Shown piece by piece: positions 1-64,000 of a stretch of 64,000 nucleotides of DNA. The notes beneath the pieces were generated by a model. The model saw only the letters and a list, made by a program, of their open reading frames with translations, ran no database searches and had not been told where the DNA came from. How positions within the stretch are numbered: the stretch's first letter is position 1; each line of letters starts with the position of its first letter. This stretch comes from Candidatus Campbellbacteria bacterium GW2011_OD1_34_28. GTDB lineage: Bacteria; Patescibacteriota; Minisyncoccia; Phycocordibacterales; UBA12079. The stretch is taken from contig CP011215.1 in NCBI GenBank assembly GCA_001029775.1, forward strand, positions 357,722-421,721, written 5' to 3'. A program made the translations under genes and the position numbers.

Positions 1-228
1 ACGGCTGACAAAGTTATGGCAAACAGAGAAGTAAAAGGAGTAAGAATCTGTGTGTCAGGAAGACTTGGAGGTGCTGAAATGGCAAGAAAAGAACAAGTAA
101 AACAAGGAAGAATTCCTCTTCAAACATTGAGAGCAGACATTGATTATTCAGTAAAGAGAGCAAATCTTACTTACGGTGTTATCGGAGTAAAGGTTTGGGT
201 TTACAAAGGAGACGTTTTTAATAAATAA
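1..228 (+). CDS. rpsC: 30S ribosomal protein S3, C-terminal part (5' end outside window)
   Basis: Frame is open from nt 1; C-terminal motif ...[12 protein letters not shown] typical of S3; followed by rplP as in the S10 operon. Confidence 0.85.
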
Positions 229-323
229 TATTTATTAAAAATATCCAATATCCAAAAAACGAATTAGAAATTGATAAATTGGACAAACTTTTAGAAATTA
301 GAAATTGGTAATTAGAAATTTGT

Positions 324-758
324 ATGTTATTTCCAAAGAAAGCAAAACATAGAAAATGGCAAAGAGGCCGAACACATCCCGACAAATTGGGAACGGCTGT
401 TCGTGGAGCAAAAGTTTCTTTTGGTTCTTTTGGACTTAAAGCATTGAGTGGCTCAAGAGTTAGATCAAATCAAATAGAATCGGCCAGAGTGGCTGCCAAC
501 AGAAAGATTGGTAAATTAGGAAAAATGTGGATTAGAATTTTCCCAGATATGCCTTTTACAGCAAAAGCCGCTGAAGTACCTATGGGTAAAGGAAAAGGTG
601 ATCCAAAGGGATATTGTGTTCAAGTTAAGCCAGGAAGAATTTTGTTTGAAGTAGACGGTGTTTCAGAAGAAGTAGCAAGAGAAGCTTTGAGAAAGGCTGG
701 AACAAAATTGCCAGTAAAGACAAAAGTAGTAAGCAGAGAAGAAGTAGACAACATTTAA
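324..758 (+). CDS. rplP: 50S ribosomal protein L16
   Basis: 144 aa; MLFPKK..HRK..RGR N-terminus and conserved L16 core; S10-operon position. Confidence 0.95.
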   Translation: MLFPKKAKHRKWQRGRTHPDKLGTAVRGAKVSFGSFGLKALSGSRVRSNQIESARVAANRKIGKLGKMWIRIFPDMPFTAKAAEVPMGKGKGDPKGYCVQVKPGRILFEVDGVSEEVAREALRKAGTKLPVKTKVVSREEVDNI

Positions 759-796
759 TTTGACTTAACATCGAAAATAGATAGTATATAACAGAT

Positions 797-994
797 ATGA
801 AAAAACAAGATAAACAAAATATTGATGACTTGCAAAAAATGCTTGCAGAAAAGAAATCAGCTTTGAGAGCCTTTCGTTTTGGAATATCAGGAAGTAAAAG
901 TAAAAATGTAAAAGAAGGCAGTAATTTAAAGAAGGACATTGCTAAGGTGCTGACTGAATTGAGGAAAAGAGAGATACAAGAAAATATACAATAA
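797..994 (+). CDS. rpmC: 50S ribosomal protein L29
   Basis: 65 aa helical protein between L16 and S17; LRAFRF motif. Confidence 0.85.
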   Translation: MKKQDKQNIDDLQKMLAEKKSALRAFRFGISGSKSKNVKEGSNLKKDIAKVLTELRKREIQENIQ

Positions 995-1018
995 TTTAAA
1001 ATTTTTAATTTATAAAAA

Positions 1019-1291
1019 ATGAACAAAGAAACACAAACAGAGAAAAAAGAAAGCACAAACAACGGTAAGATTTTGTCTGGTGTTGTTGTTTCTGACAAAA
1101 TGAAAGATACCATAGTTGTTAAGGTTCAGAGATTTGTTAAACATCCAAAATATCAGAAATATGTAAAGATTGATAAGAAAATCAAGGCTCACGATGCAGG
1201 GAATACAGCAAAGATCGGAGACAAAGTAGAAATTGTAGAAACAAAGCCGATTTCAAAAGACAAACACTTCAGGTTAGTGAAAAGTTCATAA
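1019..1291 (+). CDS. rpsQ: 30S ribosomal protein S17
   Basis: GVVVSDKMKDTIVVKV..KHPKYQKY motif. Confidence 0.92.
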   Translation: MNKETQTEKKESTNNGKILSGVVVSDKMKDTIVVKVQRFVKHPKYQKYVKIDKKIKAHDAGNTAKIGDKVEIVETKPISKDKHFRLVKSS

Positions 1292-1389
1292 AGTTCATAA
1301 AGTTTAAAGTAACGAATTCTGCTTTATAAAATTTGTTGCAAGATAACTTTAAAAACTTTATAACTTTATAAACATTTAACTCAAATATT

Positions 1390-1761
1390 ATGATTCAACC
1401 ACAGACAATAGTAAAAATAACAGACAATTCGGGAGGAAAAATCGGAAGAGTTTTCAAAATTCCCGGAGGATCAAAAAAGAGATATGCGAGAATAGGTGAT
1501 ATCGTTATCTTGTCTGTGCAAACAGCAGAACCAAGAAAACAAGTAAAGAAAAAAGATGTTTTGTCTGCTGTTGTTGTGAGACAAAGACAGCCTTTCAGAA
1601 GAAAAGACGGTTCTTACATTTATTTTGATGAAAACGCAGTTGTAATAATTGATAAAAACAAGAAAGAACCAAAGGCAGGTAGAGTTTTTGGACCAATCCC
1701 AAGAGAGATTTCAGAAATGGGTTATCAAAAGATTGCTTCATTGGCACCAGAGATAGTATAA
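1390..1761 (+). CDS. rplN: 50S ribosomal protein L14
   Basis: MIQPQTIVKITDNSGGK N-terminus, 123 aa. Confidence 0.95.
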   Translation: MIQPQTIVKITDNSGGKIGRVFKIPGGSKKRYARIGDIVILSVQTAEPRKQVKKKDVLSAVVVRQRQPFRRKDGSYIYFDENAVVIIDKNKKEPKAGRVFGPIPREISEMGYQKIASLAPEIV

Positions 1762-1794
1762 AAAGCTTATAGCCGATAGCTAATAGTAAAAAAT

Positions 1795-2103
1795 ATGAAA
1801 ATTAGAAAAGACGATAAAGTAATAGTGATTGCTGGAAAAGACAAAGGCAAAACAGGTAAAGTTTTGAAGGCTATTCCCGCTGAAGACAAAGTTGTTGTTG
1901 AGGGTGTTAATCTTAAAAAGAAACATCAAAAAGCAAACAAAAGCGGAAAAAAAGGCCAAATTATTGATAAAATTTTTCCAATTCACGTTTCTAATGTTAT
2001 GTTGGCTGATCCAAAATCAGACAAACCAACAAGAATTGGTAAGAAATTGGTAGGAGACAAGTTTGTTAGGATTGCTAAAAAGAGCGGAACAACTCTAAAA
2101 TAA
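1795..2103 (+). CDS. rplX: 50S ribosomal protein L24
   Basis: KIRKDDKVIVIAGKDKGKTGKV KOW motif. Confidence 0.92.
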   Translation: MKIRKDDKVIVIAGKDKGKTGKVLKAIPAEDKVVVEGVNLKKKHQKANKSGKKGQIIDKIFPIHVSNVMLADPKSDKPTRIGKKLVGDKFVRIAKKSGTTLK

Positions 2104-2108
2104 TATCT

Positions 2109-2678
2109 ATGGAAACATTAAAAGAAAAAAAGAATAAAATTTTTGATTTGATGAAAGGTGAGTTTGGTTATACAAATGTTATGCAAGCTCCAAAAATTGA
2201 AAAAATTGTTGTTTCTGTTGGTATTGGTTCTGTAAATGATAAAAATAAAATAACCCTTATTGAAGACCGAATCACAAAAATTACTGGACAAAAGCCATCT
2301 GTAAGAAAAGCAAAGAAATCAATCGCTGCTTTTAAATTGAGAGAGGGAACAGAAGTTGGATATCAAGTAACATTGAGAGGTCCAAGAATGATGTCTTTTT
2401 TTGATAAACTAGTAAATGTTGCATTGCCAAGAATGAAAGACTTTAGAGGTTTGACAACAAAAGGTGTAGATTCAATCGGAAATTATACTTTGGGATTGAG
2501 AGAACACACAATTTTCACAGAAGCATCTGATGAAGAATTGAAAAATGTTTTTGGTTTGGCAATTACAATTGTAACAACAGCAAAAACAAAAGAAGAAGCT
2601 ATTACTTTGTTAAAAAATCTAGGATGGCCATTTAAAAAGCAAGAAGATGAGCCAAAAAAGAAAAGAAAGATTAAATAA
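2109..2678 (+). CDS. rplE: 50S ribosomal protein L5
   Basis: 189 aa; conserved L5 core (KIVVSVGIG, GYQVTLRG). Confidence 0.95.
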   Translation: METLKEKKNKIFDLMKGEFGYTNVMQAPKIEKIVVSVGIGSVNDKNKITLIEDRITKITGQKPSVRKAKKSIAAFKLREGTEVGYQVTLRGPRMMSFFDKLVNVALPRMKDFRGLTTKGVDSIGNYTLGLREHTIFTEASDEELKNVFGLAITIVTTAKTKEEAITLLKNLGWPFKKQEDEPKKKRKIK

Positions 2679-2694
2679 TTTAAAATAAAATAGA

Positions 2695-2724
2695 AAAACC
2701 TCGGCTTGCGCCGAGGTTTTTCTA
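2695..2724 (+). terminator. Rho-independent terminator after rplE (cctcggc-ttgc-gccgagg + T-run)
   Basis: Perfect 7-bp GC stem followed by TTTTTCTATTTT. Confidence 0.6.
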
Positions 2725-2780
2725 TTTTAAATTATTATTTTTTTGTAATTCGAAAATTTTTAGGTAAAAATTGAAAATTA

Positions 2781-2810
2781 AAAAAGACAGGGACGAGCCC
2801 TGTCTTTTGT
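2781..2810. terminator. Bidirectional terminator hairpin gacaggg-acga-gccctgtc flanked by A-run and T-run
   Basis: Lies just 3' of the minus-strand ORF 2814-3119 and downstream of rplE. Confidence 0.5.
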
Positions 2811-2813
2811 GTC

Positions 2814-3119
2814 TTAATGACGGCAATTTGCCTCCGCGCTCTTTGTTTTTGGTTTTTTTTGTTGAAGGCGAGTTTTCGTTCCGACGATATTTCCGATAAT
2901 CTCGAATCTCTCATTGGGAAAAAATTTGAAGAGAGGACCTGCTTCAGACCGTGTTTCTCTAAAACACTCACCGCAAATGTGGTCGGCAATGATAAGGGAC
3001 TCTTTTTCTTTTCCGTTACGGGTAATTTTTTTTGTAAGGAATGTTTCTCCTACAAAAAATACCTCTCCAGGCAGTATGTCACTGTATGCCTTGGTTATAA
3101 TCGTCTCGTCCATGTCCAT
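2814..3119 (-). CDS. Hypothetical small protein (101 aa) with CxxC...CxH; non-ribosomal insert within the spc operon
   Basis: Minus-strand ORF with GAGAGGTGG Shine-Dalgarno 6 nt before ATG; its own terminator hairpin; no recognised family. Confidence 0.45.
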   Translation of the reverse strand: MDMDETIITKAYSDILPGEVFFVGETFLTKKITRNGKEKESLIIADHICGECFRETRSEAGPLFKFFPNERFEIIGNIVGTKTRLQQKKPKTKSAEANCRH

Positions 3120-3317
3120 TGTCCACCTCTCGCTCCGAAGGTTAATAAAAATACTTTTATCTGTATCAAGACTATCACAAATTTTTACTTCTTCAAAACT
3201 TGCAGGGACTCGGTTCCCGCAGGTTTAGTTTTTACAAATTTTTGTTAAAAAATACCAAGATTTAAACTTGGGTAGTGATGTATAAATAAAAACTAGATTT
3301 ATGTCGTAAGTAAGATT

Positions 3318-3373
3318 AAACCAAAAAATTACGAAATTTTCACGGTCGTGAAAATTTCGTAATTTTTTGGTTT
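3318..3373. repeat. Palindromic repeat, family P (AAATTACGAAATTTTCAC-GGTCGTG-...), variant copy
   Basis: Near-perfect 50-bp palindrome; related copies at 27927-27972, 28617-28663, 47794-47845. Confidence 0.7.
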
Positions 3374-3514
3374 GGAATTTGAAATTTGAAACATTTGAAT
3401 TTTAAAATCTTAAAATTACAAAAAGTAAAAAGTTCGCACGGGAGTTTTATTGAAGTATGAATTTTTTAATTTTTGACTTTAAAAATAATTGATATTTGAG
3501 AAATAAAAAATCAC

Positions 3515-3548
3515 CCAGCAGAAGCGCTTCTGCTGGGTGATGTGGTTG
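3515..3548 (-). terminator. Minus-strand rho-independent terminator (tcacccagcagaagc-gcttctgctgggtga + T-run on minus strand)
   Basis: 14-bp perfect stem; on minus strand followed by TTTTTTATTT. Confidence 0.6.
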
Positions 3549-4092
3549 GTGTCCTCGGACGCGTTCCGAGAACCCCCAGAGGCCGGCTTTGTGCCGGTTT
3601 ATCCGTGGAGGGGAATTTCACCCCTCCTGATCGATGGTCGCCGATGTGGGGCGTGTCCTTGACCCAAAACGCAGGCAATCTGACTTGCGTCTGTCGTTGG
3701 CACATGCCGTTGGCAACCTTCCTTGCCGTCGGTATCTCCACCGGAATCATCTATCGTGGCCTGCTAGCAAGCCACAACTCCTCCGGTACCGACTTCCAGA
3801 ATCCGTCAAGACGCTTTTTGTCTTCCATGGCGTGGCGGAACCAGTCTAAAATCGCTATGCGTGGCGATTCTCGACGGGATTTTCTCGTGCGACTGGCCCA
3901 GTATTTTAGGGCCGGCCGGTCTTGGAACTTCAGCCGAAGGCTATCGGGCAGGTGGTGGTGGCCCCGGCGACGATCGAAATCCGTTCGGGTCGCGGGGGTG
4001 CAGGGGTCTGGTTGTCGGCTTTCAGCAAGGTTTTGGCGATTGCGGGATGTCCTTTGTTCATGGCGTTTTTTCCTCCTCTGTTGTGGTTGGTG
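3541..4092 (-). other. GC-rich (~58-60%) ~0.55 kb non-coding island flanked by 11-bp direct repeats TGTGGTTGGTG; candidate structured RNA or foreign insertion
   Basis: GC far above the window background. All ORFs here are R/W/P-rich nonsense in every frame. Direct repeats at 3541-3551 and 4082-4092. Minus-strand terminator abuts it. Contains a 44-codon minus-strand ORF with a GGAGGA SD. Confidence 0.4.
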
Positions 4093-4430
4093 AAGAACAA
4101 TATTTTATAAAAACATCTTAGCACTCGTCAAAAATTTGTCAAGTGTTTATTTTGTATACATCTTTTGTTTTTATCGTATTTTTGTAATTCAAAATTAGAT
4201 ATTCAATTAAAATTTTAAATTTGAAATTACCTCCATACCCTAAACGCTATATGCTAAACCCTATTAGAATGTTGACTTTGAATCAGGTCTTTGATAAGAT
4301 ACTGTCTAGTTAATTAAAGCCTTGCGCTTTATTAGCGACGTAGAGTGAAAGAAATGAAAATTCATTTTCATTTCTGAACCGAGGAGCTAATATAAGGGCG
4401 CCTGCCGCTTTTATTTTAATTTTAAAAACA

Positions 4431-4616
4431 ATGGCAAAAAAATCAGTAATCGCTAGAGCAAATAGAACACCAAAATATTCTTCAAGAGTTGTTAGAAGAT
4501 GTTTTAAATGTGGCAGAAAACACGGATACATGAGAGATTTTGATTTGTGTCGTATTTGTTTCAGAGAATTAGCAAATGAGGGCAAATTGCCCGGAGTTAC
4601 TAAATCATCTTGGTAA
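4431..4616 (+). CDS. rpsN: 30S ribosomal protein S14, Zn-binding type Z
   Basis: 61 aa with [10 protein letters not shown]...CRICFRE zinc-ribbon. Confidence 0.93.
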
Positions 4617-4787
4617 AAAAAGAGCCAATAGCTAATAGCCGATAGCTGATAGTAAAAAATATGAAATTATTTTTGTAATATCCTATAAGCTATGAGCTGT
4701 CAGCTATAAGCTCGGTTAAATTCAATATAAATTACAAATATTAATAAATATTCGGGCTGTAGCAATGGCTAGACGACGAATAATAAT

Positions 4788-5177
4788 ATGGATAAAATTT
4801 CAAACTTAATAATAAATATAAAGAACGCAGGAAATGTTGAAAAAGAACATGCTTCTGTTCCTTTTTCTAATTTCAGAATGGAAATAGCTAATCTTCTAAA
4901 AAAAGAAGGTTATTTGAAAGATGTTGTAAAAAAAGGCAAAAAACCAAAATTTACAATTGAAATGGAGATTGCCTTCAAAGAAGACGGAACTCCAAGAGTA
5001 GAAGATGTAAAAAGAGTCTCAAAACCATCAAAGAGAATTTATTTTGGAGCAAAAGATATCAGACCTGTCAAAGGAGGAAGAGGTATTTTGGTGCTTTCTA
5101 CTCCAAAAGGTATTTTGACAGATAGACAAGCAAGAAAAGAAAATGTTGGAGGTGAAGTTTTATTTAAAATTTGGTAA
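4788..5177 (+). CDS. rpsH: 30S ribosomal protein S8
   Basis: 129 aa; ends ...GGEVLFKIW; spc-operon position. Confidence 0.95.
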   Translation: MDKISNLIINIKNAGNVEKEHASVPFSNFRMEIANLLKKEGYLKDVVKKGKKPKFTIEMEIAFKEDGTPRVEDVKRVSKPSKRIYFGAKDIRPVKGGRGILVLSTPKGILTDRQARKENVGGEVLFKIW

Positions 5178-5185
5178 AAAATATT

Positions 5186-5719
5186 ATGAGTAGAATAGGA
5201 AAAAGAGAAATATCAATACCTGAAAAGACAGAAGTCATCATTGATGGTAACAAAGTTACTGTTAAGGGCCCTTTGGGTGAGCTAACGAGAGAAATTAGAT
5301 CTGAAATAAAAATCAAGATTGAAAATGGGATTATTACAATGACACCAATAGATGAAACTGTTTTTGTGAGATCTTTGTGGGGAACAACATCTTCTCATAT
5401 ATCAAACATGATTGACGGAGTAAACAAGCCCTTCGAAAAGAAATTGATTGTTGAAGGAGTTGGTTTTAGAGCAGATGCAAAGGGAAAAGATTTGGTTATG
5501 AACCTTGGATTTTCACACGAAGTAATCATTCCTATTCCTGCCGATCTTACTGTAACGACAGAAAAGAACACAATCACAATTTCCGGAATTGACAAAGAAA
5601 GAGTTGGAAAGTTTTCCGCAGATGTGAGATCAAATAAAAAACCAGAACCTTACAAAGGAAAGGGAATCAGATATAGCGACGAGGTAGTAAGAAGAAAACA
5701 AGGAAAGAAAACAGCATAA
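5186..5719 (+). CDS. rplF: 50S ribosomal protein L6
   Basis: MSRIGKREI start (ORF-track start 5171 is probably too early); two L6 repeats. Confidence 0.93.
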   Translation: MSRIGKREISIPEKTEVIIDGNKVTVKGPLGELTREIRSEIKIKIENGIITMTPIDETVFVRSLWGTTSSHISNMIDGVNKPFEKKLIVEGVGFRADAKGKDLVMNLGFSHEVIIPIPADLTVTTEKNTITISGIDKERVGKFSADVRSNKKPEPYKGKGIRYSDEVVRRKQGKKTA

Positions 5720-5760
5720 AATATTTAAACATTTAAATATTTAAATATAAATTAAAAAAT

Positions 5761-6111
5761 ATGGACAAGTCAATTGCTAAAAAAGAAAAAAGAAATAGAA
5801 GACATAACAGAATCAGAGCCAAAGTAAAAGGTACAGCTCTTATGCCTAGATTGAATGTATTTAGATCAAATACGGCTATTTATGCTCAGATAATAAACGA
5901 TGATGCAGGAAGTACATTGGTATCTTTTTCTTCAAATGAAGTGAAAGGAAAGAAAGGTCTTGAAAGAGCAAAGCAAGTAGGAACTGAATTAGCAAAATTG
6001 GCTGTTGAAAAGAAAATAAAAAAGATAGTTTTTGACAGAGGAGGATATATTTATACAGGAAATATTAGAGCATTGGCAGAAGGAGCAAGAGAAGGAGGTT
6101 TAATTTTTTAA
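5761..6111 (+). CDS. rplR: 50S ribosomal protein L18
   Basis: RLNVFRSNTAIYAQIIND...ALAEGAREGGL. Confidence 0.93.
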   Translation: MDKSIAKKEKRNRRHNRIRAKVKGTALMPRLNVFRSNTAIYAQIINDDAGSTLVSFSSNEVKGKKGLERAKQVGTELAKLAVEKKIKKIVFDRGGYIYTGNIRALAEGAREGGLIF

Positions 6112-6161
6112 TAAATTAAAAAATAAATATTTAAAAATTTAAATATTTAAATATTGATAAG

Positions 6162-6749
6162 ATGGAAAATCAAGAAGAAAAAAATAATATTGTTGCCGAA
6201 GCAGGTGTTAAAGAAGAAAATAATTCTGCGGCTGTTGAGGTTGCAGGTGACAATTCAAAGAGACCTTTTTTGAAAAAGAACTTCAAATCAAGAAAACCAA
6301 GAACAAAACCTGAAAGACAAAAATCTGAATTTGATCAAAAAATTATCGATATTAGAAGGGTTACTCGTGTTGTTAAAGGAGGAAGAAGATTCAGCTTTAG
6401 CGTAGCAATGATTCTTGGAAATAAAAAAGGATCTGTTGGGGTTGGATTGGGAAAAGCATCTGATACATCTTTGGCAATTGATAAGGCAATGAGAGATGCT
6501 AAAAGAAAGATGGTTAGAGTTAAATTGACAAAAGATATGACAATCCCTCACGAAGTTAGCGCAAAATATTGTGCTTCTGATGTTGTGATTAGACCTGCAA
6601 AAGGAAGAGGAGTAGTAGCAGGTAGCTCACTTAGAACTGTTCTAGAATTGGCAGGAGTAAATGAAGTGGGAGGAAAAGTTTTGTCTAGAAGCAAAAATAA
6701 AATTAATAATGCAAGAGCTGCTATAAAAGCTTTGTCAAAGTTAAAATAA
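6162..6749 (+). CDS. rpsE: 30S ribosomal protein S5 with N-terminal low-complexity extension
   Basis: RVTRVVKGGRRFSFSVAMILG S5 signature. Confidence 0.93.
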   Translation: MENQEEKNNIVAEAGVKEENNSAAVEVAGDNSKRPFLKKNFKSRKPRTKPERQKSEFDQKIIDIRRVTRVVKGGRRFSFSVAMILGNKKGSVGVGLGKASDTSLAIDKAMRDAKRKMVRVKLTKDMTIPHEVSAKYCASDVVIRPAKGRGVVAGSSLRTVLELAGVNEVGGKVLSRSKNKINNARAAIKALSKLK

Positions 6750-6753
6750 AAAT

Positions 6754-7188
6754 ATGCAACTTAATAATATAAAAAAGAATAGATCAAACAAAACCTCTAT
6801 TCGTATCGGAAGAGGAGGAAAAAGAGGAAAGACATCTGGAAAGGGTACCAAAGGACAAAATGCTAGAACCGGTAACAGCACAAGACCTGAAATCAGAGAT
6901 ATGATAAAGAAGCTTCCTAAATTGAGAGGTTATCGTTTTAATTCTTTCAAGGTGCCAAGCACTCCAGTAAATTTGTCTGATTTAGATAAAGTTTTCGCTA
7001 ACGGAGAAAAAGTGACTCCAAGAATTTTGATTAACAAAAAAATCGTTAATTTGAAAGACGGAAAAGTTCCCACAGTAAAGATTTTGGCGACAGGGGAAAT
7101 CTCAAAGAAAATAAATGTTTCAGGTTGTGTATTTTCTCAAACAGCAAAAGAGAAAATTGAAAAAGCAGGAGGAACGGTAAAAATTTAA
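6754..7188 (+). CDS. rplO: 50S ribosomal protein L15 (follows S5 directly; no L30 gene)
   Basis: GRGGKRGKTSGKGTKGQNARTG motif; only 4 nt after rpsE. Confidence 0.92.
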   Translation: MQLNNIKKNRSNKTSIRIGRGGKRGKTSGKGTKGQNARTGNSTRPEIRDMIKKLPKLRGYRFNSFKVPSTPVNLSDLDKVFANGEKVTPRILINKKIVNLKDGKVPTVKILATGEISKKINVSGCVFSQTAKEKIEKAGGTVKI

Positions 7189-7214
7189 ACATTTAAATAT
7201 TTAAATATTGTTTA

Positions 7215-8483
7215 ATGAATTTCACAAACAAACTAAAACTAATATTTCAAGATAAGAACCTAAGAAGTAGAATTTTGTTTTTGCTTGGTTTTTTGGTTTT
7301 GTTTAGAGTACTAGCCGCTATTCCAATTCCAGGAGTTGATGCAGAAAAATTGTCACAATTTTTCTCAAACAACCAATTCTTTGGTTTGATGAACATCTTT
7401 TCAGGAGGAGGTCTATCTACTTTGTCTATCATAATGCTCGGAGTAGGTCCTTACATCACCGCATCAATTATTATGCAGTTGATGACAATGATGTCTGAAA
7501 GATTGAAAGCTTTGTATCACGAAGAAGGCGAGGCAGGAAGAAGAAAAATTTCTCAATATTCAAGATTGCTTACTCTTCCTTTGGGAATGTTGCAAGGTTT
7601 TGCTTTTCTAAATCTGTTAAAAAGTCAGGGTATTTTGGGTGAATTGACCAATTTTGAGATGCTAGTAAACATTTCTGTTATCGTTGCTGGTTCTATTTTG
7701 CTTGTTTGGATCGGAGAATTGATGAGCGAGTTTGCTATTGGAAACGGAGTATCAATCATAATCTTTGCAGGTATTGTGGCTAGTTTGCCAACGACAATCA
7801 GTCAAATGGCAGTTACTTTTGATGTATCACAAATCCCCGTTTACTTGGCATTCTTGGTTGTTGCTATTGTCATCATTACAGGTGTAGTCGTTGTCACAGA
7901 GGCAGAAAGACCAATTCCTATCAATTATTCAAAAAGAGTAAGAGGTGGAAAAGTTTACGGTGGTGTCTCAACATATCTTCCTCTACGAGTAAACCAAGCG
8001 GGTGTTATTCCGATTATCTTTGCACTTTCAATCTTGTTATTTCCACAAATGATTTTTAGTTTCTTGTCTCAGCTAAACAACGAAGTGATAAAGAATATTT
8101 CTGATGTTGGTTTGGATTTGTTGGCAAATCAGTGGGTATATGGAATATCATACTTTGTTCTTGTATTCTTGTTTACTTATTTCTACACAGCTGTTACTTT
8201 TGATCCAGAAGCAATCTCAACAAATTTGCAAAGGGGAGGGGCTTTTATTCCAGGAATTAGACCAGGAGCAAATACTTCTCAATATATTGCAAAAGTTTTG
8301 ACAAGAATTACTCTTGTTGGAGCATCTTTCCTTGGTTTCATTGCAATCTTGCCTTTGATAATGCAAGGTCTTACAGGAATTGCATCTTTGGCAATAGGAG
8401 GTACCGCACTTTTGATTGTGGTCTCTGTTGTCCTAGATTTGATTAAAAAGGTGGATGCACAGGTTTCTATTAGAGAATACTAG
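7215..8483 (+). CDS. secY: Preprotein translocase subunit SecY
   Basis: 422 aa, 10 TM helices, conserved SecY motifs. Confidence 0.95.
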   Translation: MNFTNKLKLIFQDKNLRSRILFLLGFLVLFRVLAAIPIPGVDAEKLSQFFSNNQFFGLMNIFSGGGLSTLSIIMLGVGPYITASIIMQLMTMMSERLKALYHEEGEAGRRKISQYSRLLTLPLGMLQGFAFLNLLKSQGILGELTNFEMLVNISVIVAGSILLVWIGELMSEFAIGNGVSIIIFAGIVASLPTTISQMAVTFDVSQIPVYLAFLVVAIVIITGVVVVTEAERPIPINYSKRVRGGKVYGGVSTYLPLRVNQAGVIPIIFALSILLFPQMIFSFLSQLNNEVIKNISDVGLDLLANQWVYGISYFVLVFLFTYFYTAVTFDPEAISTNLQRGGAFIPGIRPGANTSQYIAKVLTRITLVGASFLGFIAILPLIMQGLTGIASLAIGGTALLIVVSVVLDLIKKVDAQVSIREY

Positions 8484-8800
8484 TAAAAAGGTGTAAGGAA
8501 TAAGGTATAAGTAGTAAGTGGGCGGGAAATTTGCTTCGCAAATTTCCCGCCCTGTTCGTTTCTAAATTTTAATATAATTCGTCTTTGCGAGCGAAGCGAA
8601 GCAATCCACGTCGTTCGTCGTGTTTTAAAAATTATTTCATTAAAAATTGTTTATAAATTAAAAATTATAAATTAAAAATTATAAATTAAAAATTTTAACT
8701 CCTATTTTCTAAATTCTCACTACTTACCCCTCACACCTTTCTCCTTACCCCTTACTACTTAGAGTTAATATGTTATAATCCAATTCATATAATTAAACAT
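8484..8800. repeat. Composite MITE-like repeat region with ~40-bp imperfect inverted ends
   Basis: 8492-8520 is the inverted complement of 8715-8760. Interior holds the hairpin gggcgggaaatttgc-ttcg-caaatttcccgccc, repeat family A (8581-8610) and a 14-bp AT tandem repeat x3 (8650-8695). Confidence 0.45.
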
Positions 8801-8803
8801 ATT

Positions 8804-10222
8804 ATGGAAAAATATAAAGCTACAATCGGTTTGGAAATCCACGCGGAATTAAAGACAAAGACAAAGATGTTTTGTGATTCCAAGAATGATCCAGACGAAA
8901 CAAAACCCAATGTAAACATTTGTCCTGTGTGTATGGCACATCCAGGGACTTTGCCTGCGATAAATAAAACCGCGGTAAAAAGTGTTTTGAAAGTCGGACT
9001 GGCATTGAATGGAAATTTGGCAGATTTTACAGAATTTGATAGGAAAAATTATTTTTATCCAGATATTCCAAAAGGTTATCAGATCAGTCAGTACAAATAT
9101 CCTCTTGTTTCAGGAGGAGAATTAAACGGGGTTAAAATTACCCGTGTTCACCTAGAAGAAGATACCGCTAGATCTAGTCACGACACAGCTGGGCACAGTT
9201 TGGTTGATTACAACAGAGCAGGTATTCCGTTGATGGAATTGGTTACAGAACCTGTCGTAGAAAATGCACAACAAGCAAGAGACTTTGCAAAAGAATTGCA
9301 ACTTCTTTTGCGATATTTGGGAGTAGCAGAAGCAAACATGGAAAAGGGGGAGATGAGAATAGAGGCAAATATTTCTGTTAGCGATACTGAAAATTTTGGA
9401 ACAAAGGTAGAGGTAAAAAATCTCAACTCTTTCAAGGTGGTTGAAAAAGCGATTGAGTATGAAATAAAAAGACAGATAGAAGCAATTGAAAATGGAGAAA
9501 AAATAATTCAAGAGACGAGAGGTTGGGACGAGAACGGACAAAAAACTTTTTCACAAAGAATGAAAGAGGGTTCTGCTGATTACCGATATTTTCCTGACCC
9601 AGATTTACCAAAATTAAAAATAAGCGAGATACCAGAATTTTCAAAAGAAAATTTGAAAAAAGAAATTTCAGAATTGCCAAAAGAAAAAAGAGAAAGATAC
9701 ACAAAAGATTATGGAATCAAATCAGAGGATTTGGAGATGTATGTTACTGACAGCGAATTTGGAAATTTCTTTGAGGGAGTAGCAAAAGAATTGAAAGGGG
9801 ATAGAGACTTGATCAAGCTTGCTTCAAATTATATTACATCGGATGTTGTAGGATTGAAAAAAGATTCTTCAGTAATTGGGTTTGGAAAAATTGAAATAAG
9901 TACTTTTGCAGAATTGATAAAAATGGTCGGAGAAGGAAAAATTTCTTCTCGTGGAACAAAAGATATTTTGAAGATTATGTTTATCGAGGGAGGTGCTCCA
10001 AACGAGATAGCTGAGAAAAATAATTTACTTCAAAAGAGTGATGAGGGAGAGTTGGAAAAAATTGTTTTGAAAATAATTGAAAACAACAAAACGGTTGCTG
10101 ATGAATTTAGATCAGGCAAAGAAAGCTCTCTGCAATTTTTGATTGGGCAGGGGATGAAAGAAACGAAAGGATCCGCCAACCCAAAAATCCTAACAGGTCT
10201 ATTCAAGAAAAATTTGAAATAA
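8804..10222 (+). CDS. gatB: Asp/Glu-tRNA(Asn/Gln) amidotransferase subunit B
   Basis: GLEIHAEL..., CPVCMAHPGTLP; 472 aa. Confidence 0.93.
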   Translation: MEKYKATIGLEIHAELKTKTKMFCDSKNDPDETKPNVNICPVCMAHPGTLPAINKTAVKSVLKVGLALNGNLADFTEFDRKNYFYPDIPKGYQISQYKYPLVSGGELNGVKITRVHLEEDTARSSHDTAGHSLVDYNRAGIPLMELVTEPVVENAQQARDFAKELQLLLRYLGVAEANMEKGEMRIEANISVSDTENFGTKVEVKNLNSFKVVEKAIEYEIKRQIEAIENGEKIIQETRGWDENGQKTFSQRMKEGSADYRYFPDPDLPKLKISEIPEFSKENLKKEISELPKEKRERYTKDYGIKSEDLEMYVTDSEFGNFFEGVAKELKGDRDLIKLASNYITSDVVGLKKDSSVIGFGKIEISTFAELIKMVGEGKISSRGTKDILKIMFIEGGAPNEIAEKNNLLQKSDEGELEKIVLKIIENNKTVADEFRSGKESSLQFLIGQGMKETKGSANPKILTGLFKKNLK

Positions 10223-10344
10223 TTTGATATAACGAATCCGATCCACCCGTCTTTGCGAGCGACAGCGAACTTCGGATTTTTTAGGCAAAAAATTCGGAGC
10301 AATAAATCTAGATTTGTAATTTGTAACTTACAATATAAAATCAA

Positions 10345-10635
10345 ATGAGAGAAAAAACCGCCTATGTTTATATAATGGCAAGTAAGAAAAACGGAACATT
10401 GTATACGGGCGTAACATCTAATTTAGAAAAAAGAGTTTGGGAACACAAAAATAATATTGTAAAAAGTTTTACACAAAAATACAATGTTCACAATTTAGTT
10501 TATTTTGAATTCGGAGAAAATATTTTATCTGCGATAGAAAGAGAGAAACAAATTAAAAGTGGCTCTAGAAAAAAGAAAATAGAATTGATTGAAAAAGATA
10601 ATCCTGAATGGAATGATTTATCAAAAAACTTTTGA
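10345..10635 (+). CDS. GIY-YIG nuclease family protein (96 aa)
   Basis: YVYIMAS..GTLYTGVTSNLEKRVWEHK GIY...YIG motif. Confidence 0.8.
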   Translation: MREKTAYVYIMASKKNGTLYTGVTSNLEKRVWEHKNNIVKSFTQKYNVHNLVYFEFGENILSAIEREKQIKSGSRKKKIELIEKDNPEWNDLSKNF

Positions 10636-11165
10636 TGACGTGGATCGCGTCGGCTTCGCCTCGCGAAGACGATCCGCACGAACAACGTGGACCTGCCTCT
10701 TTTCTGAAAGAAAAGCAACGACACGGCGAGGCAGGTTGTTTCATTGCGTTCGCAATGACAAATTTCTAAAAGAAATTTGTCACCTTCGTCGTCATTGCGA
10801 GCGTAGCGAAGCAATCCATCATGAACTGTTTGTCCGAAATTAATGGACGTGGACCTGCCTGCCGGCGAGGCAGGTCGCTTCGGCTTCGCCTCGCGAAGAC
10901 GACCCGCACGAACAACGTGGACCTGCCTGCCGGCAGGCAGGTCGCTTCGTCGCTTCGTTGCACTCCGCTTCTCGCGAAGACGAAGCCACGTCGTCATTGC
11001 GAGCGTAGCGAAGCAATCCAGGACGACGAACAACTCAAAATAAACGACGTGGATTGCTTCACTTCGTTCGCAAAGACGGAATTTCTCAAAACGAAATTCC
11101 GTCACCTTCGTCGTCATTGCGAGCGTAGCGAAGCAATCCATAACAACTCGGTCTTGCAAAGAAAA
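10636..11165. repeat. Dense cluster of nested palindromic repeats (families A, B, C); non-coding
   Basis: Three forward copies of cgtcgtcattgcgagcgtagcgaagcaatcca (10788, 10990, 11110) plus an inverted copy at 11045. A 48-bp unit is duplicated (10650/10880). cctgcctgccggcaggcagg palindromes. Irregular spacing. Confidence 0.75.
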
Positions 11166-11347
11166 ATTACTTTTTTGTTGTTCTAATTTTCAAAAAATAA
11201 AAAGTTATCCACATTTAAAAATATACTATTTTTCGTAGTCTAAAAAACCTATATTTTAAGCCATCTCGTTTAGACGAGATAAATTAAAATAAGGGTTTTT
11301 TGACGGTGAATTTTTTCAAATAAAAAGTTATTATTATAGTAATAGAG

Positions 11348-14300
11348 ATGAGGGAAGAAATTATTTTAAATAGTAAAAAATTTCTCTCACTGAAAACTGC
11401 TGCGAGAGAAACAAACTATACCAATGACTACATTGGTCAGCTTTGTCGTTCAGGCAAAATCAATTCTCAAATGGTAGGAAAAATTCGTTTTGTGGAAGAA
11501 GATTCCTTGCTTGAATATGTTAAAAAAGCGAATGGTTTTGTAGATATAAAATATGCAGATATTGAAAATATTGCTATCAAAAATAACAAGGATCTCGGCG
11601 ATTTCTCGTCTGTACGAGATACTGATTTTGCTCATTTCCGTCAAGACAAAGCCAACAGTTTGTATGTAAACATTTTTGAAACAGTTTTCTCTAAAAAAGT
11701 AGTTCATGTCTATATCGCAATACTTGTTTTGTGTGGATTGTTTTTTGGTAGTACTTTGGACATACAAGGAGGTTTTGCAAAAATAAAAAATAAATCTGCC
11801 GAAGGATTGGCAAAAATTGTCATGGGAGCAAAAGTGGCGTCTGACAAAATTTCGGAAACGACATTAGCTGTTGCAAATGGCGAGATTGATTACGAAAAAG
11901 TTTATAAAAATTACTCAAATTTTTTAGGAGAGATGTCCGTTGATTTTGCCGAAGGTGAAGTAAAGTATTTCAAAAATGTTACTGGTGTAGGTAGCAAAGT
12001 AACCGAAGCAATTTTTAATCCAAGCGATACTTTTGTAACAGTTAAAACAGAGACAAAAAAAATTCAGGGAAGTGTAGAAGAAATAATTTTTGGTGGTGTG
12101 ATTTATTTTGAAAATCTTTCTACTAATTTAATTCGTGTAAATGAAAAAATTTCTCAAAATGGTTTTGCACAAGAAAAAAATTTGGCATTGTTGAGTCAAG
12201 ACAGTTTTGGATTTACAGAAAAATTTGCAATTACTTGGTATAGAACGATATCAGGTTTTTTTAGTTCCGCTGAAAAAATAGCCGACAGCACGGACGAAGC
12301 TGACAGCGGACAGCTAACAACCAACAGCACAGACGAAGACGACTCGTCCGTCTTTGCGAGCGATAGCGAAGTAATCCAGGAAGAAGACGAAGCCAACAGC
12401 CAACAGCCAACAGCTAACAGCACGAACCAAAACACAACCATCGTTACAAACCCAATCAGAGAAATCATAAAAGAAACCGTTGTAGAAAGAGTTATCCAAA
12501 CATCAGGCGTCACACTGGAAGATCTACAAAAACTAAACAACGAACTCCGAAGTGAAATCTACAAACTCTCATCAAATACAAATGCTCAAATCACCAACAC
12601 CTACCAAGTCATCTCTGCTACTAACAACATCGACAATCTGGGTAGTGTCACAATCACCGACTCAAACATCAGTTCCTCAAATGTCTCAGGAACAGAACTA
12701 AGCTTTACCAACGGAACAATTCAAAACCTAACTGTCACAGGCACAGCTACCTCTACATACGGTGGCCCTATTTCTGCAACCAGTGGAACATACTCTGGCA
12801 ATCTAACCGTAACAGGCAACACCACTCTAAACACTCTTACCGTATCAGGAGACACAATCTTTGACACAGACACTCTTTACATCGATTCAATCAACAACCG
12901 TGTAGGCATCGGATCAACAACACCCACAGATACTCTTTCAATAAACGGAGCAACATACCTTGCACCAATATCAGCTCCATCAATCACAACCGACAGACTT
13001 TACAACATCTCCAATGATTTATACTGGGGTGGTAATCTTTTATCAGGTTCTGCCGTTGGTAATTGGACATCCAACGGAACAGATGTTTGGAGAGCATCAG
13101 GAAATGTGGGTATCGGCACATCATCACCATCTTCAGATTACAGACTATCTGTTCAAGGTAACACTTACATCAAAGGTAATCTTAGGGTAAACGGAAATAC
13201 TACAATTTCAGATAGCGGAGAATTAACAGTCGGAGACAAAGTTATCTCAGAAGGAGAAATCGGAGTTGGAACATCTTCTCCCTATGCCAAACTATCTATC
13301 CAAGGAACAACTGTTTCCACAACCACTTTTGGTATCTATGGTTTTGCAAATCAAACACAGTCTCTCTTTGATGTATATGACAATCCTACGAATAATTTAA
13401 ATGTGTTTAGAATCACGAGTGATGGCAGCGTCGGTATCGCTACATCATCACCTTTTAGAAAGTTGAGTGTAGAAGGTAGTGCGTGGATTAGTGGAGACTT
13501 AACAGCCAACAGTTTCACTGCTACTTCTTCAATGAGCGCTCCTTACTTTACTGCAACAGACTCAAGTGCAACAAGTACTTTTGCAGGAGGCTTGGCTGTT
13601 GGAACAAACAAATTTGTTGTTGATTATTCTACGGGAAATGTGGGGGTGGGGACGGTGAGTCCGGATCAAAAATTGGATGTAAATGGCTGGGGTCGTTTTG
13701 AGGGGGCTGGGTCTACAAATCGTAGTGATTCTGGTGCAATAGAGTTTTATAACAATAATGCTTCATCTCTTAATGTGCAAGCTCAAATAAAGGGTCTACG
13801 AGGTATAGGTTCATATAATTCTGGTCAATTGGGATTTTTCACTAGACTAGCGGGTACACTTTATGAGCGAATGACACTAGATGAAAACGGCAACGTCGGC
13901 ATTGGGACGATGGTGCCGGGATATAAATTGGATATTGCTGGTTCTGTGGCAGCCCCGACGACTTTACTTGTCCAAGCAGGAGGCATAACTGAAAATACTG
14001 GGAATGCTTTTCGTGTTTATAGAAACAGAGCTTCCTCTTCTACAAACGCTCCGTTAGTAGATTTTATAAATGATGCAGCAACGGATGACCAGCCACTTTT
14101 TAGACTTCAACAAGATGCACCAGCTGATATTCTCCAAGTTTTTGATGGAGCAACTCAAGTGTTTACAATCCTAGACGGCGGCAACGTCGGGATCGGCACC
14201 ACTTCACCTCTCGCAAAACTATCTGTCAAAGGAGCAGGAACAACCACAGGCATAAACTTCCAAACAACCAATTCGGCTGACACTCCGTTGGTGACTGTTT

Positions 14301-17300
14301 TGGATAGTGGGAATGTGGGAATTGGGACGGTGAGTCCGGGAGCGAAGCTTGAAGTTTTTGGCGACATGATAATAGGAGACGTGACGAATGGAAGCGTTTT
14401 TAGATATAATCCAACCACGAACACGATTGTGAACGGTGCACATGAAAATAGTATAGGTGTTGGTTCCTCAAATTCTATAATAGCTGCAGGAGGAGCTACT
14501 GCAAGTTCTAATATCAATAGTATTGGAACTGATTCTTACGTGACTACGATTAGTGGTGGATACGATAACACAATTGGAAATGACTCTCCTGCCGCAACTA
14601 TCAGCGGGGGTGCTCACCATCGAATAGATACAGGAGGAACACATGGAACAATAGGTGGTGGATCAACCAACACCATACAGGCCGGCGGAGATTATGGTTT
14701 CATTGGAGCAGGATTGAGTAATATTGTTGGAGGCACATATGCGTTCATAGGAGCAGGAAGCAACAATGTGGCTACAGGATTTAGATCTGCCGTCATGGGA
14801 GGTTATTCTAATGATGCAACGGGTCAATATGCCACCATTCCTGGCGGTTGGGGTAATGCCGCATCGGGTGATTATTCTTTTGCTTTCGGTTATAGGGCGA
14901 ATGCTGCCGCGACTGGCGTGGTTGTATTCAAAGATTCAGTAAACGCGCAATATACGGTTAATACAACTAATATGTTTGGAGCGAATTTCACAGGTGGTTA
15001 TCAGTTGCTCGGTGGTAACGTCGGCATCGGCACCACCTCACCTTTCGCAAAACTCTCTGTCAAAGGAGCAGGAACAACCACAGGTGTAAACTTCCAAACA
15101 ACCAATTCGGCTGATACTCCGTTGGTGACTGTTTTGGATAGTGGGAATGTCGGTATTGGGACGACGAATCCTGGAGCAATGTTGGAGTTATCTTCTATAA
15201 GTATTAATGGTTCAGTTTTACGTTTATCTAATAATAATAATACAATTGCCCAAGGTGAAGAATTAGGAAGTATAGAATTTTTTAGTGGAGATAATAGTGG
15301 TTCTTACCCAGATACAGTAAAAGCAAAGATTTTATCTCTCACTGAAGATTCTGTAAGTCGTGATGGAAATCTAGTTTTCAAAACTTCACTTTTGTCTGAT
15401 GCCTCACCAGTAGAAAGAATGAGAATAAATAGTAATGGCAACGTCGGCATTGGTTCCACCTCACCTTTTGCAAAACTATCCGTCAAAGGAGCGGGAACAA
15501 CCACAGGGATAAACTTCCAAACAACCAATTCGGCTAACACTCCTTTGGTGACTGTTTTGGATAGTGGAAATGTTGGTATTGGGACGACAGCGCCTAGTGA
15601 AAAATTAGAAGTTGCTGGAAATATTTTGTTATGGAATAGTGTCAATGATAATACATTAAGATTTAAAGATAATAATGTCGCTCACGGATTAACTGACCTT
15701 GTTTCTACATATATACATACTGAATTAAGAAATGAAGATGTGTCAGCAGGAGGAACAAGACTATTGGGGGTTACTGATCAGGATCTTGCCTCAGGAATTA
15801 ATTTGTATGGAGTGTTGGGTGTGACTGACCCAACTGATACTGTTCCTGCAATTAAAATTAATGGGGCAAAGAAAAACACTACTAATGTGCAATCTCTTGG
15901 AAACTTAGAAACAGTTTTTCAGGTTCAAAATAATACTTCCCCGTTATTGACTTTATTGGGAAATGGCAACCTCGGTATCGGCACCACCTCACCTTTTGCA
16001 AAACTTTCCGTCGTCGGAGATGTTGTTGCCGACTATTTCAACGCAACTTCAACCACAGCAACATCAACATTCGCTGGCGGTTTAACAGTGGGAACAAACA
16101 AGTTGGTGGTGGATAGGAGTACGGGCAACGTCGGAATCGGGACGGCGAGTCCGAGTCAAATGTTATCAGTTGGCGCAAGCAGTCAGTTTACGGTTACTTC
16201 AGCAGGTGTCGTAACCGGACAAAATTTTGCAGTAACCAGTGGGGCTTATGTAATAGATGTCAGTAACGGTTTAAGGTTGTATTCAAATGGTGGTCTGGGA
16301 ATAAAATTTACGACTTGGGATGGCAGCTATGTTGATAGGATGGTCGTTTCAACAACAGGTAACATCGGCATCGGCACCACTTCACCTTTTGCAAAACTTT
16401 CAGTAACAGGAACCGGAACAGGCACTGGCTCGGCTTTTCAAGTTGCCGATTCTGCCAACTCACCAAAATTTACTGTTTTGGATAATGGGAATGTGGGGGT
16501 GGGGACGGTGAGTCCGACTCAAAAATTAGACGTTAATGGAAATATTCATTTAGGATCCAGCGTTGATGATTTAACAACGAGAAATATATATTTGGCCTCC
16601 AATCGTTATTTAAGCCTTACTTCTACAGGGCTAGATGTTTCGAACTGGTATGGTTCCGATGGCAGCGCTCATAAAGTTGGGTTTAATGGGAAAGAAGTAT
16701 TGGTGGTTGGATCTAACGGAATTGTTGCTATAGGCAATAATATTAATGGCGGTCCTGGTGATTACATGCCTCTTGTTTTACAGGGAAATGAATCGGGCGA
16801 TGTATTAATTAAAAGCGATCAATATCAATGGGGCGTTGATACGCGTCCAATAAGAATAATTACAGATGACCCCTATGCCAATACCGGACAGACTTTAAAT
16901 GCTGGAAATATAGTTCTTCAAACAGGAATAGGGACAAATGGAGGAGCAACAGGAATAATAAAATTTGAAATTGGTGCATCTGGTTCTGAAAAAATGCGAA
17001 TTGACACTTCTGGCAACATCGGCATCGGCACCACCACCCCATGGAGAACTCTTTCCGTAAACGGAACAGCTGCTTTCACCGGTCTAACCAACGACGGAAC
17101 AGGTTATTACGCTTGTATATCAACCAACGGAGAACTAGCCACATCAACAACCGCTTGTGGAGCATCGTCAGAAAGATTTAAAACAAACATAAATGATCTA
17201 ACATACGGTCTAGACACAGTCCTTCAACTACGCCCTGTATCTTTCAACTGGAAATCAGACTTTATCAATTCTTCTTCAACTCAAATCGGATTTATTGCAG

Positions 17301-18079
17301 AAGAAGTTGATTTGTTAATCCCAGAAGTCATCGGACACGATGACAAAGGTAACATCATGAACCTTGATTATCCAAAGTTGACGGCGGTCTTGGTAGGTGC
17401 AATGAAAGAACTTAATACAAAAATCTCGGCTATTGCTTCTTCGACCCCAATCGTCTCAACAGGAATTGTTGATTCCGTTCTATCTCATCTAGAAAGTTTG
17501 GGTGCAAAATTTGTTGACGGTATTGCTTACTTCAAAGATGTTGTCGTAAAAACTTTGACAGCAGAAAAGGTTATCACAAATGGAATTGAGATGGTGGACG
17601 AAGTAACAGGAGAAATATATTGTGTGAGAATTCAAAACGGAGCGATGGTTAATATTGCGGGAACTTGTGATACAGCTAATAGCCAACAGCCAACAGCAGA
17701 ACCTTCAAACACCACTCCTCCCACAATAACAATCACAGGCAACAACCCAGCCGTAGTAGAAATAAACAGCAACTATATTGATCTAGGTGCTACAGCAGTA
17801 GACTATCAAGGAAACTCTCTAATAGTAGATACAATAGACGCAGATACAGTAGACACAACAACAGCAGGAGAATACACAGTTACTTACACAACATTTGATG
17901 GAACACTGACTTCAACAAGTACAAGAACAGTACTTGTTGAAGATTCAACAGCTGTAACAACAGAACCAGCAACGACAACAGAGCCAACAGCAACGACAAC
18001 AAATCCTGTGGTAGAACCGACAGCTACGACGACAGATCCAGTGGTAGAACCGACAGCGACAACGACAGAGCAGATTTAA
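11348..18079 (+). CDS. Giant (2243 aa) membrane-anchored fibre-like surface protein. Order: N-terminal HTH-like segment, TM helix, many GNVGIGTTSPxAKLxV and Hep_Hag-like beta-roll repeats, peptidase-S74 intramolecular chaperone domain, C-terminal Ig-like (DUF5011-type) domain and Thr/Pro-rich tail.
   Basis: Single uninterrupted ORF. The S74 motif is SSERFKTNINDL...PVSFNWKS...GFIAEEV...PEVI...DYPKLTAVLVGAMKELN. The Ig-like motif is ITITGNNPAVVEINSNYIDLGATAVDYQGN...GEYTVTYT. Confidence 0.85.
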   Translation: MREEIILNSKKFLSLKTAARETNYTNDYIGQLCRSGKINSQMVGKIRFVEEDSLLEYVKKANGFVDIKYADIENIAIKNNKDLGDFSSVRDTDFAHFRQDKANSLYVNIFETVFSKKVVHVYIAILVLCGLFFGSTLDIQGGFAKIKNKSAEGLAKIVMGAKVASDKISETTLAVANGEIDYEKVYKNYSNFLGEMSVDFAEGEVKYFKNVTGVGSKVTEAIFNPSDTFVTVKTETKKIQGSVEEIIFGGVIYFENLSTNLIRVNEKISQNGFAQEKNLALLSQDSFGFTEKFAITWYRTISGFFSSAEKIADSTDEADSGQLTTNSTDEDDSSVFASDSEVIQEEDEANSQQPTANSTNQNTTIVTNPIREIIKETVVERVIQTSGVTLEDLQKLNNELRSEIYKLSSNTNAQITNTYQVISATNNIDNLGSVTITDSNISSSNVSGTELSFTNGTIQNLTVTGTATSTYGGPISATSGTYSGNLTVTGNTTLNTLTVSGDTIFDTDTLYIDSINNRVGIGSTTPTDTLSINGATYLAPISAPSITTDRLYNISNDLYWGGNLLSGSAVGNWTSNGTDVWRASGNVGIGTSSPSSDYRLSVQGNTYIKGNLRVNGNTTISDSGELTVGDKVISEGEIGVGTSSPYAKLSIQGTTVSTTTFGIYGFANQTQSLFDVYDNPTNNLNVFRITSDGSVGIATSSPFRKLSVEGSAWISGDLTANSFTATSSMSAPYFTATDSSATSTFAGGLAVGTNKFVVDYSTGNVGVGTVSPDQKLDVNGWGRFEGAGSTNRSDSGAIEFYNNNASSLNVQAQIKGLRGIGSYNSGQLGFFTRLAGTLYERMTLDENGNVGIGTMVPGYKLDIAGSVAAPTTLLVQAGGITENTGNAFRVYRNRASSSTNAPLVDFINDAATDDQPLFRLQQDAPADILQVFDGATQVFTILDGGNVGIGTTSPLAKLSVKGAGTTTGINFQTTNSADTPLVTVLDSGNVGIGTVSPGAKLEVFGDMIIGDVTNGSVFRYNPTTNTIVNGAHENSIGVGSSNSIIAAGGATASSNINSIGTDSYVTTISGGYDNTIGNDSPAATISGGAHHRIDTGGTHGTIGGGSTNTIQAGGDYGFIGAGLSNIVGGTYAFIGAGSNNVATGFRSAVMGGYSNDATGQYATIPGGWGNAASGDYSFAFGYRANAAATGVVVFKDSVNAQYTVNTTNMFGANFTGGYQLLGGNVGIGTTSPFAKLSVKGAGTTTGVNFQTTNSADTPLVTVLDSGNVGIGTTNPGAMLELSSISINGSVLRLSNNNNTIAQGEELGSIEFFSGDNSGSYPDTVKAKILSLTEDSVSRDGNLVFKTSLLSDASPVERMRINSNGNVGIGSTSPFAKLSVKGAGTTTGINFQTTNSANTPLVTVLDSGNVGIGTTAPSEKLEVAGNILLWNSVNDNTLRFKDNNVAHGLTDLVSTYIHTELRNEDVSAGGTRLLGVTDQDLASGINLYGVLGVTDPTDTVPAIKINGAKKNTTNVQSLGNLETVFQVQNNTSPLLTLLGNGNLGIGTTSPFAKLSVVGDVVADYFNATSTTATSTFAGGLTVGTNKLVVDRSTGNVGIGTASPSQMLSVGASSQFTVTSAGVVTGQNFAVTSGAYVIDVSNGLRLYSNGGLGIKFTTWDGSYVDRMVVSTTGNIGIGTTSPFAKLSVTGTGTGTGSAFQVADSANSPKFTVLDNGNVGVGTVSPTQKLDVNGNIHLGSSVDDLTTRNIYLASNRYLSLTSTGLDVSNWYGSDGSAHKVGFNGKEVLVVGSNGIVAIGNNINGGPGDYMPLVLQGNESGDVLIKSDQYQWGVDTRPIRIITDDPYANTGQTLNAGNIVLQTGIGTNGGATGIIKFEIGASGSEKMRIDTSGNIGIGTTTPWRTLSVNGTAAFTGLTNDGTGYYACISTNGELATSTTACGASSERFKTNINDLTYGLDTVLQLRPVSFNWKSDFINSSSTQIGFIAEEVDLLIPEVIGHDDKGNIMNLDYPKLTAVLVGAMKELNTKISAIASSTPIVSTGIVDSVLSHLESLGAKFVDGIAYFKDVVVKTLTAEKVITNGIEMVDEVTGEIYCVRIQNGAMVNIAGTCDTANSQQPTAEPSNTTPPTITITGNNPAVVEINSNYIDLGATAVDYQGNSLIVDTIDADTVDTTTAGEYTVTYTTFDGTLTSTSTRTVLVEDSTAVTTEPATTTEPTATTTNPVVEPTATTTDPVVEPTATTTEQI

Positions 18080-18084
18080 TATAA

Positions 18085-18395
18085 TCCGAATGCCTCGAAT
18101 TAGAATCCGAATGCCCCGAATTTCGAATTAATCCGAATTATTAGGAATAAAATTCGTCTTCGCGAGCGAAGCGAAGCGATCCAGAACGACGAACGAACGC
18201 CGTGGATTGCTTCGGACTTCGTCCTCGCAAAGACGGACGGAAGACGAAGTTGGGCAAAGCCCAACTTCGTCAACGAATTTTCTTTCAGAAAATTCGGATG
18301 ATTCGGCAATTCGGAGCACCTGCCTGCCGGCAGGCAGGTTAGGATATAATTTGTAGTATTCGGATTATATTAAAAAATTAAAATTTAACAAAAAA
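18085..18395. repeat. Nested palindromic repeat cluster (AATCCGAAT/ATTCGGATT arms, inverted family-A pair, family-C palindrome)
   Basis: The inverted partners are visible in the sequence. The ORFs called here run through the repeats. Confidence 0.7.
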
Positions 18396-18398
18396 TAT

Positions 18399-19457
18399 AT
18401 GGACAATACAAATAATAATAAAATTAAAGTAGCAATAAACGGATGTGGTCGTATCGGACGAGCGTTTTTAAAATTGGCTGAAGAAAATCCGCAGATTGAG
18501 GTAGTCGCTGTAAACGATTTAGGAAGTGTTGAAAATATCGCATATCTTTTGAAATATGATAGTGCCTACGGAAAAAGTGATTTGGATATAAAGGTTGAAA
18601 ACGGTTTTCTTTCTATCAATGGTAGGGAAATAAAATATTTGAGTGAGAAAGATCCAAAAAATCTGCCTTGGGGTGCTTTGGATATAGATGTCGTAGTTGA
18701 ATCAACAGGAGTTTTCAATTCTTACGAGAAATCAAATGCTCATATTGATGCAGGTGCAAAAAGAGTTGTCATAACTGCACCAGTAAAAAATGCACCTCAC
18801 GCAGAAGGCGTTCCAGATTATGGGGCAATTGGGCAAACTGTTTTAATGGGAATAAACGAAGATGATTTGAAAAAATGTAAAATCAGCTCCAATGCTTCTT
18901 GTACAACCAATGCAGGAAGCCCTGTTTTGGAAATTTTGAGAAAAGAAATTGGAATTGAAAAAGCGATGTTGAATACAATTCACGGATATACATCTACTCA
19001 AAAAATTGTTGATTCACCAAGTGAAAAAGATTTTAGAAAAGGTCGTGCCGGAGCACAAAATATTATTCCTTCTACAACAGGGGCCGCTGTTGCGACAACA
19101 CAGGTAATCACAGATTTGAAAGGAAATTTTGACGGTATTGCTGTTCGTGTACCAGTTATCTCTGGATCTATTTTAGATATTACTTTTATTGCAAAAAGAA
19201 ATACAAGTGTTGAAGAAATAAATAATATTTTGAAAAAAGCGAGCGAGGACCCAAATTGGAAAAACTTGTTTGCTATCACCGAAGAACCAATTGTTTCGTC
19301 AGACATTGTTGGCAGTCGATATGCTTCTATTGCCGATTTGTCATTTACAAGAGTAGTGGGAGGAAATTTGGTAAAGGTGTTGGCATGGTACGATAATGAA
19401 ATGGGGTATACGAGTGCTTTGGTGAGACATGTGGTGAAAGCAGGGGAAAGTCTTTAA
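18399..19457 (+). CDS. gap: Glyceraldehyde-3-phosphate dehydrogenase, type I
   Basis: NGCGRIGR NAD motif, SNASCTTN catalytic Cys region. Confidence 0.93.
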   Translation: MDNTNNNKIKVAINGCGRIGRAFLKLAEENPQIEVVAVNDLGSVENIAYLLKYDSAYGKSDLDIKVENGFLSINGREIKYLSEKDPKNLPWGALDIDVVVESTGVFNSYEKSNAHIDAGAKRVVITAPVKNAPHAEGVPDYGAIGQTVLMGINEDDLKKCKISSNASCTTNAGSPVLEILRKEIGIEKAMLNTIHGYTSTQKIVDSPSEKDFRKGRAGAQNIIPSTTGAAVATTQVITDLKGNFDGIAVRVPVISGSILDITFIAKRNTSVEEINNILKKASEDPNWKNLFAITEEPIVSSDIVGSRYASIADLSFTRVVGGNLVKVLAWYDNEMGYTSALVRHVVKAGESL

Positions 19458-19459
19458 TA

Positions 19460-19545
19460 GTTTTTAGTTTTTAGTTTTTGCGAAGCAAAATTCGTCACAC
19501 TCGTCGTCTTTGCGAACCGAAGGTGAAGCAATCCAGAAATTAATC
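19460..19545. repeat. Family-A-related repeat (tcgtcacactcgtcgtctttgcgaaccgaaggtgaagcaatccag)
   Basis: Sequence match to the repeat core. Confidence 0.6.
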
Positions 19546-19550
19546 AAAAT

Positions 19551-21494
19551 ATGTCTTTTTCTAAAACAACAAAAATAATAATTGCTACAATCATCGTCAT
19601 TGGTGGTTTTGCTCTTTTTTATTTTTTTCAAAATAAAAGTGATGAGAAGAACATGTTCTCTTTGGGAGAATTTAATCTGCCCGAGAGTTTTTTTGTGGAT
19701 GACGAGACAGAAATAAAATTTGAATGGACGGACGACAACAAGGGTGAAGATTTGATTATTCAATCAGATAAAAAAAGTTATTTTGGGATAAACAAGTCTG
19801 AAATTTATTTTTCTGTTTCCAGTTTGAATAAAGACGCTCAAAACTTTAATTTGCGATTTTTGTTTGGAGAAGAATCAGCAAAATTGGAAAAAATAGAAAA
19901 AATAAATTCAGGAGGCATTACGAGCGAATTGTCTTTATCCGAAAATACTTTCGTTAAATTTGACAGTATGGACGGATTCAGTTCTTCCTTGTATGTTGGG
20001 GACATTATTCAACCAGAGCAGACTAATTATTACAAAGCCGTGATTGCTTACAACCCGAATACAAAAGGCGAATTTTATATAGAAGCAAAAGGCGACAAAG
20101 GTGCTTATGGTCTCCTTGACCCATGGTACAATTCCACGGGCCTCGTCGGTTATTGGTCATTTGATGGAAATGATATGGACTGGTCAGCCACAACTGCGGA
20201 AGTGATTGATCGAAGCGGGCAGGGAAATCATGGGGATGCAACTAATATGACAAGTGCAAGTGTGGATATTGGAAAGGTTGGACAGGCTTTAGTTTTTGAT
20301 GGGGTGGATGATTCTATAAGTATTGGTATTGGTACAGATTATTTTCCGATGGATACTTTTTCTATGTGTAGTTGGGTTAAATCTCCAGGGCTTGCAGATG
20401 GGATGACACTTAATGGAATTTTAAGCATAACATATGGTTTGTCAATTTCATTGGATAATAGTGGTAGGTTTTTATCAAGAATGGATGACGGAGTTACCGC
20501 TATAAGTGTATCAGCAGGGGATAATTTAGCTGATAATGAATGGCATTGGGTATGTTTAACTTTTGATGGTATAAATAGGCACATGTTTGTTGATGGTGTA
20601 AATAAGTTATCAACACCAACTACATGGCTTGGAACAACTAGGTGGCCAACAAATGCTGGTAATATTGGATATGAAAATAATAATAAAGCACTTTATAAGT
20701 TTAATGGTTCAATTGACGAAGTTCTCGTCTACAACCGCGCGCTTTCCGTGGATGAAATAAGTGCTTTGTATAAATTGGGAACTAGAAAATCGCAGGTCAA
20801 AACCACAGGGTCTAACAAAATGAAAATAAACACATCAACCGTTAATCGTCTCACTGATGGCCTTGTTGGTCACTGGACTTTTGACGGCGCGGATATGGAT
20901 TGGTCATCAACAACGGCGGAAGTGTTGGACAGAAGCGGAAATGAAAATAATGGTAACGTTTTTGGTGAGACAAAATCTGCAATCGGAAAAATAGGACAAG
21001 CCCTAGAGTTTAACGGACAGAATGATTATGTTTTGTTTAACAATCCCCAAATAACAGGATCCGAGGTTTCCACTTTTGTCTCATGGTTTAAGGTAGATGA
21101 CCCCAGCAGATTACAAATGATTTTATATTGGGGTAACTTTTCTGATTATCTAGGTATGATGCAAGTAATACACGTTTCAACCGCAAAATGCGGTGGGACA
21201 TATAACACTATTAATTATTGGGTTGATACCGAGACAGTGGTCGCGGGGGAATGGAATCATTTAGCCTGTGTTTATGACGGAACGAACGTTCTGGCTTATC
21301 TTAACGGAGTTTATTACGGGAGTAATGTATACCCGGCAGCGGTAACTTCTAGCTCCCTTTATCTATCTAGGTATGATGCTACAAAGTATTTTAATGGCTC
21401 AATCGATGAAGTCAGAATTTATAACAGAGTCCTCTCTCCAACCGAAATAACAGAACTCTACAATATGGGAGCAAAAAAAATAAAAATTAGATAA
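19551..21494 (+). CDS. Membrane-anchored protein with two concanavalin-A-like lectin (LamG_3) domains
   Basis: N-terminal TM; two copies of LVGYWSFDG..DxSG.GN.G...FDG..D...YKFNGSIDEV.VYNR.LS..EI..LY. Confidence 0.7.
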   Translation: MSFSKTTKIIIATIIVIGGFALFYFFQNKSDEKNMFSLGEFNLPESFFVDDETEIKFEWTDDNKGEDLIIQSDKKSYFGINKSEIYFSVSSLNKDAQNFNLRFLFGEESAKLEKIEKINSGGITSELSLSENTFVKFDSMDGFSSSLYVGDIIQPEQTNYYKAVIAYNPNTKGEFYIEAKGDKGAYGLLDPWYNSTGLVGYWSFDGNDMDWSATTAEVIDRSGQGNHGDATNMTSASVDIGKVGQALVFDGVDDSISIGIGTDYFPMDTFSMCSWVKSPGLADGMTLNGILSITYGLSISLDNSGRFLSRMDDGVTAISVSAGDNLADNEWHWVCLTFDGINRHMFVDGVNKLSTPTTWLGTTRWPTNAGNIGYENNNKALYKFNGSIDEVLVYNRALSVDEISALYKLGTRKSQVKTTGSNKMKINTSTVNRLTDGLVGHWTFDGADMDWSSTTAEVLDRSGNENNGNVFGETKSAIGKIGQALEFNGQNDYVLFNNPQITGSEVSTFVSWFKVDDPSRLQMILYWGNFSDYLGMMQVIHVSTAKCGGTYNTINYWVDTETVVAGEWNHLACVYDGTNVLAYLNGVYYGSNVYPAAVTSSSLYLSRYDATKYFNGSIDEVRIYNRVLSPTEITELYNMGAKKIKIR

Positions 21495-21508
21495 AGATTA
21501 TACACAAA

Positions 21509-21527
21509 GACTGGGTCCGACCCAGTC
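21509..21527. repeat. Perfect hairpin gactgggtc-c-gacccagtc, copy 1 (upstream of RAYT gene)
   Basis: Identical copies at 21728-21746 and 22230-22248. Confidence 0.8.
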
Positions 21528-21549
21528 TCACTGTGTTAAAATAAAAAAC

Positions 21550-22251
21550 ATGAGAAGAAAAGTACTATTTGTAAACGGAGAATTTTATCATATCTTTAAT
21601 AGGGGAACAGATAAAAGAAACATATTTTCGGATAAAAATGATGCATTTAGATTTCTTGAAAGTATCGAAGTTTTTAATAATATTGAAGCCGGCAATAATA
21701 TCTTTCGCACTCATAGATTGAAAAATGGACTGGGTCCGACCCAGTCTAATCCAGAGAAGATAGAGAAAAAAGAACCAATAGTGAATATTATTTGTTATTG
21801 TTTAAATTCAAATCATTATCATTTTATATTGGAACAATTAGTTGATGGTGGAATAAGTGAATTTATGAAGAGGCTAGGAGGTGGCTATACTTGTTATTAT
21901 AATGAAAGACATAAAAGATCGGGGGTATTATTTCAGGGTAAGTTCAAAGCTGCTCATATAAAATCAAATGAACAATTATTGCGCCTTAGTTCTTATGTGA
22001 ATTTGAACAATAAAGTCCATCAAAAATTTGATAAATATAAAAAAAATTTCCTTGATTTGATTGCAAATAGATCAAGTTGGGAAGAATATATTAAAAAAGA
22101 TAATAAATACAGTATTTGCAAAAAAGATATCATTTTAGGACAATTTAAAAACAGAGAAGATTATAGAAAAAATGCCGAAGATGTGATAAAAGAAATTAAA
22201 GAAATGAGGTATGGGGAAGAAGTAAACTCGACTGGGTCCGACCCAGTCTAA
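21550..22251 (+). CDS. IS200/IS605-family HUH transposase, REP-associated tyrosine transposase (RAYT)-like
   Basis: EFYHIFNRG..IF, HUH motif NHYHFIL, GYTCYYNERHKRSGVLFQGKFKA..LSSYVNLNN; flanked by identical hairpins. Confidence 0.7.
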   Translation: MRRKVLFVNGEFYHIFNRGTDKRNIFSDKNDAFRFLESIEVFNNIEAGNNIFRTHRLKNGLGPTQSNPEKIEKKEPIVNIICYCLNSNHYHFILEQLVDGGISEFMKRLGGGYTCYYNERHKRSGVLFQGKFKAAHIKSNEQLLRLSSYVNLNNKVHQKFDKYKKNFLDLIANRSSWEEYIKKDNKYSICKKDIILGQFKNREDYRKNAEDVIKEIKEMRYGEEVNSTGSDPV

Positions 22252-22307
22252 ACGACCCAGTCTAAAAAGAATTTTGTTTGAAATTAATATAGTATAATAA
22301 AGATATT

Positions 22308-22760
22308 ATGAAAATATATATTGCATCAGATCATGCAGGTTACGAATTGAAACAAAAATTGATTGAGTATCTTCTAGATGAAGATTTTGATGTTTCTGAT
22401 GAAGGGGCATTTGAATTTGATGTGCAAGATGATTATCCAGATTTCATTTCAAAGGTAGCCGAAAAGGTTTCAAAAGATCCTAAAAATTCAAAAGGAATTA
22501 TTTTGGGTGGTTCGGGACAAGGAGAGGCAATTGTTGCCAATCGTTTCAAAAATATAAGAGCGGTTGTCTATTATGGCGGTGATATGGATATTGTTAGATT
22601 GTCTCGAGAACACAATGATGCAAATGTTTTGTCTTTGGGTGCGCGGTTTATTTCTTTTGATACAGCAAAGAATACAGTCAATTTATGGCTCAACACAGCC
22701 TTTTCTGAAGATGAAAGGCATTTAAGAAGAATTAAAAAGATAGATTCTTTAGATTTTTAA
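22308..22760 (+). CDS. rpiB: Ribose-5-phosphate isomerase B
   Basis: MKIYIASDHAGYELK...ILGGSGQGEAI. Confidence 0.85.
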   Translation: MKIYIASDHAGYELKQKLIEYLLDEDFDVSDEGAFEFDVQDDYPDFISKVAEKVSKDPKNSKGIILGGSGQGEAIVANRFKNIRAVVYYGGDMDIVRLSREHNDANVLSLGARFISFDTAKNTVNLWLNTAFSEDERHLRRIKKIDSLDF

Positions 22761-22763
22761 AAC

Positions 22764-23417
22764 ATGAAGATAACGCCCGCAATCATCCCAAAAAGTTATG
22801 AAGATTTAAGACAAAAGATTTCTTTAGTTAAAGATTTTTCTCATTTTGTTCAGATTGATATAACCGATGGTATTTTTGTCCCATCAACCAGTTGGCCATA
22901 TTCCGACTCTGTTTGGTCAGAGGGGATTTTTTTGGATATGCCATTTTGTAATGAATGCAATTTTGAATTTGACTTGATGATTCAAAATCCAGAGAAAACA
23001 ATTAACGACTGGGTTATGGAAGGAGCGAGTAAAATTGTTGTTCATGTTGAATCAACAGACAATTTGGAGTTGTTGATTGCAGAACTAAAAGAAAAAAATA
23101 TAGAGGTTGGTTTGGCTTTTAATATTGAAACACCTTTGGATCTGTATTCACATCTATTAGACAAGGCCGATTTTATTCAGTTGATGGGGATAGAAAAAAT
23201 TGGTTTTCAGGGACAGGCTTTTTCCGAAAAAATTTTTGAAAAAATAGCTGACTTAAGAAAAAGAAAGCCTGATGTTATAATGAGTGTTGATGGTGGGGTG
23301 AACTTGGAAAATGCAAAGAGACTGAAAGAAGCGGGTGTTAGTAGGGTGGTGGCTGGGTCTACGATTTTTGAAAGTGATAATATAGAGAAAGTTATTGAAC
23401 AGTTTAAGGAAATATAA
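22764..23417 (+). CDS. rpe: Ribulose-phosphate 3-epimerase
   Basis: VQIDITDGIFVP, MSVDGG, VAGSTIF motifs. Confidence 0.72.
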   Translation: MKITPAIIPKSYEDLRQKISLVKDFSHFVQIDITDGIFVPSTSWPYSDSVWSEGIFLDMPFCNECNFEFDLMIQNPEKTINDWVMEGASKIVVHVESTDNLELLIAELKEKNIEVGLAFNIETPLDLYSHLLDKADFIQLMGIEKIGFQGQAFSEKIFEKIADLRKRKPDVIMSVDGGVNLENAKRLKEAGVSRVVAGSTIFESDNIEKVIEQFKEI

Positions 23418-23421
23418 ATTT

Positions 23422-24261
23422 ATGATGGATGAAAATACAATAAAAGAATTAGAAAAGAAAGCAATTGATATCAGGGTTTCTGTTTTGGAATCTTTGGTTT
23501 CAGCGGGATCGGGACACACAGCAGGACCGCTTGGAATGGCAGATATTTTTACCGCTCTCTACTTTCATATTATGAAACACAATCCAAAAAAACCAGATTG
23601 GAAAGATAGAGATTATTTAATTTTATCAAATGGACATATTTGTCCGGTGCTCTATGCAACAATGGCACATGCGGGATATTTCCCAAAATCAGAACTTAAA
23701 AATTTGAGAAAATTGGGATCGCCTTTGCAAGGACACCCACACAGAGAATGGATGAAAGGTTTGGAAACAAGCTCGGGACCTTTAGGGTCTGGTTTGTCAC
23801 AGGCGGTGGGGATGGCGATTGCTGATAGAATGGATAATGGAATAACATCAGATAAAACTTTTTATTGTTTAATGAGCGACGGAGAAATTCAAGAAGGACA
23901 AACTTGGGAAGCAATAATGTTGGCAGGAAAAGAAAAATTGCAAAATATTATTGCAATTATTGATAGAAACAATATTCAAATAGAAGGAAATGTGGAAGAT
24001 ATAATGCCGTTGGAACCGTTGGATGAAAAGTTTGAAGCATTCAATTGGCATACAATTGAAATTGATGGGCACAATTTTGAACAAATAAATAATGCTGTAA
24101 ACGAAGCAAAAGCGATTACAGAAAAACCAGTTGTGATAATTGCCTATACAATTCCTGGAAAAGGGATAAAAGAATGGGAGAAAAAATATGAATGGCACGG
24201 AAAACCTCCGACGAAAGAAGAAGCCGAAAGAGCTATAAAAGAATTGAAAGCAGAGATGTAA
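23422..24261 (+). CDS. Transketolase, N-terminal (TPP-binding) subunit
   Basis: GSGHTAGPLGMADIF...SNGH; start chosen at MMDEN (ORF-track start 23395 overlaps rpe). Confidence 0.85.
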   Translation: MMDENTIKELEKKAIDIRVSVLESLVSAGSGHTAGPLGMADIFTALYFHIMKHNPKKPDWKDRDYLILSNGHICPVLYATMAHAGYFPKSELKNLRKLGSPLQGHPHREWMKGLETSSGPLGSGLSQAVGMAIADRMDNGITSDKTFYCLMSDGEIQEGQTWEAIMLAGKEKLQNIIAIIDRNNIQIEGNVEDIMPLEPLDEKFEAFNWHTIEIDGHNFEQINNAVNEAKAITEKPVVIIAYTIPGKGIKEWEKKYEWHGKPPTKEEAERAIKELKAEM

Positions 24262-24264
24262 TTT

Positions 24265-24435
24265 TAGCAACTAGCAACTAGTTTTTAGCAAACGAATGAC
24301 GACGTGGATTGCTTCGTTACACTCGCAAAGACGGATTTTGCGAAGCAAAATCCGTCACAAATTTTCTTTGGAAATTCGTCTTTGCGAACGAAGTGAAGCA
24401 ATCCACGATAGTTTCTAAAAACTAAAAACTAATAT
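24265..24435. repeat. Inverted pair of family-A repeats flanking the hairpin gacggattttgcgaagcaaaatccgtc
   Basis: gacgtggattgcttcg...cgaagtgaagcaatccacg. Confidence 0.75.
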
Positions 24436-24439
24436 TATT

Positions 24440-25420
24440 ATGTTAGAAAAAACTTTAAATAAAAAAATATTTGATAGGGAGGTTGAAAAAAAATCTACTC
24501 GTCAGGGTTATGGCGAGGGTTTGTTAGAGGCGGGGGAGAAAAACAAAAATATTGTTGCTCTTTGTGCAGACCTTACTCATTCTACATTTACAAATTTGTT
24601 TGCGGATAAATTTCCGGAAAGATTTGTTCAGATGGGTGTTGCTGAACAAAATATGGCGAGCGTGGCGTCTGGTATGGCGAGAATGGGCAAGATTCCTTTT
24701 ATTTCTTCTTATGCGATGTTTTCTCCAGGGAGAAATTGGGAACAAATTAGAACAACAATTTGTTATAATAATACAAATGTAAAAATCGTTGGTGCTCATG
24801 CAGGGATATCTGTTGGCCCAGATGGAGGAACTCATCAAGCGATAGAAGATATTGCTTTGACCCGTGTAATTCCAAGAATGACAGTGATTTATCCCTGCGA
24901 TTATCTTGAAGCAAAAAAAGCTGTTTTGGAGATGGCAAAAACCGACGGCCCTGCTTATATTAGACTGGCAAGAAATAATACACCTATTATTACGACAGAA
25001 AAAACTCCTTTTAAAATCGGAAAAGCACAAACATTTTTTGAATCAAAACAAAAAGCGCAAGTAGGAATTGTTGCCTCAGGGCATTTAGTTTACGAAGCTT
25101 TGATATCGGCAAAAGAATTGGAAAATCAAGGAATCGGGGTTAAGGTAATAAATCTTTCAACAATCAAACCATTGGATGAAAAAGCAATTATTGATTTAGC
25201 AAAAAGTGTTAAAGGAATTGTTACAGTAGAGGAACACCAAAAGGCAGGTGGTATGGGTTCGGCGATTGCTGAATTGTTGTCACAAAAATATCCTACAAAA
25301 ATTGAATTTGTTGCTATCAATGACGAGTTTGGACAATCGGGTGAACCTGATGAATTGATTAAATTCTATAAATTGGATTCAAATTCTATTATCAAAGCAG
25401 TTAAAAAATTATTAGTATAA
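24440..25420 (+). CDS. Transketolase, C-terminal (pyrimidine-binding) subunit
   Basis: FVQMGVAEQNMASVASGMA...; 326 aa. Confidence 0.88.
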   Translation: MLEKTLNKKIFDREVEKKSTRQGYGEGLLEAGEKNKNIVALCADLTHSTFTNLFADKFPERFVQMGVAEQNMASVASGMARMGKIPFISSYAMFSPGRNWEQIRTTICYNNTNVKIVGAHAGISVGPDGGTHQAIEDIALTRVIPRMTVIYPCDYLEAKKAVLEMAKTDGPAYIRLARNNTPIITTEKTPFKIGKAQTFFESKQKAQVGIVASGHLVYEALISAKELENQGIGVKVINLSTIKPLDEKAIIDLAKSVKGIVTVEEHQKAGGMGSAIAELLSQKYPTKIEFVAINDEFGQSGEPDELIKFYKLDSNSIIKAVKKLLV

Positions 25421-25424
25421 TTGA

Positions 25425-25525
25425 GCACATAGCGTATAGCGTGTAGCGTGTAGGGAACGAATTTTGCCTTTGGCAAAATTCGTTCAAAACCTATACCCCA
25501 TACCCTAAACGCTATACGCTAAAAA
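25425..25525. repeat. Family-D palindrome: TAG-rich heptamer arms (agcgtatagcgtgtaggg / ccctaaacgctatacgct) around a GC hairpin
   Basis: Arms are mutual inverted complements. Central hairpin is gaacgaattttgcc-tttg-gcaaaattcgttc. Related copies at 26700-26745, 41640-41730, 50700-50785. Confidence 0.7.
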
Positions 25526-25529
25526 GATT

Positions 25530-26699
25530 ATGAAAAAAACTTTATTTTTTGTGGGTGTTCTCGTAATTATTGTGGGTTTTTTGTGGCAAGTTGGTTTGAG
25601 AATGAAAGATGAAAAGGTCGTAGAAGAAGTTTCTCTTGGAAAAGATCCCCAAAACAGCACTTATATTTTAGATAATGAAAAAATAACTTTGGTTAATGGT
25701 TCTTTTGAATCTGACTCGGATTCAAAAATGATTGTAAAAAATTTTGGTGAACCTGTTTATGGTGATTTAAATGATGACGGAAAAGACGACGCTGTTTTGA
25801 TGCTTACTCAAGATTCAGGAGGAAGTGGTACTTTCTATTATGTAGGAGTTGCTTTGAATAGTGAAGATAAGGGTTTCGCTGGGACAAACTTGATCTTGTT
25901 GGGAGATAGAATCAGTCCGCAAAATATTGAAATAAAAAACGGAATTGCGATTGCAAATTATGCAGAAAGAAAAGAGGGTGATCCTTTTACTACCAGTCCA
26001 TCTGTTGGTGTCTCTAAATATATGTTTGTCGAAGAATCTTCCTTAGAAGAAGTTATTGGTTTGCAAAAAGGAGAGACGGTTTTGTGGGGAGGTTTGGTTT
26101 GGGGTGGCGAAGTTCGCACATTTATTCCATGTGGCGATGGCAATCCAGAATATTGGATAACTGGAAGTTCTACTGCTTTGCAAGAAATTAAAAGTAGATA
26201 CGAAACAGAAACAAAAGACGTCTTGCCTAAAAATTACGCACCTCTTTTTTCTGTAATTGTTGGAAAGATTGTAGATGCTCCAGAAGATGGTTTCGGCGCA
26301 GATTATCAGCAGGGGATTGAAATAAGTCAGGTTATAAAAACATCTAGGTCAGGAAATTGTAAAAGTGATTTGATTGTTTTGGATACCCCGCTTGTTGGTT
26401 CTGAAATATCTTCTCCTTTGAAGATAGAAGGAAGGGCCAGAGGAACCTGGTTTTTTGAAGCAAGTTTTCCTATAACTTTGACTGATTGGGATGGGAGAAT
26501 AATTGCACAAGGTATTGCGACTGCAACAGATGATTGGATGACAGAAAAATTTGTTCCTTTTACGGCCAATTTGGAATTTGAAAATCCACAAAATATAGGA
26601 GATTTTAGTCGAAGAGGAGCATTGATTTTGCAAAAAGATAATCCGTCTGGATTGCCAGAACATGATGATGCTTTGGAAGTAACCGTATATTTTAAATAG
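25530..26699 (+). CDS. Membrane-anchored hypothetical protein with C-terminal Gmad2/GerMN-like Ig domain
   Basis: N-terminal TM; C-terminal region resembles GerMN/Gmad2 fold (low-confidence family call). Confidence 0.45.
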   Translation: MKKTLFFVGVLVIIVGFLWQVGLRMKDEKVVEEVSLGKDPQNSTYILDNEKITLVNGSFESDSDSKMIVKNFGEPVYGDLNDDGKDDAVLMLTQDSGGSGTFYYVGVALNSEDKGFAGTNLILLGDRISPQNIEIKNGIAIANYAERKEGDPFTTSPSVGVSKYMFVEESSLEEVIGLQKGETVLWGGLVWGGEVRTFIPCGDGNPEYWITGSSTALQEIKSRYETETKDVLPKNYAPLFSVIVGKIVDAPEDGFGADYQQGIEISQVIKTSRSGNCKSDLIVLDTPLVGSEISSPLKIEGRARGTWFFEASFPITLTDWDGRIIAQGIATATDDWMTEKFVPFTANLEFENPQNIGDFSRRGALILQKDNPSGLPEHDDALEVTVYFK

Positions 26700-26790
26700 T
26701 TTAAGGTTAGGGTTTAGCGTATAGGAGACAAATTTTGCCAAAGGCAAAATTTGTCTTTGCGAGTGAAACGAAGCAATCCATAATCAAAAA
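26700..26790. repeat. Family-D arm, hairpin and family-A repeat
   Basis: ggttagggtttagcgtatagg...caaattttgccaaaggcaaaatttg...ttgcgagtgaaacgaagcaatcca. Confidence 0.65.
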
Positions 26791-26822
26791 ATTGAGAGGT
26801 TCGACCTCTCAATTTTTTTTGT

Positions 26823-27845
26823 TTAATTTATTTTTACAGGTCTGTAATTTTCCGGAGCCTCTTTTAAATATTTTTCAAGTTTCTCTCTGGTTAACAATCC
26901 TTCTTGTGCCCCTAAATATTGAACAACCGACATTGAATTGATGGGTCCCCACATCAATGCTTCGTCTATTGATTTTCCTAGAACTAAAGCAGATGTAAAG
27001 GTAGAAGAAAAAGAGTCGCCGGCACCTGTTCTGTCCACAGGTGATTTCTCGTCGGGATACATCGGCATATGCCACATTTCGTTTCCGTCATATGAATATG
27101 CTCCGTTTGGACCGTCTGTAATAACAACTATTTTTGGACCCAACTCTCGCATCATTTTCATTAATTCTTTAACATCAGCATTGTCTACATTTTTTCCCAA
27201 TGGTTTTAATATTCTTTGGGCTTCTTCTATATTGCAGAAAAATAATTCAGAAACTTCATAAACATTTTTTAATTTTTCATATCCCAAATTAATTTGAAAT
27301 GTTCCTGGTTGAAACGCCATTTTTATTTCTGGATTTTCTTTTACATATTTTGCGATCTCTAGTTGGTAGTTAAGAGAATTTTCCGCCAGAGAACTTAGAT
27401 AAATCCATTTTGGTTTTCCGATGTCTGGCAGTTTGTAATCAAATTCTGCGTGTTTAACCAAAATAGTTCTATCAGAATTGAAAGATAAAACAAAGTGATA
27501 ATTTGTTGGATGCTCTTTATGAGTTCTTATAAAATCGGCTATAACACCATCTTTTTTTAAAGAATTTAGGCATTTTATTCCATTTTCGTCATCTCCAATT
27601 TCTGCAATCAGTGCAGATTTTAATCCCAGTCGTGAAGCTGAAACAGAAGCGTTAGGACTGTTTCCAACTGCCGAAATTTCTGTTGATTTTCTGTAAGGAA
27701 TTTTATCGGCAAAATTCATACAAATTTTCTCTTTTCCGTCTTCTTTGTATGTCTCTGCTTCTATCAATTCAATAAAATTATCAACAACAATATCGCCGAT
27801 GGCAATAAAATCTAGGTCTTTATTTTTTTTATTTAATCCAAACAT
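26823..27845 (-). CDS. PfkB-family carbohydrate kinase (ribokinase-like)
   Basis: Two Gly motifs and DRTGAGDSFSS anion-hole motif. Confidence 0.85.
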   Translation of the reverse strand: MFGLNKKNKDLDFIAIGDIVVDNFIELIEAETYKEDGKEKICMNFADKIPYRKSTEISAVGNSPNASVSASRLGLKSALIAEIGDDENGIKCLNSLKKDGVIADFIRTHKEHPTNYHFVLSFNSDRTILVKHAEFDYKLPDIGKPKWIYLSSLAENSLNYQLEIAKYVKENPEIKMAFQPGTFQINLGYEKLKNVYEVSELFFCNIEEAQRILKPLGKNVDNADVKELMKMMRELGPKIVVITDGPNGAYSYDGNEMWHMPMYPDEKSPVDRTGAGDSFSSTFTSALVLGKSIDEALMWGPINSMSVVQYLGAQEGLLTREKLEKYLKEAPENYRPVKIN

Positions 27846-27926
27846 GTAATTAGTATATAGTATATAGTTTTTAGTTTCTAGTGTTGGGGTTGGGGACTAT
27901 GGGTAAACCTCAATTGTTTGTGTTTA

Positions 27927-27972
27927 TAAAAATTACGAAATTTACGCGACCGCGTAAATTTCGTAATTTTTA
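27927..27972. repeat. 46-bp perfect palindrome AAAATTACGAAATTTACGCGACCGCGTAAATTTCGTAATTTT (family P)
   Basis: Identical copy at 28617-28663; in divergent promoter region between the PfkB gene and ORF 28000. Confidence 0.85.
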
Positions 27973-27999
27973 TTTTTAAAGTTATAATATGACATATAT

Positions 28000-28551
28000 A
28001 TGAAACATATAAATGTTCAAAAAGTTATTTTAAATACTGTCGCTGTAGCAGGGTTGATTGGTGTTGCCGTTTTGGCTCCAAATGCTTTACAGGTTGTAAA
28101 GCAATTTACTCCAAAAAAGAAAAAATGGACAAGAGAAACATATTATATGAATGATTCGATTGAAAATTTGTTAGAGAAGGGATTGATAGAAAAGGTTAGA
28201 AAGGGCAATACTGAATTTATTAAACTTACGAAAAAGGGTGGTGAGCTGAGCGCAAGATATGAATTGGGTGATTTGGAAATAGAAAAACCTAAGAAATGGG
28301 ATAAAAAATGGAGGGTAATAATTTTTGATATTTCAGAAAACAAAAAAAGCCTGAGAGATTTGTTAAGATTAAATTTAAACAGGTTAGGTTTTGTTAAATT
28401 GCAAAATAGTGTTTGGGTTTTTCCTTATGAATGTGAAGAATTAATTTTCTTATTAAAGACAAAGTTTTTTATAGACAGCGATGTTTTGTATATGGAGGTT
28501 AATAGAATCGAAAACGAAAAATGGTTAAAAGAAGTTTTTGGCTTGAATTAA
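28000..28551 (+). CDS. Hypothetical membrane-anchored winged-helix protein with PaaX-C-like domain
   Basis: N-terminal hydrophobic helix, wHTH-like segment, C-terminal WRVIIFDISE...GFVKLQNSVWVFP resembling PaaX C-domain. Confidence 0.4.
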   Translation: MKHINVQKVILNTVAVAGLIGVAVLAPNALQVVKQFTPKKKKWTRETYYMNDSIENLLEKGLIEKVRKGNTEFIKLTKKGGELSARYELGDLEIEKPKKWDKKWRVIIFDISENKKSLRDLLRLNLNRLGFVKLQNSVWVFPYECEELIFLLKTKFFIDSDVLYMEVNRIENEKWLKEVFGLN

Positions 28552-28616
28552 CCCCGCCTAATATAAGAACAGATTATTGTTTTTGTGTTTGAGAGATTAA
28601 TAACTGAAATTCAAAA

Positions 28617-28663
28617 CAAAAAATTACGAAATTTACGCGACCGCGTAAATTTCGTAATTTTTT
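28617..28663. repeat. Second identical copy of the family-P palindrome
   Basis: Exact match to 27927-27972. Confidence 0.85.
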
Positions 28664-28864
28664 TTAAAATACTTGAATCATCTTAAATTGCAATCGGACT
28701 GAGCCGGTCTGAATTGAACTGAATCGAAATGACTGAACTGAATCGAATCGATTTGAATTTTTGAACTCCCAGACTTGGTATATTTGGAGATATTTTATTT
28801 TTGTGATAATTTTGTTTTAGGTTTGTCGCTGCATATAAATATAAAGGAATAGCAGGAGGAATTT

Positions 28865-29242
28865 ATGCCAGAAGTAAGGTTGGTTGCGTCCAAAGAGACT
28901 TTCAACAAGTTTTCAAAATCTCAACGAAAGGAATTTTCTGATGTTTTAAGATGCTGTGTTGCTACCAGTTTGAGTCTTTATCGATTAAAACCTTTTACAG
29001 AAGATAGCATAACTGTTCACTGGGATATCCCCGAGGAATCTTACAACGAGAACGATCTTGTTGTTAAGATTGAATTTTCTGTTGGAGGAAATGGCTTCAA
29101 TCCCTCTTATGAACAATTGAAGAACATTACTTCAGGTATATCCGCATTTATTTTCAAATGTCTCATTCATTCTAACTTGTTAGAGGTTGCTGTGTGGCTT
29201 CGCCCTCAACAAAATGGTGTGTGGATGTTGAAAAAGTCATAA
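28865..29242 (+). CDS. Hypothetical protein (125 aa), possibly tautomerase-superfamily fold
   Basis: ORF with AGGAGG SD; starts MPEVRL; terminator 29253-29280. Confidence 0.45.
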   Translation: MPEVRLVASKETFNKFSKSQRKEFSDVLRCCVATSLSLYRLKPFTEDSITVHWDIPEESYNENDLVVKIEFSVGGNGFNPSYEQLKNITSGISAFIFKCLIHSNLLEVAVWLRPQQNGVWMLKKS

Positions 29243-29252
29243 TTTTCATTTT

Positions 29253-29280
29253 GTGTTAAAAACCCGTGAAGTGCTTCACG
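29253..29280 (+). terminator. Rho-independent terminator cccgtgaagtgcttcacggg + T7
   Basis: Perfect stem and T-run. Confidence 0.65.
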
Positions 29281-29308
29281 GGTTTTTTTCTATGTTAATA
29301 TATAATAT

Positions 29309-30169
29309 ATGAAAACTTTAAAACAAATTATTCAAGAAGCCGATAATGGAAAAACAGCAATCGGACATTTTAATATTTCTAATATAGAAGGTTTGTGGGG
29401 TATTTTTAATGGAGCAAAAGAATTGAATGTACCTGTAATAATTGGGGCGTCAGAAGGAGAGAGAAAATTTTTTGGAACAAAACAAATTGTTGCAGTGGTA
29501 AAAAGTTTGCGAGAAGAATTTGATTATCCTATTTTTTGCAACGCCGATCATTGCCATTCATATGAAAGTTTTAAAGAAGCAGTAGATGCTGGGTTTGATG
29601 CGGTTATATATGACGGTGCAAAACTTTCACTGGACGAGAATATAAAAGAAACAAAGAGATGTGTTGAATATGCAAGAAGTGTTAACCCAGAAATCGTGGT
29701 GGAGGGGGAAACAGGATATATCGGAGATTCATCAAAATTACTAGATAGTATTCCTGACGGGGTAGCAATGAATGATGCAATGACAAAATCAGAGGATGCT
29801 GAAAGATTTGTTAAAGAAACAGGCGTGGATTTGTTTTCCCCTGCTGTGGGTAACATTCATGGTATATTAAAAGATATTGCTAATCCAAGATTGGATATTG
29901 AAAGGGTGAAAGTAATAAGAGAAAAAGCAGGCGTTCCTTTGGTTTTGCATGGAGGATCTGGAATAGCGGATGAAGACTTTGTTTCTGCTATAAAATCTGG
30001 AATTGCTATCGTTCATATAAATACAGAGATAAGGATTGCATACAAAGAATCTGCCAAAGAAAGCTTTGCTAACTGTGGTGAAGAAATCGCCCCTTATAAA
30101 ATAATGGAGAAATCAGTTTTGGCTATAAAAGATGTAGTCAAGAAAAGACTAGAACTTTTTAGTAAATAA
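29309..30169 (+). CDS. fba: Class II fructose/tagatose-bisphosphate aldolase
   Basis: IGHFNISN...ADHCHS, GETGYIGD, HGGSG. Confidence 0.82.
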   Translation: MKTLKQIIQEADNGKTAIGHFNISNIEGLWGIFNGAKELNVPVIIGASEGERKFFGTKQIVAVVKSLREEFDYPIFCNADHCHSYESFKEAVDAGFDAVIYDGAKLSLDENIKETKRCVEYARSVNPEIVVEGETGYIGDSSKLLDSIPDGVAMNDAMTKSEDAERFVKETGVDLFSPAVGNIHGILKDIANPRLDIERVKVIREKAGVPLVLHGGSGIADEDFVSAIKSGIAIVHINTEIRIAYKESAKESFANCGEEIAPYKIMEKSVLAIKDVVKKRLELFSK

Positions 30170-30189
30170 TTTTTTGTTAACATATAACT

Positions 30190-30435
30190 ATGTCACAAGT
30201 AAAATTTGAGGAATTTCAATCACAATCTTCTTATCGGGGATTTGATGACACATCTAAAATGGTGAAATGGGTTATTAAATATTCTGGCGGTTTTATTAAA
30301 AGCAAGATAGGGGCGAATTATTTTTTGTTAGGTGTTTTTGTCGTCTTTACTATTTTATCTTTATTTACGATATTTTCTTCTGCTGGAAAAGATCCTCTAA
30401 ATGGTGAAGTTCCTGTAGATCAAATTATTCCGTAA
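30190..30435 (+). CDS. Small membrane protein (cassette partner 1)
   Basis: MSQVKFEEF...KYSGGFIK then a TM helix; paralogous to 31121 and 34701. Confidence 0.5.
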   Translation: MSQVKFEEFQSQSSYRGFDDTSKMVKWVIKYSGGFIKSKIGANYFLLGVFVVFTILSLFTIFSSAGKDPLNGEVPVDQIIP

Positions 30436-30449
30436 TAAAGATTTATAAA

Positions 30450-31094
30450 ATGATGAGGTGTTTTTTAAAAGAAGAAAAAAAATATAATAAAATTTCAGCA
30501 GACACTGATGTATTTTTCCGAAAAAATAAGGGTTTCACTCTTATTGAGCTTTTAGTTGTTATTGCTATTATAGGAATGCTTTCTTCTGTTGTTTTGGTGA
30601 GCCTCAGTTCTGCTAGATCAAAATCTCGCGATGCAGGACGTATTGCTAGTGCAAAACAACTTCAAACTGCATTAGAGTTGTATTATAGTGAAAATGGACA
30701 CTATCCAATCTCCACAGGCGGTTGTGGATCAACTGTTCCAAATACAGCTTGGTGTAATAGCGTTCAATCTTTATCTGGTGGTCACTGGATTCACGACAAT
30801 GGTGTTTCAAGTGTTCTTGACCCTTTTCTGTCTGCCGAACCAATCGATCCAAAGCAAGGTTCTTCGCCTAATTTTCTGCCTCTGAACGGCGGGACATTTT
30901 ATTATTTTTCGTCTGGTTATGGAGGTAGTGGGAAATGGTATATGATAATTTTCGGTCTAGAAAATAGTCATGCAATTGAGAATATTGACGGAGCTCGTTC
31001 TTGTCCTTACACAGGCTATCCCGATGGTCGATTGTTCAATTATGGTAACGGAACAAATAATATTGTCACATTAGGAGCCGGGTGTAATTATTAG
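30450..31094 (+). CDS. Type IV pilin-like/pseudopilin protein with long leader
   Basis: ...KNKG|FTLIELLVVIAIIGMLSSVVLVSL class-III signal peptide; Cys-rich C-terminal domain. Confidence 0.75.
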   Translation: MMRCFLKEEKKYNKISADTDVFFRKNKGFTLIELLVVIAIIGMLSSVVLVSLSSARSKSRDAGRIASAKQLQTALELYYSENGHYPISTGGCGSTVPNTAWCNSVQSLSGGHWIHDNGVSSVLDPFLSAEPIDPKQGSSPNFLPLNGGTFYYFSSGYGGSGKWYMIIFGLENSHAIENIDGARSCPYTGYPDGRLFNYGNGTNNIVTLGAGCNY

Positions 31095-31120
31095 CATTAA
31101 TTTATATTAAGAATAAAATT

Positions 31121-31384
31121 ATGTCACAAGTAGAGTTTGAGGAATCTTCAACACAATCCAAAGTATTTTTTAATAAAAAGGAATCAAGAATTGTTGAATT
31201 TATTAAAAAATACTCTGGAGGATTAATTAAAAATGAAAGACAGGTAGCTTATTTTTTGTTAATTTTTGCCTGTCTTTCTGTTTTTTTATTTTTTAAAACC
31301 TTGTTTTTTGGCGGGCCTAACACAAATTCTCCGACGGGCCCAATAATAGAGGAAGCAGGGTCTCAAGTAGATATAATCTTCTAA
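31121..31384 (+). CDS. Small membrane protein (cassette partner 2)
   Basis: MSQVEFEES...KYSGGLIK then a TM helix. Confidence 0.5.
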   Translation: MSQVEFEESSTQSKVFFNKKESRIVEFIKKYSGGLIKNERQVAYFLLIFACLSVFLFFKTLFFGGPNTNSPTGPIIEEAGSQVDIIF

Positions 31385-31390
31385 ATTATT

Positions 31391-31960
31391 ATGTTTTTTA
31401 TAAAAACTAAAAACTCTTTAAATATAATATTTAAAGCAGAGACAAAATTAAAAAATAATAAAGGTTTTACCCTTATTGAATTACTTGCTGTTATTGCAAT
31501 AATAGGAGTTCTTTCGTCTGTTGTTCTGGCTAGTCTCAATTCTGCAAGAGAGAAAGCTAGAGACTCAAGAAGAAAATCCGATCTTGAACAAGCTAGAATT
31601 GCGTTGTCATTTTATTTCGATAAACACAACAATTGGATGCAGACTGGAAGTGGTTGTGGATCTGGTGGCAATGGTAATGGGTGGTTTAATTATGTAGGGG
31701 GTAGTTATCCAAAGGCTATGTCAAAATGTTTGCTTGATGAGGAATTTTCTGTTGCGGAAATAATAGATCCCACCGGAGGGAAGACATCCAATCCTACGAC
31801 AGGTTTTTCTTACATGAAGTATTCCTGTGGCGTACCTACCAAGACTTATGTTTATGCCAAACTGGAAGGAATTCCACAAAGTTCAACAGCGACCAATGGG
31901 ACATGTTGTGCCAGCTGTGACTCAAATTATGGTATGAATTATTATGTAATTGTTAATTAA
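31391..31960 (+). CDS. Type IV pilin-like protein with long leader
   Basis: KNNKG|FTLIELLAVIAIIGVLSSVVLASL. Confidence 0.75.
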   Translation: MFFIKTKNSLNIIFKAETKLKNNKGFTLIELLAVIAIIGVLSSVVLASLNSAREKARDSRRKSDLEQARIALSFYFDKHNNWMQTGSGCGSGGNGNGWFNYVGGSYPKAMSKCLLDEEFSVAEIIDPTGGKTSNPTTGFSYMKYSCGVPTKTYVYAKLEGIPQSSTATNGTCCASCDSNYGMNYYVIVN

Positions 31961-32092
31961 ATATAAATTTTTCAAACCATCTGTTGCTTTTTATCTCATA
32001 ATATAGTATCTTTATCACTGTTTAGAGGGTTTTTATATCATCTCATTTTTAATTAATTTTAAATTTTGAGATTTAAATTTTTAATTTGAAAC

Positions 32093-32719
32093 ATGTTAAC
32101 ACTTAACGTAAAAACAAGAGATTCAAAGAATAAGTTGAATGAAATTAGAAATGGAGGCGAAATCCCTGCTGTTTTTTATGGTAGAGAAGTTAAGTCAACA
32201 TCGATCTCTGTTTCTGCAAGTGAATTCAAGAGCGTTTGGAAAAAAGGAGGAAATTCATCAATCATCAACTTGAAAGGATTAAAAGATGAAAGAGAGGCAG
32301 TAATTCATGATATGGACATAGACCCTGTGAGTAACCAAGTAAGACATATTGATTTTTACATTGTTAAAAAAGGAGAAAAGATGGAGACGACAGTTCCTTT
32401 GGAATTCGTGGGAGAAGCTCCTGCTGTTAAAACACTAGGGGGTGTTTTGGTTAAAGCTTTGAGAGAATTGAATATAGAAGTTCTTCCAAAAGATTTGCCA
32501 CAACATATCGATGTGGATATTTCTTCTTTGGTAGATATGGACAGTCAGATTGCTGTAAAGGATTTGGTTTTGCCAACAGGTGTTACTGTAACTGATGATG
32601 CAGAAGAAGTGGTTGTTTTGATTACACATGCAGAAGAAGAAAAAGAAAGTGAACCTGTGGATATTTCAAGTATAGAAATTGAAAAGAAAGGAAAGAAAGA
32701 AGAAGAACCTGCTGAATAA
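32093..32719 (+). CDS. rplY: 50S ribosomal protein L25/general stress protein Ctc
   Basis: 208 aa; N-terminal L25 fold motifs, acidic C-terminus. Confidence 0.85.
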   Translation: MLTLNVKTRDSKNKLNEIRNGGEIPAVFYGREVKSTSISVSASEFKSVWKKGGNSSIINLKGLKDEREAVIHDMDIDPVSNQVRHIDFYIVKKGEKMETTVPLEFVGEAPAVKTLGGVLVKALRELNIEVLPKDLPQHIDVDISSLVDMDSQIAVKDLVLPTGVTVTDDAEEVVVLITHAEEEKESEPVDISSIEIEKKGKKEEEPAE

Positions 32720-32736
32720 TTAATTTTTTTAAAAAA

Positions 32737-32766
32737 CCCACGCGATAATCGCGCGGGTTTTTTATT
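32737..32766 (+). terminator. Rho-independent terminator cccacgcg-ataatc-gcgcggg + T-run
   Basis: Stem-loop then TTTTTTATTTTTT. Confidence 0.6.
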
Positions 32767-32812
32767 TTTTACACCCTTTTCTCAAAAAGAGAAAAAAGTT
32801 ATAATAAAGGTA

Positions 32813-34195
32813 ATGAAAAAAAGCACGAAAGGTTTAAGCATAATATTGCTAATGGTTGTTTTTTTGGTGTTTCCAAATCTGACAAAATCAGAGGTTACTT
32901 GCAGTATTAATCTTGATGGAAAAACAGATGAAGAGTTGCAAATAGCTTTGAAAAAATGTGAAGAAGAAATCGCTGAACAAAATGCACTACTTCAACAGAA
33001 ACAAAGAGAGTCTGTCACCATAGAAAGAGACATTGATATTATAAATAGTAAAATTACAAAAACTCAGGCTGATATTAGAGCAAAAGATATAAAAATTTAT
33101 CAGTTAAAACAGGGAATTTCTTCTAAAAAAGAAACATTGACTGAATTAAACAATAGATCAGAGAGAACTTTAGAGTCTATATCAGGTATCATAAAAAAGA
33201 CAAATGAACTGGATGATTTTTCTGTTGTAGAAGCGTTGCTTTCACAAGAGAGTATTTCTGAATTTTTCGTTGATTTTGATGATTTTGATATTTTGGAAAG
33301 TGATTTACAAAACAATTTGATGGCAATTAGGCAAATCAAAGGAGAAACAATGACCGCACAGCAGATTTTGGAAGAACAACAAAGAAACGAATTAGCTTTG
33401 AAAATTGCAAAAGAAGAAGAAAAGAGGAAAGCAGAGGCTTATAAAAGTGAAAATAAAAAATTGCTAAGTGTTAATAGAGCACAAGAAGATGAATACAAAA
33501 AAACAATTGCTGAAAAAGAAAGAATAAAAAATGAAATAAGGAATAGAATCTTCCGAACAGTCGGTGGTACTGAAATGAAATTTGGTGAAGCATTAAGATT
33601 GATTCAACCTTATGAGGATGCTATTGGTATTGAATCCGCTTTGGTTTTGGCTGTTTTGACACAAGAATCTGCCATTGATGGGGTAATAGGTAAAAATTTG
33701 GGAAGATGTACTTATAATCAAACTGCAAGCAACAGTGCCGGAACCGTTATGAGTAATTCTCAAAAACCATCATTTTTGGCGATTATGAAAGAGCTAGGAA
33801 TGGACCCAGATACGACACCCGTTTCTTGTCCTATTTATGGTGATGGAAATTATGGAGGAGCAATGGGACCTTCTCAGTTTATGCCAAGAACTTGGTATGA
33901 TATTGATACGGGATATGGATACAAAACAAGAGTTGCAAAAATACTGGGGATAAGCGCACCTTCGCCTTTTGTTAATCTTGATGCTTTCGTAGGAACAGCT
34001 AGTTATCTGAGTGACGCAAGAGCTTCTTGTTCAGCAAAATTTACAAGTCAATTTGAGATTTGGAGTTGTTCAGCTGCTAGGTATTATGCAGGAGGAAATT
34101 ATGCAAAGCATATGTATTCAAAATATAGTTATGGATACAAGGTTGCGGAAAGAGCTATGCAGTTCCAGAAAGATATAGATACGCTAGACCTTTAA
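32813..34195 (+). CDS. Secreted coiled-coil protein with C-terminal lytic transglycosylase (SLT)-like domain
   Basis: Signal/TM, ~250 aa coiled coil, then LAVLTQESA...GAMGPSQFMPRTW. Confidence 0.65.
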   Translation: MKKSTKGLSIILLMVVFLVFPNLTKSEVTCSINLDGKTDEELQIALKKCEEEIAEQNALLQQKQRESVTIERDIDIINSKITKTQADIRAKDIKIYQLKQGISSKKETLTELNNRSERTLESISGIIKKTNELDDFSVVEALLSQESISEFFVDFDDFDILESDLQNNLMAIRQIKGETMTAQQILEEQQRNELALKIAKEEEKRKAEAYKSENKKLLSVNRAQEDEYKKTIAEKERIKNEIRNRIFRTVGGTEMKFGEALRLIQPYEDAIGIESALVLAVLTQESAIDGVIGKNLGRCTYNQTASNSAGTVMSNSQKPSFLAIMKELGMDPDTTPVSCPIYGDGNYGGAMGPSQFMPRTWYDIDTGYGYKTRVAKILGISAPSPFVNLDAFVGTASYLSDARASCSAKFTSQFEIWSCSAARYYAGGNYAKHMYSKYSYGYKVAERAMQFQKDIDTLDL

Positions 34196-34240
34196 TAAAT
34201 TAAAGGTCTAGAATTGTAAATTTTAAATTTTAAATTAAAA

Positions 34241-34686
34241 ATGACAATTCAAAATTTAAAAATAAGGAAAGCGGAAACGAAAGAGGATATTGAAAAAGCA
34301 TTAGAGGTTAGAAAAAAAGTGTTTATTGACGAACAAGGAATAATCATTGATATAGAAAGGGATAACCATGACTGGTCTGATGCTGTTCATGTTATTGCTA
34401 TATAAATGATGATGGTAGTTGTGTTGGGACAGGAAGATTTATTCCAACAAAAGACGGTGCAAAAATTCAGAGAATGTCTGTCTTGTCCGAATATCGTAAT
34501 TGTGGACTCGGTGGCGAAATTTTGTTAAAACTTTTGGAGCTAATTGAGCAAGACGGTTTTAAGAGAGTTTATTTTTCAGCTCAAAAGACTGCCGAAGATT
34601 TTTATAAAAAATTTGGTTTTTCTTCTTATGGGGATGTTTTTGAAGAAGTTGATCGTCCTCACATAATGATGGATAAAGTGTTGTAA
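34241..34686 (+). pseudogene. GNAT-family N-acetyltransferase interrupted by a frameshift at a TATATA tract (~34400-34405)
   Basis: N-terminal part ends HVIAI* at 34405; continuation NDDGSCVGTGRF...KIQRMSVLSEYRNCGLGGEIL is in the +2 frame. Confidence 0.7.
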
Positions 34687-34700
34687 TGTAATTTAAATTT

Positions 34701-34967
34701 TTGTGGTATATTTGTTATATGAAAGGAATTCAATTTGAAGAAGAAAAATATAATAGTATAAGAGACTCTCAATCATTAGGGTCTGATTTTATTACTAGAA
34801 TTTTGTTGAAAACAGGTCTTTTTAATAATGCAGAAAAGGCAAGAAAGACAGCGATTTTTTTTGTTTTGCTGGTTGTTATTTTTTCCACATTTCTTTTTGT
34901 GAATTCTTTTAGAGGGGGGTATGAAGAGACTACAGAAAATAGCGATTATTATGTTCCTGCTGAATAA
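34701..34967 (+). CDS. Small membrane protein (cassette partner 3)
   Basis: MKGIQFEEEKY... then a TM helix. Confidence 0.45.
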   Translation: MWYICYMKGIQFEEEKYNSIRDSQSLGSDFITRILLKTGLFNNAEKARKTAIFFVLLVVIFSTFLFVNSFRGGYEETTENSDYYVPAE

Positions 34968-35493
34968 ATCAAAAAAAATAATTGAAAAACATAATCAAGG
35001 CTTTACTTTAATAGAAGTTCTTTTTGTTATTGGAATTATCTCTATTTTATCGGCAGTTATTTTGACGAATTTACATGATGCTAGGGGTTTTGGCAGAGAC
35101 GCCAAGAGACTTATTGATATGAAAGAGATTCAAAATGCTTTGGAGTTTTATTATGACACTAACGGTAGATATCCAAGTTCTGATACAGATGGTTGTGGCG
35201 GTTGGGATATTGGTAACCAGAGTTATCCTTTTATTAGAAATGGTCTTGTTGAATCAATGCCAAATCCTCCAGAAGATGCTGTTGCTACCGGTAATTGTAG
35301 TGGATATCGATATTATAGGTATAGTGCGGGTTCCAGTGGATGTCCCGTATCAAAAGGGGCTTTCTATGTTTTGGGTGTCACTGATATGGAATCGTCTGCA
35401 AGACCACATAGTCAAAGTGTTGGTTGGAGTTGTCCTAGTAGAAACTGGCAAAATGAAATGGATTGGGTTACGGGAAGATTTGAAAGACCATAA
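34951..35493 (+). CDS. Type IV pilin-like protein
   Basis: ...HNQG|FTLIEVLFVIGIISILSAVILTNL; start uncertain (ORF-track 34921). Confidence 0.7.
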   Translation: MFLLNKSKKIIEKHNQGFTLIEVLFVIGIISILSAVILTNLHDARGFGRDAKRLIDMKEIQNALEFYYDTNGRYPSSDTDGCGGWDIGNQSYPFIRNGLVESMPNPPEDAVATGNCSGYRYYRYSAGSSGCPVSKGAFYVLGVTDMESSARPHSQSVGWSCPSRNWQNEMDWVTGRFERP

Positions 35494-35542
35494 AGTTGTT
35501 CATATTTGCTTAGAAATTAACTTTGTGATATAAATACTGGGT

Positions 35543-35758
35543 ATGAAAAAAGATATTCATCCAAAATACAATTCAGAAGCATCAGTAATTTGTGCTTGCG
35601 GAAACAAATTTACAATAGGATCTACTCAAGACAAGATTGAAGTGGAAATTTGTAGTGCCTGCCATCCTTTCTACACAGGAAATGAAAAAGTTATGGATAC
35701 TGCGGGAAGAGTGGATAAATTTAAAAAGAGAGTGGAAGCAGCTAAAAAATCAAAATAA
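35543..35758 (+). CDS. rpmE: 50S ribosomal protein L31
   Basis: MKKDIHPKY...CxC...[10 protein letters not shown]. Confidence 0.9.
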
Positions 35759-35763
35759 AAAAA

Positions 35764-35790
35764 CTCGCCATTGGCGAGTTTTTTTATTTT
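35764..35790 (+). terminator. Rho-independent terminator ctcgcc-attg-gcgag + T7
   Basis: Stem-loop with T-run. Confidence 0.6.
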
Positions 35791-35866
35791 GATTTTTTAG
35801 CTAGTAGCAAGGATTGAGTAGTAAGTAATAAGTTAAAAAATTTGCTTTGCAAAATTTTTTACGTTT

Positions 35867-36853
35867 TTGTACTTGATACTTACTACTTACTACTCTATAC
35901 TAATTCCTATGGATTTAAATAAATTTAAAGAAAATCAAAAGACAAGTTTTTTGGCGGGAGAATATGAAAGACTTGAAAGAGAAGAAAAAAACATCGATGA
36001 GATGCTTTCTTTGGATTTATCAATGAAAGATCTTGTTGAAGAAGAAAAAAATAATTTGAAAATTCAGAAAGACGCAATATTGAAACAGATGGAAGAGATT
36101 GTTTCTCAGGAAGAAAAAGAAGAAAAATTTCCCAACGAAATTATTATGGAAATTAGAGCAGGAGCAGGGGGGGACGAAGCCTCGTTGTTTGCTCAGAATT
36201 TGGCTGAAATGTATGAAAAATATGCAATAAAAAGAGGGTGGCAACTTAAGAAAACAGAGGAATCTTTGGGGACTATGGGCGGTTACAAAGAAGTTATTTT
36301 TGAGATCAAAGGATTGGATGTATACAAAGATTTGAGATTTGAAAATGGAGTTCACCGAGTACAGAGAATTCCTGTAACTGAAAAGCAGGGGAGAATTCAC
36401 ACCTCAACATCTTCAGTAATGATTCTTCCAATGAGAAAAAAAACCAAGTTTGTTATTGATCCATCTGATATAGAGATGGAACTTTCTCGTTCTGGTGGTG
36501 CTGGTGGTCAAAATGTTAACAAAGTTGAAACAGCTGTTCGTCTTATTCACAAACCAACAGGAATTGATGTTCGATGTACTTCGGAAAGGAGTCAGTTGAA
36601 AAACAGAGAAAAAGCAATGTCTATCTTGGTCGCAAAATTGGAACAAAAGAAAGACGAGGAAGATATGGCAAAAATTTTGGAAGAGAGAAGTCAACTGGTT
36701 GGTACGGGGGATCGATCTGAAAAAATTAGAACATACAATTATCCACAAGATCGAATTACAGATCATAGACTGAAAGAGTCTTGGTCAAATATAGAGAATA
36801 TATTGAATGGTGATTTACAGCCAATAATTGACGAATTTAAAGATTTAAAATAA
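35867..36853 (+). CDS. prfA: Peptide chain release factor 1
   Basis: PVT tripeptide ([14 protein letters not shown]), GGQ motif ([11 protein letters not shown]); true start may be MDLNKF at ~35909. Confidence 0.88.
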
Positions 36854-36865
36854 ATTTTTCTTTTG

Positions 36866-36894
36866 TTGCAAAATGACCCTTAATTTGGTAGTAT
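36866..36894 (+). promoter_or_regulatory. Sigma70-like promoter TTGCAA-17-TAGTAT upstream of rpsB-tsf, followed by GC-rich structured 5'UTR
   Basis: -35/-10 spacing 17; ~85-nt leader before rpsB. Confidence 0.45.
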
Positions 36895-36983
36895 CTTTGG
36901 GTATGCGGGTTCTGTCAAAGAAGTGCTTTGATGGGCGAGAGCCGTAAGAATCCAAATTTATTAAATAAGAAAGTAAGAAAATA

Positions 36984-37706
36984 ATGGAAAATATAATTGA
37001 TAAAATGTTTAAAGTGGGTGCCCACTTTGGGTATTCAAAGACAAAAAGACATCCTTCTGTAAAGAAGTTTATTTTTGGTGCAAAAAATAGAGTAGAAATT
37101 TTTGATTTGGAGAAGACGGTTAAATCTTTGGAAGATACAAAAATTTTTGTAAGAGATTTGGCTTCTTCAGGAAAACAAATTCTTTTTGTTTCAAGCAAAA
37201 GCGAAGCAAAAGAGGCTGTTGAAATAGGGGCTTCATCAATCGGTGCTCCTTTTGTTGCAGGAAGATGGATTGGAGGAACTTTGACCAATGCAACAGAAAT
37301 AAGAAAAAGAGTAAGTAAATATCAAAAATTATTGAATGACAAAGACAAAGGACTTTTGACAAAATATACCAAAAAAGAAAGATTGCTTATTGATAGAGAC
37401 ATAGAAAAATTGTCAAGAAAATTCTCAGGATTGACTAGCTTGGAAGGAATGCCCTCAGCTTTGTTTGTAGTTGACCCTAAAAAAGAAGAAATTGCTGTAA
37501 AAGAAGCTTTTGAAAAAAATATACCTGTAATTGCTCTTGCAAACTCAGATTGTAATATTAAAGGAATTAAATATCCTATCGCTGCAAATGACTCATCAAG
37601 ATCAAGTATTCAATTTTTTGTGGATGAAATAGTAGGTGCTTACAATGAAGGAAAGAAAAATGCTCCTAAGAAAGTTGTAGAAGACAAAAAAGAAATCAGA
37701 AAATAA
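36984..37706 (+). CDS. rpsB: 30S ribosomal protein S2
   Basis: FKVGAHFGYSKTKRHP... Confidence 0.95.
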   Translation: MENIIDKMFKVGAHFGYSKTKRHPSVKKFIFGAKNRVEIFDLEKTVKSLEDTKIFVRDLASSGKQILFVSSKSEAKEAVEIGASSIGAPFVAGRWIGGTLTNATEIRKRVSKYQKLLNDKDKGLLTKYTKKERLLIDRDIEKLSRKFSGLTSLEGMPSALFVVDPKKEEIAVKEAFEKNIPVIALANSDCNIKGIKYPIAANDSSRSSIQFFVDEIVGAYNEGKKNAPKKVVEDKKEIRK

Positions 37707-37804
37707 TTATTAACAAAGCCAATAGCCAATAGCTGGTAGCAAAAAAATTCCAAGGGAAATTTTTTGCCTTAAACTATAAGCTATAAGCTATAAGCTAAAA
37801 TATT

Positions 37805-38383
37805 ATGGTTACAATAGATCAAATTAAAGAATTAAGAGAAAAGACCGGAATCTCAATCGGTCAATGTAAAAAAGCCCTAGAAGAAGCAGGGGGTGATATA
37901 GAAAAAGCCGTAGTTATTCTAAGTAAAAAAGGAGGAGACTTTGCTGCAAAAAAATCAGACAGAATGTTAAAATCAGGAACTATTGCAACTTATGTTCACA
38001 GCAATGGAAAAGTTGGTTCTATGGTGGAGCTTTTGTGTGAAACAGATTTCGTTGCTAAGAACGAAGAATTCACTAAATTGGCTTATGATATTGCTATGCA
38101 AATAGCTGCAACAAATCCAACTTTTGTGAAAAAAGAAGAGATCACAGAAGATGACAGACAAAAAGCAATTGCAGTTTTTGAAGAAGAGGTAAAAGACAAG
38201 CCGACTGAAATGAGAGAAAAGATTTTGGAAGGGAAAATAAATTCATATTTCAAGGACAAGGTTTTGACAGAGCAAGACTTTATCAAAAATCCAGAAAGTA
38301 CAATCAGTAAACTTATTGAAGGGGCTGTTCATAAATTTGGTGAAAGAATGGAAATAGGCAAGTTTGTTAGATTTCAACTCTAA
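37805..38383 (+). CDS. tsf: Elongation factor Ts (short form)
   Basis: IKELREKTGISIGQCKKALEEAGGDIEKA UBA-like N-terminus. Confidence 0.92.
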   Translation: MVTIDQIKELREKTGISIGQCKKALEEAGGDIEKAVVILSKKGGDFAAKKSDRMLKSGTIATYVHSNGKVGSMVELLCETDFVAKNEEFTKLAYDIAMQIAATNPTFVKKEEITEDDRQKAIAVFEEEVKDKPTEMREKILEGKINSYFKDKVLTEQDFIKNPESTISKLIEGAVHKFGERMEIGKFVRFQL

Positions 38384-38399
38384 GCTATAATTATAGATT

Positions 38400-38780
38400 A
38401 TGATAACTACGTCATTTATAATTTCCTTGAGTTTGTTAGCTTTGTTGTTTGGTCTAAAAATTTTTGAAACCAAAACAAACAAAGTAATCATTTCCAAGGA
38501 AATTTTAGATAAGAGTGATGATAAATTGAAGCAATTCTTTATTTATATTTTTCGTCATTATAAAAAATTCTTGTTTGAAGTTTATAAATTACCTAAATTT
38601 TTTGAAGAAATAAAAAAAGATTTGAAGAAATTTTTTGCAACAAAAAGAGACAGAATCGCGACAAAAGTAATCAGAGCTTTGAATATTCACAACATCAAAG
38701 ACATTGATAGAAATAGAGGATCGGTGTCTCTTTTTTTAAGGACAATTTCCGAAGAAAAGGAGAGAAACAAAGGGTTGTAA
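38400..38780 (+). CDS. Hypothetical membrane protein
   Basis: N-terminal TM helix; Lys-rich; no family recognised. Confidence 0.4.
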   Translation: MITTSFIISLSLLALLFGLKIFETKTNKVIISKEILDKSDDKLKQFFIYIFRHYKKFLFEVYKLPKFFEEIKKDLKKFFATKRDRIATKVIRALNIHNIKDIDRNRGSVSLFLRTISEEKERNKGL

Positions 38781-38810
38781 TTTTTTCATAATAATATATA
38801 ATTTTTTATC

Positions 38811-38884
38811 AGTTGGTAGTTGGTAGTTGGTAGTTGGTAGTTGGTAGTTGGTAGTTGGTAGTTGGTAGTTGGTAGTTGGTAGTT
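38811..38884. repeat. Heptanucleotide microsatellite (GTTGGTA)x~10 abutting the tRNA 5' end
   Basis: Unit matches the tRNA D-loop sequence cagttggtag. Confidence 0.85.
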
Positions 38885-38957
38885 GCCATCTTAGCTCAGT
38901 TGGTAGAGCAACGGTTTTGTAAACCGTAGGTCCTCGGTTCGAATCCGAGAGATGGCT
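38885..38957 (+). tRNA. tRNA-Thr (anticodon UGU)
   Basis: Cloverleaf: acceptor gccatct/agatggc, D-arm gctc-agttggtag-agc, anticodon stem acggt/accgt with loop tttgtaa, T-arm ctcgg-ttcgaat-ccgag. Confidence 0.85.
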
Positions 38958-39147
38958 CAGAAAAAGTTTACAGTTAACAGTAAACAGTTTACAGTAACAA
39001 AAAAATCCCTGCGGGGATTTTTTGTTTGTTGCTCTAACGACTGAGCTAGCTCAGTAGGATAAAAAGCAAACTGCTTTGCTTTTTATCCGGTTTTTGCTTT
39101 AGCAAAAAATTTCCGTTATCGAGTGAAGCGAGATAGGAAATAGGTGG

Positions 39148-39181
39148 GAGAGCAACGGTTTTGTAAACCGTAGGTCCTCGG
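39148..39181 (+). other. Partial duplicate of tRNA-Thr (D-stem 3' strand through T-stem 5' strand)
   Basis: agagcaacggttttgtaaaccgtaggtcctcgg identical to the intact tRNA; remaining T-loop/acceptor piece at 39483-39498 beyond the GIY-YIG gene. Confidence 0.6.
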
Positions 39182-39224
39182 CCCGCCCAGCACTCAATTT
39201 TATTTTTTTTGATATAATTTTTGC

Positions 39225-39473
39225 ATGTACTATTTTTATGTTTTAAAAAATAATGAGAATGAATTATATTATGGTTCAACGAGTGATATCAAAAAAAGAA
39301 TTTTTGAACATAATAATAACCGCTCAATTTCTACTAAAGGAAAAACTTGGAAATTAATTTATTACGAAGCATATTTATTTGAAGATGATGCCCGTAATCG
39401 TGAGCATCAAATTAAGCATCACGGACAAGCAAAGAGGTGGTTGAAAGAGAGAATCAAAAATTCTTTGAAATAA
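39225..39473 (+). CDS. GIY-YIG nuclease family protein (82 aa) inserted in tRNA-Thr duplicate
   Basis: YYFYVLKN..ELYYGSTSDIKKRIFEHNN; flanked by inverted cccagcactcaatttt / aaattgagtgctggg. Confidence 0.8.
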   Translation: MYYFYVLKNNENELYYGSTSDIKKRIFEHNNNRSISTKGKTWKLIYYEAYLFEDDARNREHQIKHHGQAKRWLKERIKNSLK

Positions 39474-39575
39474 AATTGAGTGCTGGGTTAAAATCCGAGA
39501 GATGGCTCAGAAAAAGTTTACAGTTAACAGTAAACAGTTTACAGTAACAAAAAAATCCCTGCGGGGATTTTTTTG

Positions 39576-39790
39576 TTTTGAATGAGACGAAGTTTCGTCC
39601 GTCTTTGCGAGGTACGAAGCAATTCACGACGGACGTGGATCGCTTCACTATTGTTCGCGAAGACGGAATTTCGCAAAGCGAAATTCCGTTCGACCCGTCC
39701 GTCATTGCGAGCGGTAGCGAAGCAATCCACAAAAACTGTTTAGATTTTGTTTTTTTAGGGCTTAGTGATGTTTTCAACACATGAATCTTT
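39576..39790. repeat. Family-A repeat cluster (forward, inverted, forward copies plus the hairpin gacggaatttcgcaaagcgaaattccgt)
   Basis: Direct sequence match to the repeat consensus. Confidence 0.75.
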
Positions 39791-39887
39791 AAAGGACCGT
39801 TTTTTGTTGACATTTTTTCGCTCTTGGTTAAGAATGATGAGGAAACCGGCTTTGTTGACCAAAGCCATTGTACCTTAAAATCTTGCT

Positions 39888-41123
39888 TTGTTGATCAAAG
39901 TGAGAAAAATGGAGGATGCCATGACAAACATTGAATGTGAAGATCCAAAAGAAACAGAGAGAAGGGAAAAAGAAACGGGTTTATTATCTTTGATTAGTTC
40001 TTATGGCTGGATATTACATCACCCGATTTTACTTTCTGTGGTAGAGGACGCTCCATCCCCAAAGTCTGCCGATAATTACATTATGACGCAGTTTAGCGGA
40101 TGCAGTACGGGCAGAAACATATTGGCACAGGCGGTTAGAAATGCCGTAAGAATAAAAGAGAAGGTTGAAAAGGGTGTCTGGGCAGAATTGCTTAAAAAAG
40201 AAAAAAATGCTCGTCTGTCAGATTTGTTTTGTTTTGATCATGGGGAACCTGTCGATATAGAAATGGGTGGGCAACAGATTACTTTTTCTACGGACATAAA
40301 ATTTTCAGATAGAACAATAGCTTGTTCTCACTGGCCGTTGTTTCTAAGAGAGTTTTGTCGCGAAAGCGATGACTACAAAGAAACCAGTGTTGATTGCCCT
40401 GGTGATGATTTTGTTTTTGGAGATGTCGACGAACTGGGAGAATCTTTTTGGAATGATCGTTCATTTAAAAGGGAAGTATCATCCAAAAATTATAAGATTG
40501 AAACCTCTGCGGTGAGAAGAGAATTTCCTCTCCCAAAGTGTGCTTTCTATCAGATTTTTATCAAGGACAAATTTATTCTTAAAAGTCAGATCGTAAAAGT
40601 TAAACCAAAGAAAGGAGAAATTTATCATCGTTTCTATAAAATCGTTTCTATTTATAACAAGGATTGTTATGGAGGCTTATGCGAATCTATCGATATCTCT
40701 TATCCTATTGATTCATTCAACAATCGTAGAAGAGAAGGCCTTCTCACTTTTAGTAAAGAAGTAAGTCCAGTAGACGGCAGAAATAACGGCCAGCTCTATG
40801 TTTTGTTGAGATTGAATTTTTTATTCGGAAATGATTTTCTCCTTATACCTAAGGGAAATGGTACTGGTGGAGAAAACGATTTTTTGAATTACATCAGTGT
40901 CAGAAGCAAACTGTGCCAAGAGAATCTTTTGTTCCAACCGATGTCTCCGGCTCCGAGTTGTGAGGTTGTCGGGCGAGCTGTTTCCAGACTATACGAAGAC
41001 TTTCTTTGTGCATGGAATTTTTACACAAAAAACAAAATCAGTCTGTGTGGTATTTTAGATCAGGGGCTGCTTAAAAATCCTCCCGATAATTTGCTCGATT
41101 TTTTCACAGGGAAAAAAATGTAA
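39888..41123 (+). CDS. Hypothetical Cys-rich protein (411 aa), no recognised domain
   Basis: Long ORF with terminator hairpin ggggtcgc-ttcg-tgcgacccc at 41129-41149. Confidence 0.5.
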   Translation: MLIKVRKMEDAMTNIECEDPKETERREKETGLLSLISSYGWILHHPILLSVVEDAPSPKSADNYIMTQFSGCSTGRNILAQAVRNAVRIKEKVEKGVWAELLKKEKNARLSDLFCFDHGEPVDIEMGGQQITFSTDIKFSDRTIACSHWPLFLREFCRESDDYKETSVDCPGDDFVFGDVDELGESFWNDRSFKREVSSKNYKIETSAVRREFPLPKCAFYQIFIKDKFILKSQIVKVKPKKGEIYHRFYKIVSIYNKDCYGGLCESIDISYPIDSFNNRRREGLLTFSKEVSPVDGRNNGQLYVLLRLNFLFGNDFLLIPKGNGTGGENDFLNYISVRSKLCQENLLFQPMSPAPSCEVVGRAVSRLYEDFLCAWNFYTKNKISLCGILDQGLLKNPPDNLLDFFTGKKM

Positions 41124-41261
41124 TACAAGGGGTCGCTTCGTGCGACCCCTTTAAAATTGTTTATTTTCAACACTTGCTCGATTTTTAAAACCCTGTTATT
41201 ATTATTTATAGCAGTAATCTAGTCAATTACCTGCACGATTAGAAGTTTTATTGAAATAAAG

Positions 41262-41585
41262 ATGGAAAGAGATCAAGAATTTTTGGAGTTTGTAGTAAAG
41301 TCCCTAGTTGACGAACCTTCAACTGTTAAGGTTGAAAGAAAGGTTGATGAAATGGGAGTTTTGATGACTCTAGATGTAGCCCCTGGAGATATGGGCAAGA
41401 TTATTGGTAGAAGCGGTAATACTGCTAAAGCTATAAGAACATTGTTGAGAGTAGTTGGAATGAAAAACAATGCTCGTGTTAACTTAAAAATCAACGAACC
41501 AGAAGGTGGAATGAGATCTGCAAATATGGTTCAAGCTGCTGATAGCGCAAGCGTTGATGCAGCACTAGAAGATCTAAAGATGTAA
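41262..41585 (+). CDS. KH-domain RNA-binding protein (YlqC/UPF0109-like)
   Basis: GKIIGRSGNTAKAIRTL KH GxxG motif. Confidence 0.8.
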   Translation: MERDQEFLEFVVKSLVDEPSTVKVERKVDEMGVLMTLDVAPGDMGKIIGRSGNTAKAIRTLLRVVGMKNNARVNLKINEPEGGMRSANMVQAADSASVDAALEDLKM

Positions 41586-41736
41586 TAATTTAAATTGATT
41601 ATACAAGCAAAAAGTCGTATCATTTGAGTACGGCTTTTTGTTTGTATAATCAAAGCGTATAGCGTATAGGGTGTAGGGTAATAGAAAATTTTTTAAAAAT
41701 TTTACTAAACGCTACACCCTAACCCCTATAAAAGAA

Positions 41737-42387
41737 ATGATTTTTCACATAATAACATTATTTCCAAATTCTTTTGATTCGTATATAAACGAGTCTATTT
41801 TGGCACGCGCTATAAAAACAAAAAAAATAAAAATAAAATTTTATAATCCTAGAGATTTTGCCAATAATAAAAGACAAGTAGATGACAGGCCTTATGGTGG
41901 AGGTCCAGGAATGGTTATAAAGGCTGAACCCGTAATAAAAGCGGTTCTGAAAGCAATGGGGAAAAAAACTGGTGTGAAAATAATTTTCTTAAGTCCGTCA
42001 GGAAAGCAATTTGATAATTCTTATGCAAAAAAGATTTCCAAGACCCATAAAGAAATAATAATAATTGCAGGTCACTACGAAGGCATAGACGCTCGCGTGA
42101 AGAAAATATTTAAAACAGAAGATCTTACTATTGGGCCTTATGTCTTAACGGGGGGAGAATTGCCTGCAATGTTGATAGTGGATGTAATAACAAGACAAAT
42201 AGAAGGTGTTTTGGGGGATGCTCAGTCTCTCGAAGAAAACAGAAATGCATCACCAGAAGTTTACACCAGACCAGAGAGTTTCAAATATAAAAATAAAAAT
42301 TACAAAGTGCCAAAAGTTTTACTCTCAGGGAATCATAAGGAGATAGAGGAATGGCGACAAAATAAAAATTCCAAAATCGGCTCATAA
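41737..42387 (+). CDS. trmD: tRNA (guanine37-N1)-methyltransferase
   Basis: IITLFP..F; RQVDDRPYGGGPGMV. Confidence 0.93.
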   Translation: MIFHIITLFPNSFDSYINESILARAIKTKKIKIKFYNPRDFANNKRQVDDRPYGGGPGMVIKAEPVIKAVLKAMGKKTGVKIIFLSPSGKQFDNSYAKKISKTHKEIIIIAGHYEGIDARVKKIFKTEDLTIGPYVLTGGELPAMLIVDVITRQIEGVLGDAQSLEENRNASPEVYTRPESFKYKNKNYKVPKVLLSGNHKEIEEWRQNKNSKIGS

Positions 42388-42559
42388 CTTCGTCAGTTTC
42401 AGAAAAAATATTTTCACCGTATGTTCAATACGGCTCAAATATTTTTTCTTCGCTTCCTCGTTCTGCACTCGATTTATGAAATTTTTTAGAATTATTTAGT
42501 GTTTAGAATTTAGAGTTTGTAAATTATATCAGATTTTTTTTTAAAAAATCTGATATAAT

Positions 42560-43528
42560 TTGTCTATGATCTACAAATTAAAAGTAGCTGTTTTGAGAGG
42601 AGGACCTGGTCTTGAATATGAATCATCAATGAATGCTGGTTCTTATGTCTTAAAAAATTTATCTTCCGAAAAATATGTCGTCTATGATGTTTCTATCTCT
42701 AGAAATGGCGACTGGTTTTTAAATGGCATTTCAATTTCCCCCGAAAAATTACTAGGGAGAATTGATTTGGTTTTTAATGCTTTGAAGGGTGAATATTCAA
42801 GAGGAAAAATTCAGAGAATGTTGGACGATTTTGGTATTCCTTATACAGGTTCAAAAACTTTGGCTTCTGCCTTGGCAACAAATAAATTTTTAACTAAAAA
42901 AGTATATCAAGACAGCGGTATAAAGACACCTTATCACGCTTTGTTTCGAAAAGAAGATTACGATAGAAAAAAAGCCCATCAGGTTTTTAGAGAAATGCCT
43001 GCACCTTTTATAGTAAAGCCTGTAAATACAGATGTTTCTTTTGGCGTTGGTTTGGCATATACATTGGAAGAATTAATAAATCTAATTGAAGGAAATTTTG
43101 AATCGTTTGATATGGTCCTCGTTGAGGAATATATCAGAGGAAAAGAAGTTGTCTGCGGAGTAATAGACAATTTTAGAGAAACAAAAAATTATACTTTTTT
43201 ACCAACTGAGATAAAAAAGAATAAATCTTTTCTTTGTAATTTATCAAAATTGAATAATGATTTTGAGTTGATAATTCCAACTGATTTAAGTTATGATCAA
43301 AAAGAAAAAATAAAAAAAATTACCATTGATGCTCACAATGCTTTGGATTTAGGACACTACTCTCATTCTGATTTTATTGTTACAAACAAAGGTGAAATAT
43401 ATTTACTCGAAACCAATTTTATTCCTGACATTCAAGAAGGCTCTGTTTTGGAGAAAATATTAGAAGCCTCAGGAACAAATCTCTTAGAATTTATTGAGCA
43501 TTTGATTCAATCTGCAAGAAAATATTAA
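42560..43528 (+). CDS. ddl: D-alanine--D-alanine ligase
   Basis: ATP-grasp; KVAVLRGGPGLEYESS...FNALKGEYSRGKIQRMLDDFGIPYTGS. Confidence 0.88.
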   Translation: MSMIYKLKVAVLRGGPGLEYESSMNAGSYVLKNLSSEKYVVYDVSISRNGDWFLNGISISPEKLLGRIDLVFNALKGEYSRGKIQRMLDDFGIPYTGSKTLASALATNKFLTKKVYQDSGIKTPYHALFRKEDYDRKKAHQVFREMPAPFIVKPVNTDVSFGVGLAYTLEELINLIEGNFESFDMVLVEEYIRGKEVVCGVIDNFRETKNYTFLPTEIKKNKSFLCNLSKLNNDFELIIPTDLSYDQKEKIKKITIDAHNALDLGHYSHSDFIVTNKGEIYLLETNFIPDIQEGSVLEKILEASGTNLLEFIEHLIQSARKY

Positions 43529-43568
43529 AAATTTGATAAGTCTTTTCCAATAGGTTATCATAGTACTA

Positions 43569-44438
43569 ATGGATATAGAAAAATTAACAAAAGCACAAAC
43601 TGTTCTTTTGACTTTGCTGATAAGCTTTGTCACTTCTATTGCTACAGGTATTGTTACCGTCACTTTGATGGACCAGGCTCCTCCTACCATAACTCAGACA
43701 ATTCAAAGAGTTGTTACAAAAACGATTGAAACAGTTTCACCAGAAAATACACAAACTGCTTCTGCAAAAAATGATATAGTCGCTGTCAAAGAACAAAATT
43801 CAGTCGCTGATGTTGTCGACAAGACGAAAGAAATTTTTGGTAGAATCGTAAATAAAACAGAGAATGGCGAAATTTTTTCTGGGTTTGGTATTTTTGTCGA
43901 TAAAAGCGGTATTTTTATGACTAACAGTTCAAATCTTGTTGAAGGAGGAGATTACGCTGTTTACATAGGGGACAGAAAAATTGATTTACAGAAAATAAGT
44001 ATAAACGAAAGTAAGCATATCGCTTATTTGAAAGTTGTACAAAATGATTCTCCAATATTTAAAACTTTTTTTAAAGAGGCAAATATTGTCAGTCCTGATT
44101 CTTTAAAACTTGGACAATCAATTATTGTTTTGGGTGGAATTGAATCTACAGAGGTATTTACCGGTATTGTTTCAGGATTCGTAAAAGACAATTTACTAGA
44201 TGACACAGCTTCAACGACACCGTCAGAGTCTTCCGAAATTAAAGATTTATCAATTTTGGCAATAAAAACAAACGTCTCTTCACCAAGTGTTTTTGGCGGA
44301 GCCCCCGTATTAAATCTAAAAGGGGAGATAGTCGGAATCAATATTGAAACCGGAACAAATTCGTTTATCCCAGTAGATTTTGTATCTTTTGATATAAAAA
44401 ATATCTTGAATCAGGATTCTGCTAAAAAGATTGACTAA
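43569..44438 (+). CDS. Membrane-anchored trypsin-like (HtrA-like) peptidase-fold protein, probably non-catalytic
   Basis: N-terminal TM; C-terminal ...SSPSVFGGAPVLNLKGEIVGINIE resembles GNSGGPLvnl.GevIGINT with the Ser replaced. Confidence 0.4.
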   Translation: MDIEKLTKAQTVLLTLLISFVTSIATGIVTVTLMDQAPPTITQTIQRVVTKTIETVSPENTQTASAKNDIVAVKEQNSVADVVDKTKEIFGRIVNKTENGEIFSGFGIFVDKSGIFMTNSSNLVEGGDYAVYIGDRKIDLQKISINESKHIAYLKVVQNDSPIFKTFFKEANIVSPDSLKLGQSIIVLGGIESTEVFTGIVSGFVKDNLLDDTASTTPSESSEIKDLSILAIKTNVSSPSVFGGAPVLNLKGEIVGINIETGTNSFIPVDFVSFDIKNILNQDSAKKID

Positions 44439-44531
44439 CCTCTAATATATATTATATTGTAATCTTGTCTTAAAAGTTTATTAATTTTTTTTTCTAAAGA
44501 CTAAAGATTAAAGACTAAAAACTTAAAAATT

Positions 44532-47204
44532 ATGATGCCACCATTAAATCAACTAACAACAAAAGCAAAAGAAGCGATTAAAAAAGCACACGAACTTGCT
44601 ATTGAAAGAGGACAAAATCATGTCGGTCCTGTGCATCTTTTTACTGCTCTTATGTTACAAGAAGAAAGTATCGTTATTTCAGTTTTAGAAAGATTGGGTG
44701 TTGATACAATGCTTTTGACCGAATCACTTTTTGAATTACTTGAAGAACCAGAAAGAACATCTACACTTAATCCCTCATATCAAATTTATTTAACTCCAGA
44801 ATTGGCGACTGTATTGGAAAATTCTACAAAAATTTCTTCAGAAATGGGAGATGAATTTATTTCAACAGAACATTTTCTGCTTTCATTATTGGATTCTTCT
44901 GGAAGCACAAAAGAACTTATTTCTAGATTTAAGATTGAAAAAGAAGTGGTAGAAGAAGTAATCAAAGAAGTTAGAGAGGGAAAGGTTTCTGAAATGAAGC
45001 AGCCGAAAAAATTTAAGGCTTTGATTAAATATACAAGGAATCTAACTCAATTAGCTTTGGACAACAAACTTGATCCCGTGATAGGAAGAGATGCCGAGAT
45101 AAGAAGAATCATCCAGATACTTTCTCGAAGAACAAAAAATAATCCAATATTGATTGGAGAAGCAGGGGTGGGAAAGACGGCAATTGTTGAAGGATTAGCT
45201 TTGAGAATTGTTCAAGGTGATGCGCCAGAGTCGTTAAAGGGGAAAGAATTACTTTCTCTTGATTTAGGGTTGCTTGTTGCTGGAACAAAATACAGAGGAG
45301 AGTTTGAAGACAGATTAAAAGCAATAATGAAAGAGGTTGAAAAATCAAATGGAAAAGTAATTTTGTTTATAGACGAGATTCACACAATCGTTGGAGCAGG
45401 AGCGTCTGAAGGTTCAATGGATGCATCAAATATGATAAAGCCAGCCTTGGCCCGTGGAGAATTGCGCGCAATCGGAGCGACTACTTTAAAGGAATATCAA
45501 AAATATATTGAGAAAGATCCTGCATTAACAAGAAGATTCCAACCAGTTATGGTAAATGAGCCATCTCTTGAGGATGCGAGAGCCATTCTTCGTGGACTTA
45601 AAGAAAAATATGAATTGTATCACGGAGTAAAAATAACTGACGATGCTATTGTTGCGGCAGTAGATTTGTCTAGTCGTTATATTACAGACAGATTTTTGCC
45701 GGACAAGGCCGTTGATTTGATTGATGAAGCTGCTTCTTCTTTAAAAATTTCTCTTGAAAATAAACCTCCTATTTTGGAAGATGCTCATAGAAAGATAATG
45801 CAATTGGAGATTGAGAAACAGGCTTTGACCAAAGAGAAAGATGGAAAGAAAAATAGTTCTAGATTAAAAGTGATTGATTCTGAAATTGGGGAATTGAAAG
45901 AAAAAACATCTGAATTGGAATTGAAATGGAAAAATGAAAGAGATGCTCTCTCTGGTATTAAATCGATAAAAAGTCAGCTAGAAAAAATAAGATCAGAAGC
46001 TGATCAAGCCGAAGCAATAGCGGATTTGTCCAAAGCGGCCGAGATTCGTTATGTAAAAATTCCTCAATTGGAAAAAGAGCTGGAGGTAAATACAAGCAAA
46101 CTGAAAAAACTTCAAAAATCAAGAAGAATTTTAAACGAGGAAATAAATGAAAATGAAATTGCTGATATTGTTAGTCGCTGGTCTGGTGTTCCGGTAACAA
46201 GAATGTTAGAAGAAGAAGTACAAAAATTAAATAGAATAGAAGATGAATTGAAAAAAGGTGTAATCGGACAGGAAGATGCTATTAGAAAAGTTTCTGATGC
46301 AATAAAGAGATCAAGAGTAGGAATCGCTGACCCAAATAGACCGATCGGATCTTTTATGTTTTTAGGACCAACAGGTGTTGGTAAAACAGAATTAACAAAA
46401 AAGCTTGCTGGATTTTTGTTTGATGATGAAAAAGCCTTGATTCGAGTGGATATGTCCGAGTTGATGGAGAAACATTCCGTTTCTAAATTGATCGGTTCTC
46501 CTCCAGGATACATCGGGCACGATGAAGGAGGAAAACTTACTGAACAAGTTCGTCACAGACCATATTCTATAGTCTTGTTTGACGAGATAGAAAAAGCTCA
46601 CCCCGAAGTTTTCAATGTTCTTTTGCAAGTTCTTGATAATGGAAATTTGACTGACGGAAAGGGAAGAACAGTCAATTTTAAAAATACAGTTATTATAATG
46701 ACTTCAAATATTGGGTCAGAGTTTATAGATAAAATGGAAGCGATTGGTTTTGGACAAAACAAAAGCGATGTAGAAAATTATCGTGATGCAAAAACAAATG
46801 TAATGAAAGCACTAAAAGACAATTTTCGTCCCGAATTTATAAATAGATTGGATGAGATAATTATATTTGATGTTTTGTCTCCTGAAGTGATTAGAAAAAT
46901 TGTTGATATTCAGGTTGGTTTAATAGCAGAAAGATTGGAAGAAAAAGATGTGAAATTTGAAATTTCTCCAAAAGCGATAGAGCATTTAGCAAAAGAGGGA
47001 TACAACCCACAATATGGAGCAAGACCACTAAAGAGATTAATTCAAAACAAAATATTGACTCCGATTGCAAACAAAATGATTGAAAACAACATGATGTCAG
47101 GAGGGGGAGTTTTTGTGGATGAAAAGAGTGGGGAATTTGTTTTTGATGTTAAAAAGAAATCAAAAGGAAATTCTGTCAAAAAAAAAGTAAAAACGAAAGT
47201 TTAA
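44532..47204 (+). CDS. clpB: ATP-dependent chaperone ClpB
   Basis: 890 aa, Clp-N, two AAA+ modules (GEAGVGKT; GPTGVGKT), middle coiled-coil. Confidence 0.95.
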
Positions 47205-47309
47205 ACAAAAAATAAACAATCCAAAGATGGATTGTTTATTTTTTTATTGATATTTGCTATTATTATTTTTAGAAAATTTAGAGGATAATTTTAAACAAGG
47301 AGGTTGATA

Positions 47310-47534
47310 GTGCACCCAATTGGAGTTGAATACGAAGAATACACTGTGGCTTTGGAAATAAATAAGATTCAAGATCCTCATCAAAAGGCTATTAGAATTA
47401 AGAAATGGGAAAAGGAGACTGGTAAAGATTTTCCGTGGGGTTTCCCGAACGCTGAATCTCTTTTGCTTGAATTTGGAGATTGGGAGAATGCTGTAAACAG
47501 TATAGCTTCTCTTTTTAAAAAACAACAGAATTGA
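47310..47534 (+). CDS. Hypothetical small protein (74 aa)
   Basis: AGGAGG SD 8 nt before GTG; terminator aaaaaacggggg-aaa-ccccgttttt directly after. Confidence 0.45.
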   Translation: MHPIGVEYEEYTVALEINKIQDPHQKAIRIKKWEKETGKDFPWGFPNAESLLLEFGDWENAVNSIASLFKKQQN

Positions 47535-47650
47535 AAAAACGGGGGAAACCCCGTTTTTGTTTTGCAAAATTATCTTTTTAGTTTATAATCAACAGGTAAT
47601 AAATGCGTCCATATTGGATAAATTTACAATAGAATATAGAATAAATGCAC

Positions 47651-47732
47651 GCGTCGGTACTCAAGTGGTCAACGAGGGCAGACTGTAAATCTGCTGGCTT
47701 AGCCTTCGCAAGTTCGAATCTTGCCCGGCGCA
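47651..47732 (+). tRNA. tRNA-Tyr (anticodon GUA), long variable arm
   Basis: Acceptor gcgtcgg/ccggcgc, anticodon stem gcaga/tctgc with loop ctgtaaa, T-arm gcaag-ttcgaat-cttgc; terminator at 47738-47770. Confidence 0.85.
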
Positions 47733-47793
47733 CAATTAAAAAAATCTGACTTTTGTCAGATTTTTTTAATTTGATTTTATAAAATTTTCTTTT

Positions 47794-47845
47794 AACAAAT
47801 CATCTTAAAATTTATGCGACCGCATAAATCTTAAGATGATTTGTT
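47794..47845. repeat. Family-P palindrome variant (aacaaatcatcttaaaatttatGCGACCGCataaatcttaagatgatttgtt)
   Basis: 52-bp perfect palindrome sharing the GCGACCGC core. Confidence 0.8.
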
Positions 47846-48140
47846 TTTTTATTTTTAAATTTAAAAATATTTAAAAAAATTTTTTTCACAAAAATATTTT
47901 TAGAAATAAAAAATAAAATTTATTTTTTTAAATTTTTTAAAAAATTTTTGTAAAAAAATTATCCACACTTTTTGCAAAAAAATATTTCTTACTTTGAAAA
48001 AAGTTGTATAATTATAGTAAAGAAAAAACATTTTTTGTTTAGACTTATTTTTAAAAATTTTTTTAAAAAAGATTTTTTGAAAATAAGTCTAACGGAAAGG
48101 TCGAATCTTTATTATTAAAAAATTAAATTTTTTAAATAAC

Positions 48141-48302
48141 ATGCCTACAAAGAAAAAAGCTGCTAAAAAAACAACAAAGAAGAAAGTTGTTAAGAAAGCT
48201 GTTAAAAAAGTAGCAAAGAAGAAAGTTGCAAAGAAGAAAGTTGCTAAAAAAACAGTTAAGAAAGTAGCAAAGAAGAAGACAGTAGCAAAGAAAAGAAAAT
48301 AA
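48141..48302 (+). CDS. Small lysine-rich basic protein (53 aa), histone H1/Hc1-like (absent from ORF track, <60 aa)
   Basis: MPTKKKAAKKTTKKKVVKKAVKKVAKKKVAKKKVAKKTVKKVAKKKTVAKKRK; terminator hairpin 48326-48352; long AT-rich upstream region. Confidence 0.55.
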   Translation: MPTKKKAAKKTTKKKVVKKAVKKVAKKKVAKKKVAKKTVKKVAKKKTVAKKRK

Positions 48303-48398
48303 TTTCTTTTCAAGTCTCAAAAAAACAAAAATGTCCTATCACAGATAGGGCATTTTTGTTTATTGCATAATAGATTTAAATATATATTATTGAGGGTA

Positions 48399-49541
48399 AT
48401 GATTAATAAAAACAGAAAAAAAGTATTTGTAGGATTGTCTGGCGGGGTAGACTCGTCTGTTTCTGCTGTTTTATTAAAGAATCAAGGATATGATGTTACG
48501 GGTGTTTTTATCAAGGTTTGGCAACCTGAATTTGTAAAATGTGATTGGAGAGAAGACCGATTAGATGCTATGCGTATTTGTGCAAAACTGGAAATACCTT
48601 TTATGGATTTAGATTTGGAAGAAGAATATAAAAAACAAGTTTTTGATTATATGATTGAAGAATACAAAAACGGAAGAACTCCTAACCCGGATGTAATGTG
48701 CAATAAAGCAATCAAGTTTGGTGGATTTTTGAAATTTGCTTTGGATAACGGTGCGGATTATGTTGCGACGGGTCATTACGCACGCTCTGTGGAGCGTGAA
48801 TTTCTAATTTCCAATTTCCAATTTCCAAATAAGGAATTCTCTAATTCTCAAGAATTAGAGAATAGATTTGAGTTGTTGGCGGGGAAAGATGATAACAAAG
48901 ATCAGTCTTATTTTCTTTGGACATTAACTCAAGATCAACTGAAATATATTTTGTTTCCTGTAGGGCATTTAGAAAAACCAAGAGTGAGAGAATTGGCAAA
49001 AAAATATGATTTGCTGACTGCAGAAAAAAAAGATAGCCAAGGCCTTTGTTTTGTTGGTATGGTAGAGATGAAAGATTTTCTTAAGAGATTTTTGCAAGAA
49101 AAAAGAGGAGATGTATTAAATGAAAATGGAAATATAATCGGATACCATGACGGAGCTTTTTATTATACCTTTGGTCAGAGACACGGATTTGTAATTACCG
49201 AAAAGACATCCGATGATAAGCCTTATTTCGTTATCGAAAAAAGCATAGAGAAAAACACAATTACTGTTTCAGAAAAACTTCGTGAAAAAAATATTTTTGA
49301 TAAAAAAGAAATTGAAATTGAAAATATAAACTGGATTTCTGGAAATGAACCAGATTTAGATAAAAAATATCAAGCGAGGATAAGATACCGACAACCACTG
49401 CAATCGTGCAAAATATATAAGAACTCGTCTTCTGAAAATTTTAAAGTTATTTTTGATGAACATCAAAAATCAGCCTCATCTGGGCAATCCGTTGTTTTTT
49501 ATGATGGCGAGGTTTGTTTGGGAGGAGGAATTATTTGCTAG
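48399..49541 (+). CDS. mnmA: tRNA-specific 2-thiouridylase MnmA
   Basis: VFVGLSGGVDSSV PP-loop; contains an in-frame insertion with AATTTCC x3 at ~48800. Confidence 0.9.
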   Translation: MINKNRKKVFVGLSGGVDSSVSAVLLKNQGYDVTGVFIKVWQPEFVKCDWREDRLDAMRICAKLEIPFMDLDLEEEYKKQVFDYMIEEYKNGRTPNPDVMCNKAIKFGGFLKFALDNGADYVATGHYARSVEREFLISNFQFPNKEFSNSQELENRFELLAGKDDNKDQSYFLWTLTQDQLKYILFPVGHLEKPRVRELAKKYDLLTAEKKDSQGLCFVGMVEMKDFLKRFLQEKRGDVLNENGNIIGYHDGAFYYTFGQRHGFVITEKTSDDKPYFVIEKSIEKNTITVSEKLREKNIFDKKEIEIENINWISGNEPDLDKKYQARIRYRQPLQSCKIYKNSSSENFKVIFDEHQKSASSGQSVVFYDGEVCLGGGIIC

Positions 49542-49608
49542 TTATTATTTAATGGTATATAGTTTTTAGAGATTCTTATTAATTTTTGGAAAAAAAAGGT
49601 GATATTCA

Positions 49609-49815
49609 ATGGGAATTGAAAAATTTAGACATGATTATGATTGTGGACAGTGTTTGTTTAAAGAACAAAATCTTCATGAATGTCCCAAAAACGGACGACG
49701 ATGTTTGTATTATGTTTGTATCTCGGTTGTTTTGCTTCATTTAGATAAAGCGAGAAGACCAAAATATTATGAACAAGGAATGAACATTATCGCCACAAAC
49801 GGGGGACGAGTTTGA
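49609..49815 (+). CDS. Hypothetical small Cys-rich protein (68 aa)
   Basis: Ends at terminator gggggacgag-tttgat-gctcgtccc + T-run (49800-49831). Confidence 0.35.
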   Translation: MGIEKFRHDYDCGQCLFKEQNLHECPKNGRRCLYYVCISVVLLHLDKARRPKYYEQGMNIIATNGGRV

Positions 49816-49851
49816 TGCTCGTCCCATTTTTTATGATATAATTTTTGATAT

Positions 49852-50688
49852 ATGCAAGATATATATATAGTAAAATTAAACGGGGAAAGAGAGCTATTTG
49901 ATATAACAAAATTAAAAAACTCTTTAAGAAGGGCTGGTGCTGATGAAAAATCAATTCAGGAAATCTCTTTAAAAATAGTTGAGGAATTAAAAGACGGAAC
50001 AACAACAACAAAAATATACAAAAAAGCTTTTTCTTTTCTTAGAAAAAAAGATAAAGTAATTGCAGGTAAATATTCTGTGCGTAGAGCAATAGAAGGTCTT
50101 GGTCCACACGGCTTTCCTTTTGAAGATTTTATAGGAGAAATATTTAGAGCAAAAGGTTATGATGTTGAGGTAGGACAGACCGTTAACGGCAAGTGTGTTA
50201 TGCACGAGATGGATGTTGTTGCACACAATGAAAAGGAAATTATTGTTGGGGAAATAAAGTTCCACAACGACACCGCTTTAAAATCTGATTTAAAGGTTGC
50301 TCTTTATGTAAAAGCACGACTTGATGATATAAAAGAGGGTGATTTTTATCAGCGTTTTGGAGAAGGAAAAGAAATAAAACATTATCTGATAACAAATACA
50401 AAATTTAGTGGAAGAGCTATCCAGTACGGTAATTGTGCCGGTTTAAATTTGATAGGGTGGAATTATCCTTCACAGGGAAATCTTCAAGATTTAGTCGAGG
50501 AGACAAAAGTACATCCTTTGACTTGTCTGGTATCTTTAACAAAAAAAGAAAAACAAGAATTTCTTAATCAGGGAATCGTTTTATGTAAAGATATTATTGG
50601 GGGCGGAGAAAATATTCTTGGCACAGTAGGAATATCTGGACAAAGAGTAGAAAAAGTTTTGGCAGAAGCAAAAAATATTTGTAAATAA
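49852..50688 (+). CDS. ATP-cone domain fused to Mrr-like (PD-(D/E)xK) restriction-endonuclease domain
   Basis: N-terminal IYIVKLNGERELFD..KL..SL..AG ATP-cone; C-terminal FEDFIGEIFRAKGYDV...MDVVAH..EIIVGEIK. Confidence 0.65.
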   Translation: MQDIYIVKLNGERELFDITKLKNSLRRAGADEKSIQEISLKIVEELKDGTTTTKIYKKAFSFLRKKDKVIAGKYSVRRAIEGLGPHGFPFEDFIGEIFRAKGYDVEVGQTVNGKCVMHEMDVVAHNEKEIIVGEIKFHNDTALKSDLKVALYVKARLDDIKEGDFYQRFGEGKEIKHYLITNTKFSGRAIQYGNCAGLNLIGWNYPSQGNLQDLVEETKVHPLTCLVSLTKKEKQEFLNQGIVLCKDIIGGGENILGTVGISGQRVEKVLAEAKNICK

Positions 50689-50788
50689 ATTATTAAATTA
50701 AGCGTATAGCGTATAGTGTGTAGGGAAACGAATTTTTGCGAAGCAAAAATTCGTTCAAACTAAACCCTAATCGCTAGACCCTAAATAT

Positions 50789-51340
50789 ATGAGTTACGAT
50801 TTTTCAAAATTTAAAAAAGAACTTTCTGAAATAGAAAGTTGGTTAACAAAAGAATATACAACAATTAGAACAGGGATGGCATCTCCTGCACTTTTGGATA
50901 GCGTAAAGGTTGAGAGCTACGGTTCTTTTATGCCGATTAACCAATTAGCAACTGTTGGTACCGAAGATGCTCGTACGATCAGAGTTTCTCCTTGGGACAA
51001 ATCTCAGGTTAGGGGAATAGAAAAAGCGATAAATGATGCTAACCTAGGTGTTTCTGTTGCTTCAGATAGCGCAGGAGTAAGGGTTATTTTCCCAGAATTG
51101 ACTTCAGAGAGAAGAGTTTTGCTGATTAAATCTGCAAAAGAAAAATTGGAAAAGGCAAGAGTTTCTTTGAGAGGGGAAAGAGAAAAGGTCTGGGAAGATA
51201 TTCAGAAAAAAGAAAAAAATGGTGAAATGGGAGAAGATGAAAAATTTAGTTTGAAAGAAGAAATGCAAAAATATGTAGATGCATCAAACAAAAAATTTGA
51301 AGAAATTTTTAGTAAAAAAGAAAAAGAAATTTCAATTTAG
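50789..51340 (+). CDS. frr: Ribosome recycling factor
   Basis: 183 aa; RRF motifs. Confidence 0.92.
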   Translation: MSYDFSKFKKELSEIESWLTKEYTTIRTGMASPALLDSVKVESYGSFMPINQLATVGTEDARTIRVSPWDKSQVRGIEKAINDANLGVSVASDSAGVRVIFPELTSERRVLLIKSAKEKLEKARVSLRGEREKVWEDIQKKEKNGEMGEDEKFSLKEEMQKYVDASNKKFEEIFSKKEKEISI

Positions 51341-51808
51341 ATGGAAATAGAAAACAAAGAATTACATAGAATCGCTCTGACTGCTATTATTCACAAAGAT
51401 GGAAAATTTTTGATTACTAAAAGAAGTCTGGACAAAAAAGCTTTTCCTGGAAAATGGACAGTTCCTGGTGGAGGGCTGGAAACCGATGATTATATCAACA
51501 CAAAACCAACAACCGAAGCTGGTCAGTGGTATTATGCGGTTGAAAACGCTTTGAGAAGAGAAATAAAAGAAGAAGTAAATATCGAAGTTGATAAACCCAA
51601 ATATTTGTTGGATCTGACTTTTATTAGACCAGACGGTATCCCTGTTGTGGTGCTAAGTTTTTACTGTAATTATGTTTCAGGAGATGTTAAACTAGATGAT
51701 GATAGCGTTGATTATGCTTGGGTTGATGTGAATGAATTGGACAAATATGACTTGATTGATGGTATAGCTGACGAAATAAGGGAGGTTGCAGAAAAAATTA
51801 AAAATTAA
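51341..51808 (+). CDS. NUDIX hydrolase
   Basis: GKWTVPGGGLE...REIKEEVNI Nudix box. Confidence 0.78.
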   Translation: MEIENKELHRIALTAIIHKDGKFLITKRSLDKKAFPGKWTVPGGGLETDDYINTKPTTEAGQWYYAVENALRREIKEEVNIEVDKPKYLLDLTFIRPDGIPVVVLSFYCNYVSGDVKLDDDSVDYAWVDVNELDKYDLIDGIADEIREVAEKIKN

Positions 51809-51857
51809 CAATTATGGTGCTGTCAGCTGTGGGCTGTCAGCTGTAAGCTTATAAAAC

Positions 51858-52952
51858 ATGACAATTATTTTATTTATTATAGTTCTCGCAGTTTTGATTT
51901 TGGTTCACGAGTTTGGACATTTTATCACTGCTAAAAAATTGGGAATGAGGGTGGATGAATTTGGAATAGGATTTCCTCCGAGAATTTTTGCTATTAAAAA
52001 AGGTGAAACCGAATATTCTATAAACTCGGTTCCTTTAGGAGGCTTCGTTAAAATTTTTGGAGAAGATCCCGATGATACTTCTATAAACGGACCAGACAAA
52101 GGAAGAAGTCTAATAAATAAACCAAAATGGGCGCAAGCAATTGTAATCTCTGCCGGTGTTATATCCAACGTTATTTTTGCTTGGTTTTTAATCGCTATTG
52201 GTTTCATGATTGGTTTGCCTGTTTCTGTAGATCAGCCGGGATTTGAGGATGCTCTGGACCAAAAAGTAGTGATTGTTGATGTTAAAAAAGATTCACCTGC
52301 AATGAATGCAGATTTGCAAATAGGCGACAAGCTGGTTTCTTTGAGTACTGAATCAGAAACAATAAAGGATTTTGGAGAAGATAAGATGAGAGATTTTATT
52401 TCTGTTCATGGGGGAGAAGAAATAGAAATCGTGATTGAAAGAGGAAAAAATAATACAGTAACTACATCTGCGATTCCAATTGCTGGAATACTTGAGGGAG
52501 GTTATGCGATAGGAATTGCAACAGATGTTGTAGGAATTGCCAAACTTTCATTTTTTGATGCATTGTGGGAAAGTGCCAAATTGACAAAAGATTTACTCAT
52601 AGCAATTGTAGAGAGTTTTGCAGGATTTATTACAAGTTTGTTTGATGGAACAGGCAACTTCTCAAACCTTGCTGGACCTATTGGTATCGTTGGAATGGTG
52701 GGGGATGCTTCTCAATTTGGTTGGGTTTACCTATTAAATTTTGTCGCATTTATTTCTATCAACTTGGCAATTATAAACTCTATTCCTTTTCCTGCACTGG
52801 ACGGAGGAAGATTGTTGTTTATCGTGATTGAGTCTATTGTGAGAAAAAATATAAAACCAATTGTAACCAATACTCTTAATACAATAGGATTTGTTCTGCT
52901 AATTGTTTTGATGATTGCAGTGACCTATAACGATATTTTGAAATTGTTTTAA
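51858..52952 (+). CDS. rseP: RseP-like site-2 protease (M50, PDZ)
   Basis: HEFGH zinc motif in TM1, PDZ, C-terminal LDGG. Confidence 0.88.
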   Translation: MTIILFIIVLAVLILVHEFGHFITAKKLGMRVDEFGIGFPPRIFAIKKGETEYSINSVPLGGFVKIFGEDPDDTSINGPDKGRSLINKPKWAQAIVISAGVISNVIFAWFLIAIGFMIGLPVSVDQPGFEDALDQKVVIVDVKKDSPAMNADLQIGDKLVSLSTESETIKDFGEDKMRDFISVHGGEEIEIVIERGKNNTVTTSAIPIAGILEGGYAIGIATDVVGIAKLSFFDALWESAKLTKDLLIAIVESFAGFITSLFDGTGNFSNLAGPIGIVGMVGDASQFGWVYLLNFVAFISINLAIINSIPFPALDGGRLLFIVIESIVRKNIKPIVTNTLNTIGFVLLIVLMIAVTYNDILKLF

Positions 52953-53062
52953 ATAAAATCAAACTAAAAATAACCCAGATTTTTATAGTTTGGGTTATTT
53001 TTTATTGTATTTAACTTGGTGGAGCTTGATACTAATTACTTGATACTTTATACTTAATCCTA

Positions 53063-54295
53063 ATGAAACAATCACAATTATTTACAAAAACAAGAAAAGA
53101 GGCGCCAAAAGACGAGGTGTCAAAGAACGCACAGCTTTTGATACAAGCAGGCTTTGTTTATAAAGAGATGGCGGGCGTTTATTCTTATTTACCACTTGGA
53201 CTAAGGGTTTTAAATAAAATAAACGATATTATTAGAAAAGAAATGAATAAAATTGGTGGACAGGAATTATTCTTAACTAATCTTCAAGATCCTAAAATCT
53301 GGGAAGCAACAGGCCGATGGAGTGATGATGTTGTGGATAATTGGTTTAAAACAAAATTAAAAAGCGGGACAGAGCTTGGTCTCGGATTTACTCACGAGGA
53401 GCCAATTACCAGAATGATGAAAGATCACATTAGTTCTTTCAGAGATCTTCCCCTTTCTGCTTATCAAATTCAAACAAAATTTAGAAACGAATCACGAGCA
53501 AAAAGCGGTATTATGAGGGGGAGAGAATTTTTAATGAAAGATCTATATTCTTTTTCTAGAGACGAGAAAGAGCACGATGATTTTTATAATAAGGCAATAA
53601 TCGCGTATACAAATATTTTTTCTAAAGTTGGTTTGGGCGAAAAAACTCACGTTACTTTTGCATCTGGAGGAACTTTTTCTAAATATTCACACGAATTTCA
53701 AACTGTTTCAGACGCTGGTGAAGACATTATTTATATAGCACCAAACGGTTTAGCTGTTAATGAAGAGGTATTCAATGATGAAGTTTTAAAGGATTTAGGT
53801 TTTGAAAAAAAGGATCTTAAAAAGGAAAAATCAATAGAAGTCGGTAATATCTTTAGTTTGGGAACAAAATTTTCGGAAGCTTTTGATTTAACTTTTTCTG
53901 ATGAAAAAGGAGAGAATAAATTTGTTGTTATGGGTTGTTATGGTATTGGTCCAGGAAGATTAATGGGTACTGTGGTTGAAGCATTGTCTGACGAAAGAGG
54001 AATTATCTGGCCAGAGACTATTGCTCCTTTCAAAGTTCATTTGTTAAGTTTGGGTGCAAATGAAGAAACAGAAAAAATTTATAATCAATTACAACAAAAT
54101 GGAATAGAAGTTTTGTTTGATGACCGAGATAAAAAAGCAGGGGATAAATTTGCAGACAGTGATTTGATAGGTATTCCTTATCGTGTAGTTGTTTCAGAAA
54201 AATCTCTGTCTCAAGGCGGAGTAGAATTGAAAAAGAGAGCAGAAAATGATGGAAAAATTTTTTCAATAAATGATCTTATTGAATTGTTAAAATAG
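53063..54295 (+). CDS. proS: Prolyl-tRNA synthetase (short form without editing domain)
   Basis: Class IIa motifs FRNESRAKSGIMRGREFLMKDLYSF; C-terminal anticodon-binding domain. Confidence 0.82.
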   Translation: MKQSQLFTKTRKEAPKDEVSKNAQLLIQAGFVYKEMAGVYSYLPLGLRVLNKINDIIRKEMNKIGGQELFLTNLQDPKIWEATGRWSDDVVDNWFKTKLKSGTELGLGFTHEEPITRMMKDHISSFRDLPLSAYQIQTKFRNESRAKSGIMRGREFLMKDLYSFSRDEKEHDDFYNKAIIAYTNIFSKVGLGEKTHVTFASGGTFSKYSHEFQTVSDAGEDIIYIAPNGLAVNEEVFNDEVLKDLGFEKKDLKKEKSIEVGNIFSLGTKFSEAFDLTFSDEKGENKFVVMGCYGIGPGRLMGTVVEALSDERGIIWPETIAPFKVHLLSLGANEETEKIYNQLQQNGIEVLFDDRDKKAGDKFADSDLIGIPYRVVVSEKSLSQGGVELKKRAENDGKIFSINDLIELLK

Positions 54296-54389
54296 GACAA
54301 AATGTGTTGAAAAATAAAGGCTCGGACGCCTGTGGTGTCCGAGCCTTTAAAATTTGTCTTTTATCTTTCTTTTGTGTAATATTAAGCCA

Positions 54390-55472
54390 ATGGCTTTTCT
54401 AAATAATATAAATGAGCGAATAAAGAAAAAATTTGATGGTTGGTTTGCCAACGATGTTGGTATTGATTTGGGTACTGCTAACACATTAGTTTACAGAAGA
54501 GGAAAAGGTATCGTTTTAGACGAACCATCTGTTGTTGCTGTAAATCAAAAAACAGGAAGAGTAGTGGCAATTGGAGAGCAAGCAAAAAAAATGATAGGAA
54601 GAACGCCTGGTCATATTATTGCTATAAAACCTCTGGTTGATGGAGTGATTTCTGATTTTGAAGTGACGGAAGAAATGATTGCTTATCTTATCAACAAGGC
54701 ACAAAAAGATTCTAAAAAAATGATAGGACCAAGAGTTCTTGTTGGAGTTCCTTCGGGAATTACAAATGTTGAAACAAGAGCAGTTAGAGACGCTGCTAGA
54801 AATGCTGGCGCTCGAGAAGTACACATCATTGAAGAGCCAGTGGCGGCTGCTATTGGGCATCGTCTTCCTGTAAAAGAACCCGTGGGAAGCGTAATTATAG
54901 ATATTGGAGGAGGAACTACCGATATCGCTGTTATCTCACTTGGCGGTATTGTAAACGCTAAAAATTTAAGAATTGCAGGAGACAAATTTAACCAAGACAT
55001 TATTTCTTATATGCGAGATGAATATAAAATGTTGATTGGTGAAAAAACAGCGGAAAATTTGAAAGTAGCCATCGGATCGTTAATTCCTCAAAAACAAAAA
55101 GAAAAATATTTGGCTAGAGGAAGAGATCTTGTGACAGGACTTCCGCGAGAAATTAGCGTAACGGATGAAGACATCAGAAGAGCAATCGGTCCTTCTATTG
55201 ATATAATTTTAGATGCGGTGAAAGAAGTTTTGGAGACAACCCCTCCCGAAATTGTTTCGGACATAATTCACAGAGGAGTATATTTGGCAGGAGGAGGCGC
55301 TTTGATAAAAGGGCTGGACCAATTGTTGAGTGCTTATATTGAAGTTCCTGTTTATATTGTTGATGAGCCTTTAACCGTTGTTGCTAGAGGAACAGGGATT
55401 GTCTTGGAAGACTTAGATAATTATAGAGAAATGTTGATTCAAAATGACGATGAATTACCACTTAAAAACTAA
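54390..55472 (+). CDS. mreB: Rod shape-determining protein MreB
   Basis: GIDLGTANTLVY...; start at MAFLNN (ORF-track 54354 probably too early). Confidence 0.92.
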   Translation: MAFLNNINERIKKKFDGWFANDVGIDLGTANTLVYRRGKGIVLDEPSVVAVNQKTGRVVAIGEQAKKMIGRTPGHIIAIKPLVDGVISDFEVTEEMIAYLINKAQKDSKKMIGPRVLVGVPSGITNVETRAVRDAARNAGAREVHIIEEPVAAAIGHRLPVKEPVGSVIIDIGGGTTDIAVISLGGIVNAKNLRIAGDKFNQDIISYMRDEYKMLIGEKTAENLKVAIGSLIPQKQKEKYLARGRDLVTGLPREISVTDEDIRRAIGPSIDIILDAVKEVLETTPPEIVSDIIHRGVYLAGGGALIKGLDQLLSAYIEVPVYIVDEPLTVVARGTGIVLEDLDNYREMLIQNDDELPLKN

Positions 55473-56238
55473 TAATAGAAAGAAGAGCAGAAAACTTTTT
55501 TGGTTTGTCTTGGTAGTTCTTATAATCTTTGCTTACCCTAAGACAAATAATTTGTTTAGTGGTGTCTTCAAATCAGCTCTTGATCCTTTTTGGAATAATG
55601 ATAAAAAACAAGAAGAAAAATCTCTAAATTTTTTTGGATTTTTTTCAGCGAAAGAAAAATTGCTTTCTGCCAATGAACAATTAGAAAAAGATTTGTCAGA
55701 AGCAGAAATGATGCTTGCAGATAGAAATTTGCTTTTAAAAGAAAATTTGGAACTAAAAGACATTCTGGGTCGTTTGGCTACAAACAATATGATTTTGGCA
55801 TCTGTCTTAGCAAAACCAAATGCGTCTCTTTATGATACCGCGATAATTGATGCTGGAAGCAATCTGGGAATAAAAGTTGGAGACAAAGTTTTTGTACTGG
55901 GAAATATTTTGGTAGGAGAGATTGCAGAGGCTTCAAAAAATAATTCCACAGTAAAATTTTATTCATCTTTCAAAGAAGAGGTTTCTGTGATGGTTGGTTT
56001 GTATAATATAGAAGCTACAGCAGTTGGTCGTGGGGCAGGTAATTTTGAAATTAAATTACCGAGAGACATAGATATAAAAGTAGATGACCCTATTTTTATT
56101 GCTGGAACAGAAGCTCGTGTTTTAGGCAATGTTTCCGAGATAATTTTTGATCCAAAAGACCCTTTTCAATTAGTTTTGATTAAAAGTCCTGTTAATTTGT
56201 TTGAGTTAAAATGGGTTCAAATATTAAAATCAGAATAA
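55444..56238 (+). CDS. mreC: Rod shape-determining protein MreC
   Basis: TM, coiled coil, beta-barrel region ASLYDTAIIDAGSNLGIKVGDKV. Confidence 0.82.
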   Translation: MTMNYHLKTNNRKKSRKLFWFVLVVLIIFAYPKTNNLFSGVFKSALDPFWNNDKKQEEKSLNFFGFFSAKEKLLSANEQLEKDLSEAEMMLADRNLLLKENLELKDILGRLATNNMILASVLAKPNASLYDTAIIDAGSNLGIKVGDKVFVLGNILVGEIAEASKNNSTVKFYSSFKEEVSVMVGLYNIEATAVGRGAGNFEIKLPRDIDIKVDDPIFIAGTEARVLGNVSEIIFDPKDPFQLVLIKSPVNLFELKWVQILKSE

Positions 56239-56483
56239 TAATAGACTTCCTGATAGTTATTTTTATTGCGATGGCTTTTCCTTGGTGGCTGTCACTGGGC
56301 CTAGTGTTTTTGGGTATTTTTTTGTATCGCAATTTTTACGAGGCGTTTCTATTTGCTTTTGTGATGGACTCTGTTTACTCGGTCACTAAAAATTTATTTT
56401 TTGGAAGGATGTTTGTCTATATAGTAATTGTTTTTGTATTGTTTCTTTTTGTGCGTTGGTTTAAAGAGAGGTTAAGACTATAG
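56211..56483 (+). CDS. mreD: Rod shape-determining protein MreD-like small membrane protein
   Basis: Position between mreC and PBP2; 3 TM helices. Confidence 0.5.
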   Translation: MGSNIKIRIIIDFLIVIFIAMAFPWWLSLGLVFLGIFLYRNFYEAFLFAFVMDSVYSVTKNLFFGRMFVYIVIVFVLFLFVRWFKERLRL

Positions 56484-56490
56484 TTTTAAA

Positions 56491-58182
56491 ATGAGACTTT
56501 TAAATAGAAAAAATAGATTTAATGGAGAAATAGATCCAGATGAAATCTTTCTGGATTCTTCAAACTTGCCGAAATTTAATAAACAACAGTTTGAAGGAAC
56601 AATAGAAAAACCAATTGGGAAAAAGACTTTTTTCTTTTTTGGTTTTTTCTTTTTTCTTGTTCTGGCAATTTTTTCTTCAAAGATTTTTGCTCTACAGATT
56701 ATTGATGGGGAGAAAAATTTTTCAAAATCGGACAGTAATCGTCTAGATCATTTTGTGGTTTTTTCTGAGAGAGGCCTCGTATATGATAGAAATGGAAAAG
56801 AGCTTGTTACAAATGAACTAAGTAGCACCACTGAAGAAACACACAATAAAAGATCTTATATAAAAAAAAGTGGTTTATCTCATGTGTTGGGTTATGTGAC
56901 TTATCCTCAAAAGGATAGTTCCGGAAATTACTATGAAACAAAAACTATCGGAAGAGATGGTGTTGAGAAAATTTTTGATGAAAAATTGAATGGCAAAAAT
57001 GGAACAAAACTTATTGAAGTAGATGCTTTGGGACAAGTTATCTCTGAGGCAATTTTTGAACCATCAATTGAAGGTGAAAATATAACGCTATCTATAGATT
57101 CCGAATTGCAAGCTTATATGTACGAAACAATACGAACACTTGCAAACAGAGTCCATTTTACGGGTGGTGCTGGTGTGATTATGGATGTAACAAACGGAGA
57201 AATCTTGGCTTTGACCAATTATCCCGAATACAGCTCGGACGTTCTTTCAAACAGCGAGGACAATAATCTAGTTGCAGGCTATATTTTTGATGAAGGCAAT
57301 CCTTTTTTGAATAGGGTAACATCTGGTTTATATATTCCGGGATCTATCGTAAAACCTTTTATGTCTTTGGGTGTTTTGAACGAGGGATTGATTGATCCCA
57401 AAAAACAAATTTTGAGTACTGGTTCTATCTCTATTCAAAATCCTTATAATCCAGATCAAAAAACTGTTTTCAAAGATTGGAAAGCTCATGGGTGGGTAGA
57501 TATGCGACAAGCAATTGCTGTTTCTTCCGATGTTTATTTTTATGCTGTTGGAGGGGGATATGGTGATCAAAAAGGATTGGGAATTACAAAGATAAATGAA
57601 TATATGAAAATGTTTGGCTTCGGCAAACCGACTGAGGCCGAAGTTACCAAAGAAGAAATTGGAAATGTTCCAAATCCTGAATGGAAAAAAGAAAATTTTG
57701 AAGGAGAGGATTGGACATTGGGAAATACTTATCACACATCTATTGGACAATATGGTTTTCAGGTAACCCCCTTGCAAGCAGTTCGCGCGACCGCTTCTGT
57801 CGCTAATAATGGGTATTTGTTGAAACCCACTTTTATTAAAGACAGTGAATTAAATAAAAAATATCCAGAGAGAATTCCTATTGATTTAAATAATTTTAAA
57901 ATCGTAAAAGAGGGGATGCGACAGGCGGTTACAGAAGGAACCGCCCAGGGTCTCAGTGTCCCTTATACAAAAGTTGCGGGGAAAACAGGTACCGCCGAAT
58001 TGGGTGTAAGTAAAAAATATGTTAATGCTTGGATAATAGGGTTTTTTCCTTATGAAAATCCAAAGTATGCTTTTGCTGTGATAATGGAACATGGGCCAAA
58101 AGAAAATACTGTTGGAGGTTTGTATGTAATGCGTCAGACTTTGGATTGGATGAGTATCAACAGACCTGAGTATTTTAAATAA
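56491..58182 (+). CDS. mrdA: Penicillin-binding protein 2 (elongasome transpeptidase)
   Basis: SIVKP (SxxK), SSD (SxN), KTGTAE (KTG). Confidence 0.9.
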   Translation: MRLLNRKNRFNGEIDPDEIFLDSSNLPKFNKQQFEGTIEKPIGKKTFFFFGFFFFLVLAIFSSKIFALQIIDGEKNFSKSDSNRLDHFVVFSERGLVYDRNGKELVTNELSSTTEETHNKRSYIKKSGLSHVLGYVTYPQKDSSGNYYETKTIGRDGVEKIFDEKLNGKNGTKLIEVDALGQVISEAIFEPSIEGENITLSIDSELQAYMYETIRTLANRVHFTGGAGVIMDVTNGEILALTNYPEYSSDVLSNSEDNNLVAGYIFDEGNPFLNRVTSGLYIPGSIVKPFMSLGVLNEGLIDPKKQILSTGSISIQNPYNPDQKTVFKDWKAHGWVDMRQAIAVSSDVYFYAVGGGYGDQKGLGITKINEYMKMFGFGKPTEAEVTKEEIGNVPNPEWKKENFEGEDWTLGNTYHTSIGQYGFQVTPLQAVRATASVANNGYLLKPTFIKDSELNKKYPERIPIDLNNFKIVKEGMRQAVTEGTAQGLSVPYTKVAGKTGTAELGVSKKYVNAWIIGFFPYENPKYAFAVIMEHGPKENTVGGLYVMRQTLDWMSINRPEYFK

Positions 58183-58189
58183 AAATAAA

Positions 58190-58470
58190 AAAGAGGGAGC
58201 CAAAGCTCCCTCGTTTGTGACGTTACGAAAATAATTTTCTACATCCTTTCAGCAACAGGATTGCATTAAGGGATGGTTATTTCCGTGGTTGATCGTAATC
58301 CTGTATTTACGACCAGTCTGATTACTCACTCTCACAACTGTCGTTCCCCCTTGAGGACATGGTTCATTTCGGTCGTGGCTTTCATCTTTTATTTTCCCTC
58401 GCCGGTACTTTTGGGCTTTAATGCACGTCACAGCATCAAGCCCTAATTCCCAACTTTCGTTGTGGGATAC
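58190..58470 (-). ncRNA. Candidate ~275-nt structured sRNA (unclassified) with own promoter and terminator
   Basis: Minus-strand TTGACT-17-TATATT promoter (+ coords 58499-58504 / 58476-58481). GC-enriched body with multiple hairpins and no credible ORF. Terminator gagggagctttggctccctc + U-run at 58186-58215. Confidence 0.4.
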
Positions 58471-58556
58471 GAGTAATATATTAAATTAAGAGTATAAAGT
58501 CAATGACTTGTGGTTTTTTGGGCAATATTGTGGTAAAATGACATCTATATAAAATT

Positions 58557-59018
58557 ATGGCAAAAGAATACTTAACAAAAGAAAGATACGAAGAGCTTAA
58601 GAAGGAACTTGAGAATCTTACGACTGTCAGAAGAAAAGAAATCGCAAACGAGCTTGATCAAGCCGTTTCTTTAGGCGATTTGAAAGAAAATGCCGAATAT
58701 CATCAGGCAAGAGAAGATCAGGCAAATTTGGAACAGAGAATTTTACAAATAGAAATGATTTTGCAAGACGCAGAGGTTGTTAAGGGTAGCAAAAAAGATA
58801 TAGCCGGAGTAGGAAGCGAAGTAAAAATTTGTAAAAAAGGTGAAAAAGATTGTGTAATTTATAAAATTGTCGGAGCCGAAGAGGCAGATATGACAGTTAG
58901 AAAAATTTCATCAAGCTCTCCTTTGGGTATGGCAATGCTAGGAAAAAAAGTAGATGATGTTTTCACTTTTAGTGCTCCTAAAGGCAAAATGGAATACACA
59001 ATTATTGAAATAAAATAA
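58557..59018 (+). CDS. greA: Transcription elongation factor GreA
   Basis: LTKERYEELKKEL...GDLKENAEY. Confidence 0.92.
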   Translation: MAKEYLTKERYEELKKELENLTTVRRKEIANELDQAVSLGDLKENAEYHQAREDQANLEQRILQIEMILQDAEVVKGSKKDIAGVGSEVKICKKGEKDCVIYKIVGAEEADMTVRKISSSSPLGMAMLGKKVDDVFTFSAPKGKMEYTIIEIK

Positions 59019-59053
59019 AGTTTTATTTCCATAATTTCATTCATATAATAGCT

Positions 59054-60664
59054 GTGGAAAACAAAACAGAAACAAAGCATTGGAGTGAATCTTTTGCCGA
59101 CGAGGTGTTGGAAAAATCTCCTAATAAAAATATCTATACTTGTTCGGCTGGAATCAGCCCATCGGGCACTATTCACTTTGGAAATTTTAGAGATGTAATC
59201 ACTTCTCTCGGTGTTTTTGAAGAATTAAAGAAAAGAGGTAAAAAAACGAGAATAATTTTTTCTTGGGACGATTTTGATCGTTTTAGAAAAGTGCCCGTAG
59301 GGATAGACGCTTCTTTTGAGCAATACATCGGATTGCCGTTGTCAGTAGTCCCTTGTCCCGAAGGAAAATATTCTTCTTATGCAGAAAAATACGAAAAAGA
59401 ATTTGAAGCCTCAATGAAAGATTTGGGAATTGATTTGGAATATCGTTATCAGTCACAAGAATATAAATCTGGAAAGTATGACGATTTGATTATAAAGGCC
59501 CTTCAAAACAGAGAGAAAATCGCTGATATTCTTTTGTCTTTTATGACAGAAAAAGGAAAGGAAAACAAAAGTATTGATCCACAAGAATACAAAAAAAACT
59601 TTTATCCTGTTTCCGTTTATTCTTCTTTTACAGGCAAAGACAATACAAAAGTGACGGCCTATGACGGAGATAAAAAAATTACCTATAAGTGTTTTGATAC
59701 AAAAAAGGAAGAAACTATTGATATTACAGAAACAAGAATCGTCAAGTTGGCATGGAAAGTAGATTGGCCAATGAGGTGGTTTTTTGAGGGGGTAGATTTT
59801 GAACCAGGAGGAAAAGACCACTCTTCTCCGGGGGGCAGTTTTGATGTAGCAAGTGTTATTGTGAAAGAAATTTTTGAAAGTGCTGCTCCTGTTTTCAAAG
59901 GTTACGAGTTTGTTGGATTGCAAGGGCTAGGGGGAAAAATGTCTGGATCAAAAGGGAACAGTGCTTCTCCAAAACAGTTGTTGGAAATTTATACTCCAAA
60001 TATTTTAAAATGGCTGTATCTGAGAAAAAGACCAAAACAAAGTTTTTTGTTGGCTTTTGATTCTGAGATCTATAGACAATACAGTGAGTTTGATAAAGAG
60101 GTTGCCGATTTTCTTTCTGGGACTTTAGACATTTCTAGTCGGGTATCTCTTGCTTTAGCGGGACTGACAAAAGAGAATTCTTTTAAAAACCCGATTCCAT
60201 TTAGACAGATAGTCGGTTTTGGGCAAATTGTACAATGGAATAAAGAAAAATTGTTAACTATTTTGAAAGAGCTTGAACTTGATTATGATATTCAATCTAT
60301 TGATGACAGACTGCCAAGAGCGAAAGCGTGGTTGGAAACATACAACAGAGATGAACTTGTAGAGTTGAGAGAAAATATAAATATTGATTTTGTAAAAACA
60401 ATTTCTGAAAAAGATAAAGAAAATATTCAAAAATTGAGAGAGGGATTATCGGTAAATGAAAAGATGTCGGTGAAAGAATTGGAAACTTTTGTTTATGATA
60501 TTCCAAAGGACAAAAATTTGGACGAAAAAGAAAATGCTGTTTTGCAAAGAGATTTTTTCAGAGTGGTTTATAACCTTTTAGTTAGCAAAGACAAGGGCCC
60601 GAGACTCTCAACATTTTTGTGGGCGGTGGATAGGGAAAAGGTTCTTGCTCTGTTGAAAATTTAA
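59054..60664 (+). CDS. lysK: Lysyl-tRNA synthetase, class I
   Basis: HWSESFADEV, SPSGTIHFGNFRDV (HIGH-like), SWDDFDRFRKVP, KMSGSKGN (KMSKS); GTG start. Confidence 0.85.
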   Translation: MENKTETKHWSESFADEVLEKSPNKNIYTCSAGISPSGTIHFGNFRDVITSLGVFEELKKRGKKTRIIFSWDDFDRFRKVPVGIDASFEQYIGLPLSVVPCPEGKYSSYAEKYEKEFEASMKDLGIDLEYRYQSQEYKSGKYDDLIIKALQNREKIADILLSFMTEKGKENKSIDPQEYKKNFYPVSVYSSFTGKDNTKVTAYDGDKKITYKCFDTKKEETIDITETRIVKLAWKVDWPMRWFFEGVDFEPGGKDHSSPGGSFDVASVIVKEIFESAAPVFKGYEFVGLQGLGGKMSGSKGNSASPKQLLEIYTPNILKWLYLRKRPKQSFLLAFDSEIYRQYSEFDKEVADFLSGTLDISSRVSLALAGLTKENSFKNPIPFRQIVGFGQIVQWNKEKLLTILKELELDYDIQSIDDRLPRAKAWLETYNRDELVELRENINIDFVKTISEKDKENIQKLREGLSVNEKMSVKELETFVYDIPKDKNLDEKENAVLQRDFFRVVYNLLVSKDKGPRLSTFLWAVDREKVLALLKI

Positions 60665-60728
60665 TTTGAAAAATGAGGACATAGCCGAAATATTGCAATA
60701 TTTCGGCTATTCTGTTAATATATGCCTC

Positions 60729-61259
60729 ATGTTAAAAATCAGATTACAAAGAGTTGGAAGAAAGCACGATCCTTCATTCAGGATTGTTTTAACTGATTCT
60801 AAAAATGGTCCAAAGAGCGGTAAATTCTTGGAAATTCTTGGAAATTATGACGCTAAAAAAGACACCAAGGTTGTTAATGGAGAAAGAGTAAAAGAATTGA
60901 TTTCTCAAGGAGCACAGATCTCAGATACTGTTCACAATATTTTGATAAGTGAAAAGATAATAGAGGGAAAGAAGAAAAATGTTTTGCCAAGCAAATCTCC
61001 TGTGGTAGATGAAGCAAAGATAAAAGCAGAAGAAGAAGCAAAAAAGGCAAAGGAAGAAGCTGAGGCAAAGGCTAGAGCCGAGGCACAAGAGGCTCAGAAA
61101 AAAGCAGAGGCAGAAGAAAAGGCAAAAGCTGAAGCAGAAGCACAGGCTGAAAAGGAAGCAAAGAAAGAAGAAACTCCAGCAGAAGAAGTCCCGGTTGTAG
61201 AAGAAGCACCAGTTGTTGCGGAAACTACTGAAACTGTTGAAACTGCCGAAACTGAATAA
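60729..61259 (+). CDS. rpsP: 30S ribosomal protein S16 with Ala/Glu/Lys-rich C-terminal extension
   Basis: MLKIRLQRVGRKHDPSFRIV; tail of (AEAK)-type repeats. Confidence 0.88.
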   Translation: MLKIRLQRVGRKHDPSFRIVLTDSKNGPKSGKFLEILGNYDAKKDTKVVNGERVKELISQGAQISDTVHNILISEKIIEGKKKNVLPSKSPVVDEAKIKAEEEAKKAKEEAEAKARAEAQEAQKKAEAEEKAKAEAEAQAEKEAKKEETPAEEVPVVEEAPVVAETTETVETAETE

Positions 61260-61276
61260 TAAAAAATTTAAAAAAA

Positions 61277-61310
61277 CTTGCAGGGACTCGGTCCCTGCAA
61301 GTTTTTTGTT
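61277..61310 (+). terminator. Rho-independent terminator cttgcaggga-ctcgg-tccctgcaag + T6 (degenerate copy at 3199-3230)
   Basis: 10-bp perfect stem, T-run. Confidence 0.7.
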
Positions 61311-61344
61311 TCATACACACACATATAAACACAGAAAAATTTTT

Positions 61345-61572
61345 GAAAATAAAAATACCCCCATCAGTCGCGAGACGACGGGGGCATTATGTTGTTTTCG
61401 GTCTCTGATGTGAGACCGGAGAACCTGATGTTCGTCTTTGGTGATGGTTCTCATCCCACCAAGACTATCCCTGTAATACCCCGTAACTAGCCGAGAGGCG
61501 CTAATGGTGTCACGAAGCCTAGGCTGTTGAACTTCTGTCGAAACACCCGCCTAGTGATGTTTGATATTTAAA
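61345..61572 (-). ncRNA. Candidate ~220-nt structured sRNA (unclassified) with consensus promoter and terminator
   Basis: Minus-strand TTGACA-16-TAATAT (+ coords 61594-61599 / 61572-61577). GC-enriched body. Terminator cccccgucgucucgcgacugauggggg + U-run at 61345-61383. No ORF. Confidence 0.45.
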
Positions 61573-61715
61573 TATTAGCACACCTTAAAAATCTGTCAAT
61601 GGTTTTGGATAATTCAAAAAAGTCTTTATAGACTTTCGTTTTTATAAATCATATACTTATGATATGAAATCCCTTTGGAAAATATTGGGATATTAAAAGC
61701 TAATTTTTTAATGAA

Positions 61716-62216
61716 ATGAATAAAATAACTATAATTATATTGTTGATCATTTTCATTGCCGCAGGATTTTTCTTTTTAAGAGGAGATGAAGACGCATGGA
61801 TTTGTGAAGATGGTATTTGGGTAAAGTATGGGAACCCTTCTACTGAAGTTCCAACAGAACCTTGTGACGATGGTGTGGTAAGTAATTTTGAAGAATGTAT
61901 TGCAGATGCAAACAATGTTGTGATGGAAAGTTTTCCTCGGCAATGTCGCGATTCAAAGACAGGCAATTCTTTTGTGGAAGATATCGGTCTAAATGATAAC
62001 GCGTCTACTACTGGTACGGGAGAAAAATTTTTTTGTCCTGCTGATAGAACAGAAACAGATTTTTGTATAGAGCTTTATGAACCAGTTTGTGCGACTGTAA
62101 ATATTCAGTGTATCAAAGCACCTTGTGACCCTATAAAAGAAACATTTTCAAATTCTTGTACGGCTTGTATCAATCCTTTGGTAGAAAGTTATACGCAAGG
62201 GGAGTGTAAAAATTAG
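61716..62216 (+). CDS. Secreted Cys-rich protein with C-terminal Kazal-like domain
   Basis: Signal/TM; C-terminal C..LYEPVCATV...C..PC.P..ETFSNSCTAC...Y.QGEC. Confidence 0.5.
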   Translation: MNKITIIILLIIFIAAGFFFLRGDEDAWICEDGIWVKYGNPSTEVPTEPCDDGVVSNFEECIADANNVVMESFPRQCRDSKTGNSFVEDIGLNDNASTTGTGEKFFCPADRTETDFCIELYEPVCATVNIQCIKAPCDPIKETFSNSCTACINPLVESYTQGECKN

Positions 62217-62247
62217 TAGGTAGTAAGTAGTGAGTAGTGGATAGAAG

Positions 62248-62283
62248 AAGGCGGGAAATTTGCTTCGCAAATTTCCCGCCTTT
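62248..62283 (+). terminator. Terminator ggcgggaaatttgc-ttcg-caaatttcccgcc + T5 (same hairpin as after secY)
   Basis: Identical hairpin at 8520-8552. Confidence 0.7.
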
Positions 62284-62433
62284 TTGTATTTAAAAATAAA
62301 ATAAAAAACCCCGCACGAATGCGGGGTTAGACAGACGGGGAGAGGTTCTTGTTCTCCAACCAGCTTCGTTGACGAAGGGGTTGAAATTACCCTTTTAGGG
62401 GACTCGTGGTCCCACCCTGCTGTCTTTTCGAGG

Positions 62434-62655
62434 CTACTCGTTGATCGGAGGAAACGCCTCCGCAACAAGCTTGTTCGCCATATCGGTGGCGAATTCCCGG
62501 GCCTCATCGGGGCTGATTCTCAGCTCAGCTGCCGTCGTCCCGATTTGTCGGGCCACCACGTTGGGCATCAAACTGCCGATGCCCTTTGACCGCGCCTGGT
62601 TTAAAACAAGCAGGTACGCGATCTGGTTTCTTCTTTCTTCTGTCATCTTTGCCAT
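62434..62655 (-). CDS. GC-rich (~58%) small hypothetical protein (74 aa), possible DNA-binding regulator
   Basis: GGAGG SD 7 nt before ATG. Inverted repeat TTCACGAAGGATTCGTGGAA upstream at ~62680. Minus-strand terminator ccccgcattcgtgcgggg + U-run at 62293-62316. Confidence 0.5.
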   Translation of the reverse strand: MAKMTEERRNQIAYLLVLNQARSKGIGSLMPNVVARQIGTTAAELRISPDEAREFATDMANKLVAEAFPPINE

Positions 62656-63144
62656 AGGAAACCTCCTTTTCGGCAATTTTTCCACGAATCCTTCGTGAAT
62701 AGGGTAGCAGAGAATCCTCAAACTACAATACAATTATACATCATATATTTGTATTTGTAAATGGTGTGAGTTTCATAAAATTCACAAACTTGGTTTTTGC
62801 TTAATACTTATACCTTAATCCTTAAGCCTTGGTTTCTATACCCTAACCGCTACACCCTATACCCTGAATGAGTTTTCCACAATTGACAAATCTTTTTGTT
62901 GACAAACTGTTATTTTTTAGATAAACTCTTACCCATCATATATCGGATCTAAGATTGAGTTTCGGCAGAACCCCTGATATTTATTAATAGCGCGCACATT
63001 AATAAAACCGTCCGAGGCAGAAGGATGGTCAAATTTATTTTGTTTAAGGGTGATATTAAATAAGAAAAAGTTAGAGAAACCTCTTTGAGGTGACTTTTTT
63101 GTTTTAGTATTGTCAATTTTATTAGCGAAAAAATAGAAAACATC

Positions 63145-64000
63145 ATGAGTACAAAGAAACTAGAGAAAAAATATTTCGGCAAATTCAAAGAGCCGATGAT
63201 TGAATTACCAGACATGGTCAATTCACAATTGGAGTCATACAAGTGGTTTATGGATCAAGGACTTCAAGAAGTGTTAAGTGAATTCACACCAATCAAAGAT
63301 ACTTCTGGAAAAAAGTTTGAAATGGAGTTTAAGGGTTTTGAATTTGAAAAACCAGAGCACGATGAATTTTATGCAAAAGATAACAAACTTTCTTATACCA
63401 CTGCGCTTAGTGTAAAAGTAAAGTTGTCTAACAAAACATTTAATACAAGCAAAGAACAAAATATTTTCTTGGTTGATTTTCCTATGATGACAAATCACGG
63501 AACTTTCATAATCAACGGAGTAGAAAGAGTTGTTGTTCCACAGCTAGCTCGTTCTTTCGGAGTGTTCTTTACTGCACAAGAATTGAAGGGTAGAAAACAA
63601 TTCGGAGCAAAAATAATTCCTCAAAGAGGTGCTTGGATAGAATTTGAATCTGATTTGGATGGAGTTATTTATGTAAGAATCGATAGAAAGAGAAAGTTCT
63701 CAGTTTCTTCTCTTTTGAGAATTTTTGGTGTGAACGATAAAGAAATGGTTTCTATGTTCAAGGATGATATCGTTAAAAAATCTATTGAAGTTTCAATCAA
63801 AAAAGATTCTGCCAAAACAGCAGAAGAATCATATGTCGAAGTTTATAAAAGATTGAGAGATGGAGGAATGGTTGCTCCTGCTCATGCAAAAGAATTTGTA
63901 GATTCTATTTTTGAAGTAGAAAAATACGATATTTCAGAAGTGGGAAGATTTCACTTTAACCAAAGATTTGGAAACCCTACTGACAAAAAAGCTCTTACAA
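63145..64000 (+). CDS. rpoB: DNA-directed RNA polymerase subunit beta, N-terminal part (continues past window)
   Basis: MSTKKLEKKYFGK...PDMVNSQLESYKWF...TNHGTFIINGVERVVV; tandem TTGACA promoter-like elements at ~62880-62925. Confidence 0.95.
   Translation, partial: MSTKKLEKKYFGKFKEPMIELPDMVNSQLESYKWFMDQGLQEVLSEFTPIKDTSGKKFEMEFKGFEFEKPEHDEFYAKDNKLSYTTALSVKVKLSNKTFNTSKEQNIFLVDFPMMTNHGTFIINGVERVVVPQLARSFGVFFTAQELKGRKQFGAKIIPQRGAWIEFESDLDGVIYVRIDRKRKFSVSSLLRIFGVNDKEMVSMFKDDIVKKSIEVSIKKDSAKTAEESYVEVYKRLRDGGMVAPAHAKEFVDSIFEVEKYDISEVGRFHFNQRFGNPTDKKALT

Follow-up and report, generated by a model that had tools for sequence, protein, structure and literature searches.

A Y1 HUH nuclease gene of Patescibacteria and the hairpins that recur at fixed sites in and around it

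Y1 nucleases and their palindromes

The REPtron of E. coli, built around the RAYT YafM (TnpA-REP, PDB 4ER8), consists of a single-copy, vertically inherited Y1 HUH gene situated between its own palindromes, with a separate palindrome family for each paralogue (PMC3333891, PMC3479197). The gene described here, which lies in a 64-kb stretch of DNA (the whole stretch is called the window), shares this organization, and 4er8_A is the best structural match of its product. In contrast to the REPtron, its hairpins have perfect stems with neither a 5′ GT[AG]G tag nor a bulge, they number a handful per genome rather than hundreds, and they lie within the gene and its promoter. The protein is also longer by ~70 aa, has a helical domain at its C-terminal end and remains below the threshold of the NCBIfam RAYT equivalog (NF047646, 21.3 bits against a cut-off of 80). 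The canonical REP of RAYTs (subclass 2.2) is a GT[AG]G-footed imperfect hairpin, extragenic and present in high copy, a description that the window hairpin does not fit. The likeness to RAYTs in the broad sense (TnpA-Y1 class 2) lies in the single resident copy per type, vertical inheritance and the possession of own flanking palindromes.

In-frame REPs inside tnpAREP genes are known from TnpA-Y1 subclass 2.4 of Cyanobacteria and Bacteroidetes (Quentin, Siguier, Chandler, and Fichant, 2018, PMC6006769), and internal REPs were called unique to that subclass (PMC6006769). As in the present locus, the cognate palindromes are found in a peripheral loop of the nuclease, where they leave the frame intact, in addition to flanking copies. 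The present family differs in using two fixed internal sites, S1 before the HUH motif and S2 after the Y helix, in having the motifs FQ and YVNLNN instead of WQ and YIxNNP, and in that the REPs of subclass 2.4 are GTAG-tagged and dispersed. Subclass 2.1, equivalent to the Group 1 RAYTs of Bertels and to TIRYT/TIRtron (PMC6006769, PMC5581495, PMC3733652), shares with the window gene NH[YF]H, FQ, Y[IV]xLN and an SS tail, a length of ~230-240 aa with an extra C-terminal domain, a low copy number, and repeats that flank the gene at fixed distances and are often absent from the rest of the genome. Published subclass 2.1 genes are reported to be without REP-like hairpins, the repeats of TIRYTs being long terminal inverted repeats with GGGGWSAS (PMC6006769, PMC5581495, PMC3733652). 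Here, unlike in TIRYTs, the flanking elements are short perfect hairpins that recur within the ORF, and the Bac_DnaA_C or HTH C-terminal domain is absent from the Pfam results. Compared with Table 1 of PMC6006769, the window protein carries the subclass 2.1 motif set (NH[YF]H, FQ, Y[IV]HLNP, SS tail, ~238 aa) with two substitutions in YVNLNN. Its motifs are most like those of subclass 2.1, a membership that the motif comparison suggests.

The TnpA enzymes of the IS200/IS605 elements (IS608, ISDra2) have the same Y1 HUH fold and hairpin-gene-hairpin layout, and their recognition of hairpins on single-stranded DNA (ssDNA) provides the mechanistic template. Elements of subclass 1.1 carry subterminal hairpins at both ends, comparable to the outer hairpins of the window gene, U (21509) and D (22230). 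However, the end hairpins are distinct in those elements and identical here, and the present gene has kept its place in the chromosome, has not been amplified in copy number, is not accompanied by tnpB and carries a class-2-like Y motif. The Y motif of subclass 1.1 is Y---Q (PMC6006769, Table 1), which YVNLNN does not match. Intragenic REPs and Rickettsia palindromic elements (Di Nocera et al., 2013, PMC3733652) form a further parallel, as short in-frame palindromes in the linkers of housekeeping proteins; the genes affected include those for DNA ligase, tRNA pseudouridine synthase B and DNA repair, comparable to ligA, truB and mutM below. In the present case only three solo copies were found, and the nuclease gene is the main reservoir. 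No description of a hairpin-in-gene architecture in Patescibacteria/CPR was found in the literature.

The gene and its hairpins in the window

The gene (21550-22251, plus strand) encodes a 233-aa protein that is a member of the HUH/Y1 family. In a Pfam profile search, Y1_Tnp (PF01797) matched residues 78-151 over profile positions 41-119 with 28.2 bits, above the cut-off of 23. This was the sole Pfam match up to E = 1; Bac_DnaA_C, HTH_23 and HTH_28 were not found, and neither Pfam nor NCBIfam returned a DNA-binding HTH domain. The HUH motif is N88-H89-Y90-H91-F92 (21811-21825, HUH proper 21814-21822), and the catalytic tyrosine is Y149, within SSYVNLNN (codon 21994-21996). H89, H91 and Y149 are invariant across an alignment of 30 homologues; homologue lengths range from 212 to 233 aa. 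Besides NHYHF and YVNLNN, the protein contains LFQGKFK and RSSW. Relative to the Y---NP motif of class 2, the N is kept and the P is replaced by N. The AlphaFold model (pLDDT 84, pTM 0.82) has 4er8_A, the E. coli RAYT with a REP, as its top PDB match, followed by the TnpA proteins of IS608 and ISDra2; the Foldseek probability is 1.00 for each of 4er8_A, 2a6m and 2vjv. The C-terminal domain of the model is helical. A sequence-only reading of this DNA had assigned the gene to the HUH/Y1 family and set the Y1_Tnp profile as the check. Profile score, fold and catalytic residues agree with that assignment, and the HUH motif was read correctly; the tyrosine-containing region, which had been placed at the C-terminus, lies in the middle of the protein.

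A 19-nt hairpin, GACTGGGTCCGACCCAGTC (GACTGGGTC-C-GACCCAGTC), occurs three times as an exact copy with a perfect stem: upstream of the gene (U, 21509-21527), inside it (S1, 21728-21746) and at its end (D, 22230-22248). No further copy exists in the 64-kb window even when 3 mismatches are allowed, and shuffled sequences lead to an expectation of 0.00. Folded as ssDNA, the copies reach -8 to -10.6 kcal/mol with z about -4 relative to shuffles. The U hairpin (-10.6 kcal/mol, z -4.4) matches the family-wide U site and is surrounded by an imperfect longer palindrome (21502-21536). The S1 hairpin is in-frame and supplies codons 60-66 (GLGPTQS) within NGLGPTQSN (N59-N67), a disordered surface loop leading from helix A to the HUH-leading strand (residues 63-70, pLDDT <50), which displaces the N-terminal strand. 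The D hairpin forms the last 19 nt before the stop codon and is read through as STGSDPV (last 6-7 codons); it is coding because the ancestral stop after ..YGEE has been lost. The tail of the protein (residues 226-233) is disordered as well, and pLDDT values <50 are confined to hairpin-encoded residues. The three identical hairpins and the in-frame position of the internal one had been noticed before, with the third described as lying across the stop codon; it abuts the TAA (22249-22251) without straddling it.

The 3′ arm GACCCAGTC is repeated at 22254-22262, as noticed earlier, and together with its flank GACCCAGTCTAA forms a half copy (22254-22265, plus strand) 14 nt after 22240-22251. The same stutter of 3′ arm plus flank follows the D hairpin in loci L048 and L069 of the family. 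The structure of minimum energy has the 5′ arm paired with this distal arm copy, whereas the ensemble centroid is weaker. The region in which a decayed S2 might lie (22000-22075) folds no better than shuffles (z -0.5), and S2 is treated as absent from the window. GT[AG]G is absent from the 5′ flanks of the window copies (caaa, aatg, actc) and of the solo copies described below (aaaa, aaca, actg), and comparison of these flanks by eye made no conserved guide or target tetranucleotide evident. An Rfam scan of 21300-22500 returned sub-threshold chance matches only. The other palindromes of the window lie between genes, show no sequence relation to this hairpin and mostly resemble terminators; nothing links the gene to them, and a role of the RAYT as their mobiliser, suggested from the sequence, is not supported.

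Layout and evolution of the hairpins across the family

Among 80 related loci of Patescibacteria (GTDB), a scan for perfect stems already revealed a fixed-position pattern, and in a subsequent relaxed scan the hairpin centres formed four sharp peaks (U 53, S1 32, S2 28, D 42). The gene region has 2.8 hairpins per kb, the flanks 0.27 per kb. The U site lies about 40 nt upstream of the start codon (centre ~25-50 nt upstream in 53 loci), S1 near codon 60, S2 near codon 150 and D at the stop codon; of these, U, S1 and D are present in the window gene. Both internal sites are in-frame, within two disordered loops. The homologues have a hairpin of their own at S1, which encodes QLGGxTxK in the same frame. 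The D hairpin starts at the stop codon or a few nt after it in 40 of 42 loci, and lies wholly within the ORF in the window and L057 only. A chance insertion of the hairpin into its own gene, or a nested or duplicated element, had been proposed for the internal copy; S1 is instead ancestral, present in the same frame in dozens of homologues, with U and D conserved too. The typical stem is perfectly Watson-Crick paired over 9-20 bp, at up to four sites per gene. Site-specific extension beyond the shared core can lengthen it to 16-22 bp (S2 GCACCAACTTGG...CCAAGTTGGTGC; D of L050, 22 bp). Only 5 internal mismatches occur in 162 stems, none of them G.T; this comparison of G.T with A.C mismatches is low-powered and suggestive, the scan itself penalising mismatches. 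Copies are found in both orientations, even at one site. Hundreds of related genes likewise have hairpin copies in promoter, coding sequence and gene end, each with its own hairpin, and the family, which has 500 or more members, is widespread in Patescibacteria.

In the canonical layout, the 5′ arm of U provides a -35-like hexamer (TTGGnn) and the last bases of its 3′ arm are the TG of an extended -10 element. TGnTAnnnT follows the U hairpin in 38 of 53 loci, in 26 at exactly +11 from the loop centre, and an in-frame ATG occurs 6-10 nt past the -10 hexamer in 36 of 37 such loci. The window hairpin is 5 nt further upstream than the canonical position, and the extended -10 alone is recognisable (TGTTAAAAT, 21534-21542, plus strand, read from the sequence, 7 nt before the ATG). 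Because a consensus promoter scan of the window found no -35 and did not call the U promoter, the promoter is proposed on the family-wide pattern. With the ATG only 6-10 nt after the -10, the mRNAs are predicted to be leaderless, with U outside them. The window mRNA, too, is apparently leaderless, its predicted start being downstream of the U hairpin. A terminator scan flagged the S1 and D copies as terminator-like on the minus strand (2 found vs. 0.5 expected).

Of the within-locus pairs, 72% have the same apical 9-nt arm, compared with 0.4% of between-locus pairs, a difference reached by 0 of 1000 permutations. The window gene and those of L007, L015, L025, L047 and L080 are syntenic orthologues with a common gapdh-rpiB-rpe-tkt neighbourhood. 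The hairpins of L007, L015, L025 and L047 differ from one another by compensatory pairs (CGG/CCG, GGG/CCC, GTG/CAC, CTG/CAG), and those of the window and L080 are more divergent. Across orthologues and paralogues, most of the differences are paired changes within the stem. Paralogues of the same genome have different hairpins in 6 of 6 pairs; one of them, P0008, carries its own GAGGACGTC-S-GACGTCCTC hairpin (full sequence GAGGACGTCSGACGTCCTC) at U, S1 and D. Since the copies are mostly identical within a locus and differ between orthologues and paralogues, the hairpins of one locus evolve in concert. As 28% of the within-locus pairs differ, homogenisation is either incomplete or accompanied by exchange with other paralogues. 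Two or three distinct perfect hairpins coexist in L035, L038 and L006, and a single imperfection recurs across several copies, inverted ones included, in L017, L010, L065 and L022. RecA-dependent gene conversion or intra-hairpin repair could be the homogeniser instead of the enzyme.

The context LamG-gene-rpiB is identical in 12 of 12 contigs with this protein, which come from different samples, and the hairpins are invariant among these strains. The orthologous neighbourhood is kept although the proteins are only ~50% identical. Paralogues within a genome are divergent, with no near-identical copies among them, and the window contains no second family member or paralogue hairpin. Contexts across the family as a whole are varied, the largest shared flank-gene family covering only 7 of 81 loci. 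A domesticated RAYT/TIRYT-like gene fits the single site per contig and the conserved gapdh-rpiB-rpe-tkt neighbourhood. The single site, the synteny between orthologues and the class-2-like Y motif speak against the IS200-like element of the sequence-only reading.

Apart from this locus, the 19-mer turned up in 241 million metagenome records only in three genes of Campbellbacteria (mutM, truB and ligA) and on two unrelated contigs of 70% GC. The idea that it is confined to the locus thus holds within the window and not beyond it, and the hairpin is not dispersed in the manner of a REP. The three solo copies are in-frame, those in ligA and mutM belonging to the same genome (the ligA copy, A2996_02975, to that of the Y1 gene A2996_03655) and that in truB to a sister lineage. 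Such copy numbers of private hairpins are lower bounds for whole genomes, the scans covering metagenome records and locus flanks. An alignment of Fpg orthologues places the mutM copy in a hypervariable loop that contains numerous other inserts, and no clean insertion boundary is readable there, neither as insert length nor as target. A generic-pattern scan of the flanks of the 80 loci detected only 5 family-type solo hairpins, all intergenic, and cognate scans of each locus add a few, one of which (L029) is within an open reading frame. The solo copies inside housekeeping genes, seen for the window hairpin, therefore need not be a general feature.

A proposed mechanism, its alternatives and their meaning

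The reading to which the highest probability (roughly 0.6) is given is that of a resident, vertically inherited (domesticated) Y1 HUH ssDNA nuclease gene, which belongs within the IS200 superfamily to the RAYT/TIRYT branch and comes with a recognition hairpin of its own. The hairpins are plausibly the cognate sites of the Y1 gene, as already thought from the sequence. The enzyme would bind the hairpin formed on ssDNA, as the solved RAYT and IS608 enzymes do, and may cleave and rejoin the strand at the hairpin foot, to extrapolate from E. coli TnpA-REP and IS608. Through such cut-and-paste of short patches, or cassette exchange, the local copies would stay identical, and now and then a solo copy would be seeded into a tolerant linker of another gene, as in ligA and mutM of this genome and truB of the sister lineage. 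The gene probably limits its own transcription through the U hairpin, when this is occupied or extruded. The copies inside the gene may be tolerated loop passengers that also link the hairpin to the enzyme genetically. A point against this explanation is that the window hairpins have neither the 5′ GTAG nor the bulged stem that E. coli TnpA-REP requires (PMC3479197).

The unconserved orientation of the copies is not obviously predicted by a strand-specific ssDNA enzyme, whereas recognition of a double-stranded palindrome would predict it. The hairpins could accordingly be imagined as operators: a dimer or the C-terminal domain would bind the duplex, repress the U promoter and perhaps block elongation at S1, S2 and D, with no cleavage or copying, and the identity of the copies would result from co-evolution of specificity plus gene conversion. 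It agrees with this that U overlaps the promoter (-35, spacer and extended -10) at a constant offset, as does the assignment of distinct sites to each paralogue, reminiscent of regulators that do not cross-talk; for a symmetric duplex site, orientation would be irrelevant. Such operators are nevertheless unlikely. Stems extended to 16-22 bp, far past the shared core, favour intrastrand pairing over half-site recognition, and the sharing of imperfect copies points to copying rather than selection. Moreover, the HUH and tyrosine catalytic residues are invariant, no HTH domain was recovered by Pfam or NCBIfam, and the solo copies in ligA, mutM and truB follow no obvious regulatory logic.

More doubtful still is an autonomous insertion sequence of the IS200/IS605 type, in which U and D would be the left and right subterminal hairpins of a ~750-bp unit moving as a single-stranded circle, and S1 a stray end copy. 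The hairpin-gene-hairpin layout of ~754 bp, whose left end contains a promoter, the match of the fold to IS608 and ISDra2 TnpA, the varied contexts (7 of 81 loci at most sharing a flank-gene family) and the presence of several family copies per genome are what such an element might show. However, the protein occupies one insertion site in all 12 contigs, in a neighbourhood retained between orthologues of ~50% identity, and paralogues of one genome are divergent, with different hairpins. YVNLNN is class-2-like and not the Y---Q of subclass 1.1 (PMC6006769), and no tnpB lies near the gene. The conservation of S1 and S2 is also nothing that an insertion sequence requires.

There is little to recommend structures acting in RNA (mRNA stabilisers, RNase sites, translation pauses or terminators), to which the Y1 protein would be irrelevant. 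S1, S2 and the window D are transcribed, S1 and D resemble minus-strand terminators, and REPs elsewhere work as 3′-UTR elements; yet in 36 of 37 loci transcription is predicted to start downstream of U, both orientations occur at one site, G.U-compatible pairs are absent from 162 stems, the sense strand has no T-run after D, and there is no Rfam match. A role at the DNA level is favoured on the position of U, the orientations and the pairing. Equally improbable are generic mobile palindromes moved by another enzyme, with Y1 genes merely as favoured targets: in-frame repeat insertions are common in protein loops of Patescibacteria, such as the hypervariable Fpg loop, and other palindrome families are present in the window, but these have no sequence in common with the hairpin, whose fixed positions, 10 times higher density at the gene than in the flanks and difference between paralogues of one genome (6 of 6 pairs) are not those of a generic element.

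In-frame REPs within RAYT genes were already known from another subclass; what is new here is the four-site variant with private hairpins. A subclass earlier reported without REPs may have them, and cognate hairpins can be part of the promoter of a predicted leaderless gene. For annotation, peptides such as QLGGxTxK and TGSDPV in these proteins should be read as translated palindromes and not as functional motifs. The family addresses the long-standing question of what RAYT-type domesticated transposases do and how they recognise their palindromes, spread and evolve together with them. It contains hundreds of natural pairs, each a single enzyme with its short, perfect, private hairpin. They form a tractable dataset for ssDNA-hairpin recognition by HUH enzymes, and an unusually clean one, given that the hairpins of orthologues clearly turn over by compensatory changes and paralogues show no cross-talk. 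HUH enzymes also serve as sequence-specific DNA-protein tagging tools.

In the packed genomes of Patescibacteria, the rare extra copies lie in several cases in-frame within housekeeping proteins and in others between genes. It is tempting, if speculative, to regard the family as a large class of "enzyme plus address" modules, in which each paralogue rewrites its private hairpin at its own four sites, the promoter copy acts as feedback, a few extra copies enter replication and repair genes (ligA, mutM, truB), and the stem is a programmable specificity code. If this is true, the code would be readable directly from hundreds of natural enzyme-hairpin pairs, and the module might serve the host, by targeted nicking or marking of ssDNA at ligA, mutM and truB, rather than being a fossil transposon.

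A RAYT/TIRYT-like nuclease and its hairpins

The window belongs to an AT-rich (~34% GC) Candidatus Campbellbacteria (Patescibacteria/CPR) genome and encodes a 233-aa nuclease (21550-22251, forward strand) whose product matches NCBI protein A2996_03655 of bin RIFCSPLOWO2_01_FULL_34. The sequence-only reading had assigned this protein to the HUH/Y1 family, and the Pfam search it proposed bears this out: Y1_Tnp scores 28.2, above the gathering score of 23. The protein falls well short of the cut-off for the NCBIfam equivalog of canonical RAYTs (21 vs. 80). Residues H89 and H91 of the HUH motif (NHYHF) and Y149 (YVNLNN) are invariant in an alignment of 30 homologues. Among solved structures, the AlphaFold model (pLDDT 84, pTM 0.82) best matches E. 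coli TnpA-REP in complex with a REP hairpin (4er8_A), followed by the TnpA proteins of IS608 and ISDra2. pLDDT falls below 50 only at residues 63-70 and 226-233, the peptides coded by the internal and terminal hairpins. Judged by its motifs (NHYH, FQ, Y-V-x-L-N, and SS) and length, the protein would fit TnpA-Y1 subclass 2.1, defined by Quentin et al. 2018 (PMC6006769), which corresponds to the Group 1 RAYTs (PMC5581495) and also to most TIRYTs (PMC3733652).

The hairpin 19-mer GACTGGGTCCGACCCAGTC, of the variant GACTGGGTC-C-GACCCAGTC, occurs in three exact copies starting at 21509, 21728 (codons 60-66, in frame), and 22230, and its 3′ arm is repeated at 22254. Folded as single-stranded DNA, the copies each reach z ~ -4. 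No further copy with up to three mismatches is present in the 64 kb (shuffle expectation 0.00), so that the three identical hairpins and their restriction to the nuclease locus within the window were described correctly. The third copy had been placed across the stop codon; it does lie at the gene end, but as the final 19 nt of the ORF, with the stop codon immediately behind it. The 3′ arm of this terminal hairpin, with 3-5 flanking nt, is repeated in tandem with a period of 13-14 nt at window 22240-22265 and in two fetched loci of relatives, L048 and L069 (three copies in L069). Slippage, or recurrent cleavage and rejoining at the 3′ end of the gene, may have left this stutter.

Four hairpin sites and a promoter overlap

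With each GTDB species represented by one genome, a scan confirmed at least 577 relatives. For 80 loci that were fetched, the host genomes are apparently all Patescibacteria-type MAGs, and a perfect-stem scan found the same hairpin 2-4 times in most of them; a relaxed scan detected two or more related hairpins in 58 of 81 loci. In the relaxed scan, hairpin centres concentrate in four peaks relative to the gene start: upstream (U, -50 to -25, 53 centres), near codon 60 (S1, 175-200, 32 centres), near codon 150 (S2, 450-475, 28 centres), and at the stop codon (D, 625-700, 42 centres). The density is 2.8 hairpins per kb in the gene region vs. 0.27 in the flanks. Stems average ~12 bp (maximum 23) and loops are mostly 1 or 3 nt. 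The window gene carries U, S1, and D; its S2 region holds no hairpin and folds no better than shuffled sequence. The D hairpin starts at or just past the stop codon in 40 of 42 loci, and the window is one of the two exceptions, its ORF reading through the hairpin owing to loss of the ancestral stop behind ..YGEE.

The U hairpin overlaps the promoter. TGnTAnnnT follows it in 38 of 53 loci, and in 26 of these its offset from the loop centre is exactly +11. The 3′ arm therefore ends in the TG of the extended -10. The 5′ arm supplies a TTGGnn hexamer 17 nt ahead of the -10, as derived by hand from the listed U sequences. An in-frame ATG occurs 6-10 nt past the -10 (mode 6) in 36 of 37 such loci, a short distance that predicts leaderless mRNAs beginning downstream of U. 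In the window, the extended -10 (TGTTAAAAT, 21534-21542) precedes the ATG by 7 nt, the U hairpin is shifted upstream by 5 nt relative to its usual position, and a consensus promoter scan called no -35. Because U would lie outside the mRNA of the gene, copies occur in both orientations, and none of 162 stems contains a G.T pair, the family hairpins are best read as DNA elements. The window locus has no Rfam match.

Concerted turnover in a resident gene

The family consensus, ACTTGG-NNN(N)-apex-NNN(N)-CCAAGT, has variable positions in the stem. The 9-nt apical arms are identical in 72% of within-locus pairs vs. 0.4% of between-locus pairs, a contrast reached by 0 of 1000 label permutations. A common gapdh-rpiB-rpe-tkt(-LamG) neighbourhood, rearranged in L057, identifies the window gene and those of L007, L015, L025, L047, L080, and L057 as orthologues (47-72% protein identity). 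Hairpins of L007, L015, L025, and L047 differ by compensatory pairs (CGG/CCG, GGG/CCC, GTG/CAC, CTG/CAG), the copies of one locus having changed together; those of the window and L080 are more divergent. In several loci (L017, L010, L065, L022) the copies, inverted ones included, share an identical imperfection, which favours copying over independent selection. Hairpins differ in six of six same-genome paralogue pairs. The paralogue P0008, on a 369-kb Campbellbacteria contig in an ftsW/glycosyltransferase context, has its own hairpin, GAGGACGTC-S-GACGTCCTC, at U, S1, and D. Homogenisation is incomplete in L035, L038, and L006, which carry two or three distinct perfect hairpins.

The internal copy had been taken to suggest self-insertion or a nested or duplicated element, ideas that do not hold. 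It occupies the family-wide S1 site: homologues in the 30-protein alignment have a G-x-P/R-T-x peptide at exactly this position, doubled in more distant ones (e.g., QLGNPTSK ... QLGNPTSK), which suggests that in-gene palindromes are a family trait. Sites without a perfect hairpin keep a decayed relic peptide (ELGGRISK at S1 of L025; KLGSRTVK in L047), and S1 and S2 are each read in one constant frame. The sites are thus ancestral, with overwriting in place instead of re-invasion.

Twelve contigs from different samples encode exactly this protein, each time with its gene flanked by a LamG-domain gene and rpiB. Over the 841 nt compared, the window differs from the 11 other public contigs, which are mutually identical, at five positions (21501, 21816, 22140, 22209, 22222), none inside a hairpin. 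Together with the conserved synteny, this fits a vertically inherited, domesticated gene rather than an active insertion sequence. Such residency sets RAYTs apart from IS200 (PMC5581495).

Rare dispersal and the place of the family

Only five extra cognate hairpins occur in 424 kb of flanks of the 80 loci, most within a few hundred bases upstream. Among 241 million JGI metagenome records, GACTGGGTCSGACCCAGTC was found in eight stretches: one is the nuclease locus, two are unrelated 70%-GC contigs, and the remainder are single copies on ~34%-GC contigs, all in frame within housekeeping genes. These solo copies lie in mutM/fpg (contig L095, 5007-5025, ..KKTGSDPVQKK..), truB (L096, 10495-10513, ..KQTGSDPVLKK..), and ligA (L097, 2323-2341, ..IKTGLGPTQSKG..), and are read in two different frames (TGSDPV and TGLGPTQS). 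The LigA (A2996_02975) is from the same genome as the nuclease gene, and the Fpg accession, OGD68358, is numerically adjacent. Campbellbacteria orthologues of 94-100% identity retain the hairpin-coded peptides. The Fpg copy sits in a loop that bears other long in-frame inserts in other Patescibacteria, and the Fpg orthologue alignment shows no readable clean insertion boundary. For other phyla, intragenic REPs have been reported in these gene classes, namely DNA ligase, truB, and repair genes (PMC3733652). Upstream of one family gene, L029 carries four family-type hairpins (CTTGG..CCAAG) with differing stems (287-307, 818-838, 1195-1215, 2819-2839), three apparently non-coding and the one at 2819 inside a minus-strand open frame of 205 codons; the set could be the remains of decayed gene copies or a hairpin-variant array.

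The proposal that the nuclease mobilises the other palindromes of the window does not hold: these lie between genes, share no sequence with its hairpin, and mostly resemble terminators. A long AT-rich perfect palindrome, AAAAAATTACGAAATTT(A/T)C(G/A)CG..CG..AAATTTCGTAATTTTTT, with arms of 22-27 nt, occurs in three intergenic copies (3318-3373, 27926-27973, 28618-28663) unrelated to the nuclease hairpin, and is probably what had been meant by a genome rich in palindromic repeats. The GC-rich palindrome ACCTGCCTGCCGGCAGGCAGGT is present twice with the same sequence (10920-10943 and 18318-18339). Immediately after its second copy comes TAGGATATAAT, ~50 nt ahead of the gapdh start (18399), a hairpin-then-minus-10 layout resembling the U site; the palindrome may be an operator or belong to another repeat family. 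Short GC-rich patches with cgcttcg/cgaagacg-type motifs occur at ~10860-11040 and 18180-18275 in this 34%-GC genome, and hypervariable loops of Patescibacteria Fpg contain long in-frame inserts (RRNFGSAKISS.., SLRASERSGEA.., PPATARHKRA), which may or may not be translations of such elements. Solitary perfect family-like hairpins lie at 18243-18271 and 26786-26818; GACGAAGTTGGGCAAAGCCCAACTTCGTC resembles the hairpin of L002, and AAAAAATTGAGAGGTTCGACCTCTCAATTTTTT, also terminator-like, those of L034 and L056, and both may be orphaned members of the hairpin sets of other paralogues. GC skew is positive in all 2-kb bins but one (1-64000), and the near-monotonic cumulative rise places the whole window on one replichore.

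The evidence best supports a RAYT/TIRYT-like nuclease accompanied by a private hairpin family of low copy number, for which the gene serves as the main reservoir. The enzyme would recognise the hairpin on single-stranded DNA, and its cut-and-rejoin chemistry, not RecA-type conversion, would homogenise the copies and seed the solo ones, with U possibly mediating feedback. Two points make this less certain: the orientation-independence of the copies would fit recognition as a duplex palindrome as well, and the family's hairpins lack both the GTAG tag and the bulge needed by E. coli TnpA-REP (PMC3479197). REPtrons, in which RAYT genes are flanked by cognate palindromes, and TIRYTs with private terminal repeats around the gene are already known. 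The Patescibacteria family has subclass-2.1-like motifs, and subclass 2.1 is reported as devoid of REPs; no description of the family was found in the literature searched on Patescibacteria/CPR. Apparently new are the four fixed hairpin sites, one of them built into a leaderless promoter, and the in-place concerted turnover of the hairpins with a near-absence of dispersal.

Follow-up and report, generated by a model that had tools for sequence, protein, structure and literature searches.

Why should a small winged-helix gene stand between two copies of the same palindrome, and are such palindromes operators, terminators, or the ends of an element? The question is raised by the spacer between pfkB and fba in the window, by which we mean the whole 64,000-nt stretch of DNA, from an ultra-small bacterium of the CPR (Campbellbacteria), that was analyzed. 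CPR/Patescibacteria have tiny genomes with few recognizable regulators, and our full-text literature search returned no description of genes for such small PaaX-like proteins (mini-PaaX), or of Cas2-like genes, bracketed by palindromes. The answer to which we give slightly better than even credence is that the palindromes are the cognate binding sites of an autoregulated mini-PaaX protein, with whose gene they form a cassette that genomes acquire, lose, and carry at different places. On our best reading, they are neither a plain terminator family nor an ancestral operator of pfkB.

The palindromes and the mini-PaaX gene in the window

The initial annotation described two identical, perfect palindromes around the gene. 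The two copies are real: the quoted 42-mer is present exactly at 27929-27970 and 28620-28661 (0 expected from 100 shuffles), and the identical stretch, as read from the sequence, spans 44 bp (27928-27971 and 28619-28662). They are, however, near-perfect rather than perfect, with an asymmetric 2-nt AC centre that has the same orientation in both. Their placement had been described correctly, with the upstream copy ending 26-28 nt ahead of the ATG (28000), within the 154 bp that separate the gene from the divergent pfkB, and the downstream copy lying 66 nt after the stop. The two relatives named at 3318-3373 and 47794-47845 are indeed palindromes, with 27-nt and 25-nt arms and GT and AC centres, respectively (Table 1). 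The former has the outer boxes TTACGAAATTT / AAATTTCGTAA in common with the flanking copies and belongs to the same subfamily, its inner differences being mirrored between the arms, and it occupies the position of the third palindrome in the relative L044, where a mini-PaaX module is present. The latter belongs to a different subfamily (outer box ATCTTA) and has a syntenic counterpart at L050 4328-4365, with substitutions that are again mirrored. Only six CGACCG/CGGTCG hexamers are found in the 64 kb, four of which are the centres of these palindromes.

Table 1. Features of the mini-PaaX locus and the related solo palindromes, in window coordinates
Feature	Position	Strand	Description
pfkB	26823-27845	-	Diverges from ORF 28000-28551
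pfkB-fba spacer	27846..29308	.	1463 bp; holds site, gene and site, plus ORF 28865-29242 (125 aa) and its terminator
Upstream palindromic site	27926..27973	.	23-nt arms; centre CG-AC-CG; centre 51 nt before ATG
Right outer box CGTAAT of upstream site	27962-27967		Where a -35 element would be
TATAAT hexamer	27983..27988	+	12 nt before ATG; candidate -10 of a putative near-leaderless promoter (read from the sequence)
mini-PaaX gene	28000..28551	+	183 aa; winged helix (~6-76) and Cas2-like PaaX_M domain (~98-180)
Downstream copy	28616..28665	.	22-24-nt arms; begins 66 nt past the stop (28551); T8 behind
Solo copy	3318..3373	.	rplE-rpsN spacer; 27-nt arms; GT centre; inner TCACG-GT-CGTGA
Solo palindrome	47794..47845	.	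clpB / tRNA-Tyr / mnmA spacer; 25-nt arms; centre GCG-AC-CGC

The upstream site overlaps the putative -35 element of a short-leader promoter, so that mini-PaaX would act as its own repressor, in the manner of PaaX at Px. A consensus promoter scan listed no full plus-strand promoter at the candidate -10 hexamer. In L052 and L060, TATAAT-like hexamers likewise precede the ATG by 7-12 nt, and in L040 one directly follows the site; a genome of 35% GC gives such hexamers often by chance. At the other end of the gene, the T8 tract behind the downstream copy means that this site could also terminate the mini-PaaX transcript. When GTDB species genomes were scanned for TTACGAAATTT-N6-20-AAATTTCGTAA, 34 loci were returned, nearly all of them from unrelated organisms and representing chance or unrelated hairpins, and the sole Parcubacteria match (L014) was set aside as a different low-complexity repeat. 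Rfam at gathering thresholds matched only two tRNAs in the window, and a known RNA family for the palindromes was rejected, as permissive Rfam searches gave only spurious matches to miRNA/sRNA hairpins.

The encoded protein matches PaaX_M (PF20803) with E=3.2e-19 and 69 bits against a cutoff of 24, and it ends at residue 183, right behind the Cas2-like domain, with the C-terminal ligand domain of PaaX absent. The equivalog level of TIGR02277 is not reached (38.5 bits versus a cutoff of 264.55, over profile positions 40-133 of 279 only). Its AlphaFold model (pLDDT 84.5) shows an H-b-H-H-wing arrangement followed by a beta-alpha-beta-beta-alpha-beta domain. The top PDB match of the model in Foldseek is E. 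coli PaaX 8a39 (E=2e-4), and the single domains match Cas2 and AspA/PadR. The protein had been labeled a membrane protein, which it probably is not: AlphaFold models the hydrophobic N-terminus within the winged helix, with residues 6-36 forming helix 1, a strand, and helix 2 (pLDDT 65-82 there). This N-terminal segment runs into KKKK and might yet anchor the protein in a membrane.

Aligned with its paralogs, mini-PaaX is most variable in the recognition helix and nearly invariant in the Cas2-like domain, which contains most of the 31 invariant columns, including F109-D110, Q135-N136-S137, and Y143. The Cas2 threshold itself is not reached (TIGR01573, 22.1 bits versus a cutoff of 24.5, residues 105-140 only). 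Membership of a defence system was likewise discarded, PADLOC having given only weak, partial matches of mini-PaaX to Cas2 models (E=3e-5 to 8e-3). The protein has no recognizable transposase, integrase, or HUH motif, its only matches being PaaX_M and the sub-threshold Cas2 hit. Clustered at 50% identity, the family amounts to 564 clusters with E<=1e-30, and many of its members are unnamed in databases or labeled "Cas2" ("CRISPR-associated endonuclease Cas2"), a name that is very likely a mis-annotation. Viral contigs yielded one distant homolog only, with no site beside it, which is uninformative.

Paired sites of the paralogs and their anatomy

Our set of paralogs consists of 11 loci from several CPR lineages, with GC contents of 30-46%. 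In all 11, the gene has its own inverted repeat both upstream and downstream, the centre of the upstream site lying 28-131 nt before the ATG (median 49). The two members of a pair are identical at 29-36 of 36 nt, compared with a mean of 17.6 between modules; outer boxes vary among the paralogs, while the centre RCG-(AC/GT)-CGY and the A4T4 tracts are constant. P0001 and P0004, which are 80% identical and have an almost identical helix 3, also have sites that are almost alike. Several paralogs can reside in one genome: the MAG GCA_028689435.1 holds at least three confirmed on contigs, and up to seven by source names, and a single 1.44-Mb contig has both P0001 and P0003.

Besides the pairs, solo copies are found at 3318 and 47794 in the window and in L038, L039, L040, L045, L048, and L050. 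Some are cognate to resident paralogs and stand at unrelated loci, with the TTACG type at window 3318 and in L038, L039, and L040, and the P0003 type in L039. All of the palindromes mapped against ORFs (26/26) are intergenic. The solos have convergent, divergent, and tandem neighbors, some being placed ahead of housekeeping genes (clpP in L038, gatB in L048), and several family members have no T-tract; this does not fit palindromes lying mainly at the 3' ends of unrelated convergent genes, which the initial annotation had named as the outcome that would speak against its reading. In L044, three sites bracket two genes. A conserved second gene of the module was ruled out, since the candidate companions differ between modules: no family match was obtained for ORF125 (28865-29242), a 207-aa gene in L045, or ORF101/ORF93, and none of these is common to the modules.

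The anatomy of the site was computed over 32 sites, with arm positions counted from the centre outward. G, C, and R are invariant at positions 1-3, T4A4 fills positions 5-12, and positions 13-17 are variable in sequence yet 94-100% mirror-symmetric; symmetry falls to 75-88% at positions 5-7 and fades past position 18. This pattern would be expected of a dimer that reads two boxes and the centre, and not of a plain stem. The boxes lie at arm positions 11-18, which places the hexamers ~24 bp apart (about N24) in a 38-bp site. At L048 and L052, boxes and centre are kept and stem pairing is not, and the sites of L043, L052, L058, and L060 are without a T-tract or stable stem. The perfect symmetry that most sites show, including positions that the protein need not read, would also fit hairpin-driven homogenization or a function as an ssDNA or RNA hairpin. 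The centre is inverted to GT in L042, a 98.5%-identical strain, and is NN in L036. De Bruijn assembly artefacts can flip centres at perfect palindromes, and because assemblers can mis-orient the centre in this way, we keep the flip as a hint of recombination only, having rejected it as proof.

From the fold, the geometry of the sites, and their co-occurrence with the gene, we infer that mini-PaaX binds DNA. A dimer would occupy one 38-bp site, its two variable recognition helices reading the two variable outer boxes, and the conserved part of the protein would lie over the invariant centre, which is flanked by bendable A4T4 tracts. The proposal that the palindrome is an operator of the winged-helix protein it flanks gains indirect support from the PaaX-like protein, the long-spaced geometry, and the matching pair that each of the 11 modules owns, and it extends from one locus to a family. 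A second operator downstream is unusual for a simple autoregulator. The downstream copy may serve in looping, insulation, or, in the window, termination.

Turnover of the unit and its rival explanations

In three relatives (L053, L055, and L056), pfkB and fba are directly divergent, with a spacer of 84-301 bp that contains neither a palindrome nor a mini-PaaX gene. Because these empty spacers have neither, the palindromes appear to have come together with the gene, and control of the sugar kinase, which had been suggested for the upstream copy, is unsupported as an ancestral function. The PfkB proteins of these relatives are 74-77% identical, hence fairly distant, so gain and loss are indistinguishable at this spacer. 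Three other syntenic spacers carry a module in relatives and none in the window (rplE-rpsN; downstream of gatB; M50 peptidase / aaRS), which brings the presence/absence differences in otherwise syntenic spacers to four. The P0004 module, the closest found to that of P0001, stands at another locus, downstream of gatB, where the flanking genes are collinear with the window. In one genome, modules also split the spc operon (rplE-rpsN) and the str operon (rpsG-fusA), both of which run without such a module in its relative.

The site-gene-site unit (~0.6-0.9 kb) thus behaves, as far as the compared sequences go, as a cassette that is present or absent at otherwise conserved spacers. We read it as probably self-regulating and movable because it recurs in 11/11 copies and stands at different places where genomes can be compared. 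Most economically, the unit would be excised and inserted again by recombination between the identical sites, a circle with the gene and one site docking at a solo site, and mini-PaaX itself might be the catalyst. The idea of a gene carried as cargo of a palindrome-bounded element gains partial support from the four presence/absence differences and from the nearest module being elsewhere; exact boundaries, duplications, and a mechanism did not emerge. At the four spacers, no exact element ends, target-site duplication (flanks read by eye), or excised form was found, the compared genomes being too diverged for the junctions to be defined; in L044 and L050, the extra DNA reaches past the palindromes. 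The neighbors include pfkB, fba, pilins, and ribosomal genes in the window, and no cas genes were called at any of the 11 loci. The solo at 47794, kept at the syntenic position in L050, is more readily seen as a stable regulatory site than as a mobile copy of recent origin.

One alternative is a stable chromosomal regulator, with vertically inherited paralogs controlling small regulons, palindromes as their operators, and the differences between genomes due to repeated loss in shrinking genomes. The PaaX-like fold and operator geometry fit this well, as do the upstream site over the promoter region, the solo conserved between the window and L050, and the solos ahead of clpP and gatB. We nevertheless consider it unlikely, given that P0004, with 80% protein identity and a near-identical site, is at another locus in a collinear relative, that the spc and str operons contain modules in one genome but lack them in its relative, that a downstream site is present in 11/11 modules, and that the empty pfkB-fba spacers hold no site at all. 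Could mini-PaaX instead be a recombinase or nuclease, with its active site in the Cas2-like domain around the invariant Asp110 and the palindromes as element ends, and so stand for a new class of minimal transposon or homing cassette? To our knowledge, no recombinase activity has been described for Cas2 or PaaX domains, which counts against such a protein-catalyzed mobile element, as do the lack of a detected transposase, integrase, or HUH motif, the absence of target-site duplications or clean ends at the compared spacers, and the single distant viral homolog without a site. One small gene between two protein-specific ends, accompanied by solo ends, does parallel REP-RAYT and IS200; an invariant centre beside variable boxes is typical of recombination sites, the Cas2-like domain is conserved far beyond the need of a mere dimerization module, and the presence/absence differences at four spacers would be accounted for. 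The inverted centre of L042 and the NN of L036 point the same way, although such flips can be de Bruijn artefacts. On balance, we judge this explanation improbable, and equally so its detailed form, in which the winged helix binds the variable boxes and cleavage or strand exchange occurs at the CG-AC-CG centre, possibly on extruded hairpins.

The explanation to which we assign the lowest probability dispenses with the protein: the palindromes would be REP/MITE-like hairpin repeats or a bidirectional-terminator family that spreads or is selected alone, perhaps because its members terminate transcription, insulate, or are targets of RNase III, and that merely tends to adjoin mini-PaaX genes. Their predicted RNA hairpins are strong (-25 to -34 kcal/mol, z ~ -8), both flanking copies in the window fit the intrinsic-terminator pattern, with A-tracts and T-tracts beside the stems, mirrored substitutions preserve perfect stems, and dispersed palindromes and terminators of other kinds abound in the genome. 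The association with mini-PaaX, however, is on both sides in 11/11 loci and the sequences are paralog-specific; boxes and centre persist in L048, L052, L058, and L060, where the stem or a T-tract is missing, symmetry peaks at the boxes and centre and is weaker mid-stem, and the upstream copy is placed between divergent promoters, with no transcript there to terminate. The ordinary terminators of the window also look different, with a GC stem and a 3-5-nt loop.

Several consequences follow for a family that is large, poorly annotated, and represented by several paralogs per genome. Two paralog-specific 38-bp sites with a fixed centre at each gene amount to a rule for correcting its annotation, and the pairs of paralog and site form a ready-made natural set of protein/DNA specificities for the PaaX fold. 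In these organisms spacers turn over even within the spc and str ribosomal operons, and the cassette may account for part of this. Should its mobility depend on the protein, the cassette would represent a novel type of minimal mobile element among CPR bacteria. If the protein were in addition the catalyst, a Cas2-fold protein would act as a stand-alone recombinase, which would hint at how Cas2-type proteins first became linked to repeat-flanked insertions.

Comparison with known systems

The closest known relative is PaaX, the regulator of phenylacetate catabolism in E. coli and Pseudomonas. E. coli PaaX binds TGATTC(N27)GAATCA, a pair of inverted hexamers spaced by 27 bp, and represses the promoter of its own gene by occluding RNA polymerase; as of a 2022 review, no structure of a DNA complex had been reported for the PaaX fold (PMC9493321). 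Like PaaX, mini-PaaX has an N-terminal winged helix and a Cas2-like middle domain (PF20803), and the presumed site at its own promoter has two inverted hexamers with a long spacer (N27 in PaaX and about N24 in mini-PaaX). Unlike PaaX (~305-316 aa), it has only 183 aa, without the C-terminal phenylacetyl-CoA-binding domain, and no paa genes lie nearby. Genomes have several paralogs of it, every one with its site on either side; the centre of the site is invariant, and the location differs between genomes.

REP/RAYT systems resemble our modules in having a small gene between two copies of its own palindrome, solos dispersed in intergenic DNA, and several gene/palindrome subfamilies per genome. 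However, mini-PaaX is not a Y1/HUH transposase and has no Y1_Tnp match, and its palindromes are longer (38-56 bp), nearly perfect, and fixed at the centre. A link between these palindromes and a RAYT was ruled out, since the Y1_Tnp gene of the window lies elsewhere (21550-22251) and has an unrelated palindrome of its own, GACTGGGTCGGACCCAGTC. IS200/IS605 elements are similar in their unit of ~0.7 kb, a single protein of ~150-190 aa with a ferredoxin-like fold, and hairpin-forming ends. They differ in that mini-PaaX carries no HUH/Tyr motif and no Pfam Y1_Tnp match, and in that the module ends are identical palindromes instead of distinct left and right subterminal hairpins; no sign of ssDNA transposition of the modules was found.

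With Cas2 and VapD-like nucleases, mini-PaaX shares the Cas2 fold of its C-terminal domain, an Asp ending beta-1, and the motif LQNSVW, but the domain is fused to a winged helix. A direct-repeat survey of the window revealed no CRISPR-like array, and no cas1 or other cas gene was among the called neighbors; a CRISPR/Cas2 system was ruled out by the absence of an array and the sub-threshold Cas2 score. Finally, integron cassettes (attC) are also short, promoter-proximal, and bounded by imperfect palindromes, and can form arrays, as may be the case in L044; if a circle were excised and inserted again at a matching site, the direct repeats at the flanks and the solo sites of mini-PaaX would both be accounted for. 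In contrast to integrons, no integrase or attI is found at mini-PaaX modules, the sites of a module do not differ from each other and are specific to its protein, and the cassette carries the gene of its own predicted DNA-binding protein rather than a promoterless cargo gene.

Cognate palindrome pairs around mini-PaaX genes

The mini-PaaX gene of the window lies between two copies of one palindrome, of which an exact 42-mer occurs twice, against none expected in shuffled sequence; direct reading extends the identity between the copies to 44 bp. Both copies are inverted repeats with arms of 22-24 nt and a 2-nt centre, AC, in the same orientation. The bracketing reported in the initial annotation is thus correct, except that the palindromes, with their AC centre, are near-perfect rather than perfect. 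The two relatives it had named are also real: the one at 3318 has the outer TTACGAAATTT boxes in common with the flanking copies, its inner changes being mirrored (ACGCG to TCACG), and the one at 47794 has nothing beyond the GCG-AC-CGC centre and the overall layout in common with them. The window, 64 kb of a Campbellbacteria-type CPR genome (LBQI01000003.1), contains just six CGACCG/CGGTCG hexamers, of which four form the centres of these palindromes.

We retrieved the genomic surroundings of ten more paralogues from several CPR lineages (GC 30-46%), 50-82% identical to the window protein, at loci L043, L044 (two genes), L045, L040, L048, L050, L052, L058, and L060. An upstream inverted repeat centred on CG-(AC/GT)-CG is present in 11/11 modules, window included, its centre 28-131 nt ahead of the ATG (median 49; 39-52 in 7/11), and all 11 also have a second copy downstream, centred 20-294 nt past the stop. 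Upstream and downstream copies within a module are alike at 29-36 of 36 positions, compared with a mean of 17.6 between modules; therefore, every gene owns a cognate site pair, and bracketing by its own palindrome is a family rule. One related MAG shows cassette-array-like arrangements inside the spc and str operons: at L044, between rplE and rpsN, three identical palindromes surround two genes (mini-PaaX and a 93-aa ORF), and at L045, between rpsG and fusA, two surround mini-PaaX and an orphan gene of 207 aa.

Coordinates and contexts of the features discussed (window positions unless a locus is named)
Feature	Location	Strand	Context
pfkB	26823-27845	minus	
Upstream copy	27928-27971 (44-bp identical stretch; 42-mer 27929-27970)		Within 154-bp divergent spacer toward pfkB
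mini-PaaX ORF	28000-28551		183 aa; bracketed by the two copies
Downstream copy	28619-28662 (44-bp identical stretch; 42-mer 28620-28661)		Begins 66 nt past mini-PaaX stop
Solo palindrome	3318-3373		
Solo palindrome	47794-47845		
GC-rich island	3500-4110	minus	Between solo palindrome and rpsN
Island ORF	3930-4124	minus	64 aa; GGAGG ribosome-binding site
Island hairpin terminator	3508-3543		
Small ORF	10346-10625		Downstream of gatB
GTCGTCATTGCGAGCGTAGCGAAGCAATCC repeat	8569, 10779, 10981, 11101, 18144, 24366, 26741		
GTCGTCATTGCGAGCGTAGCGAAGCAATCC inverted pairs	10992-11078, 24303-24407		
Y1_Tnp gene	21550-22251 (in 21509-22252)		
GACTGGGTCGGACCCAGTC copy inside Y1_Tnp gene	21728-21748		
tRNA-Thr	38885-38958		
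tRNA-Thr 3'-end repeat	38930-39023, 39480-39573		
Tandem-repeat spacers	38811-38887; L050 9846-9890, 10706-10750		
Palindrome array	L044 656-2182		
Palindrome pair	L045 3937-5796		
Downstream copy	L042 1814-1851		
Palindrome	L036 529-566		Metagenome contig
rplE-rpsN spacer	L044		Module in L044, absent in window
gatB-downstream spacer	L044		Module in L044; small ORF among GC-rich repeats in window
M50 peptidase to aaRS gene	L050		Module in L050; window spacer only ~90 bp
TTACG-type solo	L039		Between convergent genes; adjoining solo of P0003 type (paralogue)
TTACG-type solo	L038		Divergent spacer upstream of clpP
TTACG-type palindrome	L040		Between tandem genes

Site anatomy and the mini-PaaX protein

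When 32 sites are aligned on their centre, the first three arm positions never vary (G, C, purine) and form RCG-AC-CGY or its inverse, and positions 5-12 are T4A4, the arm reading AAAATTTT toward the centre. Positions 13-17 differ by subfamily (TTACG, ATCCC, TACCAC, ATCTTA, ATACTC, GTACAC, GTATAC, and others), yet their mirror symmetry is 94-100%; symmetry is lower, 75-88%, at positions 5-7 and is progressively lost past position 18. This four-zone anatomy points to a functional unit of about 38 bp, with two specific boxes about 24 bp apart and a constant centre. Loci L048 and L052 retain boxes and centre and have lost arm pairing, which speaks for probable recognition of the site as a duplex and against any need for a hairpin. 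In E. coli, the operator TGATTC(N27)GAATCA, from which PaaX represses its own gene by excluding RNA polymerase from the promoter (PMC9493321), has a similarly unusual long-spaced geometry. A TATAAT hexamer lies 7-12 nt ahead of the ATG in the window, L052, and L060, and directly past the site in L040. TATAAT is a common hexamer in AT-rich DNA; its placement suggests short-leader transcripts in which the right-hand box may cover the -35 position; a consensus scan called no full + strand promoter at the mini-PaaX gene.

The centre dinucleotide is robustly AC or GT in all 32 sites, in about equal numbers (14 AC, 18 GT). In metagenome contig L042, from a 98.5%-identical strain, the downstream copy reads GT, not AC, and the L036 palindrome reads NN. 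This could reflect frequent flip-flop in the population or assembly ambiguity at perfect palindromes, and we place little weight on it because assemblers can mis-orient such centres.

In the window protein, Pfam detects the Cas2-like middle domain of PaaX (PF20803, E=3e-19) and, marginally, a winged helix. The AlphaFold model, built from 36 homologues (mean pLDDT 84.5), has an H1-strand-H2-H3-wing fold at residues 6-76, then a beta-alpha-beta-beta-alpha-beta domain at 104-180. Foldseek against the PDB places E. coli PaaX (8a39) first for the whole chain, followed by other PaaX-like structures, and returns AspA/PadR-type winged helices and Cas2 for the single domains. A true PaaX is ruled out by the missing C-terminal PaaX domain and a TIGR02277 score of 38 bits (cutoff 264), and a true Cas2 by a score of 22.1 against a 24.5-bit cutoff, with no cas1 among called neighbours and no CRISPR array found in the window. 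The earlier description as a membrane protein probably does not hold, as the hydrophobic N-terminus is modelled, with moderate confidence, as the buried first two winged-helix helices, though it may instead be a membrane anchor. Among aligned family members, variation peaks in the recognition helix (residues 43-59), and the Cas2-like domain hardly varies at all. The family is large, with 803 matches when searched by word index and, in an exhaustive search, 564 clusters (50% identity, E<=1e-30); MAG GCA_028689435.1 has at least three paralogues confirmed on contigs, and up to 7 by source names.

Distribution of modules, solo sites, and other repeats

In three relatives (L053, L055, and L056; PfkB 74-77% identical), pfkB and fba are directly divergent, with spacers of 84, 301, and 151 bp, respectively, and neither a mini-PaaX gene nor a CG(AC/GT)CG palindrome occurs anywhere in these 9-11-kb loci. 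The window spacer measures 1463 bp and holds the site-gene-site unit and an orphan 125-aa ORF. These relatives do not support control of the sugar kinase, suggested in the initial annotation, as an ancestral role of the palindromes. Conversely, modules of relatives are missing from the window in three spacers within collinear gene orders. The module closest to that of the window, that of paralogue P0004 (protein 80% identical; site TTACA..ATGCG vs TTACG..ACGCG), is found downstream of gatB rather than at pfkB-fba; by sequence comparison, gene and both sites would evidently have changed place together. The alternative suggestion of a palindrome-bounded cargo element gains partial support from this relocation and from module presence and absence among the diverged comparison genomes.

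Scanning of metagenomes located the TTACG-type palindrome at a further three loci whose flanks are unrelated, and all palindromes mapped against ORFs (26/26) are intergenic, in mixed contexts. In the window, the 3318 solo stands where L044 has its third palindrome, and that L044 spacer holds a module. In L050, the 47794 solo is matched by a palindrome at the syntenic position, altered by mirrored substitutions; it follows that some solos are old and may be functional.

Beside the 3318 solo lies an island, GC-rich by eye in a 35%-GC genome, that ends in a strong hairpin terminator and has only this hairpin in common with L044. The RNA fold z-score is -5.8, and neither an Rfam family (E<1) nor a protein family matched the island. 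The GTCGTCATTGCGAGCGTAGCGAAGCAATCC repeat, GC-rich and dispersed in at least seven copies, often in inverted pairs, has several copies around the small ORF downstream of gatB, whose translation looks GIY-YIG nuclease-like by eye alone; a relative has a mini-PaaX module in that spacer. The IS200-like/RAYT-like Y1_Tnp gene (Pfam E=2e-6) has three copies of the 20-bp palindrome GACTGGGTCGGACCCAGTC, before, inside, and at the end of the gene; it forms a REP-RAYT-type system of its own, with no relation to mini-PaaX. The tRNA-Thr 3' end and downstream sequence recur 550 bp on (96% identity), resembling an att-type duplication that flanks a very small insert. Intergenic spacers, those abutting the palindromes included, often consist of short tandem repeats (AGTTGGT x7; AAAACTT xN; GATTAATTT xN).

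Interpretation and known systems

We consider it probable, with moderate confidence, that an autoregulated mini-PaaX binds the palindromes as its cognate sites and that the site-gene-site unit is a cassette gained, lost, and relocated. Matching solos would be extra binding sites, and perhaps docking points at which identical sites recombine. Given the displaced P0004 module, a stable regulator family with differential loss of modules appears unlikely. The invariant centre and near-invariant Cas2-like domain also bring to mind a protein-catalysed mobile element, with that domain acting at the centre, which we regard as doubtful. Least probable are protein-independent hairpin or terminator repeats. 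The window copies match the terminator pattern and fold strongly as RNA; this is unlikely to be a family-wide function, although it may be a local added role in the window.

A full-text literature search found no description of a site-gene-site mini-PaaX arrangement. By their defining features, the unit does not qualify as PaaX proper, Cas2, RAYT, or IS200; it resembles a REP-RAYT or IS200 unit in layout, and a PaaX-type repressor with its operator in its predicted working.

Follow-up and report, generated by a model that had tools for sequence, protein, structure and literature searches.

A GIY-YIG cassette in the T-loop of a decayed tRNA-Thr duplicate, a candidate for an autonomous element that inserts at hairpins

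Introduction

How did a tRNA-Thr gene of a Candidatus Campbellbacteria genome (record LBQI01000003.1) come to be followed by a broken second copy of itself, with a small nuclease gene lying in the break? The locus belongs to a stretch of 64,000 nucleotides that was analysed as a whole and is called the window here. A first-pass annotation had listed five sequence features at this locus; all five are real, with coordinates that shift slightly. It had explained them by a homing-type insertion into the tRNA gene followed by duplication, or by an integrative element that uses the tRNA 3' end.

Intervening sequences (IVS) of bacterial 23S and 16S rRNA genes have been known since about 1990. Their hosts include Salmonella, Leptospira, Coxiella and Campylobacter, they occupy helices 25 and 45, and they are excised by RNase III without religation. 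We know of no explanation so far for their origin, or for their movement between helices and species.

Results

The intact tRNA-Thr gene and the heptamer array in its leader

The upstream half of the locus consists of the following features.

38775-38802, + strand: promoter-like site TTGTAA-16-TATAAT of tRNA-Thr (consensus scan, 10/12)
38811-38885, + strand: (AGTTGGT) microsatellite, 10.7 perfect copies in the window assembly (TRF score 150)
38885-38958, + strand: intact tRNA-Thr(UGU), anticodon TGT in DNA (ARAGORN; Rfam RF00005, 74.7 bits)
38959-39023, + strand: spacer containing repeats of 7-nt period, with an intrinsic terminator hairpin at 39000-39023 (TRF; terminator scan)

The tRNA-Thr(UGU) that had been read as intact is called at 38885-38958 by ARAGORN, and Rfam agrees; the spacer behind it is copy 1 of a duplicated downstream segment. 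The promoter-like site, which the locus comparison shows to be kept in L083, L084, L085 and L086, lies upstream of the heptamer array, and the array would therefore be part of the transcribed 5' leader of the tRNA.

The array had been put at about 10 copies and comes to 10.7 by TRF, a figure that does not settle the true count in the window organism, since a re-assembly of the same sample (L002) reads 8.7 copies, 100 N and 8.7 copies. Its 14-mer occurs nine times against 0.00 expected, and its final G is base 1 of the tRNA. The first-pass annotation had proposed a comparison of copy number, and array length does differ between relatives, with 2 degenerate units (L083), 5.4 (L084), 10.7 (window) or at least 17. 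Contigs L085 and L086 end inside the array, owing to which short-read assemblies break at a tRNA gene.

The same annotation equated the heptamer with the D-loop and proposed replication slippage seeded by it. The identity fails in L084, where the D-loop is AGTCGGTA, yet the repeat unit is still AGTTGGT. The seeding itself stays plausible: the left edge of the array, TCAGTTGGTAG, equals tRNA-Thr positions 12-22 (11 nt). To judge by these matches, a D-arm origin with subsequent slippage is plausible, and the array is probably a slippage-prone microsatellite in the tRNA 5' leader that began from a D-arm fragment.

The second tRNA-Thr copy is decayed

Downstream of the terminator the tRNA-derived material recurs in pieces.

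39028-39048, - strand: inverted D-arm fragment (inverted repeat of 21 nt, 90%)
39047-39058, + strand: D-arm 5' half TAGCTCAGTAGG of the second copy (direct repeat; alignments)
39059-39141, + strand: hairpin-rich D-loop insert of the second copy ('INS'), about 83 nt (inverted repeat; terminator scan)
39142-39181, + strand: second copy from the 3' part of the D-loop through the anticodon arm to the 5' strand of the T-stem (direct repeat, 95%)
39182-39185, + strand: left junction CCCG, where the empty site has TTCG (alignment with L084, empty, and L087, filled)
39488-39509, + strand: T-loop remnant TTAAAAT, T-stem 3' strand CCGAG, acceptor 3' strand AGATGGC and discriminator (direct repeat)
39510-39573, + strand: second copy of spacer and terminator (100% identical to 38960-39023)

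The partial second copy, previously placed at 39148-39181, was measured at 39142-39181. It is 95% identical to 38898-38937, with 32 nt from GAGC to CTCGG unchanged, and it is broken after the 5' strand of the T-stem by 39182-39487. Beyond the break, the reported repetition of the 3' remainder and the downstream terminator segment extends over 79 nt, 39495-39573 being 100% identical to 38945-39023 through the T-stem 3' strand, acceptor, spacer and terminator. The reverse-complement D-arm sequence, earlier given as 39023-39050, was found at 39028-39048. It stands where the 5' acceptor strand of the second copy is missing, forms with the forward D-arm half the 16-nt palindrome ACTGAGCTAGCTCAGT (39040-39055), and is kept in the alignments of L084 and L087.

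A terminator scan places a terminator-like 14-bp hairpin (39057-39088) in the region of the D-loop insert. The insert is found at the same locus in L083, L084, L087 and L088; it has no second copy within the window and no match in Rfam. When the inserts are removed no complete cloverleaf results: the acceptor has no 5' strand, and the T-loop reads TTAAAAT, against TTCGAAT in the intact copy. Neither ARAGORN nor Rfam, even at E up to 1, calls a tRNA there. We conclude that the locus is a working tRNA-Thr(UGU) with an old, dead tandem duplicate in which small mobile DNAs have found a landing site.

The insert in the T-loop is a GIY-YIG cassette

The segment that breaks the second copy has these parts.

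39186-39487, + strand: GIY-YIG cassette, 302 bp (perfect inverted repeat; Pfam PF01541)
39186-39205 and 39468-39487: inverted repeat of the cassette, perfect over 20 nt, the right arm overlapping the stop codon
39210-39218, + strand: putative extended -10 box TGATATAAT of the cassette
39225-39473, + strand: cassette ORF, 82 aa (Pfam GIY-YIG PF01541, E 1.5e-12)

The insert had been described as a GIY-YIG ORF bounded by an inverted repeat, and this is borne out by the perfect 20-nt arms and the 82-aa frame between them. It is a discrete mobile insertion of about 300 bp in the T-loop of a tRNA-derived sequence, encoding a predicted GIY-YIG nuclease. In the predicted RNA fold the long stem formed by the arms stacks on the T-stem (z = -6.1). 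The copy in the window has no clean target duplication, with CCCG on its left and TTAA on its right.

Alignment of the cassette proteins shows Y3, Y5, Y15, G17, R25, H29 and E60 to be invariant. An AlphaFold model of the 82-aa protein has a pLDDT of 90.8 and is closest to UPF0213 and the SLX1 nuclease domain; its top Foldseek matches are 1zg2, 1ywl and SLX1, the last with a TM score of 0.64-0.65 and an rmsd of 2.6-2.8 Å. Profile searches agree in giving 1zg2 (E 3e-11) and 1ywl (E 7e-8), with I-TevI marginal at E 0.006. The protein consists of the catalytic domain alone, without a separate DNA-binding domain. No NCBIfam family scores above its cut-off (grpIintron_endo, 17.8 bits against 56), and no intron family of Rfam is matched, whether the gathering score is applied or E is relaxed to 1. 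Pfam and NCBIfam return GIY-YIG only, with no integrase, recombinase or transposase, and the phage and plasmid collections hold no homologue of the protein.

The cassette belongs to a widespread family

The protein family comprises 114 clusters, and 554 loci in GTDB species genomes were confirmed by tblastn; the scan used a 16-sequence protein alignment, one of 32 sequences being too diverse. Eighty of the 554 loci were taken for detailed study, and 72 of these have an inverted repeat whose terminal motif is common to all. The repeat is a perfect one of about 20 bp with the conserved core CCCAGCACT(C)AACTTT / AAAGTT(G)AGTGCTGGG, one arm lying 5-25 nt upstream of the ATG and the other overlapping the stop codon. 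The proteins, of 80-87 aa, are stand-alone GIY-YIG domains of the UPF0213/SLX1-like type. Some genomes hold several copies, and L213 is a hairpin derivative of the cassette without an ORF.

Virtual excision of the cassette at the 72 loci followed by ARAGORN restored no tRNA and revealed no other tRNA insertion, and none of the closest other cassettes (P0003, P0004, P0005, P0006 and P0015) has a tRNA context. A metagenome scan with the neighbouring 126-aa protein gave no match. The right-junction pattern AGTGCNGGGTTCRANTCC gave at least 120 metagenome matches, with no GIY-YIG ORF upstream among the matches listed; these look like ordinary tRNA T-arm-like sequences, for which the pattern is too general.

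What carries such a cassette from place to place? The best explanation, and in our judgement probably the right one, is that a dead tRNA-Thr duplicate received an autonomous GIY-YIG cassette of this widespread family, whose insertion at hairpins would be driven by the nuclease. Its most serious competitor, which we consider improbable, treats the cassette as a passive IVS. The repeat would then be an RNase III processing stem and the ORF a passenger or a gene with a cellular role, and spread would come about by homologous recombination or horizontal transfer of rRNA or tRNA segments.

The two readings can be compared on the repeat itself. Paired as a stem, its arms are 94.9% Watson-Crick, against 34-47% in slid controls; compensatory double changes occur in 18 of 21 pairs, and the covariation score is 0.66 against 0.18 in shuffles, none of 500 reaching 0.66. 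The arms thus covary as an RNA stem does, as a passive IVS would have it. G-U pairs, however, are almost absent, which is unusual for a constraint acting purely at the level of RNA.

The insertion sites, placed with Rfam for six loci and with blastn against rRNA from confirmed loci, also bear on both readings. At 34 of the 72 loci both flanks lie in rRNA, at no fewer than five distinct helix tips in 23S or 16S, and many members sit exactly at helix 25 and at helix 45. In L051, L054 and L058, whose cultivable hosts are Methylotuvimicrobium sp. KM1, Lagierella massiliensis and Paracoccus isoporae, the ORF falls within the span of an Rfam 23S model, and upstream of rRNA-embedded copies the same strand encodes tRNA-Ile and tRNA-Ala. 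The passive reading draws support from orientation, 39 of the 40 loci with rRNA nearby being co-oriented with it and the rRNA-embedded copies always so, as well as from the single flanking direct repeat among the 34 rRNA-embedded copies and the want of a clean duplication in the window. It accounts poorly for a terminal motif that stays the same in five or more rRNA helices, in the T-loop of a tRNA and at numerous unrelated positions between genes. The remaining copies, intergenic and mostly from CPR bacteria, often have a 4-nt direct repeat on either side. Of the 38 copies outside rRNA, 14 are bracketed by a repeat of 4 nt or longer, compared with 7.3% of mismatched pairs; this enrichment counts against passive spread, as does the clean TTCA/TTCA duplication around the T-loop cassette of L087. 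Several of the duplications lie in recurring motifs (TTGAC, TGTGGATAA), so that not all are independent events.

Two properties of the gene likewise disagree with a passive IVS. The cassette ORF is under purifying selection (dN/dS = 0.17 against L087), and intergenic copies bear a -10 box of their own. A -10-like box is present in 17 of 36 non-rRNA cassettes, mostly at the spacing found in the window, where it ends 6 nt upstream of the ATG; to judge from the sequence, it is placed for a leaderless mRNA.

The duplicate is older than the insertion

Comparison with relatives, which the first-pass annotation had recommended as a search for an empty site, supplies one. The close relative L084 has the same duplication, D-loop insert and inverted D-arm fragment, together with an intact TTCGAAT T-loop and no cassette. 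In the more distant L087, and in L088, the same composite surrounds a tRNA-Thr(CGU) and the cassette follows nucleotide 57 of the T-loop, with a TTCA/TTCA duplication. Filled alleles (window, L087 and L088) and an empty one (L084) are thus available at the same T-loop position. L083 has a decayed copy with the D-loop insert and a different lesion, an internal deletion. As L084 is duplicated and free of the cassette, the target of the cassette was already a dead duplicate; with L084 empty and L087 filled, the second copy arose and decayed first and was invaded afterwards, contrary to the order first proposed.

The empty site of L084 could itself have arisen later, if gene conversion by copy 1 removed the cassette; in each genome the two copies evolve concertedly, as comparison of the window organism with L087 indicates. 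The window and L087 cassettes differ at synonymous sites by pS 0.48 (dS 0.76), far above the adjacent D-loop insert (about 14%), and their history is either one of vertical descent or one of two independent insertions.

It follows that the proposal of an insertion into a functional tRNA-Thr by homing, with a later duplication restoring an intact copy, is very unlikely. The 79-nt and 32-nt identities could resemble the mark of a recent duplication, but concerted evolution, seen in L087 as well, explains them better. Moreover, the second copy, the D-loop insert and the inverted fragment of the D-arm are all present in L084 beside an intact T-loop and no cassette, and the decayed copy of L083 has the D-loop insert too.

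Less credible still is a functional second tRNA gene with true intervening sequences in its D-loop and T-loop. In its favour, four lineages keep the D-loop insert together with the pieces derived from the tRNA; these pieces track the intact copy in its substitutions from lineage to lineage, a compensatory one in the T-stem among them, and the arms of the cassette are predicted to stack on that stem. Against this, the inverted D-arm fragment replaces the 5' acceptor strand, the TTAAAAT loop lacks C56, which is conserved across tRNAs, both tRNA searches are silent, and the homologous copy in L083 has its own, different lesion.

An integrative element, or genomic islet, at the tRNA 3' end, with the duplicated 3' part as attL and attR, would fit the repetition of that end and its downstream sequence around a 456-bp segment. 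We give it next to no weight, as the 82-aa GIY-YIG frame is the sole ORF, no integrase or recombinase accompanies it, and the repeat runs 65 nt past the tRNA and is present without the cassette in L084. An assembly artefact, a collapsed or chimeric repeat, has equally negligible standing: the array does break assemblies (the N gap of L002, the contig ends of L085 and L086), but two assemblies agree on the layout outside it, 23 contigs carry the ORF in the same context, and independent organisms share the architecture.

Discussion

The reading that we prefer, a dead tRNA-Thr duplicate invaded by an autonomous cassette, can be put as a sequence of steps. The cassette nuclease would itself drive insertion by recognising DNA that forms a hairpin or cruciform and cutting it in the loop with a stagger of about 4 nt, here after T-loop position 57; the cassette would then be copied or ligated into the cut. 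Insertions would persist only where a hairpin tip tolerates them or where the gene is already dead, as the second tRNA copy is. In most phyla the cassette is found on the rRNA strand, where surface hairpins of 23S and 16S end, and behaves there as an intervening sequence of the non-intron type that lengthens the host helix with its arms; CPR bacteria have it between genes as well. The hairpin-loop target, here a T-arm, and the SLX1-like nuclease may together point to structure-directed cleavage of hairpin or cruciform DNA. Several observations count against insertion by the nuclease: the 82-aa protein has no separate DNA-binding domain, the window copy has no clean duplication, and rRNA-embedded copies are almost devoid of duplications (1 of 34). 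We know of no GIY-YIG protein that catalyses insertion.

We put forward as a possibility, and tentatively, a wider claim: that the family is an unrecognised class of autonomous element, in which a minimal SLX1-like GIY-YIG protein inserts its own inverted-repeat-bounded gene into hairpin loops with a stagger of about 4 nt and so spreads rRNA IVS. Were this true, the cassette would be the long-sought maker and spreader of these sequences, met here in a tRNA T-loop. Independently of this, the decayed copy and its D-loop insert, which four lineages keep and which change more slowly than neighbouring synonymous sites, may together have a function of their own instead of being a pseudogene.

Among the closest known counterparts are the rRNA IVS. 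Like them the cassette is a non-intron insertion at a hairpin tip in a structured-RNA gene, patchily distributed, with complementary arms that extend the host helix, and some IVS also hold a small ORF. It departs from them in that the window copy lies outside rRNA, in the T-loop of a tRNA-derived pseudogene, in the conservation of its repeat core across phyla, and in its intergenic copies with 4-nt flanking duplications and a putative promoter of their own. The ORFs of classical Leptospira IVS are of the S23p type, as in Coxiella. The Coxiella ORF encodes an S23p four-helix protein (PMC4990558), whereas that of the cassette encodes a GIY-YIG nuclease.

That GIY-YIG ORFs occur in non-intron rRNA insertions of CPR bacteria is already known (PMC11270868). 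Tsurumaki et al. (2024, J Bacteriol) report such insertions, crediting them to an earlier study, and regard them as sparse, placing them 'outside the context of homing' (PMC11270868). Their cases agree with ours in the phylum-level host group, the protein family and the lack of a group I or II intron match; inverted repeats and tRNA are absent from their text (PMC11270868). Our analysis goes beyond theirs in showing that the repeat is conserved and covaries, that the family extends to many non-CPR phyla and to five or more rRNA helices, that intergenic copies have apparent target duplications, and that one site, for which an empty allele exists, lies in the T-loop of a tRNA. Searches of the literature on GIY-YIG proteins, rRNA IVS and UPF0213/YhbQ gave no description of the cassette architecture; a T-loop as target, the conservation of the repeat and the duplications at the target all seem to be new.

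Among nucleases, the GIY-YIG homing endonucleases (I-TevI, I-BmoI, phage Seg) share with the cassette the catalytic core of Tyr, Tyr, Arg, His and Glu, a presence/absence polymorphism and a defined site in a conserved RNA gene. Unlike I-TevI, the 82-aa cassette protein has no linker or DNA-binding domain; moreover, it has no self-splicing intron, is absent from the phage collection and occupies many unrelated targets. The cassette protein, itself a single-domain GIY-YIG protein, has its best matches in sequence and fold in UPF0213/YhbQ and SLX1. UPF0213 genes are ordinary chromosomal ones with no known bracketing by inverted repeats, unlike the cassette. SLX1, a structure-specific nuclease, cuts branched and hairpin DNA, which by analogy would suit a hairpin-loop target, but it requires SLX4 and has a RING domain.

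Small DNA transposons and MITEs resemble the cassette in their terminal inverted repeats, 4-nt flanking repeats at many sites that may be target duplications, ORF-less derivatives such as L213 and multiple copies in some genomes. They differ in that the cassette has no DDE, serine, tyrosine or HUH transposase, that its repeats are perfect and covary, and that hairpin loops are its preferred targets. With tRNA-targeting integrative elements it shares a tRNA 3' part duplicated around the inserted DNA; here, however, there is no integrase and the duplication is older than the cassette. A repeat that mimics a tRNA acceptor/T-arm minihelix, and integration through a hairpin at a circle junction, were also considered and dropped.

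The locus offers a tractable case, in which a family of rRNA-tip cassettes has been caught in another structured-RNA gene; its tractability rests on the empty allele, the clean 4-nt duplication in another relative and the cassette's own putative promoter. Annotation pipelines usually leave out any ORF that overlaps an rRNA gene, and the family is therefore probably under-annotated. The dead tRNA duplicate has trapped at least three different small mobile DNAs, an instance of minimal CPR genomes accommodating selfish elements. As a minor observation, the gammaproteobacterial copies L063 and L051 carry nested hairpins of a form compatible with the circle-junction idea.

Organisation of the tRNA-Thr locus

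The cassette in the window interrupts the second of two tRNA-Thr copies, which lie among housekeeping genes (prfA, rpsB, a short tsf, a KH-domain gene and trmD).

Features of the tRNA-Thr locus (window positions)
38811–38885: AGTTGGT array, 10.7 perfect copies (Tandem Repeats Finder)
38885–38958: intact tRNA-Thr(UGU) (ARAGORN and Rfam, 74.7 bits)
39028–39048: inverted D-arm fragment
39059–39141: D-loop insert of the second copy, about 83 nt, hairpin-rich
39142–39181: second partial tRNA copy, from D-loop to 5' T-stem strand, 32 nt identical to copy 1
39186–39205 and 39468–39487: cassette inverted repeat, perfect over 20 nt
39210–39218: −10-like box of the cassette, TGATATAAT, with the ATG at 39225

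ARAGORN and Rfam (for the tRNA) and Tandem Repeats Finder (for the array) bear out the first-pass annotation of an intact tRNA-Thr(UGU) behind a heptamer array. A 14-mer from the array occurs nine times, as against none in shuffled sequences. Directly upstream lies a promoter-like TTGTAA-16-TATAAT, so the array belongs to the tRNA 5' leader. Its left edge (TCAGTTGGTAG) equals tRNA positions 12–22, which supports a D-arm fragment as its origin. A locus fetched through its GIY-YIG protein (LBQI01000003.1, GCA_000990765.1) matches window positions 36225–42473 base for base; a re-assembly of the same sample agrees with the window everywhere outside the array, and within the array shows a gap of 100 N between two stretches of 8.7 copies each. 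The array is real and varies between lineages, and its copy number here differs between assemblies. The spacer 3' of the tRNA also has 7-nt periodicity (ACAGTWA units; 38961–38999 and 39511–39549), forming a second heptamer-repeat tract at the locus.

The second copy lacks the 5' acceptor strand, in place of which is the inverted D-arm fragment, abutting the forward D-arm half to give a 16-nt palindrome. After an interruption of 306 nt, the copy resumes with the 3' strand of the T-stem, the acceptor, the spacer and the terminator; positions 39495–39573 are 100% identical to 38945–39023. The partial copy, its resumed 3' part with the downstream segment, and the reverse-complement D-arm fragment had all been remarked on at first pass, and are borne out by these identities and by the fragment's position. 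The T-loop remnant, TTAAAAT, is without C56, a residue conserved across tRNAs, and no tRNA is called at the second copy even at E values up to 1. The second copy is a pseudogene, and the locus, as a pseudogene with mobile-DNA debris, is ordinary in itself.

Order of events

Relatives of the locus were sought with the lineage-specific 126-residue gene just upstream, and three were found. In L084 (GCA_028689435.1; neighbouring protein 87% identical), the same promoter, 5.4 heptamer copies and an intact tRNA-Thr(UGU) with spacer and terminator are followed by the inverted D-arm fragment, the D-loop insert and a second copy that runs through its own spacer and terminator. The T-loop of this copy is intact (TTCGAAT) and carries no cassette; L084 thus provides the empty site. 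Its D-loop is AGTCGGTA, yet its heptamer repeat is unchanged. Its spacer has a different 7-nt periodic sequence (ATAGCTG units; L084 4025–4060). In L083 (neighbour 97% identical), two degenerate heptamer units are present, and a decayed copy retaining the 5' acceptor strand, with the same D-loop insert and an internal deletion, precedes an intact tRNA-Thr. The contigs of L085 and L086 end inside the array.

The architecture of L084 and L083 indicates that the tRNA had been duplicated, had taken up the D-loop insert and had decayed before the cassette arrived, the reverse of the order proposed at first pass, insertion into the tRNA and then duplication. The other proposal, an integrative element using the tRNA 3' end, is ruled out by the cassette-free duplication in L084, and there is no integrase. 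Within each genome, both tRNA copies share lineage-specific substitutions (in the anticodon, a compensatory T-stem pair and an acceptor base); the two copies therefore evolve in concert, and L084 could have lost a cassette secondarily, its site emptied through gene conversion.

The cassette and its T-loop site

The insert of about 300 bp, bounded by an inverted repeat and carrying a GIY-YIG ORF, is as the first-pass annotation described: the repeat is perfect, and the 82-residue product matches the Pfam GIY-YIG family (E 1.5e-12). The position of the −10-like box relative to the ATG implies that the mRNA would be leaderless. With dN/dS of 0.17 at pS 0.48, the ORF is under purifying selection. 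The protein consists of the catalytic domain only, with invariant residues Y3, Y5, Y15, G17, R25, H29 and E60. Among proteins of solved structure, the UPF0213 proteins BH0048 (E 3e-11) and EF2693 (E 7e-8) match it best, and the matches to SLX1 and I-TevI are only marginal; the nuclease domain of SLX1 can be superposed on the AlphaFold model (pLDDT 90.8) at 2.6–2.8 Å. SLX1 cuts stem-loop DNA. As a structure-specific nuclease it also acts on branched DNA (PDB entry 6seh).

The nearest cassette, P0002 (80% amino acid identity), occurs in two other samples (L087 and L088) within the same composite around tRNA-Thr(CGU): inverted D-arm fragment, D-arm half, homologous D-loop insert and tRNA body. 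Its junctions, GTCGG-TTCA-cassette-TTCAAGT-CCGAC, show that insertion followed T-loop position 57 and that 4 nt were cleanly duplicated. In the window, the junctions are CTCGG-CCCG-cassette-TTAA-AAT-CCGAG, compared with CTCGG-TTCG-AAT-CCGAG when empty; the window cassette is at the same position with degraded flanks. No further tRNA insertion was found among 72 cassette loci, nor among five further close cassettes.

The D-loop insert is about 86% identical between the window and L087 (counted on the alignment), whereas the synonymous sites of the adjacent cassettes differ at 48%; the difference points either to constraint on the insert or to independent arrival of the two cassettes. It is conserved in four lineages (window 39059–39141; L083 3930–4020; L084 4115–4225; L087 745–860), with two hairpin stems kept and differing loops (CTGC, GCGG, GAAA). 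A 14-bp stem is followed by a T run. Neither an Rfam match nor a further copy in the window was found for the insert, which could be a constrained element such as a terminator. In L087 (1–640; JGI Ga0310046_1025412) and L088, the first tRNA-Thr(CGU) copy is cut in the D-loop by an element ending in an rve-type (DDE) transposase ORF (Pfam rve, E 1e-16), making four separate D-loop rearrangements across the relatives: insert, inverted fragment, IS element and heptamer seed.

The cassette family

The cassette protein has 114 homologous clusters, with 554 confirmed loci in GTDB species genomes; 80 of these loci were fetched for inspection, and 72 have an inverted repeat of 13–31 nt. The left arm lies 5–25 nt upstream of the ATG and the right arm overlaps the stop codon; nearly all 72 have the window copy's terminal motif. 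The aligned ends of 51 distinct copies form a 21-bp stem with 94.9% Watson–Crick pairing and compensatory double changes in 18 of the 21 pairs. The stem scores 0.66 for covariation and shuffled versions 0.18 (none of 500 reaching 0.66), and pairing is only 34–47% when partners are slid by 1–3 columns. The near absence of G–U pairs hints at a constraint on DNA as well as, or instead of, RNA.

Many cassettes are preceded on the same strand, at a distance of a few hundred bases, by tRNA-Ile and tRNA-Ala, and the Rfam 23S rRNA model spans the ORF in L051, L054 and L058. By blastn against rRNA from such Rfam-confirmed loci, both flanks lie in rRNA for 34 of the 72. With helices named after the E. 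coli sequence, the sites are 23S helix 25 (the commonest), helix 45 and the helix 98 region, 16S helices 6 and 10, and a site near E. coli position ~1870; another 23S site is occupied in L020. The ORF is on the rRNA strand in 39 of 40 loci with rRNA nearby. The exception, L004 (Campbellbacteria AMX-MBFR-44), lies outside the 16S gene. That gene spans 2245 nt (L004 6–2250), against a model of about 1500 nt, and so must have large insertions of its own.

The other 38 copies, mostly from CPR and Omnitrophota, are not in rRNA. Direct repeats of at least 4 nt (TTGA, TGTG, TTAT, CTTGC, TTTA and others) flank 14 of them, compared with 7.3% of mismatched left/right pairs and one of the 34 rRNA-embedded copies. 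A −10-like hexamer is present in 17 of 36 non-rRNA copies, in most ending exactly 6 nt before the ATG. Some intergenic CPR cassettes (L012, L026, L034, L040; L009, L018, L019) lie in recurring motifs, either TGTG/GATAAC or TTAT/CCACA, resembling DnaA boxes, or TTGAC followed 17 nt later by TATAAT-like hexamers, resembling a promoter −35; these could reflect target preference or selection for expression.

Two variants were also seen. In L213 (700–760), a full cassette has, 20 nt upstream of it, an ORF-less hairpin of the two cassette arms joined by 6 nt (CCCGCACTAAATCAAT-attctc-ATTGATTTAGTGCGGG). This hairpin may be the footprint of an excision or a derivative of the MITE type. In gammaproteobacterial 23S helix 25 (L051, L063, L076–L078, L082), the cassette is nested in an outer repeat of opposite polarity (GAATTTAGGTGCTGGG ... 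CCCAGCACCTAAATTC), with a small hairpin of its own at each end, an arrangement that would fit either insertion into an arm hairpin already in place or recombination through a circle junction.

A possible mechanism

The cassette is a discrete, conserved unit found at many unrelated hairpin tips and intergenic sites, with a nuclease gene under selection; several sites have short target duplications and a promoter of the cassette's own. One scheme that would join these observations, which we put forward tentatively and rate at somewhat below an even chance, is that the nuclease recognises hairpin- or cruciform-forming DNA and cuts loops with a stagger of about 4 nt, and that repair then places the cassette in the cut loop. 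Only insertions in dead genes, or at helix tips where they are tolerated, would survive selection. In rRNA, the arms would serve as a processing stem, the cassette behaving as an intervening sequence, and the excised RNA might be its mRNA. The main rival, in which the element spreads passively with the ORF as a passenger, seems to us improbable.

Tsurumaki et al. 2024 attribute the discovery of GIY-YIG domains in CPR rRNA insertions to an earlier study (their reference 2). In their own account, every GIY-YIG protein is in an insertion resembling no intron, and they consider such insertions sparse and outside homing; neither "inverted repeat" nor "tRNA" occurs in their text (PMC11270868). The conserved repeat, target duplications, cross-phylum spread and tRNA target were not found described in the literature, a weak negative given incomplete coverage. 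With the cassette family and its T-loop target, the question of how rRNA intervening sequences originate becomes open to testing.

Other repeats in the window

Downstream of the second copy is a GC-rich block of about 230 nt (39578–39808; GC content reaching 49%, against 35% for the genome), containing two units of CGTCCGTC(T/A)TTGCGAG...CGAAGCAAT(T/C)CAC with internal palindromes and flanked by the 8-nt direct repeat TTTTTGTT (39570–39577 and 39801–39808). It is absent at the orthologous position in L084 and so looks like a separate MITE-like insertion. More repeats of this type (…CATTGCGAGCG.AGCGAAGCAATCC…) occur at 10225–11200 and 12354–12375. Amid them is a second, different GIY-YIG ORF (10345–10635; 96 residues) without an inverted repeat of the CCCAGCAC type, whose product matches the cassette protein with a phmmer E value of 1.7e-8.
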